Below the pieces are notes generated by a model. That model made no database searches. It saw only the letters and a list, made by a program, of their open reading frames with translations, and was not told the origin of the DNA. A stretch of 64,000 bases of DNA from positions 1,120,001 through 1,184,000 of the forward strand of contig CAVSGM010000002.1 of NCBI GenBank assembly GCA_963727485.1. Direction: 5' to 3'. The DNA comes from an uncultured delta proteobacterium (GTDB lineage Bacteria; Myxococcota; Myxococcia; SLRQ01). A program made the position numbers and the translations under genes. Shown here piece by piece: positions 1 through 64,000 of this stretch. Each line of letters starts with the position of its first letter. Within the stretch, counting starts at the first letter, position 1.

Positions 1-276
1 GCCGCCCTCATCCACCTGGCGCCGAGGACCCTGGCGCGGCGCCGGCAGGCGGGCCACCTCGCCGCCGACGAGTCGGACCGGCTCCTGCGCGCCGCCCGCA
101 CCCTGGCGCTGGCCCTCGACCTCTTCGAGGGCGACGCCGACGGGGCCCGCGCCTGGCTCGACCGGCCCCAGCGGGCGCTGGGCGGCGAGGCCCCGCGGAT
201 CTTCGCCATGACCGACGTGGGCGCGCGCGAGGTCGAGCGCCTGGCCTATCGCCTCGAGCACGGCGTGGGCGTCTGA
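1..276 (+). CDS. Type II antitoxin, Xre/MbcA/ParS family (5'-truncated)
   Basis: Frame 1 from base 1 reads ...RTLARRRQAGHLAADESDRLLRAARTLALALDLFEGDADGARAWLDRPQRALGGEAP...GAREVERLAYRLEHGVGV*, typical of the MbcA/ParS C-terminus. The stop overlaps the RES toxin start (TGATG). Confidence 0.9.
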   Translation, partial: AALIHLAPRTLARRRQAGHLAADESDRLLRAARTLALALDLFEGDADGARAWLDRPQRALGGEAPRIFAMTDVGAREVERLAYRLEHGVGV

Positions 277-749
277 TGGCCACCGCCTACCGCCTCACCA
301 AGGCGCGCTTCCAGAAGACCGCGTTCACCGGCGAGGGCGCCAGGCGCTTCGGCGGCCGGTGGAACTTCCCCGGCACGCCGATGGTCTACCTCGCCACCAG
401 CGTGTCGCTCGCCGCCCTCGAGACCCTGGTCCACCTCGGCGACCCCGGGCCGCTCTCGGCCTACGTGCTCATCCCCGTCGACTACCCCCCGGCCCTGGTC
501 GAGCGCCTCGACCCCCGGCGCCTCCCCGCCGAGTGGGACGCGCTGCCCGCCGAGGAGTCCAGCCGCCGGGTGGGCCAGGCCTTCGTGGACCGGGCCCGCC
601 GGCCGCTCTTCCGGGTCCCCAGCGCCGTGGTCCCCGAGGAGTTCGATCTCCTCCTCAACCCCGCCCACCCCGACGCCCGCAAGCTGAAGCCAGGCCACCC
701 GCGGCCCTTCCGCTTCGACCCCAGGCTCCTCGACCCCAAGCGCAAGTGA
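276..749 (+). CDS. RES-domain toxin (NAD+ phosphorylase type)
   Basis: GEGARRFGGRWN, VYLATSVSLAALETLVH and VPSAVVPEEFDLLLNPAHPD motifs; translationally coupled to the antitoxin. Confidence 0.92.
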   Translation: MATAYRLTKARFQKTAFTGEGARRFGGRWNFPGTPMVYLATSVSLAALETLVHLGDPGPLSAYVLIPVDYPPALVERLDPRRLPAEWDALPAEESSRRVGQAFVDRARRPLFRVPSAVVPEEFDLLLNPAHPDARKLKPGHPRPFRFDPRLLDPKRK

Positions 750-754
750 GCCCC

Positions 755-1294
755 ATGTCCGAGCCCACCGCCCCCGATCGCGCCCAGGTCACCTGGGAGG
801 CCACCCTCGCGGAGGTCGTCGACGCCCACGTCCGCGCCTTCGGCCGCACCCCCAGGGGCCGCCGGGCCCAGTGGCTCATCCCCGCCGGCTTCGGCCTGGC
901 CGTCGGCGTGTTCATCGCCCTGGTCCGCCCGGCGCCCCTGCCCGTGCGCCTGCTCTGGGGCGGCCTCTGGGCCAGCTTCTCGGCGGTGGTGTTCATCACC
1001 ATGTTCCGCCGGTCCCTCAAGCGCCGCCTCCACCAGCACCTCGCCGCCCAGCTCGGCACCGAGCCGCGCATGGCCTACCGCCTCGAGGTCGACGGCGAGG
1101 GCGTCCACGCCCGCCAGGGCACCTTCGACCGGCGCTACCACTGGGACGAGGTGCTCGAGGTCGAGGAGGGCGCCCGGGGCCCCACCCTCTACTTCGCCGA
1201 CGGGTTCTTCGCCGCCGTCCCCTCCCGGGCCTTCGCCGACGACGCCGCCCGCCAGGCCTTCACCGAGGTCGTGCGCGCCCACCACGGTGCCTAG
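755..1294 (+). CDS. YcxB-like membrane protein
   Basis: Two hydrophobic helices followed by a PH-like C-terminal region (YHWDEVLEVEE...AVPSRAF). Confidence 0.65.
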   Translation: MSEPTAPDRAQVTWEATLAEVVDAHVRAFGRTPRGRRAQWLIPAGFGLAVGVFIALVRPAPLPVRLLWGGLWASFSAVVFITMFRRSLKRRLHQHLAAQLGTEPRMAYRLEVDGEGVHARQGTFDRRYHWDEVLEVEEGARGPTLYFADGFFAAVPSRAFADDAARQAFTEVVRAHHGA

Positions 1295-1338
1295 GCTGCC
1301 CTGGCCGGGGCGATCCACGCCCCGCCAGGAGGCCACCG

Positions 1339-1758
1339 ATGGATCGCGCCCGCGTGAAGCAGTTCCTCGACGACCACACCCTCGCCGCCATGGCGACCAT
1401 CACGCCGGACGGGGAGCCCGAGGTGGCCATCGTCTGCGTCGCCCGCCACCGGGAGCTGGGCCTGGTCATCGACACCCTCACCGACTCGAGGAAGTTCGCC
1501 AACCTCGAGGCCCACCCCAGGGTCGCCTTCGCCCTCGGCTGGGGCGAGGACATGGTGACCGTGCAGTACGAGGGCGTCATCGAGCACCCCGAGGGCGCCG
1601 AGCTCGAGGCCGCCAAGCAGCGCTACTTCGAGGTGTGGCCCGACGGCCGGGAGCGCGAGGCCTGGCCCAACACCGTCTACCTCACCGTGCGCCCCACCTG
1701 GATCCGCTGGGCCGACTACGGCCACGGCGCGCCGGTGATCGACGAGGAGGCGTTCTAG
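1339..1758 (+). CDS. Pyridoxamine 5'-phosphate oxidase-like flavin-binding protein
   Basis: AGGAGG RBS; MATITPDGEPEVA, TLTDSRKFANLEAHPRVA and VRPTWIRWADY motifs. Confidence 0.85.
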   Translation: MDRARVKQFLDDHTLAAMATITPDGEPEVAIVCVARHRELGLVIDTLTDSRKFANLEAHPRVAFALGWGEDMVTVQYEGVIEHPEGAELEAAKQRYFEVWPDGREREAWPNTVYLTVRPTWIRWADYGHGAPVIDEEAF

Positions 1759-1798
1759 AAGGAGGCCGCGCCCGCCGCTTGGTGGTAGGCTCGGCTCC

Positions 1799-2464
1799 AT
1801 GCGCCGGGGGACCACGACGGGGATCGTGGGGACGCTGCTCGTCACCGCGTGGGTGACCGGGTGCGTCCCCTCCATGACCGTGCTGCAGCGCGCCGAGACC
1901 GAGGCGCCGGGCCACGCCCAGCTCTCGGCCTCGGTGGGCGCCTACCTGCTCGCCACCCAGAAGACCGACAGCCAGGGCCGGACCACCCACGCCCTCGCGC
2001 CGGCGCCCAACGTCGAGCTCGCCGGCCGCCTGGGCCTCGCCCCCCACCTCGACGTGGGCCTCAAGGCGTACTTCGACGGCCCGGGCCTGGTCGCCGACCT
2101 CAAGCTCGAGGCGCTGCACACCGGCCGGGTGGTGGTCTCGGTGGACCCGGGCGCGGGGATCGCCGCCCCGGCCACCGTGAGCACCGGCAGCGGCCAGACC
2201 CAGGCCGGCGCCCTCCACCTCTACCTCCCGGTGATCGTCGGCATCCACCTCGGCCCCGACGAGCTGGTGGTCTCCCCGCGGGTCATCGGCTGGCTGGTCA
2301 CCGCGGGCCAGCAGAGCACCCTGGCCTGGCTCGCCGGCGGCGGCCTCGGCCTCGACGTCCCCGTCGGCGCCGTCCACCTCATGCCCGAGCTCGACCTCGC
2401 CTGCGGCCTGACCGGCGAGGTCCCCTGCTTCGGCTACCTCGCCTTCGGCCTCAACTACGACTGA
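1799..2464 (+). CDS. Hypothetical lipoprotein, possibly outer-membrane beta-barrel
   Basis: Lipobox-like VTGC; amphipathic beta-strand pattern ending in aromatic-rich AFGLNYD. Confidence 0.6.
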   Translation: MRRGTTTGIVGTLLVTAWVTGCVPSMTVLQRAETEAPGHAQLSASVGAYLLATQKTDSQGRTTHALAPAPNVELAGRLGLAPHLDVGLKAYFDGPGLVADLKLEALHTGRVVVSVDPGAGIAAPATVSTGSGQTQAGALHLYLPVIVGIHLGPDELVVSPRVIGWLVTAGQQSTLAWLAGGGLGLDVPVGAVHLMPELDLACGLTGEVPCFGYLAFGLNYD

Positions 2465-2499
2465 CCTCCCGCCCCCCCCCACGCACGAGAGGATCTCCG

Positions 2500-2898
2500 A
2501 TGCCCCGCTCGCTCTTCGGCGCCGCCCTCCTGGCCGCCGTCGTCGCCCTCCCCGTCGCCGCCGTCGCCGGGTCCCCGAAGCCCCTCCACCTCGAGCCCAG
2601 CAAGGACACCCACGCCCTGGCCCACGCGGTGATGCAGATGACCCTGGGCCCGGTGGCCCGGTGCCTCAAGGGCAAGCCCCACACCGAGGCCGCCCAGCGC
2701 ACCTGCGCCTGCCAGAGCAAGGCCTTCCTGGAGAAGAAGCTCGCCCGCGTCGACGACATCGTCAAGCGCCACCCGGCCTGGGCCAAGGCCCCGCTCCACT
2801 TCAAGGACGGCGACAGCACCTACGACATCACCGTGGTGCGGATGCAGCAGCTCAAGCAGGTCCTCGCCACCTGCGGTGCCAAGGCGGCGAAGAAGTAG
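2500..2898 (+). CDS. Secreted hypothetical protein
   Basis: GAGAGG RBS, signal peptide (MPRSLFGAALLAAVVALPVAAVA), four Cys. Confidence 0.65.
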   Translation: MPRSLFGAALLAAVVALPVAAVAGSPKPLHLEPSKDTHALAHAVMQMTLGPVARCLKGKPHTEAAQRTCACQSKAFLEKKLARVDDIVKRHPAWAKAPLHFKDGDSTYDITVVRMQQLKQVLATCGAKAAKK

Positions 2899-4278
2899 CT
2901 AGCCGATCCCCAGCTCGCGCATCCGCCGCCACAGGGTGCTGCGGCTGACCCCCAGGCGCGCCGCCGCCGCCCGGCGGTTCCAGTGGGTGGCCTCGAGAGC
3001 CGCGCGGATCCGCACCGCGTCGGCCTCGGGCGGGTTGCCGGCGGCCACCACCGCCGGCCCGGGGACCTCTTCGGTCACCCCCCGGATCTCCGGGGGCAGG
3101 TCCTCGAGCTGGATCGTCTGCCCCTGGCAGACCGCGTGGGCGTACTCCAGGGCGTTCTCCAGCTCCCGGACGTTCCCCGGCCAGGCGTAGCGCTCCAGGC
3201 GCCGGAGGGTGTCCGGCGACAGCCGCAGGGCCCGGCCCTCCCGGCGGCCGATGCGCGCCAGCATGTGCTGGGCGATGGGCGCCACGTCCTCGGGCCGCTC
3301 CCGGAGCGCCGGGAGGTGGATGGGCACCACCCGCAGCCGGTAGTAGAGGTCCTCGCGGAAGCGCCCCTCGGCGATGGCCTGGCGCAGGTCGACGTTGGTG
3401 GCGGCGATGACCCGGGCGGTCATCGGCCGGCTCACGCTCTCGCCCACCCGCTCGAAGCGCAGCTCCTGGAGCACCCGCAAGAGCTTCACCTGGAGGTGCG
3501 GCGCGAGGTCGCCGATCTCGTCGAGGAGCACGGTCCCCCCCGCCGCCGCCTCGAAGCGCCCCACCCGGTCGCGGACCGCCCCGGTGAACGCCCCGCGCAC
3601 GTGCCCGAAGAGCTCGCTCTCCAGGAGGTCCGGGGGCAGCGCCGCGCAGTTCACCGCCACGAAGGCCCCCGGCGCCCGCGGCGAGTGGGCGTGCAGCGCC
3701 CGGGCCACCACCTCCTTGCCGGTGCCGCTGTCGCCGGTGATGAGCACCGTGGCGTCGGAGCGGCTCAAGGACTCGATGAGGTGGAGGATCCGGAGCATCG
3801 CCGCCGAGCGGGTGACCAGGCCGTGGGAGGCGGTGGCGCTCTGGAGGATGAGGTCGTCCTCCTCGGCGGGGCGCAGGACCAAAAGGTAGCGGGCCCGGGG
3901 GTCGCAGTCGCCGCGGACATGCGGGGGCAGGAAGGCGGCGGTGAGCGACACCAGGCGCAGGTGGTCGCCGCAGTGGAGCACCGCCCGGCGCCCCTCCTCG
4001 CGGCGGCCCTGCTCCAGGGCCACCCGGAGGATCTCCCCCTCGCCGAAGAGCCCGCCGCCCAGCAGCCGCTCCACCGGCTCGCCCAGCACCGCCTCCGACG
4101 CCCCCTCGCACCCGAGCCGGTCGAGGGTCTGGCTCACCCGCAGGACCGAGAAGCGCTCGTCGAGGACCACCAGCACCCGGCCCAGCGCCTCGAACACGGT
4201 CTCCAGCTGTGTCCACCCGGGGGTGGGCACCTCGTCGAGGGAGCGGGCGGCGAGGGCGCTTGCAGAGTCGTCGGACAT
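2899..4278 (-). CDS. Sigma-54-dependent transcriptional activator (PAS-like, AAA+, Fis HTH)
   Basis: GDSGTGKE Walker [33 protein letters not shown] and C-terminal HTH. Start is uncertain (4278 or 4371). Confidence 0.93.
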
Positions 4279-4383
4279 CGGTGGGGCCGGCGCCGGTTCG
4301 GGGCGTCCGGGGGCATCATGGGGTCCCCACCGCTGGCTTTCAAGCGCCGAGAGGATGGTCCCGAGCCGCATCTTCGCGCCTCG

Positions 4384-5586
4384 TCAGCAGCCGCCGCCCT
4401 TCTTCAGCGTCGGCGCCTTCACCGCCCTCGGGACCACCGCCACCGGAGGCGGCGCGGTGGCGGTGCCGGTGAACTTCCCGTGGAGGGCGCTCTGGAGCCG
4501 ATAGGCCTCCACCGCCTGCGGAGTGGGGTCCGCGGGCACCTCGGGCGCGGTGAGGATCGCCTGGTGGAAGGCGGCGAAGCCCCCATCGAGGACCTGCACC
4601 TGGCCGGGGAAGCGGGTGGCCGCCCGGGGGAGCTGGTCGAGGTCGGCCTGGGCGTAGAGCACCAGGGTCCGGGTCGCCGGCAGGGTCGCCAAGAAGCCCA
4701 CCCCGGGGTCGTCGCCGGGGCGGCAGAGGGCTCCGGGCACCCGCGCCTTGGCGCAGGCCTTCGGAGACCGGAGGTCGACGACGTAGTAGCCGCTGGGATC
4801 GGCGACCAGGCCCTTCGCCAGGGCCAGCGCCCCGATGTGGCCAAACGCCTTGGACGCCCGCGCCGGCGTGGGCTCGCTGGCGGTCATCGGCGAGGGGAGG
4901 ATCACCATCAGCAGGGCGCCGAGGGTCGCCACCGAGAGGCCGCCGAGGACCCGGTTGCGGTGGCCGGGGTGGACGTCCGGGGGCTCGGTGCCACCGCGCT
5001 CGGCGAGGGTCGCCTCCAGCTTCTCCACGCCGATGAAGGCGATGATCGCCAGGTTGAGCACCGCCAGGGCCACCACCGCGAAGGGCACCCCCAGGGCCTG
5101 GTCGAGGCGGACGGCGCCCAGGGCGCCCGAGTGGTAGAACCCCTCGACAACGGGCCAGGCGGCGCCGAAGACCAGCGTCCCCACCGCCACCCCGCCGTAG
5201 GTCACCAGGCCGTCGAGGTTCCCCGAGGCCGCGGAGACCACCGAGGTGCCCGGGCAGTAGCCGGCGATGATGAAGCCCGCCCCCAGGAGGAGCCCGCCGA
5301 GGAGCTGGGGCCACACGAAGGTCGCCGGCACCGTGACCATCGACAGGTCGATGATCCCCAGGCCCGAGAGGAGCGCCAGGCCCACCGTGGCGGTGGTGAT
5401 GGCGGTGAACAGGACTTTGAACACCCGGTTGTCGGTGAAGTAGAACTGCGCCGCGAGCACCGGCGCCCGGCCGAAGCCCCCGCGCTCCAGGGCGAAGCCG
5501 AAGCCGAACCCGATGAGCACCGCCATCACCAGGCCGGTGGGGAAGCCGAAGACGTCATGGGCATAGAGCGGGAAGGTCATCGCCAT
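4384..5586 (-). CDS. YeeE/YedE sulfur transporter fused to a rhodanese-like domain with C-terminal GGGC
   Basis: GFGFALERGGFG and GFIIAGYCPGTS YeeE motifs; then VVDLRS...ARVPGA...LYAQ...VLDGGFAAF rhodanese-like fold; ends KKGGGC. Confidence 0.85.
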   Translation of the reverse strand: MAMTFPLYAHDVFGFPTGLVMAVLIGFGFGFALERGGFGRAPVLAAQFYFTDNRVFKVLFTAITTATVGLALLSGLGIIDLSMVTVPATFVWPQLLGGLLLGAGFIIAGYCPGTSVVSAASGNLDGLVTYGGVAVGTLVFGAAWPVVEGFYHSGALGAVRLDQALGVPFAVVALAVLNLAIIAFIGVEKLEATLAERGGTEPPDVHPGHRNRVLGGLSVATLGALLMVILPSPMTASEPTPARASKAFGHIGALALAKGLVADPSGYYVVDLRSPKACAKARVPGALCRPGDDPGVGFLATLPATRTLVLYAQADLDQLPRAATRFPGQVQVLDGGFAAFHQAILTAPEVPADPTPQAVEAYRLQSALHGKFTGTATAPPPVAVVPRAVKAPTLKKGGGC

Positions 5587-6092
5587 TGCCTCCGAACCAG
5601 GGGGGCGGTGAGGTAGCCCCCGGCGAACACCGCCAGCATGAAGATCCAGGAGCCCAGGGAGAGCACCGCGCCGCCGGTGAGGGCCTGCCCCGAGGTGCAG
5701 CCGCGGGCGAAGCGGGCGGCGATGCCCATGAGCACCCCGCCGAGGAGCGCGAAGCCCAGGCGCTTGAGGGTGGAGTAGTTGGGGCCGTTCTGGACCCCGC
5801 GCTTCATCCGGCCGGCGGAGTAGGCGGCGACGAAGCCGCCGAGGAGCACGCCCAGCACCTCGTAGACCAGCCAGTCGTCGAGGACGTGCTTGCCCAGGCC
5901 CACGAAGCTCCCGAAGTAGCCGTTGGCCTGGGTGGCCGCCGGGGCCACCAGGTCCGCGGCGCCGATGGCCAGCCGGTTGGCCGCCCCCGAGGCGCCGAGG
6001 CCGAAGCCCATGATGAGGAAGCTCGCCAGGAGGACCAGGCCCAGCAAGAGCCCGGCGAGGTAGGGGTTCCACAGGGGTCGTTCGGTCTGCAT
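5577..6092 (-). CDS. YeeE/YedE thiosulfate/sulfur transporter family protein
   Basis: WNPYLAGLLLG and GGVLMGIAARFARGCTSG motifs; multiple transmembrane helices. Confidence 0.9.
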   Translation of the reverse strand: MQTERPLWNPYLAGLLLGLVLLASFLIMGFGLGASGAANRLAIGAADLVAPAATQANGYFGSFVGLGKHVLDDWLVYEVLGVLLGGFVAAYSAGRMKRGVQNGPNYSTLKRLGFALLGGVLMGIAARFARGCTSGQALTGGAVLSLGSWIFMLAVFAGGYLTAPLVRRQWR

Positions 6093-6102
6093 CGGATCGC
6101 TC

Positions 6103-7074
6103 CTAGTGGATGAGCATGCGGAAGGCGGTGGCCTGCCCGGCGGCGACCAGCACCGCCCGGAGGGCGTAGCCGCCCACCAGGACCAGGGCCGGGGTGAGGA
6201 CGGTGAAGCCCAGGCGGCGCCTGGCCTCGAGGAGCTCCATCACCAGGGGCACCGTGAGGCCGAGGATCACCACCAGGGCCCAGAAGGGCGCGGTGAAGGG
6301 GCCGCCGAGGACCTCGGCCGCGGCGAGGTGGCCGGCGGCGCCGGAGGTGGCGTAGCCGATGAGCAGCGCCCCCAGGAGGAAGAGCTCGACGGCGATGGCC
6401 ACCATGTCCCAGCGCACCAGCTGGTGGCGCTCGCCGGCCTCGAGGGGGAAGAGGAGCATGAACGCCGCGCCGGTGGAGATCCCCGAGGTGAGGAAGAGCG
6501 GCCCGAGGATGGCGCTGTTCCACTGGAAGCGGGCGCTGAGGGTGCCCAGCAGCAGCCCGGTGTAGGCCCCGAGCCCGGCGCCCACGAACACCGTCACCCA
6601 CAGCACCGGCCGGCGCCAGCGGTCGGCGAGCTTCAGGAGCCCGGCGACGATCCCGTGCTCGCCGCCGAGGTGCACCGTGAGCCACCGGCGCGCCTGCTCG
6701 GGGAGGGCGCCGAGGCCCTGGAGGAGCGCCGCCGGGTACATCAGCACCAGGATCCACGCGCCCCAGCTCATCGGCGAGGTCGGCCGGAAGGCGAAGTAGA
6801 ACCGGTAGACGTGGGCCTTGTGCTCCAGGTCGAGGAAGAGCGCCCCCATGCCCACCGAGAGCAGGACGATGGCGGCAAACGGCATGTAGCGGAGCGCCGG
6901 CGACTCGGGCTGCCGCTTGCGGGAGAGCTCCAGGGCCGCGGTGAGCACCGCGATCCCGGCGACCACCCCGCCGAGGAAGAGATAGACCGGCACCTGCCAG
7001 CCCCAGATGTGGAGGACCGGATCGACCAGGTGGTTGTGCCGGGTGAGGGCGACTTCGAGGTGCTGCGGGTTCAT
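6103..7074 (-). CDS. psrC: NrfD/PsrC-type membrane anchor of polysulfide/thiosulfate reductase
   Basis: WGWQVPVYLFLGG, LFLDL and TSPMSWGAWIL motifs; about 8 TM helices; follows the Fe-S subunit. Confidence 0.9.
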   Translation of the reverse strand: MNPQHLEVALTRHNHLVDPVLHIWGWQVPVYLFLGGVVAGIAVLTAALELSRKRQPESPALRYMPFAAIVLLSVGMGALFLDLEHKAHVYRFYFAFRPTSPMSWGAWILVLMYPAALLQGLGALPEQARRWLTVHLGGEHGIVAGLLKLADRWRRPVLWVTVFVGAGLGAYTGLLLGTLSARFQWNSAILGPLFLTSGISTGAAFMLLFPLEAGERHQLVRWDMVAIAVELFLLGALLIGYATSGAAGHLAAAEVLGGPFTAPFWALVVILGLTVPLVMELLEARRRLGFTVLTPALVLVGGYALRAVLVAAGQATAFRMLIH

Positions 7075-7084
7075 GGTCGTCCCC

Positions 7085-7627
7085 CTACTCGAGGTAGAAG
7101 ACGTTGGGGTCGGTACCGGCCTCGGGGTGGAGCACGTGCCAGGTGCGGGTGGCGAGGAGCCTGGAGATCTCCGAGTGGGGATCGGCCCGATCGCCGAAGG
7201 TGATGGCCTGGGTGGGGCAGGCCTCGGCGCAGGCCGGGAGCTTGCCCTGCTTCACCCGGTGCAGGCAGAAGGTGCACTTGTCGGCGTAGCCGTCGGGGTG
7301 GATGTAGCGGGCGTCGTAGGGGCAGGCGGCCATGCAGGCCTTGCAGCCGGTGCACTCGTCGTGGTCGACGAGCACCACCCCGCCCTCGTCGTAGTGGCTG
7401 GCGCCGGTGGGGCAGGCCTCGACGCAGGGGGCCTCCGAGCACTGGTTGCAGCGCTCCGAGAGGTTCAGGGCGTGGAGCACCGGGAAGGTCCCCCAGACCC
7501 GCTCCTCGAGCCAGGTCCGGGCGAAGCCCAGCGGTACCCCGTTCTCGGCCTGACAGGCGACCACACAGGCCTTGCAGGCGACGCAGGCGCGGGTGTCGAC
7601 GGCCATGGCGTATCGCTTCGCGGTCAT
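7085..7627 (-). CDS. psrB: 4x[4Fe-4S] electron-transfer subunit (PsrB/PhsB type)
   Basis: CVACKACVVAC, CNQCSEAPCVEACP, CTGCKACMAACPY and CTFC...CAEACP; start overlaps the psrA stop (ATGA). Confidence 0.92.
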   Translation of the reverse strand: MTAKRYAMAVDTRACVACKACVVACQAENGVPLGFARTWLEERVWGTFPVLHALNLSERCNQCSEAPCVEACPTGASHYDEGGVVLVDHDECTGCKACMAACPYDARYIHPDGYADKCTFCLHRVKQGKLPACAEACPTQAITFGDRADPHSEISRLLATRTWHVLHPEAGTDPNVFYLE

Positions 7628-9843
7628 GCCTGCCACCTCTCGATGCGGACGAAGTTCACGCGCATCCCGGTGCCCCCCATGACAGGGTCGATGGCGACCT
7701 TGCTCACGAGGTGCTGGTCATCGGCGCCTCGGCCGTGGGTGAAGCCGAGGTAGCGGCTGGTGTGGCCGTAGCCGTGCACCAGGAACACGCAGTCGGGGCG
7801 GATGCGCTCGGTGACCTTGAGGCGCACCTTGCTGCTCTTGACCCCGTCCTGGTTGACGAGGCGCACCCACTGCCCGTGCTTCAGGCCCTTCTCCTTGGCG
7901 GCCTGGGCGTTGAGCCACACCTGGTTCTGGTCGTAGATCTGGCCGAGCACCCGGTTGTTGGTGGTGCGCCCGAAGGTCTGGGTGGGCGTGCGGCCGTAGA
8001 GGAGGCGGAAGGTCCCCTCGGGGGGCTCGGGCACCGGCCGGTAGACGGGCATGGGGTCGAGGCCGAGGTCGGCCAGGGCCTTGGAGTAGAGCTCGATCTT
8101 CTTCGACGGGGTGTTGAAGCTGGGCTCGATGCCGTCCTCGATGGTGGTGGGCTGGTCCGCTCCCACGTGGACGCCGGTGCGGAAGACCTCCTCGGCGTCG
8201 AAGCCGCCGGCCTTCAGCCGCTCGGTGACCATCTGCCTGGCGTCGTCCCAGGGGAAGTACTTCTCGAGGCCCAGGCGCCTCGCCAGCCCCTTGGCGATCC
8301 ACCACCCGGGCTTGGAGTCGTAGAGGGGCGGCACCACCTCCTGGCGCACCGCGAGGAAGGGCTTCTTGAAGCCGATGTTGGCGAGGTCGTCGGTGCGCTC
8401 GAGGTAGGTGGCCTCGGGGAGGACCACGTCGGCCCAGCCGGTGATCTCCGCGGGGAGCACGTCGATGGCCACCAGCAGATCCAGGTGCTGGATGGCCTCG
8501 AGGGTCTTCTCGGGCTCGGGGAGCGACTGGATGAGGTTGGTGCCGTAGACCAGCCACCCCTTCACGTCGTAGGCGGCGGTGCCGGGGATGGCGGCGTCGC
8601 GGATCCCGTGGGCCAGAGGCTCGTCGGCGAAGGGGAAGACCTTGCCCTTGGGGGTGTCCGGCGGCCGCCGCGGCGCGTGCTCGAAGGGCGGCAGGGGGTA
8701 GCTGGGCACCTTGAGCTTGGCCGGGTAGTAGAGCCCGCCCCTGGCGCCCCAGCTCCCGAGCAGCGCCGAGAGCATGGCCATGGCCCGGGCGCGCTGGGTG
8801 TCGTTGCCGTACCAGGCGGTGTGGCGCCCCGGGTGGATGAGCGAGGCCGGCCTCGCCCCGGCGATGAACCGCGCGGTCTCCCGGATGAGCGCCGGCTCGA
8901 GGGTGGTCTGGGTGAAGGCCCACTCGGGGGTCTTGTCGGCGAGGTGCTTCTCGAGCGCGTCGAAGCCGGTGGCGTACTTCGCCACGTAGTCGGCGTCGTA
9001 GAGCTTCTCCTTCACGATGACGTGCATCCACGCCAGGAGCAGGGCGATGTCGGTGCCCGGCTTGATGGGCAGCCAGTAGCGCGCCTTGCCGGCGGCGGTG
9101 GAGTAGCGGGGGTCGACGACCACCAGCTCGGCGCCGCGCTTGAGGGCGGTGGCGAGCTCCTGCACCTGGGTGTTGTGCATGTTCTCGCCCAGGTGGGTGC
9201 CGATGAGGGTGATGACCCTCGCGTTCTCCAGGTCGGTGCGCTCGGGGGAGCCGATGGTCTCGCCGTAGGTCAGGGCGTAGCCGGCGCTCCTAGCCCCGCG
9301 GCACTGGGCGAAGCTCGGGGCCCCCTCGGTCTCGGACCCGTAGGCGTGGAAGAGGGTCTTGAAGGGCCAGCCGCCGAAGCCGTGGGCGAACAGGCCCATG
9401 GCCTCGGGCCCGTGCTTCGCCTTGATGGCCTTCATCTTGTCGGCGATGAAGTCGAGGGCCTCGTCCCAGCTCACCTCCTTGAACACCTGCTTGCCCCGGT
9501 CGCCGACCCGCAGCAGCGGGGTCTTGAGGCGGTCGGGGTCGTAGAGCAGCCCGGTGCCTGCCAGGCCCCGGGGGCAGAGGTGCCCGTTGGACAGGGGGTG
9601 GGCGGGGTTGCCGGAGATCTTCACCACCTTCCCGTCCTTCACGTGCGCCAGGATCCCGCACTTCCAGAAGCACATCTCGCAGAAGGTCGGGACCACCTTG
9701 TCGGCGCCGCTCGCCGCCGCCTGGGCGACCGCCGGGTCCTGCTCGGCGCTGGCCCAGGCCCACTTGAACAGGCCGCCGCCGGCGGCGATGCCACCGGTGG
9801 CCGCGGCGCCAATCTTGATGAACTGCCTTCGGGTGATGGCCAT
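7624..9843 (-). CDS. psrA: Molybdopterin oxidoreductase catalytic subunit, polysulfide/thiosulfate reductase (PsrA/PhsA) type, Tat-exported
   Basis: Tat signal TRRQFIK; CEMCFWKC...C [4Fe-4S] motif; SFAQCRG putative Mo-ligating Cys; ADVVLPEATYLER. The exact substrate is inferred. Confidence 0.9.
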   Translation of the reverse strand: MAITRRQFIKIGAAATGGIAAGGGLFKWAWASAEQDPAVAQAAASGADKVVPTFCEMCFWKCGILAHVKDGKVVKISGNPAHPLSNGHLCPRGLAGTGLLYDPDRLKTPLLRVGDRGKQVFKEVSWDEALDFIADKMKAIKAKHGPEAMGLFAHGFGGWPFKTLFHAYGSETEGAPSFAQCRGARSAGYALTYGETIGSPERTDLENARVITLIGTHLGENMHNTQVQELATALKRGAELVVVDPRYSTAAGKARYWLPIKPGTDIALLLAWMHVIVKEKLYDADYVAKYATGFDALEKHLADKTPEWAFTQTTLEPALIRETARFIAGARPASLIHPGRHTAWYGNDTQRARAMAMLSALLGSWGARGGLYYPAKLKVPSYPLPPFEHAPRRPPDTPKGKVFPFADEPLAHGIRDAAIPGTAAYDVKGWLVYGTNLIQSLPEPEKTLEAIQHLDLLVAIDVLPAEITGWADVVLPEATYLERTDDLANIGFKKPFLAVRQEVVPPLYDSKPGWWIAKGLARRLGLEKYFPWDDARQMVTERLKAGGFDAEEVFRTGVHVGADQPTTIEDGIEPSFNTPSKKIELYSKALADLGLDPMPVYRPVPEPPEGTFRLLYGRTPTQTFGRTTNNRVLGQIYDQNQVWLNAQAAKEKGLKHGQWVRLVNQDGVKSSKVRLKVTERIRPDCVFLVHGYGHTSRYLGFTHGRGADDQHLVSKVAIDPVMGGTGMRVNFVRIERWQA

Positions 9844-9891
9844 CTTCGCCCTCCGTGCCGCCGGGGGGTGGCGGCTGCCAGGGAGGGCTAG

Positions 9892-9907
9892 ACCACGAAT
9901 CGTGCCA
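9892..9907 (-). promoter_or_regulatory. Probable sigma-54 (-24/-12) promoter of the psr operon
   Basis: Minus strand reads TGGCACGATTCGTGGT: perfect -24 element, but -12 is GTGG instead of TTGC; about 50 bp upstream of psrA. Confidence 0.55.
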
Positions 9908-9961
9908 AGGGCCCGGTGCACGAATCTCGCGGCTACCGTGCGTCTCGCGGGCCGGCGGAGC

Positions 9962-10007
9962 CAGGTGTTGAAACATCGCGTCTCAACACCTGCGACACCG
10001 TGTCGCA
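9962..10007. promoter_or_regulatory. Two adjoining palindromes, putative enhancer (UAS) sites for the sigma-54 activator
   Basis: CAGGTGTTGA-N11-TCAACACCTG (9962-9992) and TGCGACAC-C-GTGTCGCA (9991-10007), about 55-100 bp upstream of the -24 element. Confidence 0.6.
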
Positions 10008-10032
10008 AACCCTGCCCTGGGCCACGAGCCGC

Positions 10033-11853
10033 CTACCTCGGTGGGACCTGGACCCACCGGGCGCCCCGGAAGCGGCAGGCCGTCCGCCCCGAGGCCAGGC
10101 GCCGGAGGCTCCCCGCGAAGTCCCGGTAGACGGCGCTGGTCCGCCCGTCGTGGCAGGGCAGGCAGGCGCCGACCCGGAGCACCTTCCACTGCTCGGTGGC
10201 GTCGAGGCTCCGGGCCCCGACCCGGGTCCCCTGGCCGGGCACCTTCGGGTAGACGGTGGTCCACCCGTCGCCGGCGATGCCGCCGGCCGCCGGGGCGTCG
10301 GGGACGAAGCGCACCCCCCGGGCGTCGAGGGTGAGCCGGCCGGTCCCCAGGCCCAGGGCCCAGGCCGACCGGTGGCAGCCGGCGCAGGGGCGGCCGGCGC
10401 CCTGGGTGGTGTGGGGGTCGAGGGGCGCGAAGCGGCGCACCCGGCGCTTCGGGCCCCCGGCGGCCCGGGCGTCGAGGTCCAGGATCATCCCCGGGACCAT
10501 GGGCACGATCCGCCCGGCGGCGTCGACGCCGAGGACCGGGGGCGCGGTGTCGAAGCCCCGGTCGTGCTCCTCCCAGGCGCCGGGCGCGGGCCCACCGGCG
10601 GCGAAGTCCCACTGGCGGCCCTTCGGGTCGTAGCCGGTGTGGCAGGTGGTGCAGGTGGGCGCCCAGGTGGCGTGGCAGGTCACGCAGGCGAGGCGCTGGT
10701 GGCCCGCCAGGGTGTGGGCCGCGTCGCCCGGGGTCGCCGGCGAGGGCAGCGGCGCGCCCCCGGCCTTGGGCCAGAGGACCCAGGGGGCGCCGCCGGCGGT
10801 CCCCGCCGGACGCAGGTTCCACACCGGCGTCCCCCGGCGCCCGGTCCGCACCGCCTCGCCGGCCGGCCGGGTCTGCCCCCGGAGCCGGAGGATCGCCCGG
10901 GTCACCGGGTCCTGCACCGTGGCCCAGGTGGTCGTCGTGGGCGTCCCCGCCTTGGGGTGGCAGGCGGTGCAGGTGAGCTCCACCTGGGCCTGCTCGTGGG
11001 CGTAGCGCGTCCCGTCGCCCATCAGCTCGGTGTGGAGGTGGCAGTCGACACACTGCATCCCCGCCCGCTGGTGGACGTCGGCGGGGCGGCGGCAGGCGAC
11101 GCGGCCGTCCGGGAGGGTCACCCGGGCGGTGCAGGCGGCGAGGGCGGGGCCCTTCACCTCGGCGAGGCCCTGGTAGGAGAGGCTGATGCGCCCGCTGCGG
11201 CTGTGGCAGCCCAGGCAGCGGTCGCTGGGGATCCGGCTGTCCACGGTGGGGTGGTGGCCCGGGCGGGCGGGTCCGGCGTGGCAGGCGGCGCAGCCGCTCC
11301 CGCCGTCGACCGCGTCGTCGCGGTTCTCCCGGGTGGCCGAGAGGTGGCAGCCGGCGCACAGCCTCCGCAGGTGGTCCTCGGCGGGGCTGGGGTGGCGCCT
11401 GGCCAGGAGCGCCGGGAGGGTCTCCTGGGTGTCCGGGGTCTTCAGCTCCCCGAACACGAAGCGATCGACGCCGATGATCCCCCGGCCGGCGGTCATCAGG
11501 GTGGTGGCCACCGTCGCCGCCTCGCCAGGGTGGCAGCCGGCCTGGCCGCAGGTGCGGGAGACGGTCCGCAGGGCCCCGGGCTCGGGCTCCATCCCCGCGT
11601 GGGCCCGGGCCTTGGTGAAGGCCAGGGGGTCGCCGAGGTGGCAGCTCGAGCACCCCAGGGCCACCGCCGCGTGGGCGCCGCCGGGGTCGTCCTGCGAGCG
11701 GTCGTGGCACAGGAGGCAGCGCTCCACCCGGCCCCGGGCCGTCGCGGACCCGGCGCCCACCTCGGCGGCCCGGTGGTGCTCCCGGAGCACCGCCACCGTG
11801 ACGGCGACCCCCAGGGCGACGGCGACCGCCGCCAGGATGCGAGCCCGGTGCAT
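10033..11853 (-). CDS. Multiheme cytochrome c (11 CxxCH plus one CX4CH), N-terminally anchored
   Basis: CLLCH, CSSCH, CGQAGCH, CAGCH, CAACH, CLGCH, CVDCH, CTACH, CVTCH, CTTCH, CAGCH, CLPCH; N-terminal hydrophobic helix. Confidence 0.92.
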   Translation of the reverse strand: MHRARILAAVAVALGVAVTVAVLREHHRAAEVGAGSATARGRVERCLLCHDRSQDDPGGAHAAVALGCSSCHLGDPLAFTKARAHAGMEPEPGALRTVSRTCGQAGCHPGEAATVATTLMTAGRGIIGVDRFVFGELKTPDTQETLPALLARRHPSPAEDHLRRLCAGCHLSATRENRDDAVDGGSGCAACHAGPARPGHHPTVDSRIPSDRCLGCHSRSGRISLSYQGLAEVKGPALAACTARVTLPDGRVACRRPADVHQRAGMQCVDCHLHTELMGDGTRYAHEQAQVELTCTACHPKAGTPTTTTWATVQDPVTRAILRLRGQTRPAGEAVRTGRRGTPVWNLRPAGTAGGAPWVLWPKAGGAPLPSPATPGDAAHTLAGHQRLACVTCHATWAPTCTTCHTGYDPKGRQWDFAAGGPAPGAWEEHDRGFDTAPPVLGVDAAGRIVPMVPGMILDLDARAAGGPKRRVRRFAPLDPHTTQGAGRPCAGCHRSAWALGLGTGRLTLDARGVRFVPDAPAAGGIAGDGWTTVYPKVPGQGTRVGARSLDATEQWKVLRVGACLPCHDGRTSAVYRDFAGSLRRLASGRTACRFRGARWVQVPPR

Positions 11854-12725
11854 CAGCCCTTCGTAGCCAGGAGCAGGGCAAAGGTGAAGCCGGTCCAGGC
11901 GACCAGGCTCGCCGAGAGGACGGTGAGGGCCCCGCGCCGGGCCCGGCCCTCGAGGTGGCGCGCCGCCCCCAGCGCCCCGAGCGCCACCCCCGGGAGGACC
12001 CACGCCGCCGCCCGCGGGAGCCAGAGGAGCGCCCCCTGGAGGCCCATCAGGTACCAGGGCCCGAGGAGGAGGCCCTGGGCCGGGGCGGTGGCGGGCCCGA
12101 GCGGCAGGGGCACCACCGCGGCGAGGAGGAGCACCGCGGTGGCGCCGAGGACGGTGGCCACGGTGTCGGGCCACACCCGGCGGCCGTGCTCGATGGCGCC
12201 GATCCAGAGGAGCACGGTGAAGGTCCCGGCGTGGTGGGCGAGGACGGTGCCGAGGTCGCCGGGGCGGGCCCCGAGGAGGAGCCGGGCCAGGAGCCCGCCG
12301 GCCAGGGGCAGGTCGTGGAGCAGGCCGCGCCAGACCTGGTGGGCGGCGACGGCGTCGGCGTCGCCCCGGAGGACGAAGCCCCCGAGGAGGGCGCCGAGGA
12401 GCACCGGAAAGAGGAGCACCGAGCGCCACCAGACCCCGGGCTTCAGGCGCCGCTCCAGGCGGTACCACAGGGACTCGGCGACGTGGGCGCCGGTGGCCAG
12501 GAGGAGCAGGAGCCCGGCGTAGCCGTGGATCGCCCGGAGGAGCCAGGCGTAGGGGACGCCGGCCTCGAGGGCCTCCACGTCGGCGAGGGCGTGACCGGGG
12601 CTGTAGAAGGCGGCGACGGCGACGCCGCTGGCGACCTCCACGGCCAGGAGTCCGAGGGCGAGGCGCCCGAAGATCCGGGGGCGGGGGCGCGGGCCGGCCC
12701 GGGCGCCGGGGGCGCCCTCAGCCAT
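11853..12725 (-). CDS. Cytochrome b (b/b6 family)
   Basis: Heme-ligating His pairs in [20 protein letters not shown] and [24 protein letters not shown] at the PEWY-equivalent position. Confidence 0.85.
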
Positions 12726-13188
12726 CGGCGGCTCCGCCCACCTCGACGACCCACCGGTCGCCCCGCCGCCGGGCCTTCAGACGCGGGAGGGGGCGCGTCG
12801 CCGGGCCGGCGACGGGGCGGCCGGTGTCGTCGTAGCGGCTGCCGTGGCAGTGGCAGGCGAAGCCACGCTCGGTGCGGGAGACCGGGCACCCGAGGTGGGT
12901 GCACGTGAGGCGCAGGACCTCGGGGCCGGCGGCGCCGGCGCGGACGAAGAGGTCACCGACGACGACGCCCCCGGCGGCCCGGGCGCGGCCGAGGAGCGCC
13001 GCGTCGAGGGTCACCTCCCGGCCGGGCGGCGAGAGGGCGGCGAGGGCCCGGAGGACCGGGAGGCCGGCGGCCAGGGCCACGGCGCCGCCGCCGACCCGCC
13101 AGGCACCGGCGAGGAGCCGGCGGCGGGTGGTGCGCCTCGCCAGGAGGGCGCGGAGGGGATGGGTCGCGGGGGAGTCGGGGCTCGCCAT
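12718..13188 (-). CDS. Rieske [2Fe-2S] protein, Tat-exported
   Basis: TTRRRLL twin-arginine motif; CTHLGC and CHCHGSRY boxes; AGGAGG RBS. Confidence 0.92.
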
Positions 13189-13212
13189 GGGCGCCTCCTG
13201 CTCCTGATTCAA

Positions 13213-13228
13213 AGCAAGGGGCGCGCCA
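13213..13228 (-). promoter_or_regulatory. Sigma-54 (-24/-12) promoter of the Rieske/cytochrome b/cytochrome c operon
   Basis: Minus strand reads TGGCGCGCCCCTTGCT, matching TGGCACG-N4-TTGC(A/T) with one mismatch, about 25 bp upstream of the Rieske ATG. Confidence 0.8.
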
Positions 13229-13240
13229 GGACTGCGCGCC

Positions 13241-13645
13241 CTAGTCCGGGAGCGGCGGCGCGGTCTCGCCGGCGACCATCCGGGGCACCGCCTCGCGGAT
13301 CCAGTGGAGGTCCCAGGGCTTGGGCACGTAGGCCCACAGCAGGCCCTCCTCGAGGGCCCCGGTGAGCGCCTCGTCGAGGACGCCGCCGGAGAGGATGAGC
13401 ACCGGCAGGTCCGGGTGCCGATCCCGGAGCCGCCGGGCCAGCTCCACCCCCCCCACGTGGGGCATCATGTAGTCGAGGATGGCCCCGTCGGGGACCTCGC
13501 CGGCGGCGTCGAGGCGGCCGAGGGCCTCGTCGGCGCCGCCGGCCTCGATCACCTGGAAGCCCAGGTGCTTGAGGATCCGCCGCAGGGCCGAGCGGATGGC
13601 TGGCTCGTCGTCGACGATGAGGATCATGGGGTTCTCGGCGCTCAC
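13241..13645 (-). CDS. Single-domain response regulator (receiver)
   Basis: ILIVDDE, ILDYMMP (phospho-acceptor Asp), ILSG and PKPW motifs. Confidence 0.9.
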
Positions 13646-13745
13646 GGCGCGCCCCTTCCGATGCCGCCCGAGGGCCTCCCCGGGGGCGTCATCCCTCCCA
13701 TCGGTCGGGGGGCCGGAGCCTTGAGGGGCGCCGTGCGTTTCTCCC

Positions 13746-14588
13746 TCATGCCGGGGCGACCTCGGCGATCCCGTGGCGGAGGACCACCTCGTCCCGGTCG
13801 GCGTCGACCACCTCGAAGCGGGCCTCGCCGGCGCCCAGCGCCCACACCCGGGTCACCAGGGTGTCCCCGGGGAAGACCACCCCGGAGAAGCGGGCGGAGA
13901 GGGCCTTCAGGCGCGCCGGGTCGTCGCCGGCGACGGCGCGGAGGACGGCGCGGCCGGCGAAGCCGTAGGTGCACAGCCCGTGGAGGATGGGTCGCTCGAA
14001 GCCGGCGAAGCGGGCGAAGGCCGGGTCGGCGTGGAGGGGGTTGCGGTCCCCGAGGAGGCGGTAGAGGAGGGCCTGCTGGGGGAGGGTCCGCCAGGAGATC
14101 TCGGCGTCGGGGGCCCGGTCCGGCGGCTCGGGGGGCTCGGTCTTCGGGCCCCGCTCGCCGCCAAAGCCCCCCTCGCCCCGGAAGAAGGCGGTGAAGGTGT
14201 TGGAGAAGAGCGGGCCCTTGGCGTCGCTGCTCTCGGCCTCGACCACCACCGTGGCGCCCTTGCCCTTGTCCCAGATGGCGGCGACCTTCGACCGGGTGGT
14301 CACGGTGCCCTCGGCGGGGATGGGGCGGTGGAGGCGGATGGCGTGCTCCCCATGGAGGAGCTTCGAGAGGTCGGACTCGACCACGTTGGCCACCCCGAGG
14401 ACGGCATTGAGGCCCGGGACCACCGCGAAGGTGGGCAGGACCTTCTGGCCGTTCTCGTAGCAGTACTTCAGGTCCTCGGGGGCGCCGCCGGCGCCCACCG
14501 CGAGGGCGTAGAGGATGGCGTCCCGGGCGGTCCAGGTGTGGGGGACCTCGGGGAGCTCGGTGCCGACCTTGGCGGGGTCGAGGGGCAT
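13746..14588 (-). CDS. MaoC-type (R)-enoyl-CoA hydratase, double hot-dog (hydratase-2-like)
   Basis: [18 protein letters not shown] and YRLLGDRNPLHADPAFARFAGFERPILHGLCTYG hydratase-2 motif. Confidence 0.92.
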   Translation of the reverse strand: MPLDPAKVGTELPEVPHTWTARDAILYALAVGAGGAPEDLKYCYENGQKVLPTFAVVPGLNAVLGVANVVESDLSKLLHGEHAIRLHRPIPAEGTVTTRSKVAAIWDKGKGATVVVEAESSDAKGPLFSNTFTAFFRGEGGFGGERGPKTEPPEPPDRAPDAEISWRTLPQQALLYRLLGDRNPLHADPAFARFAGFERPILHGLCTYGFAGRAVLRAVAGDDPARLKALSARFSGVVFPGDTLVTRVWALGAGEARFEVVDADRDEVVLRHGIAEVAPA

Positions 14589-14641
14589 GACAGGCCTCCG
14601 GGCGGGGGGTCTCTGGGTACCACTTCCGGGCGCCCGGGCAA

Positions 14642-14683
14642 ATCTACTCACGAGTTGACAGGTATCTACTCGGGAGTAGATAC
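14642..14683. promoter_or_regulatory. TetR operator palindrome(s) overlapping a sigma-70-like promoter
   Basis: Perfect GTATCTACTC-GG-GAGTAGATAC (14662-14683), a degenerate copy ATCTACTC-AC-GAGTTGAC (14642-14659) and TTGACA at 14655-14660, all between divergent maoC-like and tetR genes. Confidence 0.75.
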
Positions 14684-14691
14684 TCCCGCCC

Positions 14692-15320
14692 ATGGCACGG
14701 CCACGCACCGGCGTCGACGACATCGCCACCCGGGAGCGCCTCCTCGCGGCGGCGGAGCTCGCCTTCGGCGCGGAGGGGTTCCACGGGGCCCGCCTCGAGG
14801 ACATCGCCCAGGCCGCGGGGATCCGCCGGCCCTCGCTGCTCTACCACTTCAAGACCAAGGAGGCCCTCTACGCGGCGGTGGTCCGCCGGGCCTTCTCCCA
14901 CCTCGGCGCCGCCCTCACCTCGGCGATGGGCACCCCCGGCGCCTTCCTCGACCAGGCGGACCGGATGGTGGTGGCCTTCGACGTCTTCCTCGCCGAGCAC
15001 CCGGGGGTGGCGCCGATCATCCTCCGGGAGCTGATGGAGGGCCGGGGGCCCGGGCAGCAAATCCTCCTCGACGAGGTGCTGCCGCTGCTGGCCGCCACCG
15101 AGACCTTCGTCCGCACCCAGGGCCAGGTGGCCCCCGGGGTGCCGGTGCGCGCCGCCCTGGTCCAGATCACCAGCGCCATGATCCTCGCCGCCGCCGCCGG
15201 CGAGCGCACCTCCGCCCTCTTCGGCGACCCGGTGCAGGACACCAAGCTGCTCGTCCGCACGCTCTTTCTCTCTTCGGCCCCGAAGCGGGCCGCGGGGGCC
15301 ACCGGCCCCGAGGAGGCTGC

Positions 15321-15324
<4 letters not shown>
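14692..15324 (+). CDS. TetR/AcrR family regulator
   Basis: GFHGARLEDIAQAAGIRRPSLLYHFKTKEALY HTH. Confidence 0.93.
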
Positions 15325-16481
<1,157 letters not shown>

Positions 16482-16515
16482 GCCGGCGGCCGCGGGGGGT
16501 ACCGGCGGGGCGGGC

Positions 16516-19696
<3,181 letters not shown>

Positions 19697-19953
19697 GCTG
19701 TGAGTCCTCCTGGGTGGGGAGGCGAATGAAGCCCGCCCATGCACCCGGGGATGTGCGGCGGCCGATGAATCAGGCGCCGCGCTGCGAGGTCGCGTACTGG
19801 AAGCCCCGGAACCCGCGATGGAACCTTCTTGAAACTACGGTCCCGGGGTCGAGTGTCGAGGGGCCCCCGTCACCGGGGAGTGCCCGCTTGGCACGTCGAG
19901 ATCGTCCCTATCAGCAAACCGGTGGGGGCGCAACACATTCCCCCTGCCCGGGC

Positions 19954-20589
19954 TTAGGCCCCGAGGGTCTCGGCCATCTCCTGCCACTCGTCCCAGGCCT
20001 GGCCGACGGCGGCCACCGAGGGCCGGCGCTCGAGGCGCTGGCGGTAGGCGCTGGCCTTGGGGAGCCCGGCGAGGGCCTCCTGGAGGCCGAGCTCGTCGAT
20101 GAGGCCCACCACGAAGGGCGCCAGCGCCGCGTCGCCGAGGGTGAAGGTGTCGCCGGCGGCGAAGGGGGTGTCGGCGTCCAGGGCCTCCTCGAAGAGGGCC
20201 AGGGCGTCGGCGACCTCGGCGTCGAGATCGTCGCCGACGGCCTCGCCCTCGTGGCGCACCAGGTAGAGATCCTCGAGGGCTGGCCCCAGGATCTCGTCCA
20301 CGAAGGCCACCCACATCCGCGCCCCGGCCCGGTCCGCGGGCTCCAGGGGCAACAGGTGGCGGTCGGGGTAGGCCTCCTCCAGGTACTCGTTGATCACCGT
20401 GGCCCCACGGATGATGTGGTCGCGGTCGGTGAGCACCGGGAGGCGGCCGGTGGGGTCGAGGGCGAGGAACCAGTCCTCGTACTCCTGGCCGGGGAGGACG
20501 ATGTGGCGCTCGAAGGCGAGGCCCTTCTCGGCGAGCGCGACCCGGACCTTCTGGCACCAGGGGGAGCGCGGAAGGTCGTAGAGGCGCAT
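19954..20589 (-). CDS. Glutathione S-transferase family protein
   Basis: [34 protein letters not shown] and FTLGDAAL motifs. Confidence 0.9.
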
Positions 20590-20720
20590 GCCGCCGATCT
20601 ACCCTCGCCGGCCCGCCGCTGCAAGCGTCGCCCCCCGGGGACGGTGCCCCAGGGGCGGGAAAATGTTTGGAGGGCGCTTCCGCTTCGTCTACAAAGGCCG
20701 GGGAGCCTGCCTTGCGCTTG

Positions 20721-21821
20721 ATGATCGCCAGTTTCGCCCTCCTCGCCGCCGTCACCTCGATCGTCGCCTACGGGCCCCGGTTCGGGTCCCCGCCCGTCGC
20801 CGCCTCCGCCGTGGCCACCGCCGCCCCGGCGAAGGCACCGGCGAAGGCCGTGGCGCCAGACGCCGCCAAGGCGCCCGCCCAGGCGAAGCCCGCCCCGGCC
20901 GTCGCCGCCCGCACCAAGGCCCCCGCAGAGGCCGCGCCCGCCCGGGCCGCCGCCGCCCGGGCCCGCGACGCCCTGGCCACCGCCCGCACCCGCCCCACCG
21001 TGGGCATGGGCCAGATCATCCCCGGCACCGATGGCCTGCGCTACTTCGGCGGGCCGATCCACGGCTCCCTCTACGGCACCCTCGAGCGCCACCTCGACCA
21101 CGACGTCGCCGACCCCCTCACCTCGGTGGTCAAGCGCCTCCTGGTGTGGTGGGTGAACCCGAGGCGGGACATCCAGGCCGGCGACCGCCTGGAGATCCTC
21201 TTCAGCGTCCCCGAGGGCCAGGAGCCCGTCGTCCACGCCCTGACCTACACCTCGGCCAAGGCCGGCCGCACCTTCCACGCCTGGCTGTGGAAGGCCCCAG
21301 GCGCGCGCTTCCCCCACTACTTCGACGACAGCGGCGTCGAGGTGGCGAAGCGCCTGGTCCACTCACCGGTCGACGGCTACGAGCAGATCACCGCGCTGCT
21401 CGGCGACGGGCGGCACCACCGGGGCGTCGACTTCAAGACCCCGGTGGGCACCTCGGTCCATGCCCCCTGGTCCGGCGTGGTGCGCCGGGTCGACTGGCGC
21501 CGGCGCCTCAACGGCAACTGCGTGGACGTCCACTTCGCCAACGGGGCCGACGCCTACTTCCTCCACCTCTCGAAGGTGGCCAAGGGGCTGCGGCCCGGGG
21601 AGCGGGTGAAGGCCGGGCAGGTGCTGGCGTTCACCGGCGACACCGGGCACTCCTTCGCCCCGCACCTCCACTACCAGCTGATGCACGGGGGCCGGGTGCT
21701 CAACCCCATGACCTTCCAGAAGACCTACCGGGCCAAGGTGCCGGCGAAGGCCCGGAAGGACTTCGAGCAGGCGAAGAAGCACCTCGAGGGCATCCTCGCC
21801 GCCCAGCGCCACGTCGCCTGA
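20721..21821 (+). CDS. M23 family peptidoglycan metalloendopeptidase
   Basis: HRGVDF (HxxxD) and PHLHY (HxH) zinc ligands; N-terminal membrane anchor and Ala/Pro linker. Confidence 0.92.
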   Translation: MIASFALLAAVTSIVAYGPRFGSPPVAASAVATAAPAKAPAKAVAPDAAKAPAQAKPAPAVAARTKAPAEAAPARAAAARARDALATARTRPTVGMGQIIPGTDGLRYFGGPIHGSLYGTLERHLDHDVADPLTSVVKRLLVWWVNPRRDIQAGDRLEILFSVPEGQEPVVHALTYTSAKAGRTFHAWLWKAPGARFPHYFDDSGVEVAKRLVHSPVDGYEQITALLGDGRHHRGVDFKTPVGTSVHAPWSGVVRRVDWRRRLNGNCVDVHFANGADAYFLHLSKVAKGLRPGERVKAGQVLAFTGDTGHSFAPHLHYQLMHGGRVLNPMTFQKTYRAKVPAKARKDFEQAKKHLEGILAAQRHVA

Positions 21822-21881
21822 CGCGGGGGCCACCGCCCGCCACCGCCCCCGCCGCCGCCCGCGCCGCCGCCCGCGCCGCCG

Positions 21882-22631
21882 TCACCCGACCCGGGTGACC
21901 ACCTGGTCGTAGACCGCCCGGGGGAGCATCCGCGCCAGCTTCACCGCCGTCACCAGGGGCCAGGGGAAGCCGCGCACCGCCCTCTGGCGGTCGATGGCGT
22001 GGAGGATGTCGTCCACCGCGGCGTCGAGGTCCATGAGAAACGGCATGGGCCGGGGGTTCCCCTCGGTGAGCTCGGTCTTCACGAAGCCCGGCTCGATGGT
22101 GGTCACCTTCACCCCGGTGCGCTTGAGGTCCACCCGGAGGGTCTCGAGGTAGGTGGCCAGCGCCGCCTTGGACGCCGAGTAGGCCGCGGTGCCCGGGAGC
22201 CCCCGGGCGCCGGCGAGGCTCCCGATGCCCACCAGGTGACCGCGGTCGCGCTCGACCATCGCCGGGAGCACCGCGGTGAGGGTGGCGAAGGCCCCAAGGA
22301 CGTTGATCCGGAGCACCGGCTCCACCTGCTTCTCCCAGGTGAGCCTGGTGGCCCGCTTGTTCCCGCCGATGCCGGCGTTGGCGACGATGAGGTCGAGGCC
22401 CCCGCACTCGCCGTCGATCCGGCGCAGGGTCTCGACCACCTTGGCGGTGTCGGCGACGTCGAGGACCACCGGGACCACCTCCCCGGGGCCGCACTCGGCG
22501 GCGAGCTGCTCGAGGCGATCCTTGCGGCGCGCGGCGGCGTAGACCCGGGTGCCCCGGGCGGAGAGGCGGCGGACGAGGCCGGCCCCGAGCCCGCTCGACG
22601 CGCCGGTGATCAAGGCGTTGCGGTAGTCCAT
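21882..22631 (-). CDS. Short-chain dehydrogenase/reductase
   Basis: TGASSGLG, ANAGI and YSASK motifs. Confidence 0.93.
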   Translation of the reverse strand: MDYRNALITGASSGLGAGLVRRLSARGTRVYAAARRKDRLEQLAAECGPGEVVPVVLDVADTAKVVETLRRIDGECGGLDLIVANAGIGGNKRATRLTWEKQVEPVLRINVLGAFATLTAVLPAMVERDRGHLVGIGSLAGARGLPGTAAYSASKAALATYLETLRVDLKRTGVKVTTIEPGFVKTELTEGNPRPMPFLMDLDAAVDDILHAIDRQRAVRGFPWPLVTAVKLARMLPRAVYDQVVTRVG

Positions 22632-22738
22632 GGCCCCAAGGTGGCACGCCCCGGGGTGGAAGGGAACGCCGGCGCGCGGGCCGGGGGCGGCGCGGCACGC
22701 GAGGTGCGGCGGGGGCCCGCCGGATCCATGATCGGGGC

Positions 22739-23881
22739 ATGGCGGCCCCGAAGCAGGATCTCGTGACCGGCGTGCCCACGAGGTGGTGGCGCCCCCTCGA
22801 CGACGGCCGCAGCGAGTGCACCGTGTGCCCGCGGCGCTGCCGGCTGCGGCCGAACCAGCGGGGGATGTGCTTCGTCCGGGGCCGGGGCGCGGGCCCCGAG
22901 GTGCTGCTGACCACCTATGGGCGCTCCAGCGGGTTCTGCGTCGACCCCATCGAGAAGAAGCCGCTGGCCCACTTCCTCCCGGGGACGCCGGTGCTCTCCT
23001 TCGGCACCGCCGGGTGCAACCTCGCCTGCAGGTTCTGCCAGAACTGGGACATCTCCAAGAGCCGGGAGCTGGACACCCTCATGGACGCGGCCACCCCCGA
23101 GGCCATCGCCGAGGCGGCGAAGCGCGCCGGGGCGAAGAGCGTCGCCTTCACCTACAACGACCCGGCGATCTTCCTGGAGTACGCCGTCGACACCGCGAAG
23201 GCCGCCCACGCGCTGGGCCTCAAGACCGTGGCGGTGAGCGCCGGGTACATCGAGCCGGGGCCCCGCGCCGAGCTCTACGCCCACCTGGACGCGGCGAACA
23301 TCGACCTCAAGGGCTTCACCGAGGCGTTCTACGAGAAGCTCTGCGCCGGGCAGCTGGCGCCGGTGCTGGACACCCTCGAGTACCTGGTCCACGAGACCGA
23401 GGTGTGGACCGAGATCACCACCCTCGTCATCCCCGGGTGGAACGACTCGGACGCCGAGCTCGCCGCCGAGTGCCGGTGGATAGGCGAGCGGCTCGGCCCC
23501 GAGGTGCCGCTCCACTTCTCGGCGTTCCACCCGGACTTCCGGATGCGGGACGTGCCGCCGACGCCGGTGTCCACCCTGCGCCGGGCCCGGGAGATCGCGC
23601 TCGCCGCCGGGCTTCGCTACGTCTACACCGGCAACGTCCACGACCCCGGGGGCGAGGTGACCGTGTGCCCCGGGTGCGGGGTGAAGGTCATCGAGCGCGA
23701 CTGGTACGCCATCACCGGCTGGCGCCTCGACGACGTCGGGCGCTGCGCCGCCTGCGGGACGCCGATCGCCGGGGTCTTCGCCGGGCCGCCGGGGGACTGG
23801 GGACGGCGGCGGCTGCCGGTGCGCCCGGGGGGCCCGGCGCCGCCCGCCGACGCTGAAGCCGGCTCGGCACCACCCGACTAG
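22739..23881 (+). CDS. amrS: AmmeMemoRadiSam system radical SAM enzyme
   Basis: CTVCPRRC...CFVR, DPIEKKPLAHFLPG, CNLACRFCQNWDIS and C-terminal CPGC/CAAC. Confidence 0.92.
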   Translation: MAAPKQDLVTGVPTRWWRPLDDGRSECTVCPRRCRLRPNQRGMCFVRGRGAGPEVLLTTYGRSSGFCVDPIEKKPLAHFLPGTPVLSFGTAGCNLACRFCQNWDISKSRELDTLMDAATPEAIAEAAKRAGAKSVAFTYNDPAIFLEYAVDTAKAAHALGLKTVAVSAGYIEPGPRAELYAHLDAANIDLKGFTEAFYEKLCAGQLAPVLDTLEYLVHETEVWTEITTLVIPGWNDSDAELAAECRWIGERLGPEVPLHFSAFHPDFRMRDVPPTPVSTLRRAREIALAAGLRYVYTGNVHDPGGEVTVCPGCGVKVIERDWYAITGWRLDDVGRCAACGTPIAGVFAGPPGDWGRRRLPVRPGGPAPPADAEAGSAPPD

Positions 23882-24953
23882 GGCGACCCGGGCCCGCCCC
23901 GGGGCTCGGGCACCGGCGGGCACTGGTGGACGACGGACGCCGGGAGCCACAGGGCCGCCGGGAAGGCGAGCCCGAGGCCCCCGACCTCCACCGCGACCGC
24001 GTCGTCCTCCCGGCGGAGGACCACCAGGGGCGTCCCCGCCTCGGCGGTGCCCACCCGCGCCGGCGTCGCCGAGGGCCGGTGGACCATCGGGGCACCGGCC
24101 AGGGGCAGCGCACCACCCGGTGCCAGGCGGCGTCCTGGGGGACGGGCGGGTCGCGGCCGGTGAGCGAGCCCCGGGGGTTCCAGGGCTCGAGCACCGACGC
24201 CGGCACCCAGCAGGTGAGGACCAGCTCCCGGGTGGGGATCACGATCCGCGCCGCGTCCCCCTGCCGTGCGACCACCCGGACCCGGGTGGCGAAGACGCGC
24301 TTCCAGGTGGCGACCACCGGACCGCCCCGGGTCGCCCGCAGGGGGACCGCCACCTTTTCGGGGAGGAGCGCGTCCTCGCCGCCGGCGGCGGGAGTCCCGG
24401 CGTCGAAGGTGCCCTTGCCCAGGCCCAGGGCGTCGCAGGGCACCGTGGCCCGGAGGGGCCGGGACGGCTTCAGCGCCGGCGGCGGCGTCAGCCCCAGGAC
24501 CACCCGGCCCCGGGTGGCGGAGACCACCTGGAGGTGCGCGGCGGCGGTGACCTGACCGAGGGCGCCGAGGGCGAAGGCGCGGCGCGGGCGCAGGGGCGAG
24601 GTGGCGACGGTCGTCCAGCCCCGGGCCCGGGCGCCCGCGAGGGCCACCTCGAGCCACGGCGCCGCCGCGACCGTGCCCACCGGGACCACCGCGGTGGTCC
24701 GCGATCGCGCGGTGACGGTGGCGAAGGGCCGGTCCCCCGGCCTCAGGGCCAGGGTCGGCCCCCGGGCCGCGGCACCGGTCCAGGTGCAGGCGGCGGCCGC
24801 CGGGCGCGCGAGGCTCGGGGCCATCGGCGGCATCGGGGCCGCCCGGGTGGACGGCGCCCGCGATCCCGCCGCCCGCGCCCTCGCAGGCGCGGGCGTCCCG
24901 GCGGCGGTGGCACACCCGGCGCCACCCACGGCCACCATCACCGCCGCGAGCAT
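23878..24953 (-). CDS. Hypothetical lipoprotein (frameshift near 24090)
   Basis: Lipobox-like GAGC; coding-like sequence switches from the 23712-25025 frame to the 23878-24915 frame near 24090. Confidence 0.5.
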
Positions 24954-25037
24954 CCGGGCAAGGCGCCCCGGCGCCCCCTGCACCCGCCGCGGCCTCCGTC
25001 CCCTGGCCTGCATCCCCGGCTGCATCGCCTCACGCCC

Positions 25038-26369
25038 TCACTTGGCGCAGGTGGGATCATCCTTCGGGCACGCGAGCAGGTAGTACGAGAGGCACATCTC
25101 GTCCTCGGTGCCGTTGCCCCAGTAGATGGTCTTGGTGCCCTTGGAGTTGTCCCAGTTGCACCCGAGGTAGAGCTCGTCGCCGGGCTTGAAGATCTCCTCG
25201 TGCTGCAGGTTGAACGAGTCCTGGTTGTCGAAGTCCCAGTGGGGGACCTCGAGGAGGCAGGTGCTGGTGCCGTCGGGGTGGTCGATCTCGGTGACGGCGC
25301 TTTTCCCCAGCTGGTGCATGTGCAGGGCGACGGAGAGGACGGCGAAGGCGTGGTCGGCGGGGATGGCGCCGCCGCCGAGGTAGCCCATGTAGGGCGTGGG
25401 GTCGGCGGCGAACTCGTGGTGGACGTGGGCGTCGCCGGCGGGGATGGCCATGCCGGTGGGGTCACCGATCCACCCGGTGTAGTTGGTGTAGAGGGCCATG
25501 ACGCCCTGGCGCTGCACGGTGTCGGCGAGCTCGAGCTCGATGGCCGACTGGTCGGGCCCCACGTCGGGGATGTCGGTGTGGTAGTGCACCTGGAGGACCA
25601 CGAGATCCCCGGGGGTCATCTTCACGCCCACGCCGTCGGGGAGCTTCTTGTCGATGCCGCCCGCCGCCCACACCCCGATGATGCGGGTGTCCTGGGTGGG
25701 ACCCTTGGCGTCGCCGAAGCAGGTGTAGCCGGGGCCGGGGTCCTGGTCGTCGAGGGCCTGGAGCTTCGCCTGGTCCTTCGCCGGGAACACGTAGGCGATG
25801 ACGTGGTGGACCTCCTGCTTGGCCCCGGGCTTGATGCGGAAGCCGGTGACGTACTTCACCTGCTGCTCGGGCCAGGGGACGATGAAGCAGCGGTACTCGT
25901 CGGGCTTGAGCTTGGGGGTGTAGGGCGCGGGGATCTTCAGGCTCAGGTCGACCCGGTCGAGGTGGGTGGGGTCGGCCAGCGTGATCTGCTTGCCCTCGTT
26001 CGCCGGGTCGCCCTCCTTCATGCCCTGCTGGATCCACTGGTCGAGGGTCTGCTTGTCGGCGTCGGGGAGCGAGCGGTTGCCCACGTAGTGGTTGCACCCG
26101 GGCCCCGGGGGCCACGGGGGCATGGTCCCGGTCATGATGTCCTTGTCGATGGCGCCGGCGACCGCCTTCACCCCGGCGTAGGTGGTCAGGTCCTGGGGCC
26201 CGATGTCGCCGGGGCTGTGGCAGGCGTTGCAGTAGGCGTCGATGATGGGCTTGGCGTCGTGGTAGTAGGTCAGCGGCTGGTCGGAGGTGCCCGGGCCGCC
26301 GGCGGCGCTGCAGGCGGCGAGGGTCGACAGCGCCGCGAGGGCGACGACGGAAGCGAGACGGCGGTGCAT
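25038..26369 (-). CDS. Copper type II monooxygenase-like lipoprotein with an N-terminal c-heme motif
   Basis: Lipobox LAAC; CNACH; HHVI and VHYH (CuH-like) and HMH and DEMC (CuM-like) motifs. Confidence 0.82.
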   Translation of the reverse strand: MHRRLASVVALAALSTLAACSAAGGPGTSDQPLTYYHDAKPIIDAYCNACHSPGDIGPQDLTTYAGVKAVAGAIDKDIMTGTMPPWPPGPGCNHYVGNRSLPDADKQTLDQWIQQGMKEGDPANEGKQITLADPTHLDRVDLSLKIPAPYTPKLKPDEYRCFIVPWPEQQVKYVTGFRIKPGAKQEVHHVIAYVFPAKDQAKLQALDDQDPGPGYTCFGDAKGPTQDTRIIGVWAAGGIDKKLPDGVGVKMTPGDLVVLQVHYHTDIPDVGPDQSAIELELADTVQRQGVMALYTNYTGWIGDPTGMAIPAGDAHVHHEFAADPTPYMGYLGGGAIPADHAFAVLSVALHMHQLGKSAVTEIDHPDGTSTCLLEVPHWDFDNQDSFNLQHEEIFKPGDELYLGCNWDNSKGTKTIYWGNGTEDEMCLSYYLLACPKDDPTCAK

Positions 26370-26516
26370 GGGGGTCCTCCCGGAGACCGATCGCGCAGAG
26401 GCTGCGCGAGCCTCCACCATGCCCGCCCCGAGGCGCCCCGGCAACCCCGGGACGACCCTTGACGCCCCCTGATTGACCCGTCAATCTCGGCGCCGAACCC
26501 CGACCCGGAGCCCGCC

Positions 26517-27713
26517 ATGGCCCTCGACTTCGCCCTCTCCGACGAGCAGCAGGCGATCCGCCAGACCGTCCGCGACATCTTCCGCCGCTTCGAGCCGAAG
26601 AAGGCCGAGATCCGCGACCGGGTGCTCCGCAAGAAGGAGTTCCCGGTCGAGATCTGGGACGCCCTGGCCGAGGCGGGCTTCCTCGGCGCCATGATCCCCG
26701 AGAGCTACGGGGGCACCGCCCTGGGCCTCCTGCCCATGGCCTTCGTGGTCGAGGACATGGCGGCGCTCGGCTTCGGCAACGCCATCCTCATCCTCACCAC
26801 CATGGACACCTTCTGCGTGGTGAAGAACGGCTCGGAGCAGGTCAAGCGCAAGTTCCTCCCGAAGATCGCCCGGGGCGAGCACAAGCTGTGCTTCGCCGTG
26901 ACCGAGGCCGACGCGGGCACCAACACCTTCCGCATCGCCACCGAGGCCCGGCGCGACGGCGACGGGTACGTCATCAACGGCTCCAAGACCTTCATCACCG
27001 GCGCCGACGTCGCCGACCACGTGCTGCTGGTGACCCGCACCCTGTCCCGGAAGGACGCCGCCGATCAGGGGCTGCCCAAGGCCTACGGCCTCTCGCTCTT
27101 CCTGGTGCCGACCAAGGCCGAGGGGGTGCGCATGGATCTGCTGCCCACCGGCGGCATCGAGGGGATGAACCAGTGGACGATCTTCTTCGAGGACGTCCGC
27201 ATCCCCGCCGAGAACCTGGTGGGCGACGAGCACGGCGGCGCCATGGCCCTGTTCAAGGCCCTGAACCCCGAGCGCATCCTCGCCGCGGCGACCACCGTGG
27301 GCGTCAGCCAGTACTGCCTCGACCTCGCCGTCGACTACGCCAAGGACCGCCGGGTGTTCAAGGACACCCCCATCGGCGCCTACCAGGGCGTCCAGCACCC
27401 GCTCGCCGACGTGAAGATCCGCCAGGAGGCGGTGCGCCTGGTCACCTACAAGGCCGCCTGGGCCCTGGACCACGATCTTGCGCCGATGGAGACCGGGCAC
27501 CTGGCCAACTGCGCCAAGTACCTGGGGGCCCAGCTCGGGATCGACGCCGCCGACCGGGCGATCCAGACCCTGGGGGGCAACGGGTTCAGCGAGGAGTTCG
27601 GGCTGCTCCACCTGCTCACCGCCATGCGCCTGCTCAAGACCGCGCCCATCAACGACCAGATGATCCTCAACTACGTCAGCGAGCACGTGCTCGGGCTGCC
27701 GCGGTCCTACTGA
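26517..27713 (+). CDS. Acyl-CoA dehydrogenase
   Basis: CFAVTEADAGT, INGSKTFIT and IQTLGGNGFSEE motifs. Confidence 0.94.
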   Translation: MALDFALSDEQQAIRQTVRDIFRRFEPKKAEIRDRVLRKKEFPVEIWDALAEAGFLGAMIPESYGGTALGLLPMAFVVEDMAALGFGNAILILTTMDTFCVVKNGSEQVKRKFLPKIARGEHKLCFAVTEADAGTNTFRIATEARRDGDGYVINGSKTFITGADVADHVLLVTRTLSRKDAADQGLPKAYGLSLFLVPTKAEGVRMDLLPTGGIEGMNQWTIFFEDVRIPAENLVGDEHGGAMALFKALNPERILAAATTVGVSQYCLDLAVDYAKDRRVFKDTPIGAYQGVQHPLADVKIRQEAVRLVTYKAAWALDHDLAPMETGHLANCAKYLGAQLGIDAADRAIQTLGGNGFSEEFGLLHLLTAMRLLKTAPINDQMILNYVSEHVLGLPRSY

Positions 27714-28534
27714 GCGGCGAGCGTGCCGGCGACGAAGCGGCGCGCCATCCGGTCCCAGGCGTCGTCCATGGCCGCGTGGAGCGAGGCGCCGAAGGCCTGC
27801 ACCACCGCCCCCCCGGCGCGCGACCGGAAGAAGCGCGTCATCGCCTCCACCTGCGCCTTGGGGGTGCGCGCCAGCGACATCCCGATGAGGCGCTCCACCG
27901 CCTGGCGCATCTCCTTCGTCCGATCCCCGAGCTTCGCCTGGACCCCGTCGACCACCTGGGCCTTGAAGCCCTGGGCGAAGGCCCGGCGCCTGGCGGCGTC
28001 GGCCTCGGCGGTGGTGGTGGCGCGCTGGACCAGGCCCCGGGCGCCGGCGGCGTTGCGCACCGCCAGGAGGTTCTCGTCGCGGGTGTCCTCGGCGAGGTGG
28101 GTCTCCTTCACCAGGGCGGCGGCGAGGCGCGCGTGCTCGGCGTCCGGCTTCGCCTGGGTCTTGAGCTGGGAGAGATCGGTGCCGGTGTTCACCAGGCGGG
28201 TGTAGGCGCGCCCGGCGGGGGTGTGGCAGAAGGCCACCGCCGCCCGGAGCAGCGGCGCCGGGATCGTCGAGACCACCTGCCGCGCCGAGGCCAACAGGTC
28301 CTTGGGGGCGTGGGTCGCCTCCACCAGGGAGCGCACCTGCCGGTCGACCTTGTCCGTCTCCGTCGGCGGCGCGGCGTAGGTCCCGGTCATCCTCCCCGCG
28401 TGGTCGGCCAGCCCGGTGAACCCGAAGCAGGTGAGCACCGTCTTCACCTGGCGCCGCACCCGGCGCTTCGGGGGCGCGGCGACGGCGGGCAGCGACACGG
28501 CGGCGACGAGGACGAGGCAGAGGGCGCGGATCAT
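27707..28534 (-). CDS. Secreted helical hypothetical protein (DUF2059-like)
   Basis: Signal peptide; two FCHTPAG/FFRSRAG-type repeats reminiscent of DUF2059. Confidence 0.55.
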   Translation of the reverse strand: MIRALCLVLVAAVSLPAVAAPPKRRVRRQVKTVLTCFGFTGLADHAGRMTGTYAAPPTETDKVDRQVRSLVEATHAPKDLLASARQVVSTIPAPLLRAAVAFCHTPAGRAYTRLVNTGTDLSQLKTQAKPDAEHARLAAALVKETHLAEDTRDENLLAVRNAAGARGLVQRATTTAEADAARRRAFAQGFKAQVVDGVQAKLGDRTKEMRQAVERLIGMSLARTPKAQVEAMTRFFRSRAGGAVVQAFGASLHAAMDDAWDRMARRFVAGTLAAQ

Positions 28535-29034
28535 GAGGGGCGGCTCCGGGTGAGGCGGGCGATGCGCTCGGCGTGGTCGGGGTGGCGGTCGGCGAGCTCC
28601 GGGCCCTCGGCGAGCTCGAAGTCGTCGAAGTCGAAGCCCGGGGCCACGGTGCAGCCGAACAGGCAGTGGGTCTGCCCGGCGTCGAGCTCGGCGCCGAACC
28701 AGGTCCCGGCGGGGATCACCAGCTGGGGCCGCTCGCCGGCCTCGAGATCGGTGCCCAGGCGGTGGACCTCGCTCGACCCGTCGTCCCGGAGGAAGAGCAC
28801 GGTGAGCGGCCCGCCCTCGTAGAGGTGGAAGAGCTCGTCGCTCTTCAGGCGATGGAGGTAGGTGCCCGGCTCGGCTTCGGTGAGCAGGAAGTAGATGGCG
28901 GTGCTCGCCGCCCGGGGCGCCCCGTGGGGCAGGCCCTCGACGGCGAGCGGGGCGCGGTAGGTCTCGGCGTAGAAGCCCCGCTCGGGGTGGGGCTTCAGGT
29001 CGAGGGTCTCGATGAGGGTGGCCACGCGATCCAT
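28531..29034 (-). CDS. Cupin, DUF985 family
   Basis: LKPHPERGFYAETYR, STAIYFLL, HRLKSDELFHLYEG and GCTVAPGFDFDDFEL. Confidence 0.92.
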   Translation of the reverse strand: MDRVATLIETLDLKPHPERGFYAETYRAPLAVEGLPHGAPRAASTAIYFLLTEAEPGTYLHRLKSDELFHLYEGGPLTVLFLRDDGSSEVHRLGTDLEAGERPQLVIPAGTWFGAELDAGQTHCLFGCTVAPGFDFDDFELAEGPELADRHPDHAERIARLTRSRPS

Positions 29035-29079
29035 GGCCGCACGGTAGCCAGATGCCGCCCGGGTGACCAGGATGGGCGC

Positions 29080-29643
29080 ATGCGCACCTTCGTCGCCCTC
29101 GAGCTCGACGACGCCGTCCGGGCCCGCCTCGCCGCCGCGCGGGATCGCCTGGCCGCCGCCGGCGCCGACGTGCGCCTGGTGGACCCGGCGCTCTACCACC
29201 TCACGGTGAAGTTCCTCGGGGAGATCGACGAGGCGGACGCCGGGCGCGCCGGCGCGATCCTCGAGGCCGCCTGCGCCGAGGCCCCGCCCTTCGACCTCGG
29301 CCTGGCCGGGGTCGGCCTCTTCCCCTCGTCGAAGCGGCCCCGGGTGGTGGCGGCGCGGATCCCCGAGGTTCCCGGCACCCTGGCCGCCCTCGCCGCGACC
29401 CTGGACGGCGCCTTCGCGGACCTCGGCGTCGCGGCCGACGGCCGGGCGTTCACGCCGCACCTGACCCTGGGTCGCCTCAAGTCGAAGCGCGGCCTCGACG
29501 CGCTCGTGCTTGCCCTCGGCGAGCTCGCCGGCACCGACTTCGGGACGGTCCACGTGGACCACCTGACCCTGATGCACAGCGTCCTCGGCCGCGAGGGGCC
29601 GAGCTACACCGCGCTCTTGCGCGCGCCCTTGCGCCCGGCCTGA
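29080..29643 (+). CDS. thpR: RNA 2',3'-cyclic phosphodiesterase
   Basis: MRTFVAL and two HxT motifs (YHLTVKFLG, PHLTLGR). Confidence 0.92.
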   Translation: MRTFVALELDDAVRARLAAARDRLAAAGADVRLVDPALYHLTVKFLGEIDEADAGRAGAILEAACAEAPPFDLGLAGVGLFPSSKRPRVVAARIPEVPGTLAALAATLDGAFADLGVAADGRAFTPHLTLGRLKSKRGLDALVLALGELAGTDFGTVHVDHLTLMHSVLGREGPSYTALLRAPLRPA

Positions 29644-30251
29644 CGGCGCTCGGCCTCGAGCCCCTCCAGGGTCCGGTCGACCATCCAGTGGAGATGGTCC
29701 CGGCGCTCCCGGCGGCCGGCGACGGACATGGGATCCTCGCCGAAGATCTCCTCCATCACCGGGGCGTAGAGGTAGTAGGTCGTCGCCAGCCCCGAGAAGC
29801 TCACGAAGATCTGCCGCGCCGACAGCGGCCCGGTCTCGGGCGCCAGGCCCTTGAGGTTCTCGGCGACCCAGCGGTAGAGGCTCGAGAGCCCCTTGCGGAT
29901 GGGGGCCATGGCCTCGGAGCCCGCGGCGATCTCCCGCTGCACCAGCGCCACGTAGCGCCGGTTCTCCTCGAGGAAGTCGAGGTAGGCGTCGAGCATCCGG
30001 TGGAGCTTCTCGCGCCGGTCGCCCCCGCCGGCGGCGCCGCGGACCAGGGCCTCGGCGTGGCGGGCGTAGTAGCCCTCGACCACCCCCTCGAAGAGCTTCG
30101 CCTTGGACTCGAAGTGGTAGAAGACCAGCGCCTTGGTGACCCCGGCGCGCTCGGCGATGTCCCGGACGCTCACCGCCGCGAAGCCCTGCTCGGCGAAGAG
30201 GGCGTCGGCGGCGTCGAGGATCCGGTCGCGGGTCTCCGGGACGCGAGCCAT
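29604..30251 (-). CDS. TetR/AcrR family regulator
   Basis: GFAAVSVRDIAERAGVTKALVFYHFESK HTH; divergent from the TPP-enzyme operon. Confidence 0.93.
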   Translation of the reverse strand: MARVPETRDRILDAADALFAEQGFAAVSVRDIAERAGVTKALVFYHFESKAKLFEGVVEGYYARHAEALVRGAAGGGDRREKLHRMLDAYLDFLEENRRYVALVQREIAAGSEAMAPIRKGLSSLYRWVAENLKGLAPETGPLSARQIFVSFSGLATTYYLYAPVMEEIFGEDPMSVAGRRERRDHLHWMVDRTLEGLEAERRQAGRKGARKSAV

Positions 30252-30260
30252 GGGTCCATT

Positions 30261-30362
30261 TAACCGGATGGTCAGGCCTGGTCAATGCCGGCTGACCCCT
30301 GTGGGGGTGCACCAGAATGGATCATCCCCATGGGTATGGGCCCCTGTTTGACCGATTGGTCA
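30261..30362. promoter_or_regulatory. Two TGACC-N4-GGTCA-type operator sites
   Basis: TAACC-GGAT-GGTCA (30261-30274) and TGACC-GATT-GGTCA (30349-30362) in the divergent intergenic region. Confidence 0.7.
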
Positions 30363-30430
30363 GGAACGTGGTAGCACCGCCTCGTTGCCGGGGGCCCGTC
30401 GCCCCCGGTCCCCACTCCAGGAGGTGCAAG

Positions 30431-32176
30431 ATGCGACAGGTCGTAGGCGGCGAGCTCCTCGCCGCGATGCTCGCCGCCGAAGGGGTCGACACCGTCTTCG
30501 GCATCGTCGACGGAACCTACCTGGGGCTGCTCGCCGGCCTCGAGAAGCACGGGATCCGTCTCATCTCGCCCCGCCACGAGTCGAGCGCCGCCCACATGGC
30601 CGGGGCCTACGCCCGGGTCACCGGGCGCCTCGGGGTGTGCATCGCCTCCAACGGCCCGGGGGTCGCCAACGTCCTCCCCGGGGTCGCCGTCGAGGGCGCC
30701 GAGGGGAATCGGGTGCTGCTGGTCACCAGCCATCGGCGCCACCAGATCGTCGGCCCCGAGCGCGGGGGCACCTACCAGTACTTCGACCAGACCGGCGTGA
30801 CCCGGGCGATGTCGAAGTTCAGCGTCCTGGTCCCCTCCGGCGACCGCCTCGGCGAGCTCGCCCGCAAGGCCTTCCGGGCCTGCTTCCAGGGGCGCCCGGG
30901 GGTGGTCCACCTCGACGTCGCCGAGGACGTCCTCAACGGCACCTTCGAGACCGCCGAGGAGGCGCGCGCGCCGGCGACCTACCGGCGCCTCACCCCGCTC
31001 GCTCCCGCCGCCGCCGACGTCGAGGCCGCCGCGAAGCTCCTCGCCGGCGCCGAGCGTCCCCACGTCCACGCGGGCAGCGGCGTCCTCCACGCCGGGGCCT
31101 ACGACGCCCTGGTCAACCTCGCCGAGGCGCTGGGGGCGGCGGTGACCACCAGCTGGGCCGCCCGGGGCGCCCTCCCCGACCGCCACCCGAACAGCCTCCC
31201 GGTCCCGGCCATGGAGACGGTGAACGAGGCCCGGAAGACCGCCGACGTGGTGGTGGTCCTCGGCTCGCGCCTCGGGGAGACCGACTGGTGGGGCAAGGCG
31301 CCCTACTGGGGCGGCGCCGAGCAGCAGGTGATCCAGGTCGACACCGACGAGGCCATCCTCGGCCTCAACAAGCCGCTGGCCCTGGGCATCACCGCCGACG
31401 TGGGCGCCTTCGCCGAGGCCCTCCTCGAAGCCCTGCCCGCCCACGCGCCCACCGCCGAGGTCGCCGCCGCCCGCAAGGCCCGCCTGGAGCAGCTGGTCGC
31501 CGCCCGGGACAAAGAGCTCGGGGCCTTCGCCATGGCGCTGGAGAACCAGTCGGTGCCCATGCACTCGTCCCGGCCGGTGGCCGCGGCCGACCAGGTCTTC
31601 GACGACGACGCCATCTGGGTGGTCGACGGCGGCAACACCGCGGTGTGGGCCACCTTCTTCCACGACGCCAAGGTCGCCGGCCCGGTGCTCGGCACCTGGA
31701 AGATGGGGATGCTCGGCGCCGGCCTCGGCCAGGCCCTGGGCGCCAAGGCCGCCTTCCCCGATCGCCAGGTGGTCTGCCTCCTCGGCGACGGGGCCATGGG
31801 CTTCCACCCCCAGGAGCTCGAGACCGCGGTTCGCGCCGGCCTCCCGGTGGTGTATGTGGTCCTGGTGGACACCCAGTGGGGCATGGTGAAGCTGACCGAG
31901 CAGCTCGGCCTCCCGGGGATCCGGAAGGCCATGGGCTCGGAGCACCAGGGCACCATCAACGCCGACCTCGGGCCCATCGCCTTCGACGAGCTGGCGCGGA
32001 CCATGGGCGCCCACGGCGAGCGGGTCTCCGATCCCGCCGAGCTCCCCGCCGCCCTGGAGCGCGCCCGGGACGCCGGCGTCGCCGCGGTGGTCCACGTGGA
32101 GGTGGACAAGAACATGCACCTGTTCGCCCCGGGGCTGCAGGCGTTCAAGGCGATGCACCAGGAGCCCGGGGCTTAA
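30431..32176 (+). CDS. Thiamine pyrophosphate-dependent enzyme (acetolactate synthase-like superfamily)
   Basis: PRHESSAAHMAGAYARVTG, GPGVAN and LGDGAMG TPP-binding motif; AGGAGG RBS. Confidence 0.92.
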   Translation: MRQVVGGELLAAMLAAEGVDTVFGIVDGTYLGLLAGLEKHGIRLISPRHESSAAHMAGAYARVTGRLGVCIASNGPGVANVLPGVAVEGAEGNRVLLVTSHRRHQIVGPERGGTYQYFDQTGVTRAMSKFSVLVPSGDRLGELARKAFRACFQGRPGVVHLDVAEDVLNGTFETAEEARAPATYRRLTPLAPAAADVEAAAKLLAGAERPHVHAGSGVLHAGAYDALVNLAEALGAAVTTSWAARGALPDRHPNSLPVPAMETVNEARKTADVVVVLGSRLGETDWWGKAPYWGGAEQQVIQVDTDEAILGLNKPLALGITADVGAFAEALLEALPAHAPTAEVAAARKARLEQLVAARDKELGAFAMALENQSVPMHSSRPVAAADQVFDDDAIWVVDGGNTAVWATFFHDAKVAGPVLGTWKMGMLGAGLGQALGAKAAFPDRQVVCLLGDGAMGFHPQELETAVRAGLPVVYVVLVDTQWGMVKLTEQLGLPGIRKAMGSEHQGTINADLGPIAFDELARTMGAHGERVSDPAELPAALERARDAGVAAVVHVEVDKNMHLFAPGLQAFKAMHQEPGA

Positions 32177-32185
32177 GAGGCGCCC

Positions 32186-33112
32186 ATGCACCCGGACGTC
32201 AACACGCTGCACCTCCACTTCAGCCCGGGATCCCTCCTCCTGTTGGACGGGATCCTGGGCCTGTTGATGTTCGGGATCGCCCTGGACATCAAGGTGGACG
32301 ACTTCCGGCGCATCGTGAAGGACCCGCGGGGGCCGCTCATCGGGCTCTTCGCCCAGTTCATCCTCCTCCCGGCGGCGACCTTCGGGCTGACCATGCTCCT
32401 CAAGCCCGAGCCGAGCATCGCGCTGGGCATGATCCTCGTCGCCGCCTGCCCCGGCGGGAACATCTCCAACTTCATCACCTACCTCGCCCGGGGGAACACG
32501 GCCCTCTCGGTGATGATGACCGCCATCTCCACCGCCGCCGCGGTGATCATGACGCCCCTGAACCTCACCTTCTGGGGCCGGCTGAACCCCCACACCGCGC
32601 CGCTGATCAAGGCGATCCACTTGAGCCCGCTCGACGTGTTCGGGGTGGTCTTCCTCATCCTCGGCATCCCCCTGGTGGTGGGGATGATCGTCGGCGCCCA
32701 CTACCCGGGTCTGGTGGACAAGGTGCGAAAGCCGGTGCGCATCTTCGGCATCGTGGTCTTCGTGGCCTTCGTGCTGGTGGCCATCCACGCCAACTCCGCC
32801 AACTTCCACGCCTGGCTGCTGCCGGCCTTCGGGCTGGTGGTCCTCCACAACGCCAGCGCCCTGACCCTGGGCTACTTCACCGCCCGGGGCCTCAAGCTCC
32901 CCAGGTTCGACGCCCGGGCCATCTCCATCGAGGTGGGCATCCAGAACAGCGGCCTGGGCCTGGCGCTGATCTTCACCTTCTTCGGCGGCCTCGGGGGGAT
33001 GGCGGTGGTGGCGGCGTTCTGGGGGATCTGGCACGTGGTCAGCGGGCTGACGATCTCCTCGATCTGGTCCCGGCGGCCGGTGCCCATCCCCGGCACCTCG
33101 GAGGCGGCGTGA
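32186..33112 (+). CDS. Bile acid:sodium symporter (BASS) family transporter
   Basis: QFILLPA, ACPGGNISN and EVGIQNSGL motifs. Confidence 0.93.
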   Translation: MHPDVNTLHLHFSPGSLLLLDGILGLLMFGIALDIKVDDFRRIVKDPRGPLIGLFAQFILLPAATFGLTMLLKPEPSIALGMILVAACPGGNISNFITYLARGNTALSVMMTAISTAAAVIMTPLNLTFWGRLNPHTAPLIKAIHLSPLDVFGVVFLILGIPLVVGMIVGAHYPGLVDKVRKPVRIFGIVVFVAFVLVAIHANSANFHAWLLPAFGLVVLHNASALTLGYFTARGLKLPRFDARAISIEVGIQNSGLGLALIFTFFGGLGGMAVVAAFWGIWHVVSGLTISSIWSRRPVPIPGTSEAA

Positions 33113-34059
33113 GCGGCCGACGGGTGCTGGTGACCGGCGCCGCCGGGTACGTGGGGCACCTGGTGGTCCGGGCCCTCGCCAGCCACGCGGACGTCGGGGC
33201 CCTCGTCGCCGTGGATCTCCGGGCGCCGGGGGACGCGCCCGCGGGGGTGGGGGTGGAGACCCTCGACGTCACCGACCCGGCGCTCGCCACCCTGATGCGC
33301 GACCACCGGGTCGACACCGTGGTCCACCTGGCGAGCATCCTCCGCCCGCCCAAGGACGGGGGCGAGGCGCTGGCCCGCCACGTGGACGTCGACGGCACCC
33401 GCAACGTCCTCGCCGCCTGCGACGCGGCCGGGGTCACCCAGCTGGTGGTCACCACCAGCGGCGCCGCCTACGGCTACCACCGGGACAACGCGAAGTGGCT
33501 CGACGAGGACGCCCCGCTCCGGGGCCACCCGCGCTTCGGCTACGCGAAGAACAAGGTCGCCATCGAGGCGATGCTCGAAGCGCACCGCCGGACCAACCCC
33601 GCGCTGCGCCAGCTGGTCCTGCGCCCGGGGACCATCCTCGGCGAGGGGACGAAGAGCCCCATCACCGACCTCTTCGAGAAGCCGGTGATCCTGGGGATCC
33701 TCGGCGCCGACTCGCCCTTCGTGTTCATCTGGGACCAGGACGTGGTCGAGGTCATCGTCCGCGGCGTCCTCGAGGGCCGCGAGGGCATCTTCAACCTCGC
33801 CGGGGCCGGCGCCATGACCCCCAGGGAGATCGCCCGGCGCCTCCACAAGCCCTACCTGCCGCTCCCCGCCCTCGCCGTCGCCGCGGCCCTCGGGGTGCTC
33901 CGGCCGCTCGGCCTCACCCAGTACGGCCCCGAGCAGGTGGACTTCCTGCGCTACCGCCCGGTGCTCTCGGGGGCGCGCCTCGGCTCGGCCTTCGAGGGCC
34001 TCCCCCGGAAGAACACCCGCGAGGCCTTCGAGGTCTGGGCGAGGGCCCATGGCCACTGA
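33109..34059 (+). CDS. NAD-dependent epimerase/dehydratase (extended SDR)
   Basis: VLVTGAAGYVG, VVHLAS and YAKNK; GTG start overlapping the upstream stop. Confidence 0.9.
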   Translation: MSGRRVLVTGAAGYVGHLVVRALASHADVGALVAVDLRAPGDAPAGVGVETLDVTDPALATLMRDHRVDTVVHLASILRPPKDGGEALARHVDVDGTRNVLAACDAAGVTQLVVTTSGAAYGYHRDNAKWLDEDAPLRGHPRFGYAKNKVAIEAMLEAHRRTNPALRQLVLRPGTILGEGTKSPITDLFEKPVILGILGADSPFVFIWDQDVVEVIVRGVLEGREGIFNLAGAGAMTPREIARRLHKPYLPLPALAVAAALGVLRPLGLTQYGPEQVDFLRYRPVLSGARLGSAFEGLPRKNTREAFEVWARAHGH

Positions 34060-34861
34060 CCGCACCCTCGAGGGCCCGGTGGTCATCTCCGGGGGCGCCG
34101 GGGGCATCGGCCGGGCGCTCGCCGCCGCCTTCGCCGAGCGGGGCTGCCCCGTCGCCCTCCTCGACCTGGACCGCGCCGCCCTCGACGCCGCGGTCGCCGA
34201 GCTGACGGCCGGGGGCCACCGGGCAATGGGCCTCACCTGCGACGTCACCGACCCCGAAGCCTGCGAGGCCGCCATCGCCGAGGTGGCCGAGCGCTTCGGG
34301 GGCGTGGCCACCCTGGTGAACAACGCGGGCATCGGCCACCGCAGCGCGTTTGCCGACACCGAGGTCGCCGTGCTGCGCCGGGTGATGGAGGTCAACTACT
34401 TCGGGTCGGTCAACCTCACCAAGGCCGCCCTGCCCCACCTGCGCGCCGCGAGGGGCCGCATCGTGGTCACCTCCAGCGTCGCCGGCTTCGCGCCGCTCAT
34501 CGGCCGCGCCGGCTACGCCGCCAGCAAGCACGCCCTCCACGGGCTCTTCGACACCCTGCGCACCGAGCTCTCCCCCGAGGGGATCTCGGTGACCGTGGTC
34601 TGCCCCTCGTTCACCGAGTCGGGCTTCGAGGCGGCGACCCTCGGCGCCGACGGAGGCCGGGTCGGCGCACCCCGGTCGATGATCGGGAAGCTGGCAACCG
34701 CGGACCAGGTGGCCCGGGCGGTGGTGCGCGCGGCGGCCAGGCGCCAGCGGCTGTTGGTGCTGGCGCCGGTGGGCAAGGCGAGCCTTCTGGCCTCGCGCCT
34801 CGCCCCCGGCCTCTACGAGAAGCTCATGGCGCGAATGCTCAAGGGCGCGGTCGGCGAGTGA
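34049..34861 (+). CDS. Short-chain dehydrogenase/reductase
   Basis: SGGAGGIG, NNAGI and YAASK motifs. Confidence 0.93.
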   Translation: MATDRTLEGPVVISGGAGGIGRALAAAFAERGCPVALLDLDRAALDAAVAELTAGGHRAMGLTCDVTDPEACEAAIAEVAERFGGVATLVNNAGIGHRSAFADTEVAVLRRVMEVNYFGSVNLTKAALPHLRAARGRIVVTSSVAGFAPLIGRAGYAASKHALHGLFDTLRTELSPEGISVTVVCPSFTESGFEAATLGADGGRVGAPRSMIGKLATADQVARAVVRAAARRQRLLVLAPVGKASLLASRLAPGLYEKLMARMLKGAVGE

Positions 34862-34883
34862 CCCGGGCCCGGCGTCCCGGCGG

Positions 34884-35798
34884 TCAGAGCACGTCCCCCT
34901 GCACCCGGATGGCGATGGCCACGTAGGGGACCAGGGCGCTGACCTTCTGCCCGCTGCGGTAGGGGTGCTGGAGCCACCAGTTCACGATGAGGATCCCGGT
35001 GGGCTTCTGGAAGAGCCCGTGGTCGTGGCCCGGCAGGGTGTAGGTGACAAGCGGCCCGACGCGCTGGGTGGTCTGGGTCCGGCCGCCGCCGTAGTAGGTG
35101 GTGGTGGCGGTGTAGCGCAGGCCGGCGACCAGGTTCTCGTGCCCCACATAGACCAGGTCCGCGTCGTCGACGAAGAGCCACCCGTGGGCCGGGTCGAGGC
35201 TGTCGAGGATGGAGTCGTAGAACACCGTGTCGCCGGGCTTCAGCGACATGTCCACGCGCAGCACCCGCAGGTTGTTCCGGGCGGCGATGGGCCCGACCTT
35301 CGCCTGGAGGAGCGCCGCCAGGGTGAGGCGGTTGCCCTGGGCCGGGTAGGTCGTCCCGGCGTCGCCGGCGGCGCTGCGGGCGGCGGGGCTGTAGTCGGCC
35401 GCGGGCCCGGAGTAGGCGGCGACCTCGTTCCAGGTGCCGAAGTAGCCGATGTGCTCGAAGGTCGCCGAGAGCCTCAGCACCGCCAGCGGCTGGAGCACCA
35501 CCGCCCCGCCCACCTGGTAATACGACGGCGTGAGCAGCGGGATGAGCTCGACCCCGGCGTAGCTGCCCTTGAGGAGCATCGCGTCGCTGTCGTAGAGGCG
35601 CAGGTGGTAGCCGAGGTCGAGGCGGAGCACCGCGCCCAGGGGGTTCACCCGGCCGCCGAGGAGGGCCTGGTAGACCACCTGGCTCCGGGGGCCGAGGTCG
35701 GGGGCGGGGGCGTCGCCGGCCGCGCGGGCGGCGGCGGGGACGGCGAGGCCCATCAGGGCGGAAAGACAGCAGGCGGTGAGGCGTGCGCGGGATCCCAT
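34884..35798 (-). CDS. Secreted or outer-membrane hypothetical protein
   Basis: Signal peptide and amphipathic beta-strand pattern. Confidence 0.65.
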   Translation of the reverse strand: MGSRARLTACCLSALMGLAVPAAARAAGDAPAPDLGPRSQVVYQALLGGRVNPLGAVLRLDLGYHLRLYDSDAMLLKGSYAGVELIPLLTPSYYQVGGAVVLQPLAVLRLSATFEHIGYFGTWNEVAAYSGPAADYSPAARSAAGDAGTTYPAQGNRLTLAALLQAKVGPIAARNNLRVLRVDMSLKPGDTVFYDSILDSLDPAHGWLFVDDADLVYVGHENLVAGLRYTATTTYYGGGRTQTTQRVGPLVTYTLPGHDHGLFQKPTGILIVNWWLQHPYRSGQKVSALVPYVAIAIRVQGDVL

Positions 35799-35847
35799 CC
35801 CGTCAGCATAGCGTCCGTCGGGCCCGAGGGCCTCTCTCCCGGCCGGG

Positions 35848-36498
35848 TCAGACCCCGCGGTCCGCGCCGGGCCACACCAGCTTGTGGAGCTGGAGGTTGA
35901 GGCGCGCCGGGAGCGCGTCGGCGAGCATCCAGGCGACGAGCTCGGCGGGATCGAGGGTCCCGTGGACCGGCGAGAGGAGCACCGCGGCGACCCGGGCGGC
36001 GAGGTCGCGCTCGCGGATCACCTCCCGGGCCCAGGCGTAGTCGGCGCGATCGGCGATGACGATCTTCACCTCGTCGTGGGGGGCGAGGTGGGCGAGGTTC
36101 TCCCAGAGGTTCGCCTCGGCCTCGCCGCTGGCCGGGGCCTTGAGGTCGACAATCTTGCGCACCTCGGCGGGCACCTCGGCGATGGACACCGACCCCGAGG
36201 TCTCCAGGAGCACGGTGCGCCCGGCGTCGAGGAGCCGCCGCATCAGGGCGAGCACCGGCTTGTGGAGCAGCGGCTCGCCGCCGGTGACCTCCACCAGCCC
36301 GGGCCCGAGGCGGTCGACCTCGGCCAGCACCTCGTCCACCGTCCACCAGGTGCCGCCGCTGAAGGTGTAGGCGCTGTCGCACCAGGTGCAGCGCAGGTTG
36401 CACCCGGTGGTGCGCACGAACACGCAGGGCGCCCCGGCGAAGGTGCTCTCGCCCTGGATGGACCGGTAGATCTCGGTGAGGCGCAGGCGCTCGGACAT
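35848..36498 (-). CDS. queE: 7-carboxy-7-deazaguanine synthase-like radical SAM enzyme
   Basis: EIYRSIQGE, FVRTTGCNLRCTWCD, TGGEPL and LQLHK motifs. Confidence 0.88.
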   Translation of the reverse strand: MSERLRLTEIYRSIQGESTFAGAPCVFVRTTGCNLRCTWCDSAYTFSGGTWWTVDEVLAEVDRLGPGLVEVTGGEPLLHKPVLALMRRLLDAGRTVLLETSGSVSIAEVPAEVRKIVDLKAPASGEAEANLWENLAHLAPHDEVKIVIADRADYAWAREVIRERDLAARVAAVLLSPVHGTLDPAELVAWMLADALPARLNLQLHKLVWPGADRGV

Positions 36499-36510
36499 CG
36501 GGCGCGCAAT

Positions 36511-36741
36511 CTAGCAGAGGTCGGCGTCGCCGTCGCAGTAGGGCGGCGTCCGGGTCTGCTGGCAGCGGCAGAGGCGGACCACCGCGAAGCCCTCGATCTC
36601 GAAGGGCCGGCAGCGCTCCGGGCCGGGGCAACCCGCCGGGTCGCAGAAGGGTCGGCGCCGCGAGCCCCCGCAGCCGCACCAGCGGTAGGCGCCCCCGGCG
36701 AGCGGCAGGGGCCGGCAGGGGCGAGGGTCCTCGTTGGCCAT
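36511..36741 (-). CDS. CDGSH-like Fe-S protein with atypical ligands
   Basis: WCGCGGSRRRPFCD and LCRCQQTRTPPYCDG motifs; the terminal His is absent in both. Confidence 0.75.
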   Translation of the reverse strand: MANEDPRPCRPLPLAGGAYRWCGCGGSRRRPFCDPAGCPGPERCRPFEIEGFAVVRLCRCQQTRTPPYCDGDADLC

Positions 36742-36819
36742 GGCAGCCACCCTAGGCGCCCGCCGAGGCCACCCGACAGGCCACGGGCCGCCCGGTTCCT
36801 GCCCAGTCGGGCCCCTGCC

Positions 36820-38868
36820 CTACACCGCTCGGGTGCGCAGGAGCTCGGCGAGCCAGCGGATCCCCCGGCCGAGGTAGCGCCGGTAGGTGCTGAAGGCCAT
36901 GCCCACCGCCTCCGCCGCCGCCTCCTGGGTGGGCGCGGGCTCGAGGTAGGTGGCGCGCAGCGCATCGTAGGCCTTCCGGCGGCGCGGGGACTCGGCGAGG
37001 GTCTCGGCGGCGGCGACGAGCTCGTGGCGGAGGATCTCCACCCGGGTGGCCCAGGTGGCGCCGGTCCCGGCCCGGTGCCGGATCAGGGCGGTGTCGAGGA
37101 GGGGGTTGTGGCGGAGCTGGTCCGGGGCGGTGTAGTCCTTGAGGGCCCGGCGCACCGCCTGCTCGAAGGCCTCGGGACCGAGGTCGACCACCGGGGGCCC
37201 CTCGGCCTCCAGGCCCTCGTCGCTCCCGGCCTCCATGAAGCAGAGGAGCCGGTCGAGGATCCCCTCGCTCCCCCGGCGCCCGAAGATCGTGGGCCCCTCG
37301 CCGTCCGCCGGCACCACCTCCTCGAACCCCAGGGCCCGGAGGAGCCCGGCGAAGGGCCCCGGCTCCTGGAACGCGAGGAAGGTCCCCGACGGCGACTCCA
37401 TCGCCCGGAACCGGCGGGCGGCGGCGACGAAGAGCCGGGCCTGGAGGGCACCGGGGCGCTGGTGGTGGTCCGAGTCCATCCAGCTGCGCAGCACCACCAC
37501 CGGGCCGGTGGCGTCGGCGAAGGGACGCAGGTCGAGGAGGTCGCGGATCGTCGGATCCCAGGTGGCGGACGCCAGGGCCTCGGCGGTGGCGAACTCCGGG
37601 AAGAGCAGGTAGCCCCGGGGCAGCCCCTGGACGTCCCGGAAGACCGTGAACGCCTGGGGCCATTCGGCGAGCCACCGCTCGATGTGCTCGGCGGCGGCGG
37701 CGCCCTCGTGGGCCCGGACCATGGTCGTCAGGTGCAGGGCGTCGCCGGCCTTCAGGGGCGTGGCCAGGACGTCCTGGTCGGGATCCCAGACGAAGCCGAG
37801 GCCCGGGAGGGGATCCCGCCGCCGGAGGTAGAGGGCGTTGAGGAGGAGCTGCTCCTCGCCCACGCCCCAGCTCCGGCGGTCGCGCAGGCGCCCCAGGCAG
37901 TAGGCGAGGCCCTGGTCCACCAGGTCCCGGTGGAGGCTGGGGTTGCGCCAGCGCAGGTCCTCCTCGAGGGCCTGGCGGTAGGGCCGGGTGAGCCGCAGCC
38001 CCATGCGCCCCGGGCGGGCGAAGCCCTGGTGGGCGAGCCACCGGTGGATCTCGTGGGGGTCATCGACCTCGAGCATCGCCGCGAGGAGGTCCTCGGTGGT
38101 GCGGCTGAGGAGGGCGGCGGCGTAGAGGGCCCGGCGGTGATGCCTCGTCGGGGCCTGGTCGGCGAGGGTCCCGGCGAGGGCGTGGACCAGCTCGTGGACC
38201 GAGCACTCGCGCTCGCAGCAGGTCACCGCCTCGGTGCAGAAGGTGGCGGCGAGGGAGTGGACCAGGGGCACGCCCCCGGCGCGCTCGGCGATGGCCGGCT
38301 GGCGGAAGTGGGGGACCTGGAGCTGGCTGAGGTTGGTGAGGCTCTCCTCCTGGGACAGGGGCGAGAGCCGGAGGGAGCGGTGGAGCCCCCGCCACGCCGG
38401 GTCCGTCTCCCAGGCCGCGGGGAGGGCGTCGCGGCTGGCCACCAGGATCAGCCAGTCGGCGGGCACCGCCCCCAGGACCTCGACCCAGGTCGAGGCGGCG
38501 TCCTCGGTGAGGCTCCGGGTCCCGTCGAGGATGAGGACCTGCCGCGCCACCCCGGCGCCGGCCTCCACCGCCACCAGCTCGCGGACCCGGCGGGGCAGGT
38601 CGTCGACCGCGTCCGCCTCGACCCAGTGGGCGGGCAGCCCGGCGTCCTCGGCGAGGTAGGCGGCCTCCCGGAGGAGGGCGGTCTTCCCGATCCCCGCGGG
38701 CCCCACCACCGAGAGCAGGTGGAAGGGCCACCTCGGCGCCTCGAGGACGGTGCGCAGGAAGTCGACCTCCGCCCGTCGGCCCACGAAGGCGCGGCGACGG
38801 TTGCGGCGGAGCAGATTGGCGATGACCAGCGTCTGGGGTGCGTGCACGGCTTGGGGGTTCCTGCCCAT
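36820..38868 (-). CDS. AAA/STAND-like ATPase with C-terminal HTH (putative regulator)
   Basis: AFVGRRAE, Walker A GPAGIGKT, VLILDG, and C-terminal PTQEAAAEAVGMAFSTYRRYL HTH. Start is approximate. Confidence 0.8.
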   Translation of the reverse strand: MGRNPQAVHAPQTLVIANLLRRNRRRAFVGRRAEVDFLRTVLEAPRWPFHLLSVVGPAGIGKTALLREAAYLAEDAGLPAHWVEADAVDDLPRRVRELVAVEAGAGVARQVLILDGTRSLTEDAASTWVEVLGAVPADWLILVASRDALPAAWETDPAWRGLHRSLRLSPLSQEESLTNLSQLQVPHFRQPAIAERAGGVPLVHSLAATFCTEAVTCCERECSVHELVHALAGTLADQAPTRHHRRALYAAALLSRTTEDLLAAMLEVDDPHEIHRWLAHQGFARPGRMGLRLTRPYRQALEEDLRWRNPSLHRDLVDQGLAYCLGRLRDRRSWGVGEEQLLLNALYLRRRDPLPGLGFVWDPDQDVLATPLKAGDALHLTTMVRAHEGAAAAEHIERWLAEWPQAFTVFRDVQGLPRGYLLFPEFATAEALASATWDPTIRDLLDLRPFADATGPVVVLRSWMDSDHHQRPGALQARLFVAAARRFRAMESPSGTFLAFQEPGPFAGLLRALGFEEVVPADGEGPTIFGRRGSEGILDRLLCFMEAGSDEGLEAEGPPVVDLGPEAFEQAVRRALKDYTAPDQLRHNPLLDTALIRHRAGTGATWATRVEILRHELVAAAETLAESPRRRKAYDALRATYLEPAPTQEAAAEAVGMAFSTYRRYLGRGIRWLAELLRTRAV

Positions 38869-39039
38869 CGGTTGTCGGGTCGCTCCCGGCGCGCACGGTC
38901 GGGTCCCCGCCCCGGGCCGGCGACGCCATGGGCTGACGCCTCGGACCGGGCCACCTCCATGCCCAGGTCCAGGTTGCCAAAGGCCCCGGCCAGGGAACAG
39001 ACCAGGAACTGCCCACACGCTACACCCCAGGGTCGCTCC

Positions 39040-40824
39040 CTAGTCATCGCCCTCGCCGGGCTCCACGTAGCGTTCCCAGAGGGCGTCGGCGACCAGGCCG
39101 GTGGCGACGGCCAGGCGCCGCCGGAAGGTGCGTCCGGAGATCCCCAGGGTATCGGCGAGGACCCGCTGGGGGAGCTCGGGGTCGCGCCAGAGGCGCCGGA
39201 GCGTGGCCATGGCCTCGGGGTCGGTCCCGGCGGCCTCGACATCGGCGATGCCCGAGAGGAGCCGCTCCACCAGGGCCCCCATTCGGTCCCCCTCCCCCAC
39301 CGGGGGCATGAAGTGCCGGCAGGTGAGCAGGCGGCTGCGACCCAGGACCTCGGGGGTGGGCTGGCGGAGGGTGGCGTCCACGGACTGGCGGAAGCGCTCC
39401 CGGGGCAGGTGGCGCTCGAGCTCGATCCGCCCGGTCTCCACCCGGGGATCGCGATAGAGGGCCACCACCAGGCGCGACTCGCCGTCGAGGGTGTACTCGG
39501 TGAGGGGCGCGGAGCCGGCCCCGAGGGCCACCGCCAGGGTCCAGGCCTCCCCGGGGCGCACCGACGCCAGCACCACCCGGATCCGGGGATCGGCCACCCA
39601 CCGGGACACCACCTCCGCCAGGAGCGCGCGCTCGACGGCGGTGGGTGCGGGCCCAGGCTCGGCGCCGAGGATGCCCCGGAGCAGGAGGGCCCGATCCCGG
39701 GGCCCGAGGCGAAGCTGGTGGCGCAGGGCCCAGTGGGCGGCCGAGAGCCCGTCGTCGGGGCCCTGGGCGTCGTCGGCGGCGAGGGTGGGGTCGAGGTCAC
39801 CGAGGAACATGAACCCCAGGAGCGGCCCGCCGCCGGGGGTCCGGCACAGGTGGATCGCCTCGGGCCGGCGCTCGAGCCACCACCGGGCCACGGTGCTCCG
39901 GTCCCGGCCGCCGCCGGTCTCGCGGACCAGATCGAGGAGGCCTACGCCCTCCACCGGCCGAAGGGGGCGCACCTGGAGGTGGTCGGTGGCCAGCCGTGCG
40001 GGATCGGCGAACACCGGATGTCGGGCGAGGCGCAGGTGGAGGAGCCCCTCGGCCCAGAGGGCCCGGTCCCGAGGCCCGGCGTGGCGGATCCGCCGGCGGT
40101 GGAAGGCCATGAGCCGGACCCGCAGGCGGGCGGTCTCCGGGGCCTGCGCCGCCTCGGCCTGGAGCTGGCGCCGGGTGTCGCGGGTCGCCACCAGGCCCAC
40201 CGCCGCCTGCTCGATCCCCGGCAGGCCCCCGAGCCACTCGAAGAGCCGGGGCCCGGCGACCCGATCGACGACCGCGGCCAGGAGGTCCTCGGTGAGCCGC
40301 GGCGCCAGGGCCGCGACGATGAGGGCCGCCCGGTGCGCCGGGGTGGGCGCCAGGCGAAGGGACGGAGGCCCGCCCACCGCGACCACCCGGGCCAGGGCGC
40401 GCCACCCCGGGTCGGCCCACCAGGCGTCCTCCACCGTCTCCAGGGCGACGACCGTCACCGCCCCGGCGGGGAGGCGCGGGAGCCAGGCCCGGCGCAGCCA
40501 CCGGTTGGCGGCGAGATCGCCGCCGGTGGCGTCGACCAGGACCAGCGGCTGGCGCCGGCCGGCGGCGGCGGCCACCAGGAACGGCTCCGGGGCCGCGACG
40601 AGGATGCCCAGGTCGAGGATCGGTGCCGGGAGGCCCCGCTCGGGGAACTCCCGGGCGAGGGCGAGGAGCGCCTGCCGGAGCGCGGGCACGTGGGCCCCGG
40701 TGACCAGGAGGACGCGGGGCAAGGCGGCGGCGTCGGTGAGGGCGGCGGCGACCGCCTCGACGAGGACACCCTGGCCTTCGGTCGGGGCCTCGGCGCCGCC
40801 CAGCTCGAGCCCTTGCTCGACCAC
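39040..40824 (-). CDS. Degenerate paralog of the adjacent ATPase-HTH regulator (no Walker A)
   Basis: Shares DP(G/A)WR, TEDLLAA and the C-terminal HTH (PQRVLADTLGISGRTFRRRL) with 36820-38868; no GxxGxGK(T/S). Start is approximate. Confidence 0.65.
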   Translation of the reverse strand: MVEQGLELGGAEAPTEGQGVLVEAVAAALTDAAALPRVLLVTGAHVPALRQALLALAREFPERGLPAPILDLGILVAAPEPFLVAAAAGRRQPLVLVDATGGDLAANRWLRRAWLPRLPAGAVTVVALETVEDAWWADPGWRALARVVAVGGPPSLRLAPTPAHRAALIVAALAPRLTEDLLAAVVDRVAGPRLFEWLGGLPGIEQAAVGLVATRDTRRQLQAEAAQAPETARLRVRLMAFHRRRIRHAGPRDRALWAEGLLHLRLARHPVFADPARLATDHLQVRPLRPVEGVGLLDLVRETGGGRDRSTVARWWLERRPEAIHLCRTPGGGPLLGFMFLGDLDPTLAADDAQGPDDGLSAAHWALRHQLRLGPRDRALLLRGILGAEPGPAPTAVERALLAEVVSRWVADPRIRVVLASVRPGEAWTLAVALGAGSAPLTEYTLDGESRLVVALYRDPRVETGRIELERHLPRERFRQSVDATLRQPTPEVLGRSRLLTCRHFMPPVGEGDRMGALVERLLSGIADVEAAGTDPEAMATLRRLWRDPELPQRVLADTLGISGRTFRRRLAVATGLVADALWERYVEPGEGDD

Positions 40825-40905
40825 CGTGAGATCTGTCCCCCAAGAATGAGACCATCGTATCCAAAATGCACGCGTGGCGCGCCCGGAGGACTTCCCCCGG
40901 TGGCG

Positions 40906-42012
40906 CTAGAGGAAGTCCCCCTCGACCAGGGTCGGGTCGACGTCGGCGCCGGGCTCGGGCCGCGCCGGCGCCTCGCGGGCGATGCGCTCGTGGAGGGTCC
41001 GCAGCCGCGCCACGCAGGCCTCGAGGAGCACCGGCTCCCCGTCGGGATCGAGCCAGCCGTCGAGCTCGTCGTCGAGGCCCCGGAGCTCGGCGAGGCCGGC
41101 GAGGACGGGGTCCGGAGCCCACCGCTCCCCGGCGTCGGCGGCGGCCTCGAGGGCCGCGAGGGCCTCGGCGAGGCGCTCGCCGTCGTGGGCCCGGAGCTCG
41201 GCGCGGTGGTTCACCTGGCGCAGGAGCTGGGCGAAGGCCTCGACGTCCTGCCACAGGCGCATCCCCGCCCGGAGGACCCCTTGGGCCTCCGGGTCCTGGC
41301 GCAGCCACTCGAGGATGCGCTCCTGGAGGGAGCGGAACTGGATGCGATCGGCCACCCGCAGGTCCGGGTAGACCTCCCGGCCGGTGAGCTTGGCGATCGC
41401 GGTGGCCGTGAGACGCAGGCGCCGGATCACCGTCTCCTCGGTGGCCGGGCCGTCGCGGACCACGTCCCCGGCGAACGCGGCGTAGGTGCGCCGGGTCGCC
41501 AGCGATCCCATGAGGCCGGTCTGGTAGTAGCTGTTGTCCGAGTCGAGGCCCTCGAGCTCCGCCACCGCGTGCTCGATGGCCGAGAGGGACTTGAGGATCT
41601 CCCGGCAGGCGCTGCCGGCCTCGTCGATGATCTCCCACCGGGCGTCGTCGCCGCGGAGGGCCTCGAGGGCCTGGAGGCGGCCCCGGAGGCCGAGGCGGGC
41701 GACGAAGGCGAGGTCGGCGATGTCGTGGGCCTCGGGGCCGGCCATGCGCCGGTCCACCTCGGAGCACAGCTTGCCCGGGGCGAGCTCGGTGGGCCGCTCG
41801 CCGTCGGCCACCTGCTCGTAGTGGTCCACGGCGATGTCGAGGATCTCCAGGGACACCTGGAGGAGGCTGCGCACCTGGGCCAGGAGGCGGCCGCGATCGG
41901 CCCCGGGCTCCTCGTAGCGGGCCAGGGGCAGGGCCTGGACCTGCTTGATGGCCCCGATGAGGAACCGGTGGAACTCCGGCGGGGTGACGGTGGTGGGCTC
42001 GGCGGCGGTCAT
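40906..42012 (-). CDS. Hypothetical all-helical protein
   Basis: 368 aa ORF with GC3-biased codons, in the same operon direction; no recognisable motif. Confidence 0.7.
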   Translation of the reverse strand: MTAAEPTTVTPPEFHRFLIGAIKQVQALPLARYEEPGADRGRLLAQVRSLLQVSLEILDIAVDHYEQVADGERPTELAPGKLCSEVDRRMAGPEAHDIADLAFVARLGLRGRLQALEALRGDDARWEIIDEAGSACREILKSLSAIEHAVAELEGLDSDNSYYQTGLMGSLATRRTYAAFAGDVVRDGPATEETVIRRLRLTATAIAKLTGREVYPDLRVADRIQFRSLQERILEWLRQDPEAQGVLRAGMRLWQDVEAFAQLLRQVNHRAELRAHDGERLAEALAALEAAADAGERWAPDPVLAGLAELRGLDDELDGWLDPDGEPVLLEACVARLRTLHERIAREAPARPEPGADVDPTLVEGDFL

Positions 42013-42070
42013 GGGACATCCCCCGGCGGGCCGCGCCTGCCCGGCGCGACCCGCCCGTGGCGTCCGCCTG

Positions 42071-42475
42071 CTAGAGGGCGGCCTCGATGGGACCCTGGGA
42101 GACCCGGGCCTTGGCGAGGACCATCCCGATGTTGGCGCTCTTGCGGCAGACGTAGACGATGGCGTGGTCGGGGTACTTCTTCCCCCGCATGAACACGTGG
42201 AGGAGGTTGTCGCTGTTGACGATGATCTCGGTGAAGTAGTGGTGCCCGTCGTCGGCGATGCCGCGGGTCTTCTTGAACAGCTTCTCGATGGCGGTGACGT
42301 TGGTGCCCTGGAAGAGGTCGGCGGTGGCGGCCGACACCAGGTCGAGGACCTCGGAGGGGTGGGAGTCCACGGTCTTCACCGCCAGCAGCATGCCGGTGGA
42401 CATGTCGACGTAGCCCCCCGCGACGCACTCGGGGATGCCGGCAACCTGCTCGTTCAGGGTCTTCTCAAGCGACAT
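42071..42475 (-). CDS. Roadblock/LC7-like small protein
   Basis: IPECVAGGYVDMSTGMLLA...EIIV...LHVF...ANIGMVL pattern seen in Roadblock/MglB-like proteins; strong codon bias. Confidence 0.7.
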   Translation of the reverse strand: MSLEKTLNEQVAGIPECVAGGYVDMSTGMLLAVKTVDSHPSEVLDLVSAATADLFQGTNVTAIEKLFKKTRGIADDGHHYFTEIIVNSDNLLHVFMRGKKYPDHAIVYVCRKSANIGMVLAKARVSQGPIEAAL

Positions 42476-42518
42476 TCGTTGTTCCTCTCGATGATGCGGG
42501 CCCCGCCCGCCGTGGGTA

Positions 42519-43842
42519 CTAGGGACCGGCGGTCGATCCCCAGGGGTGAAGGCGTCGGTCCACGGCGGAGCCGAACGCCTGAAGGAAGCCGACCTGGGCC
42601 GGGGACTGCACCCAACGCGGCTGGATGAGACGGATGGCCTCGAGGACCTCGAGGGGCTCGCCGCCGGCGAGGATCTCCTGGGCGGCGAGCATGGTGCCGG
42701 TGCGGCCGAGGCCGGCGCGGCAGTGGTAGGCGACGACCTCTCCGGCGACGAGGCGCGCGGCCACGGACTCGCAGAAGGCCAGGGCCGCGTCGAGGTCCGG
42801 GGCGGCCATGTCGTCGATGGGGAAGAACAGCCCCTGCATCCCCCGGTCGGTGAGGGCCGTGATCGGCACCGTGGCCGTCTCCTCGAGGGTGACCAAGGTG
42901 GTGATCCCCACCTCCCGGAGGGCGTCGAGGTCGTGGTCCAGCTCGCCGACGACCCCGGGGCGCGGGGTCCCCGCGAGGACCCCCCGGCGCACCCAGTGGA
43001 AGCCCCGGGGGCCCCGGCGCCGGGCCATGGACACCACCGCCTCCGGGGGGATGGGCGTGGGGTCGGGGACCTCGGGGGCCAGGTGGGCCCTGGGGGTCCC
43101 GGGCGCCGGCAGGGCGCAGGAGCCGGTGCGCACGAAGGTCTTCGCCGCCTCGGTGCGCGGGCTGCCGAAGAAGGCCTCCGAGTCCGCGGTCTCGACGATC
43201 CGGCCCCCGGCGAGGAGGGCCACCCGGCCGCCCAGGGCCTTGGCGGTCTGCTGGTTGTGGCTGACCACCAGCACCGGACGGCGGGTCGCCTCGTCCCGGA
43301 GGAGGGCCGCCAGGGCGTCGCGGCTGGGCTCGTCGAGGCCCGAGCAGGGCTCGTCCACGCAGAGGAGGCCCGCGCCCGCCAGGGCGGTGCGCAGGATCGC
43401 CACCTGGCGCTGGAGCAGCATGGGCAGGCCCACGACCTCCTCGTCGAGGCGGGGCAGGAGCCGGACCAGACCCCGGGACGAGAGGATGCGGCTGACGCGC
43501 TGGCGCTGGGCGGCGGGGGTGAGGGCGGCCCGGTCGGCCATCCCCAGCACCAGGTTCTCGGCGACGGTGGCCATGACCAGCTCGGCCTTCTGGGCCACCA
43601 GGTCCGGCCGGGGACCGGTGCCCAGGGGCCGGCCGCGGTACTCGGCCTGGCCCCAGGTGCGCATCGCCGGCTGGGCGTCGTTGGCGCCGGCGAGGGTGCG
43701 CACCAGGGTCGACTTGCCGACCCCGCCCGGGCCCATGAGCACGGTGATCCCCGGGCCCCGGATACTCGAGATCCACCTCCGCGAGGATCACCCGGTCGCC
43801 GAAGGCCACCCCGAAGCCGGTGAGGGTGAGCACCGGGCTCAT
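42519..43842 (-). CDS. ABC-type ATPase fused to a protein-tyrosine/dual-specificity phosphatase (frameshift near 43764)
   Basis: Walker A GPGGVGKS, Walker B LCVDEP and H-loop VSHN; C-terminal PIDDMAAP and HCRAGLGRTG (CX5R). The N-terminus MSPVLTLTGFGVAFGDRVIL joins after removal of one T. Confidence 0.85.
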
Positions 43843-44711
43843 GCGGGCCCTCCCTGGCCCTCGAGGAGGGTCTCTGCCTGGGCGCCGGCGTGGCGGGTGA
43901 GGCAGGCGGTGTCGCCGGCGACGCGGCACAGCCAGGTCCCGCCGTCGTGGGCGAGGACCATGGTCCGCGGCTCGATGCCCTGGACCACCAGGCTCGGGGG
44001 CCGCGCCAGGGGCCCGACGCTCCGGGCGATGCGGGCGATCTCCGAGAGCTCCATCCCCTCGAACCCCTGGAAGCGCAGGGGCAGCGGGGTCGCCTGGGCG
44101 TCCCGGTCCACCCAGACCAGCATCGCCACCTCGGCGAGGTCCCGGACCCGCTCGTAGTGAGCGACCGCCGGGCCCGCCGGGGCGGGCAGGGCGTGGGTGA
44201 CGACGCGCCGGTAGAGGGCCTCCGGAGAGAAGGCGAGGCCCACCCCCCGGGCCTTCTCCAAGGGCTTGAAGGGCATCACCAGGCGGCGCCCCAGGGTACG
44301 GCCGGCGAGCTCCAGGAGCTGGCGGCAGAGCACCTGCTCCAGGGCGGCGCGCACCACCTCCAGGTGGCGGCCGCCGGCGTCGGCGAGGACCGCCTCCAGG
44401 GGGCGGCCCCCGGTACGGGCGGCGTAGACCGCCGTCCGGAGGACGTCGAGGGTCGGCGGGCTCCACCGGCGCAGGAGGTCGTGGACCGCCCCGTCGTCGC
44501 CGGCGCCCCGGACCAGGTGGAGGCGCCCGTCCTGGACCACCATCGAGGCCAGGGGGGTGCCGCTCTCGGCGTCACAGACCTGGAGCTCCCCGCTCTCGGT
44601 GGCCCGACCGGCGACGGCGAGGAGGGCGAGCACCCGGCCGACCCGCCGGCGGGCGGCGGGGACGCCTTCCACCTCGGCATCGTCAATCTCATGGGGTTCG
44701 CGGGGATCCAT
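43839..44711 (-). CDS. Hypothetical protein (N-terminus resembles DUF4388/PatA-N-like domain)
   Basis: ATESGELQV...VVQDGRLHLV pattern; stop overlaps the start of the ABC-phosphatase gene. Confidence 0.6.
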   Translation of the reverse strand: MDPREPHEIDDAEVEGVPAARRRVGRVLALLAVAGRATESGELQVCDAESGTPLASMVVQDGRLHLVRGAGDDGAVHDLLRRWSPPTLDVLRTAVYAARTGGRPLEAVLADAGGRHLEVVRAALEQVLCRQLLELAGRTLGRRLVMPFKPLEKARGVGLAFSPEALYRRVVTHALPAPAGPAVAHYERVRDLAEVAMLVWVDRDAQATPLPLRFQGFEGMELSEIARIARSVGPLARPPSLVVQGIEPRTMVLAHDGGTWLCRVAGDTACLTRHAGAQAETLLEGQGGPA

Positions 44712-44874
44712 CCGTCAAGGGTCGAGCCTAGGGGGGTGTGACGGACCGGTGACAGGTCACTTGGCGCCCGGATCCTGCTCGGATCCTGATCAGTCGCTGC
44801 CCGCGGGGGTGGACAGGCCCCGGGCAGCACCCGGCCTTTCGGGCGTCCGCCCCGGCTCCCTACCCTGGTCGTCG

Positions 44875-44964
44875 ATGCGCACCCCCCTGATGGAGACCGT
44901 CGCCCTGCTGCTCCTCACCGTCGCCGGCGTGGCCGTGGCCGCCTCGGTCCTCCTGGTCCCATGA
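44875..44964 (+). CDS. Possible small single-TM membrane peptide
   Basis: MRTPLMETVALLLLTVAGVAVAASVLLVP; its stop overlaps the globin start (ATGA). Confidence 0.4.
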   Translation: MRTPLMETVALLLLTVAGVAVAASVLLVP

Positions 44965-45542
44965 GCCGCCGGGTGAGACGCCGGGACGGGCCCCTGCGCG
45001 CGAGGCCGGAGGTGTGGCGGTCGCTGGACGACGGGGCGCGTCTGCGCGCGGGCCTCGAGCACTTCTACGCCCGGGTCTTCGAGGATCCGGCGCTGGCGCC
45101 CTTCTTCACCGAGACCGGGGTGACCCGCCGCCACGTGGTGGACAAGCAGTTCAACTTCCTCCGGGACCTGCTCACCGGCGACGGGAGCTACTTCGGCAAC
45201 CGCCCCCGCAACGCCCACCACTGGATGATCATCTCCGAGGCCCTCTTCGACCACCGGGAGGCCCTCCTCCAGGACTCCCTGGCCGCCTGTGGGGTGCCGC
45301 CCCTGGCCCGGGACGCCATCCGGGAGATCGACGAGGTCTTCCGCAAGCAGATCGTCAAGGATCGGCCCATCCCCCGGCGCATGGGCGGGATCACCTTCCC
45401 CCTCGACGGCGTGGAGGAGATGGAGATGCCGCTGGGGACGGTCTGCGACGCCTGCGGAGATGCGGTCGAGGCCGGGGACCGGGTCCGCTACCACGTCCGC
45501 ACCGGGCGCACCTGGTGCCTCGGCTGCGCCCCCGCCCCCTAG
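44961..45542 (+). CDS. Group I truncated hemoglobin with C-terminal Cys4 zinc ribbon
   Basis: FYARVFEDPALAPFF, KQFNFL, YFGNRPRNAHH and ISEALFD globin motifs; then CDAC...WCLGC. Confidence 0.82.
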   Translation: MSRRVRRRDGPLRARPEVWRSLDDGARLRAGLEHFYARVFEDPALAPFFTETGVTRRHVVDKQFNFLRDLLTGDGSYFGNRPRNAHHWMIISEALFDHREALLQDSLAACGVPPLARDAIREIDEVFRKQIVKDRPIPRRMGGITFPLDGVEEMEMPLGTVCDACGDAVEAGDRVRYHVRTGRTWCLGCAPAP

Positions 45543-45550
45543 GAGGCTCC

Positions 45551-45787
45551 ATGGCCCGCATCGGCCCCATCCGCATCGAGCTCGACCCCGGCCGCTACCA
45601 CTGGTGCGCCTGCGGCACCTGCCCCGACGCGCCCCTCTCGGACGGCGCCTGCGCCGGCGACCGGCCCGCCGTCCCCTTCGAGCTCACCGAGCCCACGCGA
45701 ATCCGACTCTGCCGCTGCCGCCACACCTCGAACCCTCCCTACTGCGATGGCAGCCACTACCAGGTGGCGGAGGATGAAGCGGGATAG
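45551..45787 (+). CDS. CDGSH iron-sulfur protein
   Basis: AGGAGG RBS; WCACG...SDGAC and LCRCRHTSNPPYCDGSH. Confidence 0.85.
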   Translation: MARIGPIRIELDPGRYHWCACGTCPDAPLSDGACAGDRPAVPFELTEPTRIRLCRCRHTSNPPYCDGSHYQVAEDEAG

Positions 45788-46157
45788 CTCGGAGCAGCTC
45801 GTCGACTGCGAAGCGGGGCGGCGGATGGGGTGCGCCACCTTCTGCTGCCGGCTCATCGTCCGCTATGACCCCGGGGAGGTGGTGCGTTCCCCGGAGGGGG
45901 TGCGCAAGCACTGCGTGGACAAGGACCCGGACACGGGCCTCTGCGTGAACCTCGACGCAGCGACCGGGCGCTGCCGCATCTGGGAGCGGCGGCCTTCGGT
46001 GTGCCGGGCCTACGACTGCAACGCCGACCCCAGCCTCCAGGTGGTGCTCCGGGAGGGGTTCCGGTCGCTCGTGGCGCTGGCGTTGTCGCCGACGGTGGTG
46101 CCCCGGGATCGGTGGATCCCGGTGCCCACCCTGGACGGCGACGACGACCCTTGCTAG
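45774..46157 (+). CDS. YkgJ-family cysteine-cluster protein
   Basis: C...CATFCC, CVNLD...CRIWERRPSVCRAYDC motif. Confidence 0.85.
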   Translation: MKRDSSEQLVDCEAGRRMGCATFCCRLIVRYDPGEVVRSPEGVRKHCVDKDPDTGLCVNLDAATGRCRIWERRPSVCRAYDCNADPSLQVVLREGFRSLVALALSPTVVPRDRWIPVPTLDGDDDPC

Positions 46158-48107
46158 GCGGCCTCGGTCTTCTTGGCGCCGGAACCGGCGGCCTTGCTCG
46201 CCGCGGGGGCCTTGGCCGGGGCCTCCACCGGCTCGCTGGTGTTCTTCTCGGCGAGCTCGGCGAGGATCCGGTCGCCGGTGTGGACGATCTGGTCCCAGTT
46301 GTAGCGGATCCGCGGCTCGCACCGCTCCATCCACCGCGCGGCGAGGGCCCGGCGCTCGGGGTGCTTCTTCGCCTGCTCGACCAGGATCTCGGCGGCCTTC
46401 ACGTCGAAGAGGATCTTGGTGAGCTTCTCGGCGTGGAGCAGCCCGTAGGAGAAGTCGCGCTTGGGGTCCCAGTCCTTGAGGAAGGTGTCCACGAACTTGG
46501 GCAGGGGCCCGGCCATGGCCACCGACCACTTGTCCTTGGCGATCTTGAGGAGCAGGTGCTGCATCGCCGACCAGGCCAGGGTCTCGAGGCCGAAGTACTT
46601 GCGCTCGAGCTCGTCGCCAGCCCGCAGGGCGCCGACCTTGGCGGCGGCGAGCTTGCGCAGGAAGCGCTGGGGCTTCTTGATGGCGCCGGTGAGGTTGTCC
46701 TTGAGGACCATCAGCGACTGGATCTGGCTGGTGCCCTCGTAGACCGGCATCACCAGGGCGTCCCGGAGCAGCTTCTCCGCCGGGTAGTCCTGCATGTAGC
46801 CGTTGCCGCCGAGGATCTGCATCGCCATCCGGCTCATGGCCACCGCCTGCTCGGCGCCCTGGTACTTGAGCAGGGGGGTGAGCTCCCGGGCCCGGCGGCG
46901 GTGGCGGCTGACCTGCTTGCGGATCTCGGTGGCGCCGCCGGCCTGGCTGGGGATGCGCTGGAGGTACTCGAGGCGGGTGGCCATCTCCTCGTGGAACGCC
47001 GCCTCGACGGCGACCGCGCGCATGGCCTTGATGGTGACGTCCATCTCGTCGAGGTAGTCGTAGATCATCTCGTGGCGGGCGATGGGCTTGCCCATGGACC
47101 AGCGCTCCTCGGCGTAGTCCTTGGCCACCCGGTAGGCGGCCTCGCAGGTGCCGATGGCCTCGAAGCCCACGCCGATGCGGGCGTTGTTCATCAGGAGGAG
47201 CATCAGGTGGAAGCCGTCGCCCTCCTTGCCCACCAGCTCGCCCACCGAGTCCTCGAACTGGAGCGAGCAGGTCGGTGAACCGTGGTGCCCGATCTTCTCC
47301 TCGACCCGGTCGACGTAGAAGTTCTGGACCGTCTCGCCGTCCTTCTCCAGGGTCATGGGGACCATGAACAGGCTGATGGCGGAGAGGTCCTCCTTGTCCT
47401 CGGTCTTGGCCAGCACGAAGTGGTACTTCCCGTGGCCCGAGGTGATGAAGATCTTGTTGCCGGTGATGCGCCAGGTGCCGTCGTCGGCCTTGACCGCCTT
47501 GGTGCGCAGGGCCGCCAGGTCGGAGCCCGCCCCCGGCTCGGTGAGATCCATGGAGCCCCAGGTCTTGCCCTCGAGGATCTCGGCGATCTCCTTCTCCCAG
47601 CGGGTCGAGGTGATCTGCCCGTTCTCGTCGAAGACCGTGGAGCCCTCGCGCAGGGAGTACTGGAGCATGGTGGTGGCGATGCCCACGTGGAAGCCGAAGT
47701 GGGTCATCACCGAGGCGTCGGCGCGGCTGACCACCTCGCACAGCAGGAAGTAGAGGAGCATCGGGGCGTTCATCCCGCCGAGCTCCCGGGGCAGGGTCAG
47801 TCCCGTGGACGCCCATCTCGGTGAGCTGCTGGAAGATGGCGTCGAAGGCCGGCGCCGTCTTCACCACCCCGTCCTTCAGGGTGGTGCCCGTGTGGTCGAT
47901 CTCCGCGGACTTGGGGGCCACCTCCTCGGCGACGAAGCCCCCGAGGAGCTCGAGGATGTCCTTGTAGGTCTCCAGGGCCTCCTGCCAGGTCTTCGGCGCG
48001 TCGACGGCGGTGTAGTGCCGCTCCACGGTGTCGACGAGGGTGGACCAGTCGACGACGTGGTCCACGTAGAACTGGAGGTCTTCGTTGTCGCGGAAGAAGT
48101 TGGCCAT
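46154..48107 (-). CDS. Acyl-CoA dehydrogenase (frameshift near 47800)
   Basis: MANFFRDNEDL N-terminus, MDLTEPGAGSD, GNKIFITSG, QILGGNGY and VYEGTSQIQ; the two frames join after removal of one base (VHG/LTLPRELGG). Confidence 0.9.
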
Positions 48108-48288
48108 GGCGGAGCTCCTGGGACGTATTCGGGTTCCCGGCCTTGTAGCGGGCCGAGGTGCGTGCCTGATCTATAGGCCGATGACACGTCGCGTCAACGA
48201 AGAAGTGACTGAGCCGTCATTCGGTGACGGCGCGGACGGCCAGACCCAGGGAAAGCCCCCATGGCGCCCCCGCCCGTCGCCCGCCGGC

Positions 48289-49362
48289 CTAGAACGGATC
48301 GCCGTGGGGATAGAGGTGCGCCACCTGCTCGGCGTACCCGTTGTAGAGCTGGGTCTTCACCGAGCGCCCCTCGCCCAGGAGCCGCTCGGTCGCCTGGGAC
48401 CACCTTTGGTGGGTGCTCTTGGGATCCACGTTCGAGTAGAAGCCGTACTCGCTGGGGACGGTGTGGTGCCAGAAGGTGTCCGGCTGCGCGTCGATGAGCT
48501 CGATCTCCTGGATGAGCTTGGGGCTCTTGTACCCGTACTTCCAGGGCACGGCGAGGCGCACCGGCGCCCCGTTCTGCTTGGGCACGGGCTTCCCGTAGAG
48601 GCCGGTGACCACCAGGGTCAGCGGGTGCATCGCCTCGTCCAGCCGCAGGCCCTCGTAGTAGGGCCAGGGGTACCAGGGCTGCGTGGAGACCCCGGGCATC
48701 TGCCCCGGCCGCACGATGCTCTTGAACCGGACGAACTTCGCCTTGGAGAGCGGCTTCACCTTCGCCAGCAGCTTGTGCAGGGGGAAGCCGGTCCAGGGGA
48801 CGGTCATCGCCCAGGCCTCCACGCAGCGGTGGCGGTAGATGCGCTCCTCCTGGTCGAAGCCCTTGATGAGGTCGTCGAGGTCGAAGGTCTTCGGCCTCTC
48901 GCAGAGCCCGTGGACCCGGATGGTCCAGGGGATGGGCAGGTAGGTGTCGACCAGGGTGTGCACCACCTCCTTGGCGGTGGTGAACTCGTAGAAGTTGTTG
49001 TAGCCCTCGGCCCGCTTCCGGGCGGTGAGCGGGCGCTCCTTCACCTTGTAGTGGGCGTTGCGCTTCGCCGGCCACACGTGGGGGTACCTCCCCTGCATCA
49101 GGCGCTGGTAGACCGGGCTCGGCCCGGCGCCCCGGGCCACCGCCGCGGCCACCGTGTTCTCCGGCTTGGTGGCCCCCTGCATCGCCGCCTTCGCCGCCGG
49201 CTCCCCGGCGCGCGCCGCGGCCTCCCACAGCGCCGCCGGAGCCGCCGCCGCCCCTGCGGCGACCAGCGCCGCCTTCAGGAACCGGCGGCGCTCGAGGTAG
49301 ACGTCCTCGGGGGTCGGGGCGCGACTGGCGCGGTCCCAGGGCTTCGGGCGCTTGACGTACAT
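48289..49362 (-). CDS. msrP: Protein-methionine-sulfoxide reductase catalytic subunit (Mo, Tat-exported)
   Basis: TPEDVYLERRRFL, YNNFYEF, RHRCVEAW, YYEGLRLDEAMHPL and VPWKYGYKS. Confidence 0.95.
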   Translation of the reverse strand: MYVKRPKPWDRASRAPTPEDVYLERRRFLKAALVAAGAAAAPAALWEAAARAGEPAAKAAMQGATKPENTVAAAVARGAGPSPVYQRLMQGRYPHVWPAKRNAHYKVKERPLTARKRAEGYNNFYEFTTAKEVVHTLVDTYLPIPWTIRVHGLCERPKTFDLDDLIKGFDQEERIYRHRCVEAWAMTVPWTGFPLHKLLAKVKPLSKAKFVRFKSIVRPGQMPGVSTQPWYPWPYYEGLRLDEAMHPLTLVVTGLYGKPVPKQNGAPVRLAVPWKYGYKSPKLIQEIELIDAQPDTFWHHTVPSEYGFYSNVDPKSTHQRWSQATERLLGEGRSVKTQLYNGYAEQVAHLYPHGDPF

Positions 49363-49454
49363 GGTGCCTCCTCCGTCGGGGACCGGCGGGACCCCTGAAG
49401 GCCTTCGCCGGCTCCGGCGCGGTGGTTTCGCGCCGGAGGGACACCATGGGCCGG

Positions 49455-49973
49455 CTAGGGCGAGACCACCAGCGGCCGCTGGCCGATCTCGGTGACCACC
49501 AGGGTGTAGGTCCCGGCGTCGAGGCCGGGGATCGTGGCGGTGACCGGCAGCGAGCGGACGATCATCCCGCACATGGTCCCCGGCGGGACGGTCTTGTGGG
49601 TCCAGGCGACGGTGACGGTCTGGCCCTTCGTCGTGACCTTCACCGAGGCGACGCCCTCGCAGGTGTTGCGAAACAGGACCGGGCCGGCGGCGACCTGGAT
49701 GGGCTGGTGGGCCTTGGGGTGGGCCGGGTAGAGGGTGATCCGGTTGACCGTGTCGCCCTCGCCCTTGGGGATGGCGGCGCGGTCGGGGTCGGTGATGGGG
49801 GGCTTGGGCGCGGCGGCCGGCTTCGGGGCGGCGGCGGGCTTCGGCGCCGGCGCCGGCGTGGGAGGGGCGGCCGGGGCGGTCGCGGCGTCGGTCCCGCCGG
49901 CGGCGGGGTGCTGGCACCCGGCGAGGGCGACGAGGGCGGCGGCGAGGACGAGGGCGGCGGGGACGGATTGCAT
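49455..49973 (-). CDS. Hypothetical lipoprotein
   Basis: Lipobox LAGC, Pro/Ala linker and a small beta-rich domain with two Cys. Confidence 0.7.
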   Translation of the reverse strand: MQSVPAALVLAAALVALAGCQHPAAGGTDAATAPAAPPTPAPAPKPAAAPKPAAAPKPPITDPDRAAIPKGEGDTVNRITLYPAHPKAHQPIQVAAGPVLFRNTCEGVASVKVTTKGQTVTVAWTHKTVPPGTMCGMIVRSLPVTATIPGLDAGTYTLVVTEIGQRPLVVSP

Positions 49974-50131
49974 GGGCCGAATACCGCCACCTCCGGCGCC
50001 CGGTGGCAACCCTCGCGGCGGCCCGCGGGTCCGGCCCGCGGCGGCGCGAGACCCGGAGGCGCCGGCCCACAGATCCTTCCGGCGCCTCGTGCGTCACAGG
50101 CAGGCGAACCCGCCGCTCGAAGGAGCCCGCC

Positions 50132-51416
50132 ATGATCAAGACCGCCGCCCTCCTCGCCACCGCCGCCACCCTCTCCATCGCCGCCCTGGTGATGGGGGCC
50201 GCCACCCCGCCGAAGGCCGCCATCGCCCACAGCGACGCTCCGGCGGCGCGCCTGCCCGGGAACAGGTCGGACACGGCCATCACCTTCCCGATCCCCCCGG
50301 TGCCCCCCCCTGACACCCCGGACAAGGCGATGAAGCCGCCCATCCACGTCCACCACGCGCGCCGCCCGCGCATCGACATGGTCTTCGCCCTGGACACCAC
50401 CGGCTCCATGGGCGGGCTCCTCGAGGGCGCCAAGCAGAAGATTCTGGCACATCGTGAACAGCGTGGCCCAGGGCCAGCCGGCGCCCATCGTCCGGGTGGG
50501 CCTGGTCGCCTACCGCGACCACGGCGACGCCTACGTCACCCGGGTCACGCCGCTGTCCCGGGACATGGACTCGGTCTACGCCAGCCTCCACGCCCTCAAC
50601 GCCGCCGGCGGCGGGGACACCCCCGAGGACGTGGACCAGGCCCTCTACGACGCCGTCCACAAGATGAAGTGGGCCGGCCCCCAGTCGAACACCCTGCGCG
50701 TGCTCTTCCTGGTCGGCGACGCCCCGCCCCACACCAACTACCAGGACGTCCCCAGCTACCAGGCCACCCTCCGCGCCGCCGCGAGCCGGGGCATCGTGGT
50801 CAACGCCATCCGCTGCGGCAGCTACACCGCCACCGGCACGGTGTGGAACCGCATCGCCCGCCTGGGCCACGGCAGGTACCTGTCCATCGACCAGAACGGC
50901 GGCATGGTCGCCACCGCCACCCCCTACGACGGTCGCCTCGCCGCCCTCTCCGGCGCCCTCGACGACACCTACGTGCCCACCGGCAGCGCCGCCCGCCGCG
51001 CCGACGCCCACCGCGCCCTCCACACCTTCGCCGGGATGGCCGCCGAGGGCGGGGGCGGGGTCGCCGCCGACCGCGCCGCCTACCGCGCCCGGGCCCCCGA
51101 GGCCGCGCCGCCCCCGGTGGCCAAGGCCGACGTGGTCACCGCCTTCGCCAAGGACAAGAAGGGCGCCGAGGAGACCCTGGGCCACGCCGACCTCCTCCCG
51201 GCGAAGATGCGGAAGATGTCGCTCGCCGAGCGCAAGGCCTACGTGGCGCAGCAGGCCGAGAAGCGCGAGGCCGTCCGCAAGAAGATCGTCGAGATCTCCA
51301 AGGAGCGCAGCAACTGGCTCGCCCACCACGCCCCCAAGACCCAGGGCAGCTTCGACGCCGAGGTGGTGAAGGTGGTCCGCCAGCAGGCCGCCAAGAAGGC
51401 CCACGTCAAGTACTGA
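50132..51416 (+). CDS. Secreted von Willebrand factor A domain protein (frameshift near 50443)
   Basis: Signal peptide, MIDAS-like LDTTGSM, GLVAYRD, GGGDTPE and LVGDAPPH; the frames join as KIWHIVN after removal of one T. Confidence 0.88.
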
Positions 51417-51438
51417 CCGGCTCGCCAGGCCGGGGGGC

Positions 51439-51479
51439 CCGAGGGGGCCGTGGGGATGCCACGGCCCCCTCGGTGTTCT
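51439..51479 (+). terminator. Strong hairpin, probable terminator or RNA-processing stem
   Basis: CCGAGGGGGCCGTGG-GGATG-CCACGGCCCCCTCGG (15-bp perfect stem) followed by TGTTCT. Confidence 0.65.
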
Positions 51480-51490
51480 ACAAGGGAGAC

Positions 51491-53308
51491 ATGGCCACCG
51501 TCCTCGAAGCGCGCCGCTCCCTCGCCCGGTTCCTCCACGTCCGATCCGCCGCCGGCCCGACCTTCACCCACGACGGGCAGGAGGTCGCCTACCTCACCAA
51601 CGTCACCGGCGTCAGCCAGGTGTGGACCGTGCCCTCCGCCGGCGGCCGGCCCGAGCAGCGAAGCTTCCACGCCGAGCGGGTGATGGAGGTGCGCGGCGAC
51701 CCGGTGAACGACCGCCTGGTCTTCGTCATGGACTTGGGCGGCGACGAGCACGGCCAGCTCCACCTCCTGTGCGAGGGGGGCGCTGTGGAGGTGGCCCTCA
51801 CCGAGTCCCCCGAGGTCATCCACCTCCTCGGCTGCTTCTCCGACGACGGCTCCCACCTCGCCTACGCCGCCAACGATTGCGACCCCGCGGCCTTCGACGT
51901 CTTCGTCCGCCCCGTCGGCCCCCGGGGCGAGGGCACCCCGAGACGGCTGCTGCGCTCGAGCGGGATGACCTACCCGGTGTGCTTCTCCCCCGACGGCCGG
52001 TCGCTGCTCGTGGAGGAGGCGCGCTCCAGCTTCGACCAGGATCTCCACCTGGTGGACCTCGAGACCGGCGAGCGCCGCCTGCTCACCCCGCGGAAGACCG
52101 GCGAGGCGGTGCGCCACACCGGCGCCGTGTTCACCCGCGACGGGAAGCACCTCTACCTGCGCTCCGATCGCGGCGACGACTTCGTCCGCCTCCTGCGCCT
52201 GCGCCTCGACGACGGCGCCTTCCAGGTGGTCGACGAAGGCGGCGCCGACGTGGAGCTTCTCGCCGGGAGCCACCACGGCGAGGGCCTCATCTACGTGCGC
52301 AACGTCGCGGGCATCAGCGAGGTCCACCACCTCGATCCCGAGACCGGCGCCGACACCGTGATCGAGGACCTGCCCGCGGGCGTGGTCACCGGCGTCGCCC
52401 TCTCGGTGGAGGGCCGCCGCGCCGCCCTCGCCGTGAGCGCCGACGACCGGCCCAGCGACCTCCACCTGGTGGCGCTCCCCGACGGGGCCCCGCGCCAGCT
52501 CACCTTCTCCAGCCTCGCCGGGATCCCCCAGGACGCCCTGGTCCCCGGGACCCCCGAGCGCTTCCCCACCTTCGACGATCGCCAAATCCCCGGCTTCCTC
52601 TACCGCCCCGAGGGCGAGGCGAAGCCCCCCTGCGTGGTCTACGTCCACGGCGGCCCCGAGGGGCAGTTCCGCCCCGAGTTCAACCCGGTGGTCCAGTACC
52701 TGGTGAACCGGGGCTACGCCGTGTTCGCCCCCAACGTCCGCGGCTCGGTGGGCTACGGCAAGGGCTTCGCCGCCCTCGACGACGTGCGCCTGCGCCTGGA
52801 CTCGGTGAAGGACCTCGAGGCCTGCGGCCGGTGGCTCGCCGCCCGGGACGACGTCGACGGCGCGCGCCTGGCGGTGATGGGCGGGAGCTACGGGGGGTTC
52901 ATGGTGCTGTCCACCCTGGTGGAGGCGCCGGACCTCTGGGCCGCAGGCGTGGACTTCGTGGGCATCGCGAACCTCGTCACCTTCCTGGAGCACACCGGCC
53001 CCTGGCGCCGCAAGCTCCGGGAGGCCGAGTACGGCTCGCTGAAGGACGACCGGGACTTCCTCACGCAGGTCAGCCCCATCCACCGCGCGGACCGCATCGC
53101 CGCGCCCCTGATGGTGATCCACGGCGCCCGGGACCCAAGGGTGCCGGTGTCCGAGGCGGAGCAGATCGTGGCGGCCCTGAAGGCGAAGGGTCAGCCGGTG
53201 ACCTACCTGCGCTTCGAGGACGAGGGCCACGGGATCGTGCGGCTGGCCAACAAGCTTGCGGCCTGGCCCGCGGTGGCCGACTTCCTCGACACCCACCTCC
53301 GGGGCTGA
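51491..53308 (+). CDS. S9 family peptidase (acylaminoacyl/dipeptidyl peptidase with beta-propeller)
   Basis: YVHGGPE, GGSYGG nucleophile motif, DPRVP and DEGHG catalytic triad. Confidence 0.94.
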   Translation: MATVLEARRSLARFLHVRSAAGPTFTHDGQEVAYLTNVTGVSQVWTVPSAGGRPEQRSFHAERVMEVRGDPVNDRLVFVMDLGGDEHGQLHLLCEGGAVEVALTESPEVIHLLGCFSDDGSHLAYAANDCDPAAFDVFVRPVGPRGEGTPRRLLRSSGMTYPVCFSPDGRSLLVEEARSSFDQDLHLVDLETGERRLLTPRKTGEAVRHTGAVFTRDGKHLYLRSDRGDDFVRLLRLRLDDGAFQVVDEGGADVELLAGSHHGEGLIYVRNVAGISEVHHLDPETGADTVIEDLPAGVVTGVALSVEGRRAALAVSADDRPSDLHLVALPDGAPRQLTFSSLAGIPQDALVPGTPERFPTFDDRQIPGFLYRPEGEAKPPCVVYVHGGPEGQFRPEFNPVVQYLVNRGYAVFAPNVRGSVGYGKGFAALDDVRLRLDSVKDLEACGRWLAARDDVDGARLAVMGGSYGGFMVLSTLVEAPDLWAAGVDFVGIANLVTFLEHTGPWRRKLREAEYGSLKDDRDFLTQVSPIHRADRIAAPLMVIHGARDPRVPVSEAEQIVAALKAKGQPVTYLRFEDEGHGIVRLANKLAAWPAVADFLDTHLRG

Positions 53309-53349
53309 CGGCCGTCGCGCCGCCGTGCTACACGGGACGGTAGGAAGAT

Positions 53350-53408
53350 GGGCGGTGGCGTCCGCCCACGAACCGCCGCCGGGCTCCCGGTGGCCAATGA
53401 CGCCTACG
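53350..53408 (+). ncRNA. Fluoride riboswitch (crcB motif)
   Basis: GGCGGTGGCGTCCGCC...AACCGCC...GGCCAATGACGCCTAC matches the crcB-motif architecture and lies directly upstream of crcB. Confidence 0.9.
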
Positions 53409-53475
53409 GCATGCGGCCACGCCGTGGGCGTCCTCCTGCGCTCTTCGGCGACTTCACCAACGTCACGGAGAGACG

Positions 53476-53859
53476 ATGATTCGCTTCCTCTGGATCTGCT
53501 TCGGCGGGGCGGTGGGCACCGGCGCCCGCTACCTCGTCTCCGGGTGGGCGGTGCGCCTGCTCGGCAGCTCGTTCGCCTGGGGCACGCTCGCCGTCAACCT
53601 CGTCGGCTCGTTCCTCCTCGCGGCGCTGATCCACCTGGGCACCACCACCGAGCTGATGAACCCCACCCTCCGCGCGGCCCTGACCACCGGCGCCATGGGC
53701 GGGTTCACCACCTACTCCACCTTCAGCTACGAGACCTTCCACTACTACCAGGAGGGGGCCGTGGCGCTGGGGACCGCCAACATCGCCATCACCGTCATCG
53801 CCTGCCTCGCCGGGAGCCTCCTCGGCTTCCTCGCGGCCCAGGCCCTGGTGGGTGCCTAG
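53476..53859 (+). CDS. crcB: Fluoride efflux channel Fluc/CrcB
   Basis: GGAVGTGARY, GTLAVNLVGSF and GGFTTYSTF motifs. Confidence 0.95.
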   Translation: MIRFLWICFGGAVGTGARYLVSGWAVRLLGSSFAWGTLAVNLVGSFLLAALIHLGTTTELMNPTLRAALTTGAMGGFTTYSTFSYETFHYYQEGAVALGTANIAITVIACLAGSLLGFLAAQALVGA

Positions 53860-53860
53860 G

Positions 53861-54235
53861 ATGAGCAAGGAGACGACCATGCGCGCACTGGAAGGAGAGC
53901 AGCTCCTCGTCCGGGTGTTCATCGGCGAGTCGGACCGGTGGCACCACCAGCCCCTCTCGGTGGCCCTGGTGGAGCGGCTGCGGAAGGCCGGGTTCGCCGG
54001 GGCCACGGTGTTCCACGGGGTCGCGGGCTTCGGGGCCAAGAGCATCCTCCACTCCACCCACCTCCTGCGCCTCTCCGAGGACCTGCCGGTGGTCCTCGAG
54101 ATCGTCGAGGAGGAGGCCAAGGTGAACGCCGAGCTCCTCCCCATCCTCGACGAGATGGTGGACGAGGGGCTGGTCACCGTGGAGAAGGTCCGGGTGCTGC
54201 GCTACGCCCCGGCGAAGGCCCGGGCCGGCGGCTGA
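53861..54235 (+). CDS. DUF190 (PII-like) protein
   Basis: RVFIGESDRW, GATVFHGVAGFG and LSEDLPVVLEIV; commonly found next to crcB. Confidence 0.92.
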   Translation: MSKETTMRALEGEQLLVRVFIGESDRWHHQPLSVALVERLRKAGFAGATVFHGVAGFGAKSILHSTHLLRLSEDLPVVLEIVEEEAKVNAELLPILDEMVDEGLVTVEKVRVLRYAPAKARAGG

Positions 54236-54325
54236 CCGGCGGACCCGGGCTCTGACGCGGCGCACCACGCGGTGGGGACCAAGGCCCCTGCCCAAGGGGG
54301 CGAGGTGTGCTATGGAGACCCGCCC

Positions 54326-55519
54326 ATGCCCACGCGCAAGACCACCGGCAAGACCGGGGGCCCGGCCCCCACCGCCCGGGCCGTCCGCCGCCAGTTCCTC
54401 CACGCCCGGGAGGCGAGCCCCCAGCCGATCACCGGCCGGGAGAAGCCCGCCGAGCTCCTCGCCCACGCCTTCCCCGCCTACGTGGGGCGGCAGGTGCGAA
54501 ACGCCTACGAGCTGATGCGCCGCACGGTGGAAGAGGACCACACCCTCTTCCTCACCATGAGCGGCGCCATGACCCCCGCCGGCCTCCACCACAGCTGCAT
54601 CATCCCCCTGGTGGAGCGCGGGATCATCTCGGCGTTGACCACCACCGGCGCCAACCTCTACCACGACGCCCACCGGGTCATCGGCCACCGCGTCCGCGAG
54701 ATCGACCCCGACGCCGGCGACCTCGGCTACCGCCTCGGGCGCATCATCCGCATCTACGATCTCGGCTTCGACGAGCAGGCCCTCCTCGACACCGATCGCC
54801 TGTTCTCGGCGATCCTCATGGGCGAGGAGTTCCAGAAGCGGATGACCACCCCCGAGCTCCACTTCCTCCTCGGCAAGGCCCTCTACCGGCTGGAGAAGAA
54901 GCTCGGGGTCGAGCGGCCCTCGCTCCTGTCCACCTGCTACAAGCACCGGGTGCCCATCTTCGTGGGCGCGGTGCAGGACGGGTCGATCTTCCTCAACGTG
55001 GTCAAGCTCAAGGCCCTCTACGGCGAGAAGTTCAAGCTCGAGCTCGACGTCACCGCCGATGTCTTCGAGATGGCGGCGATGCAGCACTACGCCCGCCAGC
55101 AGTGGTCCGAGCAGGCGGCCATCTGGATCCTCGGCGGCGGCGTCCCCAAGAACTACACCCTCCAGGGCGAGCCCACCCTCTCGCAGATCCTCCTCGTCGA
55201 CGCCCGGGGCTTCGACATCGACGTGCAGCTCTGCGTCGACCCGGTGGACAACGGGGCGCTCTCCAGCTGCCCCGCCGGCGAGGGCCACACCTGGGGGAAG
55301 GTCACGGCCGATGCGGTGGCCACCGGCAGCCAGTACGTCCACTGCGATGTCACCGCGGTCTTCCCCTTCCTGGTGAGCGCCCTGCTCTCGGAGAAGGGCA
55401 GCCGCCGGAAGCCCCGCCGCCTCTATGACCACCGGGAGGCGGCGCTGGCGCTGCTTCGCGAGGAGGTGGCGAAGGGTCGCCGGAAGCTGAAGCGGACCGT
55501 CACCTGGGACCAGATCTAG
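54326..55519 (+). CDS. Deoxyhypusine synthase-like protein (possible homospermidine synthase)
   Basis: TMSGAMTPAG, TTTGANLYHD, GGGVPKNY and EGHTWGKV (catalytic Lys position). Confidence 0.88.
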   Translation: MPTRKTTGKTGGPAPTARAVRRQFLHAREASPQPITGREKPAELLAHAFPAYVGRQVRNAYELMRRTVEEDHTLFLTMSGAMTPAGLHHSCIIPLVERGIISALTTTGANLYHDAHRVIGHRVREIDPDAGDLGYRLGRIIRIYDLGFDEQALLDTDRLFSAILMGEEFQKRMTTPELHFLLGKALYRLEKKLGVERPSLLSTCYKHRVPIFVGAVQDGSIFLNVVKLKALYGEKFKLELDVTADVFEMAAMQHYARQQWSEQAAIWILGGGVPKNYTLQGEPTLSQILLVDARGFDIDVQLCVDPVDNGALSSCPAGEGHTWGKVTADAVATGSQYVHCDVTAVFPFLVSALLSEKGSRRKPRRLYDHREAALALLREEVAKGRRKLKRTVTWDQI

Positions 55520-55528
55520 GGAGCCACC

Positions 55529-56227
55529 ATGCGCACGCTGCTCATCGGAGTCGGGGGGGTCGCGGTCCTCCTGGGCGTCATCTTCGTCGTCATCGGCCTC
55601 ACCGCCCCCAGCCAGGTGGTGATCCAGCACCGGCGGTTCATCGCCGCCGAGCCCCCCGCGGCGATGAAGGTCGTGGCCCAGGCCCAGAACTGGAAGGACC
55701 TGCTCGCCGCCGAGCAGCCGATCATCACCTCGGTGACCGTCGACAGCGGGAAGGCCCAGGGCGACGAGCCGGGCACCCCCCAGTGGACCTTCAAGTTCAA
55801 GAACGGGAAGGTCTGGCACCTGGTGGAGACCGCCTACGAGCCGCCCCACGACCTCCACCTCTCGGGGGTCGACGCCTCGGGCCTCTCGGACCTGCAGATC
55901 CACGTGCTCCTCGAGGCGGGGCTCCGGGGTGGGACGGTGGCCACCTTCCGCATCACCTTCTCCCCCGACGGCTTCGTCTCCAAGGCCGAGAGCCAGCTCG
56001 GCTACGCCGCCCAGATGCGCCACGTGGCCATCGGCTTCCTCGACCACGTCGCCGAGAAGCTCGGGGTGGCGGACATCGGGGTCGACGCCTACATCGCCAA
56101 GCTCGACGCCGAGCGCAAGAAGCAGGCGGCCGCCGCCGCCGACGGCGGGACGCCCGACGGGGGGACCGCCGACGGGGGCACCGCGGGCAGCACCGACGGG
56201 GGCACCGCCGCGGCCGCCGGCCACTGA
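55529..56227 (+). CDS. SRPBCC/polyketide-cyclase-like membrane-anchored protein
   Basis: N-terminal TM, START/SRPBCC-like pattern and DGGT-repeat tail. Confidence 0.6.
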   Translation: MRTLLIGVGGVAVLLGVIFVVIGLTAPSQVVIQHRRFIAAEPPAAMKVVAQAQNWKDLLAAEQPIITSVTVDSGKAQGDEPGTPQWTFKFKNGKVWHLVETAYEPPHDLHLSGVDASGLSDLQIHVLLEAGLRGGTVATFRITFSPDGFVSKAESQLGYAAQMRHVAIGFLDHVAEKLGVADIGVDAYIAKLDAERKKQAAAAADGGTPDGGTADGGTAGSTDGGTAAAAGH

Positions 56228-56236
56228 TCGGGGGCC

Positions 56237-57178
56237 ATGGACGCGCCTCACCGCGAGCCCCTCGCCGGCCTCACCCCCCTCGAGCGCTTCGCCTGGCGGG
56301 CGGCGGACGGGGTGGCCCGGCACCTGAAGTGGGCCGCCACCCTCTGGCAGCGGACCTTCGTGAGCGGGGTGGCCTGGCTCGCCGAGGGCCGGCGGGTGGT
56401 GGTCGACGGCCTCGAGCACCTCGAGGGCCTCGGCCCCGAGAGCCGGGTGCTCCTGGTCGCCGACCACCGCTCGTTCTTCGACTTCTTCGTGATCGGCGCG
56501 GTGGCCGTGTGGCGCAGCCGCCTCCCCCGGCGGGTCTTCTTCCCGGTCCGCTCGACCTTCTTCTACGACCACCCCCTGGGGATCGTGGTCAACGCCCTGA
56601 TGTCGGGGATGAGCATGTTCCCCCCGATCCTCCGGGACCGGAGCCGGCAGGCCTTCAACCTCTTCGCCCTGGAGCGGGTCAGCGCCGAGCTCGCCCGCCC
56701 CGGGACCCTGGTGGGGATGCACCCGGAGGGGACGCGGAACAAGGGCCCCGACCCCTACTCCTTCCTCCGGGCCAAGCCCGGGGTGGGCAAGATCGTCCTC
56801 GAGACCCCGGGGATCACGGTGATCCCGGTGTTCGTGGTGGGCCTGTCCAACGCGGTCCACCAGGAGATCGCCTGGAACCTCTTCCGGCCCAGGGCGCACC
56901 GGGTCCACGTGCGCTTCGGGGCGCCGGTGGACGTCACCGACCTCGCCGCCGGGGAGAGCCGCCCGGCCACCTGGCGCCGCGCCAGCCGCCGCTGCCTCGA
57001 GGCCATCGCCGCCCTCGGCGCCGAGGTGAGGGCCGAGCGGGAGGCCGCGGGGATCGAGGCCCCCCGTTCCCCTACGCCCAGTCCCGGGGCGCCCGGAGCA
57101 CCTCCATCAGCCGCGCCTCCTCGGGACCCGGGGTCCGCGGATCGTACGGATAGTGCACCACCGGCGGAAGGCTCATGA
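56237..57178 (+). CDS. Lysophospholipid/1-acyl-glycerol-3-phosphate acyltransferase family
   Basis: DHRSFFD (HX4D) and HPEGTRN motifs. Confidence 0.88.
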
Positions 57179-57959
57179 GGATCGACTCGATGCGACCGCC
57201 GGTCTTCAGGCCGAAGAGCGTCCCCCGGTCGTAGACCAGGTTGAACTCCACGTAGCGGCCCCGGCGCAGCAGCTGCCAGGCCCGCTCGCCCTCGCCCCAG
57301 GGGTCGTCGAGGTGGGCCTCGACGAGGGGGCGGTAGGCGGGCACGAAGGCGTCGCCGGCGTCCCGGAGGAAGGCGAAGCGCGCCTCGAGGTCGTGGGCGT
57401 CGTCGGCGCCGAGGCCGTCGAAGAAGATCCCCCCGACGCCCCGGGCCTCGCCCCGGTGGGGGAGGTGGAAGTAGCGGTCGCACTCGGCCTTGAAGCGCGG
57501 GTAGTAGGCGGGGTCGTGGGCGTCGCAGGCGGCCCTGAAGGTCCGGTGGAAGTGCCGGGCGTCGGCGTCGACCAGGTAGTAGGGGGTGAGGTCGGCGCCG
57601 CCCCCGAACCAGGCGCCGCCACCCTGCTCCAGGTAGCGGAAGTTGGCGTGGGCGGTGGGGATCCGCGGGCTCCTCGGGTGGAGGACCAGGCTCACCCCGG
57701 TGGCGAAGAAGGCGGTGCCCTCACCCTGGAGCTCCCGGGCGAAGTCCGGGTCGAGCTCCCCGAACACCGCGGAGGTGTTCACCCCCGCCTTCTCGAAGAC
57801 CCGCCCGCCCTCGAGGACCCGGGTCCGCCCCCCGCCGCCGCCGTCGCGCGTCCACCGGTCCTCCCGGAACCGGCCGCCGTCCACCGCCTCGAGGGCGGCG
57901 CAGATGCGGTCCTGGAGGTCCTCGACGTAGGCCTGCACCCGGCTGCGAAGCGCGTCCAT
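57072..57959 (-). CDS. hemF: Oxygen-dependent coproporphyrinogen III oxidase
   Basis: [32 protein letters not shown] and [20 protein letters not shown]. Confidence 0.96.
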
Positions 57960-58138
57960 GGCGGCGCATTGTAGCGGCTCGGCGCCCGGAGGCGACCGGT
58001 AACCTCCGCCGGCCGGCGGCCTCCCCGGCGGGCGCGCGGGGCGCCCTGCCCCTCCCGGGACTCGGGGCAATGTGCCCCGTGGGTCGATTCGCCTCGCCGG
58101 CGACGGCGGCGAGCCTCGTGATTCCGGTGGGTTGGGCC

Positions 58139-58154
58139 TGGCACGAAGGCTGCT
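58139..58154 (+). promoter_or_regulatory. Sigma-54 (-24/-12) promoter
   Basis: TGGCACGAAGGCTGCT, about 47 bp upstream of the response regulator ATG. Confidence 0.75.
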
Positions 58155-58200
58155 AGAGCTCCCAGGCATGAGCCCCGAGCTTGCCGAGGAGTCCCCCCAC

Positions 58201-58620
58201 ATGGCCGCCGTGCACCCCCCGAGCCCCCAGCGGGGCCTTCCCAGGATCCTGATCGCCGAGGACGACGGCGAGATGCGTCGGCTTCTGGTGGGCGCCCTGG
58301 CCCGGGACGGCTACGAGGTGCTCTCGGCCCCCAACGGGATCGAGCTGCTCTCCGACCTCGCCGCCTCCCTCCTGAACCCCCAGGAGCGCCGGCCGGACCT
58401 CATCATCACCGACATGCGGATGCCCGGGGTCAGCGGCCTCGACATCCTCTCGGGCCTCCGGGCCGACGGTTGGCGGATGCCGGTCATCGTCATCACCGCC
58501 TTCGGCGACGCCAAGCTCCACGCGGAGGTGGAGCGCTACCCCGGCGCCGAGATCCTCGACAAGCCATTCGACCTGGACGACCTGCGCCAGCGGGTGAAGC
58601 ACCACCTCGGCCAGGACTGA
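58201..58620 (+). CDS. Single-domain response regulator
   Basis: ILIAEDD, ITDMRMP, ITAFG and DKPF motifs; GAGGAG RBS. Confidence 0.9.
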
Positions 58621-58634
58621 AGGAGGAACACGAG

Positions 58635-59510
58635 ATGCGCAAGGCCATCGGCCCCCACGACAGCTTCCAGACCTACCTGAACTCGGTCCGTCAAATCCCC
58701 GTCCTCGCCATCGAGGACGAGCAGGCCCTGGCGCAGCGCTACCGGGACACCGGCGACGAGGAGGCCGGCCGGGCGCTGGTGGTCCACAACCTGCGCTTCG
58801 TGGTCCGGGTCGCCTACCAGTACCGCGGCTACCGGATGCGGATGATCGACCTCATCCAGGAGGGCAACCTGGGCCTGATGAAGGCCGTGGAGCGCTTCGA
58901 CCCGGACCGGGGCAACCGGCTCATCACCTACGCGGTGTGGTGGATCCGCGCCTACATCCAGTCGTTCATCCTCCGGGCCTGGAGCATGGTGCGCTTCGGC
59001 ACCACCCGGGCCCAGCGGCGGCTGATGTTCGGGCTCACCAAGGCGAGGCAGGCCATCGCCAAGTTCAGCGACGGCACCGCCGAGGACGAGCAGCGGCTCA
59101 TCGCCGAGCGCCTCCACACCACGCCCCACGAGGTCGCCGACACCCTGCGGCGGATCTCCCAGCGGGACGCGAGCCTCGACGCCACCGTGGACCCCGACGA
59201 TCCCATGCCCATGGTCAGCCGCCTGCCCTCGGCCGAGCCCTCCCCGGAGGCGAGCCTGGCGCAGGAGACCCTCCGGCAGGCGGTCGCCGACCGGGTCGCC
59301 GAGCTGGTCCCCGAGCTCGACGACCGGGAGCGCTACATCCTCGAGCACCGGCTGATGGCCCACGAGCCCATGCTCCTCCGGGAGATCGCCGAGCGCTACG
59401 GGGTGAGCCGGGAGCGCATCCGCCAGGTGGAGTCGAAGCTCAAGCGCAAGCTCCAGCCCCGCCTGGCCGATCTGGCCGAGGCCGCGGATCTGGTCGAGGC
59501 CGCCGCCTGA
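58635..59510 (+). CDS. RNA polymerase sigma factor, sigma-32/RpoH-like
   Basis: HNLRFVV, DLIQEGNLGLMKAVERFDP, YAVWWIRA, an RpoH-box-like QRRLMFGL and GVSRERIRQ. Confidence 0.92.
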   Translation: MRKAIGPHDSFQTYLNSVRQIPVLAIEDEQALAQRYRDTGDEEAGRALVVHNLRFVVRVAYQYRGYRMRMIDLIQEGNLGLMKAVERFDPDRGNRLITYAVWWIRAYIQSFILRAWSMVRFGTTRAQRRLMFGLTKARQAIAKFSDGTAEDEQRLIAERLHTTPHEVADTLRRISQRDASLDATVDPDDPMPMVSRLPSAEPSPEASLAQETLRQAVADRVAELVPELDDRERYILEHRLMAHEPMLLREIAERYGVSRERIRQVESKLKRKLQPRLADLAEAADLVEAAA

Positions 59511-59523
59511 CCGGCGGGCCCCG

Positions 59524-62103
59524 CTAGTACTGCTGGGCCACCCAGGCGACGGCGTTCTCGAAGAAGACCGCGTCGTCGTCGACGGTCCACCCGTCGTAGA
59601 CCTTGGACGAGTCGCTCGCCGTCCCGTCGTCGGCGGTGGACGAGTCCCCGTGGACCACGAACCGCCCCTGCCCCAGGGAGCCCTGGGCGTCGAAGGTGCC
59701 CCCGGAGAGGGTGCTCAAGGACACCAGGGAGGCGTTGGCGGTGGTGTCGAGGGTCATGGTGCTGCCGTTCCAGCACCCGAGGGTGTGGACGGGGCCATAG
59801 GGGCCGTTGTCCACCGCCCCGTTGCCCGCGGCGCTGGCGGTGCCCGAGACGTTGTCCCCGGTGAGGTGCACGCCCCAGCTCGCGGTGCCGAAGAGCTGGT
59901 TGAGGACCTGCCAGGCGGAGTAGCCGCTGTGGTTCCGGTCGGCGCCGCCGTGGTCGCTGATGGCGATGAGGCCCCCGCCGTTCTGGACGAAGCTGTCGAT
60001 GGCCTGCATCTCCGAGGAGGTGAACACGTCGTTGGGCTCGGGGATGACCAGCACCTGGTAGTTGGAGAGGTCCTGGGCGGCGCTGGTGCCGTAGCTCAGG
60101 GTGCCGCCCGGGGGCAGGGTCTGGATGTCGTACTTCCCGGTCTTCACCAGGGCCACCCCGAAGCTCGAGTAGGCGCCCTTCCAGTCCGTGCCCGTGGTGG
60201 GGCTCGCCGGGGAGGGGGTGGGCATGTGGGTGTCGACGATCCAGTCGGCGTTGGCCGCCTGCTCGGCGTGGGCGTCGTCGAAGAGGACGTGCACGATGCC
60301 CCCACCGCCTCCGCCGCCCCCGCCGCCCGCGCTGACGTCGAGGGCCAGGGTCGCGTAGTGGGTGTGGGCGGAGGAGGCGCCGTAGAGGCGGACGCTGGCC
60401 CCGCTGACCGCGGCGGCCGAGGCGTCGGCGGCGAGGGTCACGGTGGTGTCGGCGCCGGCGGTCACCTGGGTGGGGCTGAAGGTGGCGGTGACGCCGGTGG
60501 GCAGCCCGGTGGCGTGGAAGGCGATGGTGGGCGCGGTCCCGCTGACCGTCGCGGTGTGGACGGTCACCGTGGTGCTGGCCCCGGCCGCCACCGTCGCCGA
60601 GGCGGTGGAGAGGCTGACGGTGAAGTCGCCGGGGGTCCCGCCACCGCCGCCGCCGCTCGGCGCGGTGTAGCTGCCGGTGAGGCTGACGTTGGCGAAGCTC
60701 TGGTAGCCGTTGAGCATCACGTAGTACGTCCCGGCCTGGACGTTGGAGATGGTGCAGGTCTCGGCGTTCCCGGCGACGTAGGGCCGGCAGTCGTAGGTGG
60801 AGAGGGTCGGCGCCGAGCCGAAGCGCACGTACATGTCCTCGTCGCCGCTGCCCCCGGCGGTGGTGAACACCAGGTTCGTGGCCCCGGCGGGGACGGCGAG
60901 GGTGTAGGTGGTCTGGCTGCCCTGGGCGCCGCTCACGCTCACGGCGACGCCGTTGGTGAGCGCGTTGCCGCCGCCGTTGCCGCCGCCGCCGCTGCTGGCG
61001 GTGACGGCCACGGTGAGCGCCTGGTAGTGGGTGTTGGCGGAGGAGGCGCCGTAGAGGCGGACGCTGGCCCCGCTGACCGCGGCGGCCGCGGCGTCGGCGG
61101 CGAGGGTCACGGTGGTGTCGGCGCCGGCGGTCACCTGGGTGGGGCTGAAGGTGGCGGTGACGCCGGTGGGCAGCCCGGTGGCGTGGAAGGCGATGGTGGG
61201 CGCGGTGCCGCTGACCGGCGCGGTGTGGAGGGTCACGGTGGCGCTGGCCCCGGCGGCCACGGTCACCGAGGCGGTGGAGAGGGTCAGGGTGAAGTCGCCG
61301 GGGGTCCCGCCGCCGCCGCCACCGGTCGGGGCGGTGTAGCTGCCCGTGAGGCTCACCCCCGAGTAGCTCTGGTACCCGTTGAGCATCACGTAGTAGGTGC
61401 CCGCCTGGACGTTCGAGATGGTGCAGGTCTCGGCGTTCCCCGAGACGTAGGGGCGGCAGTCGTAGGTGGAGAGGGTGGGCGCCGCGCCGAAGCGCACGTA
61501 GAGGTCCTCGTCGCCGCTGCCGCCGGAGGTGGCGAACACCAGGCCCGTGGCCCCGGCGGGGACGGCGAGGGTGTAGACGGTCTGGCTCCCCTGGGCGCCG
61601 CTGGCGGTCACCGCCACCCCGTTGGTCAGGGCGGTGCCGCCCCCGCCGCCGCTCGGCGCGGTGTAGCTGCCCTTCAGGCTCACGCCCGAGTAGGCCTTCC
61701 AGCCGTTGAGCATCACGTAGTACGTCCCGGCCTGGACGTTCGAGATGGTGCAGGTCTCGGCGTTCCCGGGGACGTAGGGCCGGCAGTCGTAGGTGGAGAG
61801 GGTCGGCGCCGAGCCGAAGCGCACGTACATGTCCTCGTCGCCGCTGCCCCCGGCGGTGGTGAACACCAGGTTCGTGGCCCCGGCGGGGACGGCGAGGGTG
61901 TAGGTGGTCTGGCTGCCCTTGGCCCCGCTGGCGGTCACCGCCACCCCGTTGGCGAGGGCGCCGCCCGAGGCCGAGGTCACCGCCGCCGAGGCCCCGCCGC
62001 TGCCCCGCCCGCCGGTGAGGGCCCCGCCGCCGCAGCCGGCGACGAGCACCGGGGCGACGAGGGCGAGGAGGAGTGCTGCCTGCTTGGGATTGAGGTTCCG
62101 CAT
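59524..62103 (-). CDS. Lipoprotein with three PPC domains, two Ig-like domains and a C-terminal DUF4350/GATase-like domain
   Basis: Lipobox VAGC; three TYDCRPY..GNAETC repeats; two GDFT.SLST repeats; C-terminal VLFDDAHAEQAANADWIVD...IPEPN...ISDH. Confidence 0.85.
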   Translation of the reverse strand: MRNLNPKQAALLLALVAPVLVAGCGGGALTGGRGSGGASAAVTSASGGALANGVAVTASGAKGSQTTYTLAVPAGATNLVFTTAGGSGDEDMYVRFGSAPTLSTYDCRPYVPGNAETCTISNVQAGTYYVMLNGWKAYSGVSLKGSYTAPSGGGGGTALTNGVAVTASGAQGSQTVYTLAVPAGATGLVFATSGGSGDEDLYVRFGAAPTLSTYDCRPYVSGNAETCTISNVQAGTYYVMLNGYQSYSGVSLTGSYTAPTGGGGGGTPGDFTLTLSTASVTVAAGASATVTLHTAPVSGTAPTIAFHATGLPTGVTATFSPTQVTAGADTTVTLAADAAAAAVSGASVRLYGASSANTHYQALTVAVTASSGGGGNGGGNALTNGVAVSVSGAQGSQTTYTLAVPAGATNLVFTTAGGSGDEDMYVRFGSAPTLSTYDCRPYVAGNAETCTISNVQAGTYYVMLNGYQSFANVSLTGSYTAPSGGGGGGTPGDFTVSLSTASATVAAGASTTVTVHTATVSGTAPTIAFHATGLPTGVTATFSPTQVTAGADTTVTLAADASAAAVSGASVRLYGASSAHTHYATLALDVSAGGGGGGGGGGIVHVLFDDAHAEQAANADWIVDTHMPTPSPASPTTGTDWKGAYSSFGVALVKTGKYDIQTLPPGGTLSYGTSAAQDLSNYQVLVIPEPNDVFTSSEMQAIDSFVQNGGGLIAISDHGGADRNHSGYSAWQVLNQLFGTASWGVHLTGDNVSGTASAAGNGAVDNGPYGPVHTLGCWNGSTMTLDTTANASLVSLSTLSGGTFDAQGSLGQGRFVVHGDSSTADDGTASDSSKVYDGWTVDDDAVFFENAVAWVAQQY
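60330..61955 (-). repeat. Intragenic near-identical domain repeats (PPC x3, Ig-like x2)
   Basis: Near-identical ~300 bp blocks at about 61650-61955, 61320-61630 and 60655-60960 (PPC), and about 61000-61310 and 60330-60640 (Ig-like). Confidence 0.85.
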
Positions 62104-62261
62104 ACGCCGTCTCCAGAGTCGATCGGGGTCGTGATTCTGGCGTGGCGGACGTCGTGAGCTGCGGGGCGCCCGTCGAAGCGGCGGTAGTATGCGCGCCCCA
62201 CCTGTCCTGTGAACGGTCGACTGACCGGTGTAAGGACAGTCTGCCCGGGCGGCGCCTGGTT

Positions 62262-64000
62262 TCAGGTCGCGGGTGTCGTCAAAGGCGACAGCGCTGTCGC
62301 CCCGTTGGCCGGGACCACCGGGGCCCAGCCGGCGTCCCGGAGGGCCGCGTGGGCGGCGGCCCGGCGCTCGGCGTGGACCAGGAGCACCACCTCGTCCCCG
62401 ACCCTGGGCGCCTGGCCGTCGGTGACCGGGGCGCTCTTTCCGCCCCGGCGCAGGACCAGTGGCACCACCAGCGCCTCCCGGGGCTTCACCCCGAAGGGCG
62501 CCGCCTCGGGCCCCGGGGTCTCCAGGCGCCAGCGCTCGGTGGCCACCGCCCCCCGGCGCAGGCGCGAGGCCCACTGGGTGAGGTCCAGGGCGGCGGCGAA
62601 GAGGAGCTCGGCCCCGAGCCCGTGGACCATCTTCCGGGTCACCCCCTCGAGCTCGTGCTCCAGGGCCACCCCCAGGCGCCGGACCTTCCCCTCGGCCTTG
62701 GCCTTCTGGGCGAACAGGAGGTTGACCTCCTCGTTGGCGGTGACCCCCAGGGCCCCGGCGCGGGTCTCGATCTCGGCCCGGTGGAGGGTGCGCTCCTCGA
62801 GGCCGTTGCCGAAGATCACCTTCAGGCCCTCGGTCTCGGCGGCACTCGCGGCGTCGGGGTTCGAGTCCACCAGCACCACCTCCTCGCCCCCGTCCACCAG
62901 GGCCTTCGCCAGGGCCCGGCCCACGTCGTTGGCCCCGAGGATCACCCACCCGGTGTCCTGGCGCCGGCGCACCCCGAGGAGCCGGGCCATGAGGCCCCCG
63001 GTGAGCCCGGCGACCACCACGGTCACCGCGATCACCAGGAACACCAGGGCCCGCAGCGCGTCGCCGCCGGGGATCCCCGCCCGGGCGAGCTCCTCGGCGA
63101 AGAGCGACGCCACCGCCGCGGCGACGATGCCCCGGGGCCCCATCCACCCGATGAAGAGCTTCTGGCGCACCGTGAGGTCGGCGCGGAAGGTGCCGGCGAG
63201 GACGCACAGCGGCCGCACCACCAGGATCAGCGCCGCCACCACCGCCAGCCCCGCCCACCCCAGGGCGGTGACCTCGGCGACCCGGACGTCGGCGGCCAGG
63301 AGCACGAAGAGCATCCCGATGAGCATCACCGTGAGCTGCTCCTTGAACTCCAGCAGATCCCGGTGGACCACGATCCGGGCGTTGCCCACCACCACCCCGG
63401 CGACGCTCACCGCGGCGATGCCGCTCTCGGGCATGATCACGCTGGCGACCTGGTAGAGGGCCAGCACCAGCCCCAGGGTGAACACGTTCTCCAGGCCCTC
63501 GGGCACCAGGCCCTTGAGCCGGAGCACCACCGCCAGAAGCGCCCCGCCGGCGAGGCCCATCACCGCCCCGAAGCCCAGGCGCGAGACCACCGCCAGGGCG
63601 CCCCGGGCCAGGCTCTCGCCGCTCGGCGAGAGGGCCACCTCCAGGGCCACCACGGCGATGATCGCGCCGATGGCGTCGATGAGCACCCCCTCGGCCTCGA
63701 GGACGGTGCCCACCTTGTGGATCACCTTCACCCGGCGCAGCAGGGGGTTGATGACCGTGGGGCCGGTGACGATCACCAGGGTCCCGAAGAGGATCGACAT
63801 CCGCCAGGGCCAGCCGAGGAAGAGCCGCGCGGCCAGGGTCCCGCCCACGGCGGTCACCACCGCCCCCAGGGTGATGAGGTCGCGGATGGCGATTTGCTCG
63901 CGCCTGAGGCGCCGGAGGTCGAGGTTGAGGCCCCCCTCGAAGAGGATCACCGCCACCGCGAAGCCCACCAGGGTGATGAGGGCGCCGCCGAGGACGTCGG
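62262..64000 (-). CDS. Cation:proton antiporter (CPA1, NhaP-like) with TrkA-N domain (5'-truncated)
   Basis: ILFEGGL, VTGPTVI, EGVLID and GPRGIVAAA motifs; C-terminal ILGANDVG Rossmann-like domain. Confidence 0.9.
   Translation of the reverse strand, partial: DVLGGALITLVGFAVAVILFEGGLNLDLRRLRREQIAIRDLITLGAVVTAVGGTLAARLFLGWPWRMSILFGTLVIVTGPTVINPLLRRVKVIHKVGTVLEAEGVLIDAIGAIIAVVALEVALSPSGESLARGALAVVSRLGFGAVMGLAGGALLAVVLRLKGLVPEGLENVFTLGLVLALYQVASVIMPESGIAAVSVAGVVVGNARIVVHRDLLEFKEQLTVMLIGMLFVLLAADVRVAEVTALGWAGLAVVAALILVVRPLCVLAGTFRADLTVRQKLFIGWMGPRGIVAAAVASLFAEELARAGIPGGDALRALVFLVIAVTVVVAGLTGGLMARLLGVRRRQDTGWVILGANDVGRALAKALVDGGEEVVLVDSNPDAASAAETEGLKVIFGNGLEERTLHRAEIETRAGALGVTANEEVNLLFAQKAKAEGKVRRLGVALEHELEGVTRKMVHGLGAELLFAAALDLTQWASRLRRGAVATERWRLETPGPEAAPFGVKPREALVVPLVLRRGGKSAPVTDGQAPRVGDEVVLLVHAERRAAAHAALRDAGWAPVVPANGATALSPLTTPAT

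Follow-up and report, generated by a model that had tools for sequence, protein, structure and literature searches.

Roadblock proteins are known regulators of small GTPases, and truncated haemoglobins are mostly regarded as NO scavengers. In the MglA-MglB polarity switch of Myxococcus xanthus and Thermus, Roadblock-fold regulators act beside a P-loop NTPase, and the MglB dimer repositions MglA's own residues (as described in passages of PMC3199381). There are also many Roadblock proteins without a GTPase partner, and the 2014 survey of Wuichet and Sogaard-Andersen called such orphans uncharacterised in the passages matched, where PATAN neighbours of group 1 and 5 MglA systems are reported as well (PMC4316618). 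According to the same passages, the actinobacterial conservons CvnABCD combine a Roadblock protein with an NTPase and an enzyme related to phosphorylation in a compact operon. Passages of PMC3820574 and PMC4720485 describe reductase partners of the FNR superfamily for group I truncated haemoglobins and for flavohaemoglobin NO dioxygenases. Here, we analyzed a myxococcotal locus in which a Roadblock-like protein is found with an ABC ATPase fused to a phosphatase and, in part of its relatives, with a group I truncated haemoglobin.

The window (the whole 64,000-nucleotide stretch analyzed) carries on its minus strand four co-directional, tightly spaced genes, as the initial annotation had reported: g1 (43839-44711, 290 aa), g2 (42519-43842, 440 aa after discounting an apparent extra base at 43764), g3 (42071-42475, 134 aa) and g4 (40906-42012, 368 aa). 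The stop codon of g1 overlaps the start codon of g2 (ATGA), and the remaining intergenic gaps are 43 and 58 bp. Hydropathy profiles show no membrane-spanning peak in any of the four proteins. In the assembly, a +1 frameshift at 43764 interrupts g2 and leaves its first ~30 codons, which match the N-termini of homologues, in another frame. A 406-nt contig from an independent run (X1; depth about 3) lacks base 43764 and shows one other difference, and without this base g2 encodes a 440-aa protein; a true pseudogene was rejected. A second frameshift in the window (47800) is likewise absent from two runs. Because both frameshifts are absent from these runs, assembly insertions are the likely cause, and the g2 frameshift is probably an assembly error.

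The g2 protein consists of a PstB-like ABC nucleotide-binding domain, a Pro-rich linker and a CX5R phosphatase, with Pfam matches to ABC_tran and to a DSP-type family. The ABC-ATPase/tyrosine-phosphatase fusion proposed earlier was confirmed as to its ABC and CX5R domains and corrected as to its tyrosine specificity, the phosphatase being of dual-specificity type. At least 1122 homologues of g2 were identified, and motif conservation was scored in 120 of them. Walker A GKS, the Q-loop Gln, the Walker B Asp-Glu and the switch His are present in all 120 sequences; the ABC signature (LSGGQ) is lost (SGG in 0/120), and the D-loop Asp occurs in just 24. The nucleotide-binding half of the site is kept and the signature half is lost. 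In tandem g2-type forms there is a second ABC domain, whose Walker A is dead. The nearest ABC family is PstB, both by solved-structure sequence and as the top NCBIfam match in 3/3 proteins, all of them below the cut-off (74-120 vs 343 bits). Compared with PstB, g2 lacks the signature motif and a permease and is fused to a phosphatase. In the phosphatase, the motif His-Cys-x-Ala-Gly-x-Gly-Arg-Thr-Gly, the general-acid Asp and the Gln-loop Ser/Gln vary little or not at all across the 120 homologues, so that the catalytic residues are intact and a dual-specificity-type CX5R enzyme is predicted. Its best solved relatives are CX5R phosphatases of the DUSP23, SsoPTP, Cdc14 and PRL types, from which it would differ by control through the N-terminal ABC domain.

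A search of genome contigs with g3 found it in 441 of 589 candidate stretches, and the best 79 loci, which are 65-75% identical, are the basis of all counts out of 79 given below. None of 61 g3 members matches Pfam PF03259 (Robl_LC7), and four weakly match the related MAPKK1_Int; the sole match to PDB sequences is a spurious-looking ribosomal S5. The Roadblock/LC7-like label that g3 had received lacks Pfam backing and stands on two other grounds, namely the match of the g3 profile to canonical MglB genes nearby (79%, over 75 columns, E 1.6e-5) and the Roadblock-type UniRef names of its homologues. The gene lies beside dynamin-family genes in Ruegeria, and small GTPases are encoded in 16/79 loci, as expected of an adaptor of NTPases. 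Complex prediction with two g3 copies and g2 residues 1-428, taken from one native pair that is intact (L068), gave scores of 0.00, 0.49 and 0.00, with controls not folded.

The conserved core consists of two genes only, g2 and g3. The phosphatase was found in 69/79 and the ABC domain in 66/79 of the best g3 loci, so the ABC-phosphatase and the Roadblock-like gene are indeed co-located across genomes. All four genes occur together in just 6/79 loci, and a fixed four-gene system, as first assumed, was not upheld. Since g3 has a patchy distribution (16 of 301 phylum genomes) and yet the phosphatase adjoins it in nine of the ten phylum genomes with a close g3, the tenth being at a contig end, co-location is far above chance. 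Moreover, the distances of g2 and g3 are correlated (Spearman 0.69, 24 loci), a pattern that shared descent can also give. This core was found in Myxococcota, Pseudomonadota and Planctomycetota, where it is annotated as hypothetical or ABC transporter. Neither a substrate nor a cognate kinase recurs as a conserved neighbour. As the detection profiles came from the same loci, only the single-protein searches are independent.

Both g1 and g4 are accessories outside this core. The g1 family is present in 27/79 loci. Its N-terminal domain is PATAN/DUF4388-like (Atlas lead 0.89); the earlier DUF4388/PatA-N-like assignment holds for 9/29 family members, which match PF14332 (best E 5.8e-6), and the window protein itself has no Pfam match. 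In the predicted model (pLDDT 90), the C-terminal domain (residues about 172-288) adopts a Roadblock fold: its best structural match is M. xanthus MglB (6hjm; Z 9.4, rmsd 3.6, 106 aligned), the top 15 structural rows are nearly all Roadblock proteins, and the Foldseek matches are Roadblock proteins too. In one relative, PATAN is fused to a g3-like domain. The g4 protein, described at the outset as a 368 aa helical protein, is all-helical in its model (pLDDT 91.5). It belongs to a large, unnamed family (1182 representatives) with invariant Arg/Asp residues and occurs in 14/79 loci, being seen in Myxococcota. There was no Atlas match, no solved relative by sequence and no Foldseek match at E 0.001 for g4; the best VIA Z was 12.6, to generic four-helix bundles that match residues 3-157 and barely cover the C-terminal half. 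PhoU and CHAD, which we considered as fold leads, are not among the structural matches listed, which are filled by these bundles. Many phylum genomes have a distant g4 paralogue, in about one copy (any match in 126/301, a tally that includes the unpublished G196, on which nothing claimed here depends), and no module genes were seen at five inspected loci of the Myxococcaceae-type copies.

The boundary originally drawn at 40906..44711 proved too narrow, as the divergent genes at 44961-46157 on the plus strand belong to the same conserved neighbourhood. They encode a group I (N-type) truncated haemoglobin of 193 aa with a C-terminal CxxC...CxxC finger (44961..45542; Pfam Bac_globin), a 78-aa CDGSH iron-sulfur protein (45551..45787; Pfam zf-CDGSH) that is an occasional accessory, and a 127-aa CxxCxxCC Cys-cluster protein (45774..46157; Pfam PF03692), another accessory. 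A possible hydrophobic ORF of 29 aa (44875..44964, plus strand), whose stop overlaps the globin start, is a doubtful member; a similar ORF was not seen in front of the other globins checked. Of 20 PDB matches of the globin, the first 19 are truncated haemoglobins, those of group I being best (best E 2e-6); the score for NCBIfam flavohaemoprotein is below the cut-off (75 vs 432 bits). Phe-Tyr, Lys-Gln-Phe and Ala-His motifs are conserved in an alignment of 58 sequences and include what we take to be the distal Tyr/Gln and the proximal His. By sequence the protein is a group I truncated haemoglobin, predicted to bind haem and O2/NO. Relatives often fuse the globin to a reductase in the order 2Fe-2S, FAD, NAD, globin, Cys finger, and the window globin is stand-alone. 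The CDGSH gene adjoins the globin in L002, L003, L116, L132, L135 and L169; the CxxCxxCC gene occurs in 8/79 loci, and its product is 45% identical to that of a gene between g3 and a reductase-globin in a gammaproteobacterial locus.

The globin, at >=150 bits, was found in 23 of the 79 best g3 loci, 15 of these as reductase fusions. Reciprocally, g3 is present in 20 of 39 globin-anchored metagenome loci (27/39 with reductase fusions) and in 13 of the 16 that are >=6 kb long, three such long loci being without it. In an unbiased sample of 301 phylum genomes the globin occurs in seven, with g3 within 3 kb in 7/7. Because 56/79 g3 loci show no globin within the flank fetched, it is either dispensable or distant in them. 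Globin-bearing loci are scattered over the whole of a quick g2 tree, and in the window's clade 5/5 loci carry it.

Comparison with described systems indicates partial overlap. The g2-g3 core lies in group 3 MglA operons of beta/gamma-Proteobacteria in 11/79 loci, mostly with REC-wHTH and/or canonical MglB genes; the survey of group 3 MglA mentions a phosphatase or globin 0 times in the passages matched (PMC4316618). The window cluster lacks MglA GTPase, MglB and REC-wHTH genes, and group 3 MglA is found in 0/35 loci carrying g1 or g4. In the MglA-MglB switch, MglB of M. xanthus is closest in shape to the C-terminal domain of g1; the linked NTPase is here an ABC domain joined to a phosphatase, g3 lies below Pfam Robl_LC7 detection, and the same genome has its own mglB-mglA on another contig. 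Unlike conservons, the cluster has no Pfam matches to histidine-kinase-like CvnA, DUF742 CvnC or GTPase CvnD, and its phosphorylation-related enzyme is a phosphatase, not a kinase. Flavohaemoglobins have an N-terminal three-over-three globin followed by the FAD/NAD reductase, whereas the fusions of this module place the reductase first and carry a two-over-two globin. The tie of the globin to a signalling operon and its Cys finger form a layout not found described in the literature searched. Likewise, no description of the ABC-phosphatase fusion, the g2-g3 pair or the globin link was found there, in agreement with the initial annotation's suggestion of an undescribed system; a 2020 ABC-ATPase classification and the treatment of the rhodanese-phosphatase superfamily by Burroughs and Aravind (2023), both of which could describe the fusion, lie outside that scope.

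Taken together, the cluster is very probably a cytoplasmic signalling module without a role in transport, as had been suggested, and a functional tie to O2, NO or redox is probable. Since the core travels with its own truncated haemoglobin across several phyla, the module likely turns an O2 or NO cue into dephosphorylation, a route that would likely need neither a kinase receptor nor a small GTPase. We tentatively propose that the ATPase-phosphatase fusion, the Roadblock-like partner and the haemoglobin form a phosphatase switch controlled by gas or redox state. The globin might be the input of this order of events, an assignment that we make with some reserve: kept ferrous by a fused reductase, or in the window by the CDGSH and CxxCxxCC proteins, it would change state on binding O2 or NO and pass the signal on via its Cys-finger tail. 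Dimers of g3, and likewise the Roadblock domain of g1, would then act on the ABC domain as MglB does on MglA, repositioning its own catalytic residues, which would explain how LSGGQ became dispensable. Whichever nucleotide state the ABC domain is in would in turn gate the phosphatase attached to it, and the phosphatase would dephosphorylate a target. Different lineages may attach different outputs to one core, such as group 3 MglA and a REC-wHTH protein in Pseudomonadota, PATAN and g4 in Myxococcota, and c-di-GMP enzymes and chemoreceptors in some. A further form of this proposal, a G-protein-like switch without a G protein, in which the ABC ATPase replaces the small GTPase, the Roadblock dimer is an ATPase-activating protein and a reductase-fed globin sets the switch by O2/NO, we regard as doubtful.

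A somewhat unlikely alternative is that globin and reductase serve as an NO dioxygenase or O2 scavenger that is itself the output of the locus, while the ABC-phosphatase and g3 sense an ATP drop or other stress and, in parallel, adjust motility or c-di-GMP; the linkage would then reflect co-regulation and no direct relay. Such a role is consistent with the reductase fusions (15/23 and 27/39 globin loci), with divergent transcription of the window globin, and with its conserved Phe-Tyr and Gln, presumably at the positions they occupy in group I NO dioxygenases. FNR-type reductases are known electron donors of such globins, and because a fusion of the two is the standard NO dioxygenase layout, the globin may be a co-regulated effector and not a sensor (as far as passages of PMC3820574 describe them). 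However, a stand-alone detoxification enzyme need not adjoin one signalling gene, as the seven phylum copies all do, and the invariant Cys-finger tail lies outside the region covered by the matched solved group I globins. It is improbable that the module reads phosphate or energy status, with the PstB-derived domain sensing ATP or coupling to Pst, the phosphatase having polyphosphate or a small molecule as its substrate and g4 being a PhoU- or CHAD-like basic helical binder. The relationship to PstB, the best g2 paralogue of the same genome being the ATPase of a pstSCAB-like operon, would suit this idea, as would the invariant Arg/Asp of g4, its occurrence with a lone ABC domain of g2 type in some Myxococcaceae and one locus (L015) among phoB/phoR genes; but pst, phoU and ppk genes are missing from the recurring neighbour families, and the globin linkage would be left unexplained.

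The best Pfam models of the phosphatase take their names from polymorphic toxins and from an RNA-repair protein, which, together with the patchy distribution and a 5.5-kb block >99% identical across three Comamonadaceae genera, could point to a biological-conflict or RNA-repair cassette whose phosphatase acts on nucleic-acid ends and whose ABC domain senses infection. We consider this very unlikely, since no PADLOC match to a known anti-phage system was obtained across the components beyond short generic ABC stretches, nucleases and ligases are absent from the recurring neighbours, and g3 keeps 65-75% identity across phyla, unlike defence genes, which evolve fast. There is even less reason to expect that the module signals to the two ATPase-HTH regulators downstream, as the initial annotation had supposed: they are co-directional and lie 81 bp after g4, but they occur in 0/79 loci, the first of them in one of 301 genomes (this one), and a weak terminator-like hairpin, near chance level, lies between. 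Finally, importer-type ancestry and the retained Walker B Glu and switch His would allow the ABC domain to power a transporter with a permease encoded elsewhere. This role has a negligible probability and was rejected, in line with the early doubt about transport, as the signature is lost in 120/120 homologues and hydropathy revealed no multi-pass membrane gene recurring near g2-g3 in 66 loci; an ORF with >=4 hydrophobic segments is near in just 10/66, from unrelated families bar three near-identical loci.

If true, the G-protein-like switch without a G protein would add to bacterial gas sensing a new class whose endpoint is a phosphatase and would be the first sensory role found for a group I haemoglobin of such layout; it would also bear directly on Roadblock regulation of NTPases other than small GTPases. 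The locus links g3, a highly conserved Roadblock-like protein, to an ABC domain without the half-site normally supplied in trans, so that control of a non-GTPase by a Roadblock protein becomes accessible in vitro on a small scale. Its association with a single haemoglobin subfamily offers a candidate signal for the module and a possible signalling role for truncated haemoglobins.

No sigma-70 promoter was found at the locus, and FNR-like boxes are not enriched upstream (strict matches in 1/85 windows vs a shuffle mean of 0.18). FNR/CRP/NsrR boxes look suggestive in a few loci, with no overall enrichment. Genes related to gas or redox among the neighbours of the core include a protoglobin-GGDEF-EAL gene with a PAS-chemoreceptor (three near-identical loci, representing one event) and, further, a Crp/FNR-family regulator, DsrC and VOC-DUF2621.

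Four co-directional genes, g1 to g4, are present on the minus strand at 40906-44711, as the initial annotation described. Of 589 candidate stretches searched with g3, a 134-aa Roadblock-like protein, 441 held a relative. The 79 top-ranking loci, which hold the closest relatives (65-75% identical) and are not a random sampling, belong to Myxococcota, Pseudomonadota, Planctomycetota, and Bradymonadales. Using profiles made from these same loci, the phosphatase of g2 (an ABC-ATPase/CX5R-phosphatase fusion) was detected at 69 of the 79, its ABC domain at 66, g1 at 27, g4 (a 368-aa helical protein) at 14, and a group 3-like MglA at 11; several misses are contig ends, and g2 is missing despite some flank at L011, L028, L030, L035, L047, and L075. 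All four genes occur together at 6 of the 79 loci, so the proposed operon holds as adjacency in the window but not as a fixed unit. Group 3 MglA was found at none of the 35 loci carrying g1 or g4. Among 301 phylum genomes, an independent sample, g3 had matches in 16 and close matches in 10, and the phosphatase adjoins g3 in nine of these ten, which bears out the co-location of the g2-g3 core. The module (this core with its accessories) is real, conserved, and uncharacterised, and the earlier view of an undescribed system stands: no description was found in the literature searched, two Aravind-group reviews that may list the fusion aside.

The assembly of the source genome (5.55 Mb, 14 contigs, 73% GC) probably contains spurious indels. 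As called, the g2 ORF appears short, since its first 30 codons sit in a different frame; these codons align to the N-termini of homologues. Base 43764 is absent from an independent contig spanning 43488-43894, and base 47800, at which the frame of an acyl-CoA dehydrogenase-like gene (46154-48107, minus strand) is broken, is absent from two runs. Because independent runs lack both bases, the two frameshifts were regarded as probable assembly insertions; for g2 the data point to this despite low depth and a single contig, and the true protein probably has 440 aa. A vWA-like gene near 50400 (within 50003-51416, plus strand) also appears split.

In ABC dimers, nucleotide is bound by residues in cis, and signature residues are contributed in trans. 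All of 120 g2 homologues carry Walker A, the Q-loop Gln, the Walker B Asp-Glu, and the switch His; SGG occurs in none of them, the signature region having the form L[P/S/T]L[A/G]xQR, and the D-loop Asp is kept in 24. Judged by its sequence, the g2 ABC domain has thus kept the cis nucleotide-binding residues and lost those supplied in trans. Tandem ABC domains occur at eight loci, the second copy having a dead Walker A. Every catalytic motif is retained in the phosphatase, whose nearest matches are PDB 25xa, archaeal PTPs, DUSP23, Cdc14, and PRL; the fusion and its intact motifs were upheld, but not the 'tyrosine' specificity assigned earlier. Giant fusions of 1170-1960 aa (L009, L010, L020, L023, L038, and L039) have the order PATAN-Roadblock domain, unassigned region, active-type ABC, pseudo-ABC, and phosphatase.

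Divergent from g1 lie three genes that the initial annotation missed when drawing the module boundary: a group I truncated haemoglobin (the globin, 44961-45542), a CDGSH protein, and a CxxCxxCC protein. The globin has a C-terminal CxxC...CxxC finger, each Cys of which is conserved in 56-58 of 58 globin sequences (the L021 row, a fragment, is misaligned). It is present at 23 of the 79 best g3 loci (24 counting the L021 fragment), in 15 cases fused behind a 2Fe-2S/FAD/NAD reductase. Reciprocally, the window globin as sole query retrieved 39 metagenome loci out of 463 candidates, with g3 in 20 and the phosphatase in 13; at globin loci of at least 6 kb, g3 was found in 13 of 16. Seven of the 301 phylum genomes, including the source genome, have the globin, and in every one it lies no more than 3 kb from g3. 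Loci with the globin (30 of 76) are scattered throughout the g2 tree, in which the window's starred clade comprises five loci, all with globin and g4. The nearest locus to the window, L002 (labelled Myxococcota; the same locus as in G011, a genome of the same phylum), has all seven genes in rearranged order. Globin and g2 distances correlate at 0.47 on 24 of the 30 loci, near-copies removed (0 of 500 permutations), which could instead reflect shared descent. A 29-aa hydrophobic ORF (44875-44964, plus strand) overlaps the globin start and was not seen in the relatives examined.

Some loci that lack this globin have other gas-related genes nearby, either protoglobin-GGDEF-EAL together with a PAS chemoreceptor or a regulator of the Crp/FNR family. 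No enrichment of FNR-like boxes was seen at the loci. L048, L049, and L051, from three Comamonadaceae genera, share a 5.5-kb stretch comprising protoglobin-GGDEF-EAL, PAS chemoreceptor, g2, and g3; its beginning carries as many as three FNR-like boxes, and it is >99% identical among them, which suggests recent transfer. In L115 (G245), the ABC and phosphatase are encoded by separate genes, which lie with g4, g3, a globin, a pair of PAS-HD-GYP-PATAN genes, and a VOC gene, a set that ties the module to c-di-GMP turnover.

The g1 model contains a PATAN-like domain and a Roadblock fold (pLDDT 90), whose closest structural match is MglB. By profile match and database names g3 is Roadblock-like, with no Pfam match. 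The g4 family has 1182 representatives and no family name, and no informative fold match was found for it; in some Myxococcaceae, g4 lies beside a lone ABC domain of the g2 type. Most genomes in a large family of the phylum (any match in 80 of 115) also encode a remote paralogue of g4 (about 380-395 aa; L110, L111, L128, and L129), which has no Pfam match and no linkage to the module. Relatives of g3 were also observed amid tandem dynamin-family genes in L178 (a Ruegeria plasmid), where g2 is missing, and in L073, where phosphatase and reductase-globin are present.

Our tentatively favored reading is a phosphatase switch set by gas or redox state. The globin, kept in reduced form by its electron carriers, would serve as the O2 or NO reporter; Roadblock dimers would do to the signature-less ABC domain what MglB does to MglA, and the nucleotide state of that domain would gate the phosphatase. 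Roadblock proteins were reportedly regarded by Koonin and Aravind in 2000 as regulators of NTPases in general. As a GAP, MglB supplies no catalytic residue and repositions MglA's own, according to PMC3199381. The main rival, a globin-reductase NO dioxygenase co-regulated with the module, is somewhat less probable; this is the customary role of globin-reductase pairs according to PMC3820574, and group N globins are assigned NO/O2 chemistry or O2 transport in PMC4720485.

Compared with the gas or redox switch, the other explanations fall well behind. Phosphate sensing is improbable; the nearest ABC family of g2 is PstB, with a score far under cut-off. A function in biological conflict or RNA repair is less probable again. 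Signalling to the two downstream ATPase-HTH regulators, proposed initially, is very unlikely: they are present at none of the 79 loci, and the first occurs only in the source genome among the 301. Transport is the least likely, as no membrane gene recurs near g2 (any membrane gene at 10 of 66 loci), in line with the absence of a permease noted before. The regulators themselves (36820-40824, minus strand; 594 and 732 aa) are paralogues with 27% identity; the second matches AAA_16, and for the first Pfam gives no Walker A match. Between the last of them and a radical-SAM gene lies a second small CDGSH-like ORF (36529-36705, minus strand; profile hit only, 35 bits).

Among catalogued systems, the closest is group 3 MglA/MglB, some operons of which share the g2-g3 core; the window cluster is not such a system, having no GTPase. 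The words 'phosphatase' and 'globin' are absent from the passages searched in the group 3 description (PMC4316618) and from three of its four supplements. The window cluster was judged to be Roadblock-NTPase signalling of a kind that does without a GTPase and has a haemoglobin partner of its own. One group 3-type operon (GTPase, g2, g3, and MglB, without globin) was observed on a Ralstonia solanacearum megaplasmid (L177, AP024102.1), where it lies upstream of a response-regulator gene with the annotation hrpG_3. In addition, L019, L032, L055, L060, and L072 form a subtype in which a GTPase is extended by a long fused C-terminal part; some members have a metallophosphoesterase fusion, and an additional, divergent g3 is frequent.

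What the first reader, a model, noticed from the sequence alone, without database searches (positions are those of the whole stretch)
42519..43842. ABC ATPase with degenerate signature motif fused to a Cys-based phosphatase
Seen: Walker A (GPGGVGKS), Walker B (CVDEP) and H-loop (VSHN) are intact, but the LSGGQ signature is replaced by LPMLLQ. The phosphatase keeps HCRAGLGRTG and an acid loop (PIDDMAAP). Inference: an ATP-binding but possibly non-dimerising ABC domain may gate phosphatase activity, an unusual architecture. One extra T near 43764 splits the gene and is probably an assembly error.
Basis: partly seen in the sequence, partly recalled or inferred. Interest (0 to 1): 0.72.

Follow-up and report, generated by a model that had tools for sequence, protein, structure and literature searches.

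The report
ABC ATPase capped by Roadblock dimer
A transporter-type ATPase fused to a cysteine phosphatase has lost the motif that such ATPases use to pair up, and it travels with a small Roadblock protein that is predicted to cover its ATP site instead, which would make the two an undescribed bacterial signalling switch.

Summary
The minus-strand gene encodes a PstB-like ABC domain fused to a CX5R phosphatase. A read contig lacks the extra base at 43764, so the break is probably an assembly error. In 150 diverse homologues the catalytic residues are nearly invariant (Walker B DE 150, Q-loop 146, Walker A K 143, His 141), but none has LSGGQ and the D-loop Asp is mostly lost. No permease lies next to it (0 of 95 loci; control 12 of 12). 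A structure prediction on a homologous pair places the Roadblock dimer over the ATP site (score 0.74, best control 0.00). Roadblock paralogues without the ATPase have lost much of that surface. Best reading: the Roadblock replaces the second ABC subunit and likely triggers hydrolysis; gating of the phosphatase and an oxygen/NO input (neighbouring globin) are inferred only. This scan noted the same gene module earlier on other genomes; two key reviews could not be read.

The parts
43765..43842 (-). N-terminal 26 codons of the ABC-phosphatase gene (first strands and the conserved aromatic residue before Walker A); out of frame with the rest in this assembly
   Evidence: start codon overlaps stop of upstream gene
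43764..43764 (-). Extra base that breaks the frame; probably an assembly error
   Evidence: one contig of run X1 lacks it; homologues are continuous here
42519..43763 (-). Main reading frame: ABC ATPase domain, conserved linker, Cys-based phosphatase domain
43710..43733 (-). Walker A
   Evidence: K in 143 of 150 representatives; coordinates
43587..43598 (-). Q-loop
   Evidence: Q in 146 of 150
43407..43427 (-). Degenerate signature (LPMLL in place of LSGGQ)
   Evidence: 0 of 150 with LSGG[QEM]
43332..43361 (-). Walker B (DE) and eroded D-loop
   Evidence: D 150, E 150 of 150; D-loop Asp 40 of 150
43251..43265 (-). H-loop
   Evidence: H in 141 of 150
43070..43130 (-). TGSC motif and proline-rich linker, predicted second docking site for the Roadblock protein
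   Evidence: G 147, C 130 of 150; interface residues 240-259, mapped
42798..42821 (-). Phosphatase general-acid loop
   Evidence: D in 147 of 150
42696..42725 (-). Phosphatase P-loop HCX5R
   Evidence: C 147, R 147 of 150
42071..42475 (-). Roadblock-fold partner (134 aa, here called RB2), the obligate companion gene
   Evidence: fold Z 15.5 to a Roadblock/LC7 structure, rmsd 2.4, 118 aligned; 85 of 85 loci with room; predicted complex
43839..44711 (-). Upstream 290-aa gene with a DUF4388/PATAN-like N-terminal domain; accessory in Myxococcota loci
   Evidence: profile match to neighbour family c10, probability 93.7%, E 2e-7; c10 hits DUF4388 just under cut-off
40906..42012 (-). 368-aa gene of unknown family, recurrent accessory in Myxococcota loci
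   Evidence: 11 of 44 loci with 3 kb on each side; no usable Atlas hit
44961..45542 (+). Truncated (2/2) globin with a C-terminal CxxC...CxxC site; divergently placed accessory
   Evidence: Pfam Bac_globin; 28 of 44 loci with 3 kb on each side
45539..45787 (+). CDGSH iron-sulfur protein; accessory
   Evidence: Pfam zf-CDGSH; similar ORFs in 4 other loci
45747..46157 (+). CxxCxxCC cysteine-cluster protein; accessory
   Evidence: Pfam; 23 of 95 loci

Best explanation
The gene encodes a permease-free, PstB-like ABC ATPase fused to a cysteine phosphatase, and its adjacent Roadblock protein is predicted to dock as a dimer over the ATP site in place of the second ABC subunit, likely completing the site and triggering hydrolysis so that the pair would work as a cytoplasmic ATP-driven switch. 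Step 1 (shown): the residues that act within one subunit are kept, those that act across the ABC dimer are lost, and no permease is encoded nearby. Step 2 (shown): the Roadblock gene is the one constant companion. Step 3 (predicted, about 0.75): it binds the ATP face and the linker. Step 4 (inferred, about 0.5): binding stimulates hydrolysis, as MglB does for MglA. Step 5 (inferred, about 0.4): the nucleotide state sets phosphatase activity or its access to a substrate. Step 6 (inferred, about 0.4): the input is oxygen, nitric oxide or redox state, read through the neighbouring globin and iron-sulfur proteins. In proteobacteria the same pair is plugged into a Group 3-type MglA operon; in this genome it stands without that GTPase.
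For: Motif pattern in 150 representatives at 50% identity: Walker B D 150 and E 150, Q-loop 146, Walker A K 143, His 141; LSGG[QEM] 0 (2 if LSDGE is allowed), against 31 of 48 ABC domains of the same genome under the wider pattern; D-loop Asp 40. No ORF with 3 or more predicted membrane helices within 1.5 kb in 0 of 95 loci, control pst loci 12 of 12. RB2 in 85 of 85 loci with at least 600 bases downstream, directly downstream in 81. Whole genomes: all 12 of 401 Myxococcota-phylum genomes with the fusion have RB2; in the class of G401 the 6 of 400 genomes with the fusion are the 6 with a high-scoring RB2. Predicted complex of the L006 pair with ATP and Mg: score 0.74, best of 3 controls 0.00; the mark was reached by 116 of 157 solved complexes and 2 of 215 mismatched pairs (counts hold only roughly here); runs agree in at least 93% of contacts, partner pLDDT at least 76. 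The interface covers Walker A, Q-loop, catalytic Glu, D-loop, H-loop and the linker, and uses RB2 loops rather than helix 2, which MglB uses for MglA (PMC6785124, passages). RB2-like paralogues with no ABC-phosphatase beside them keep 60 of 132 interface invariants against 147 of 220 other invariants (11 proteins), two Ruegeria ones 5 and 4 of 12 against 14 and 15 of 20. In G248, whose ABC gene ends before the linker, RB2 has changed E16 and M118, two residues the model sets against that linker. Globin in 28 of 44 loci with room, in both phyla and in different gene orders.
Against: Nothing has been measured. The complex was predicted for a homologous pair (53% and 81% identical to the window's proteins), from alignments I supplied, so conservation at the interface (12 of 24 invariant against 20 of 110 elsewhere) is not independent of it. 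Loop residues drift faster than core residues anyway, and R71, G72, N115 and M118 are kept in most orphan paralogues; N115 and R111, also set against the linker, are kept in G248. The model lists no confident contact between RB2 and the phosphatase domain, and split forms exist, so gating is not shown. A cap on the ATP site could inhibit rather than activate. No kinase is a recurrent neighbour, so the substrate is unknown. The globin is missing in 16 of 44 loci with room. Loci are the best 80 of 487 matches and partly redundant. The window's own copy may be a true pseudogene.
Confidence: 0.55

Rival explanations
1. RB2 binds the ATP face as predicted but as an inhibitor or nucleotide lock; hydrolysis needs another partner or a non-canonical homodimer once RB2 is released.
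For: Same co-occurrence and same predicted interface. The model cannot tell activation from blocking.
Against: No other gene is constant in the loci, and the signature and D-loop needed for a homodimer are eroded. Roadblock dimers are activators in the studied case, MglB (PMC9481161, passages).
Confidence: 0.2
2. One reading: the ABC domain is a monomeric ATP/ADP sensor that binds but does not hydrolyse and gates the fused phosphatase from within; RB2 serves the MglA-type GTPase or is only a scaffold.
For: Signature lost throughout; fusion kept in most relatives found; a GTPase lies in 64 of 95 loci; tandem forms carry a second, dead ABC domain.
Against: Catalytic Glu is invariant (150 of 150), unlike degenerate ABC sites (established knowledge, recalled). 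RB2 follows the ABC gene, not the GTPase: it is present in the window genome, where that GTPase family was not found. Split forms exist.
Confidence: 0.13
3. The protein is a conflict or anti-phage effector whose phosphatase attacks nucleotides, lipids or RNA ends.
For: Best Pfam hits are phosphatase models named after toxin and RNA-repair systems; distribution is patchy (12 of 401, 6 of 400); one plasmid copy lies between mobile elements.
Against: PADLOC gives only a short generic ABC match for 1 of 7 window proteins; recurrent neighbours are signalling and redox genes; no delivery domain in 30 long forms scanned.
Confidence: 0.07
4. The ABC domain still works with a transporter, for example as a heterodimer partner or regulator of PstB, linking the phosphatase to phosphate status.
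For: PstB is the best match in NCBIfam, among single-domain solved ABC chains and in the own genome; sister group in two quick trees, support 82 and 93.
Against: No permease nearby; cross-dimer motifs eroded; G071 (96% complete) has the fusion but no PstB match.
Confidence: 0.05

Closest known systems
MglA-MglB switch of Myxococcus xanthus (PDB 6izw, 6hjm)
   Same: A Roadblock homodimer binds one P-loop NTPase 2:1 and completes its active site (PMC9481161, PMC6785124, passages). RB2 has the same fold (Z 15.2, rmsd 2.1, 117 aligned to 6hjm).
   Different: The NTPase here is an ABC ATPase, not a Ras-like GTPase; RB2 is predicted to use loops, not helix 2; 10% identity to MglB; a phosphatase is attached.
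Group 3 MglA systems (Wuichet and Sogaard-Andersen, PMC4316618; passages and section 18 read)
   Same: Proteobacterial loci have the same frame: unknown protein, MglA-type GTPase with a D-x-R G5 motif, one or two Roadblocks.
   Different: The paper's main text has no mention of a phosphatase, globin or ferredoxin (supplement not read). The window's locus and genome lack this GTPase.
PstB, phosphate ABC importer ATPase
   Same: Closest named ABC family by profile, by solved-chain search and by tree.
   Different: 76 bits against a cut-off of 343; no LSGGQ; no pstSCA context; the genome has its own PstB elsewhere.
Small Cys-based dual-specificity phosphatases (DUSP23/VHZ, SsoPTP, Tk-PTP, Cdc14; PDB 25xa)
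   Same: CX5R loop, general-acid Asp, fold.
   Different: Fused or coupled to an ABC domain; substrate unknown.
HGbRL, globin-Roadblock fusion of Methylacidiphilum infernorum (PMC4476040, passages)
   Same: Precedent for a globin proposed to signal through a Roadblock domain.
   Different: Full-length globin fused to the Roadblock; no ABC or phosphatase mentioned in the main text.
PhnK/PhnL of C-P lyase and other non-transport ABC ATPases
   Same: ABC domains attached to an enzyme rather than a permease; top fold match.
   Different: PhnK works as an ABC dimer (titles of 7z15, 7z18); here the dimer motifs are lost.

Membership tests
ABC transporter nucleotide-binding domain | ABC fold with Walker A, Q-loop, Walker B and H-loop | tested here: met
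ABC transporter nucleotide-binding domain | LSGGQ signature | tested here: not met
   0 of 150; also absent in both domains of 16 tandem forms and in 21 stand-alone forms
ABC transporter nucleotide-binding domain | D-loop aspartate | tested here: not met
   40 of 150; the window's copy does have it
ABC transporter nucleotide-binding domain | Cognate permease gene or domain | tested here: not met
   0 of 95 within 1.5 kb, control 12 of 12; 1 of 95 within 3 kb, a non-recurrent gene 2.6 kb away
ABC transporter nucleotide-binding domain | ATP-dependent dimer and ATP hydrolysis | not testable with these tools
PstB (TIGR00972) | Score over the curated cut-off | tested here: not met
   76.3 against 343.2 bits
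PstB (TIGR00972) | Descent from or sisterhood with PstB | tested here: inconclusive
   sister group at SH-aLRT 82 (80 rows) and 93 (40 rows); quick trees, outgroups from one genome only
Cys-based PTP/dual-specificity phosphatase | HCX5R loop and general-acid Asp | tested here: met
   C, R, D each 147 of 150
Cys-based PTP/dual-specificity phosphatase | Fold | tested here: met
   TM-score 0.86-0.89 by target length to DUSP23, Tk-PTP, ShufPTP
Cys-based PTP/dual-specificity phosphatase | Activity on phosphoprotein substrates | not testable with these tools
   needs assay
Roadblock/LC7 (MglB-like), for 42071-42475 | Roadblock fold | tested here: met
   Z 15.5, rmsd 2.4, 118 aligned
Roadblock/LC7 (MglB-like), for 42071-42475 | Pfam Robl_LC7 match | tested here: not met
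   no Pfam family; Atlas lead 0.89 only
Roadblock/LC7 (MglB-like), for 42071-42475 | GAP activity on an MglA GTPase | not testable with these tools
   needs assay
Group 3 MglA system | MglA-type GTPase and receiver-like/wHTH gene in the locus | tested here: not met
   not found in the window or its genome, 93% complete; present in 64 and 60 of 95 related loci
Group 3 MglA system | GTPases of related loci fall in the Group 3 clade | tested here: inconclusive
   G4/G5 motifs and context fit; no tree with reference sequences was built
Polymorphic toxin phosphatase (Pfam Tc-R-P) | Domain score over cut-off | tested here: met
   64.5 against 27 bits
Polymorphic toxin phosphatase (Pfam Tc-R-P) | Delivery domain or secretion-system context | tested here: not met
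   none among Pfam hits of 30 long forms or of the recurrent neighbours scanned

The most novel reading that the evidence does not exclude
This is an ABC ATPase that has given up the ABC dimer altogether and uses a foreign Roadblock dimer as its activating subunit, a GAP-like mechanism for an ABC enzyme; it forms an ATP-clocked phosphatase switch that reads oxygen or nitric oxide through a truncated globin and, in proteobacteria, is bridged to a small GTPase through the free helical face of the same Roadblock.
Probability: 0.3. Interest if true: 0.9.

Novelty: new variant of a known kind. Interest (0 to 1): 0.72.

Why it matters
That ABC ATPases hydrolyse ATP only as a head-to-tail pair, each subunit lending its signature to the other, is textbook. 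A widespread family that keeps every catalytic residue, drops the signature and recruits a Roadblock protein to close the site would be an exception with a clear test. It would also extend Roadblock proteins from regulators of small GTPases to regulators of ABC ATPases, give the untested Group 3 MglA operons a biochemical handle, and point to a phosphatase-based oxygen/NO signalling route in sediment and microaerophilic bacteria.

Tried and rejected
Literature: nine searches listed no paper on this fusion or on a Roadblock acting on an ABC ATPase. Burroughs and Aravind 2023 (PMC10034599) and Krishnan et al. 2020 (PMC7544218), the two surveys most likely to mention it, are not held: nothing of them was seen, so absence from print is not established. 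The supplement of PMC4316618 was not read. The GTDB contig scan with a single protein gave only 4 loci. No match among 40 relatives including the 4 other genomes of the family. Promoter and terminator scan of 44600-45050 found nothing. Atlas gave no usable hit for the 368-aa gene. The careful tree did not finish; only quick trees are used, and 40 of 80 rows were dropped for the second. Direct searches of the 290-aa gene against the N-termini of long fusions were not significant; only a weak profile match was found (71%). The two STAND-like ATPase-HTH genes (36820-40824) were considered as members and rejected: no homologue in the other 94 loci. Look-ups of earlier scan notes by sequence, by place and for a predicted complex showed nothing. 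A homodimer prediction was not run.

Full report
Observation. The gene lies on the minus strand at 42519-43842 of a 5.55 Mb, 14-contig, 93% complete genome; its neighbours' closest relatives and named hits point to Myxococcota (inference). The frame breaks at 43764. The 26 codons before the break match the family's N-terminus, the start codon overlaps the stop of the upstream gene, and one contig of run X1 lacks a base at exactly 43764. It is a single contig at depth 3.2 and the other runs do not bridge the place, so I put an assembly error at about 0.9. Two other genes in the window also look split between frames (near 47800 and 50450, read from the ORF list, not tested).

The family. There are 1122 relatives among 8000 candidates scored. 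Sources name them only by domain, for example 'atypical dual specificity phosphatase'. In 150 representatives at 50% identity the residues that act within one ABC subunit are almost fixed: Walker B D and E 150 each, Q-loop 146, Walker A K 143, H-loop 141. The two motifs that act across the ABC dimer (established knowledge) are not: LSGG[QEM] in 0, D-loop Asp in 40. For tandem proteins one row mixes two domains; both domains of the 16 tandem forms were checked apart and none has the signature. As a control, 31 of 48 ABC domains of the same genome match a wider signature pattern, under which the family would score 2 of 150. The phosphatase keeps C, R and the acid Asp in 147 of 150. The predicted fold (pLDDT 86) matches ABC domains and small phosphatases such as DUSP23 and Tk-PTP. 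PstB is the nearest named ABC family and the sister group in two quick trees, at support 82 and 93; that is suggestive, not shown.

The neighbourhood. Across 95 loci (4 GTDB, the best 80 of 487 metagenome matches, 10 genome regions, the window; partly redundant) no multi-pass membrane gene lies within 1.5 kb, against 12 of 12 pst control loci. The constant companion is the 134-aa gene at 42071-42475, RB2: 85 of 85 loci with room, 81 directly downstream. It has no Pfam match, 71% mean column identity and a Roadblock fold (Z 15.5, rmsd 2.4, 118 aligned). In whole genomes the two go together: 12 of 401 in the window's phylum have the fusion and all 12 have RB2. Of the 2 further RB2 genomes, G248 has a split version and G190 a distant paralogue. 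In the class of G401, 6 of 400 have the fusion and they are the 6 with a high-scoring RB2; 7 more have distant paralogues only. Only 4 candidates per genome were scored, so misses are possible. Proteobacterial-type loci add an unknown protein, an MglA-type GTPase (64 of 95), a canonical Roadblock and a ferredoxin-FAD-NAD-globin fusion, which fits the Group 3 MglA systems of PMC4316618 (passages and section 18). Myxococcota loci add a DUF4388-like gene, a helical unknown, a stand-alone truncated globin and a VOC/DUF2621 gene. The window has this second form; the GTPase family was not found in its genome.

The predicted complex. I folded the intact L006 pair (53% and 81% identical to the window's proteins) as one ABC-phosphatase, two RB2, ATP and Mg. 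Score 0.74, best of 3 controls 0.00; the mark was reached by 116 of 157 solved complexes and 2 of 215 mismatched pairs, counts that hold only roughly here; runs agree in at least 93% of contacts; partner pLDDT at least 76. The model supports binding and does not show it. RB2 sits on Walker A, the Q-loop, the catalytic Glu, the D-loop, the H-loop and the TGSC linker, which is the face that the second ABC subunit normally closes. It uses loops of one copy (15-18, 36-40, 89-91, 111-118) and 67-73 and 80 of the other, not helix 2 (41-56), the surface by which MglB binds MglA (PMC6785124, passages). The pass is therefore unlikely to be a copy of the MglA-MglB structure, though I cannot exclude memory of another complex.

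Checks on the interface. Half of the 24 RB2 interface residues are invariant against 20 of the other 110, but the model saw the same alignment. More telling are sequences it did not see. Eleven RB2-like paralogues without an adjacent ABC-phosphatase keep 60 of 132 interface invariants and 147 of 220 others; S38, P40, F67 and R111 are mostly lost, while R71, G72, N115 and M118 are mostly kept. Two Ruegeria paralogues in dynamin operons keep 5 and 4 of 12. In G248 the ABC gene stops before the linker, and its RB2 is the only one of 95 high-scoring copies with E16 changed to Lys and M118 to Leu, both set against the linker in the model; N115 and R111, also set against it, are unchanged. These are few and related cases, and loops drift faster than cores.

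Mechanism. An invariant catalytic Glu makes little sense for a site that only binds ATP, and with the signature gone in every member something else must close the site. RB2 is the only constant candidate and is predicted at the right place. I therefore read the pair as a switch in which the Roadblock dimer acts on the ABC domain as MglB acts on MglA (PMC9481161, passages). What the switch controls is less clear. The model lists no contact between RB2 and the phosphatase, 21 stand-alone ABC forms exist, and no kinase recurs in the loci, so the substrate could be a protein or a small molecule. The globin, present in 28 of 44 loci with 3 kb on each side and in both phyla, together with CxxCxxCC and CDGSH genes and a redox-sensitive catalytic cysteine (established knowledge), suggests oxygen, NO or redox input. 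A globin-Roadblock fusion is a precedent (PMC4476040, passages).

Novelty. Nine literature searches found no description, but two surveys by the Aravind group could not be read and may list the architecture. Six earlier notes of this scan describe the same module on other genomes; they are unchecked AI notes, seen after my reading was formed, and none of the lines shown mentions a predicted interface. The kind, a Roadblock-regulated P-loop switch, is known; its use on an ABC ATPase with a phosphatase output is not described in what I could search. Verdict: real, widespread, new variant of a known kind, interest 0.72.

Noticed in passing
L120:8358-10500 (G248): Natural split form: RB2, a 223-aa ABC gene with a shortened helical subdomain ending at the TxGC motif, a stand-alone phosphatase, then a globin.
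   Followed up: yes
P0124, P0126, P0141 and 13 others: Long forms with a live ABC domain, a second ABC domain lacking Walker A lysine and H-loop, then the phosphatase; several start with a domain weakly like window 43839-44711. One (P0151) has an N-terminal Ser/Thr kinase.
   Followed up: partly
L149:1742-10692 and L150 (Ruegeria plasmids): RB2-like Roadblock genes sit inside operons of four dynamin-family genes next to a protein kinase, with no ABC-phosphatase: a possible Roadblock-dynamin module.
   Followed up: partly
L148:4062-6402 (Ralstonia solanacearum megaplasmid, 8 records): GTPase, ABC-phosphatase and RB2 between mobile-element genes; looks like a recent island.
   Followed up: partly
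window 36820-40824 (-): Two adjacent STAND-like ATPase/HTH genes (732 and 594 aa) continue the strand after the module; no homologues in the other loci or elsewhere in the genome.
   Followed up: partly
window 36514-36819 (-): A second CDGSH-like ORF, so the cluster is flanked by CDGSH genes on both sides.
   Followed up: partly
window 44890-44964 (+): Possible 24-residue hydrophobic peptide whose stop overlaps the globin start.
   Followed up: no
window about 47800 and about 50450: An acyl-CoA dehydrogenase-like gene and a VWA-like gene appear split between frames (names recalled from the translations), suggesting further indel errors in this assembly.
   Followed up: no
L011:8717-12174, L001, L029, L085: Polyangiaceae-type loci add a second, divergent Roadblock, a calcineurin-like phosphoesterase and a long MglA-like GTPase after RB2.
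   Followed up: partly
L028:8925-10550 and 26 similar ORFs: A 2Fe-2S ferredoxin, FAD/NAD reductase, truncated globin and C-terminal CxxC site in one chain, the reverse order of flavohaemoglobin; not found described in one search.
   Followed up: partly
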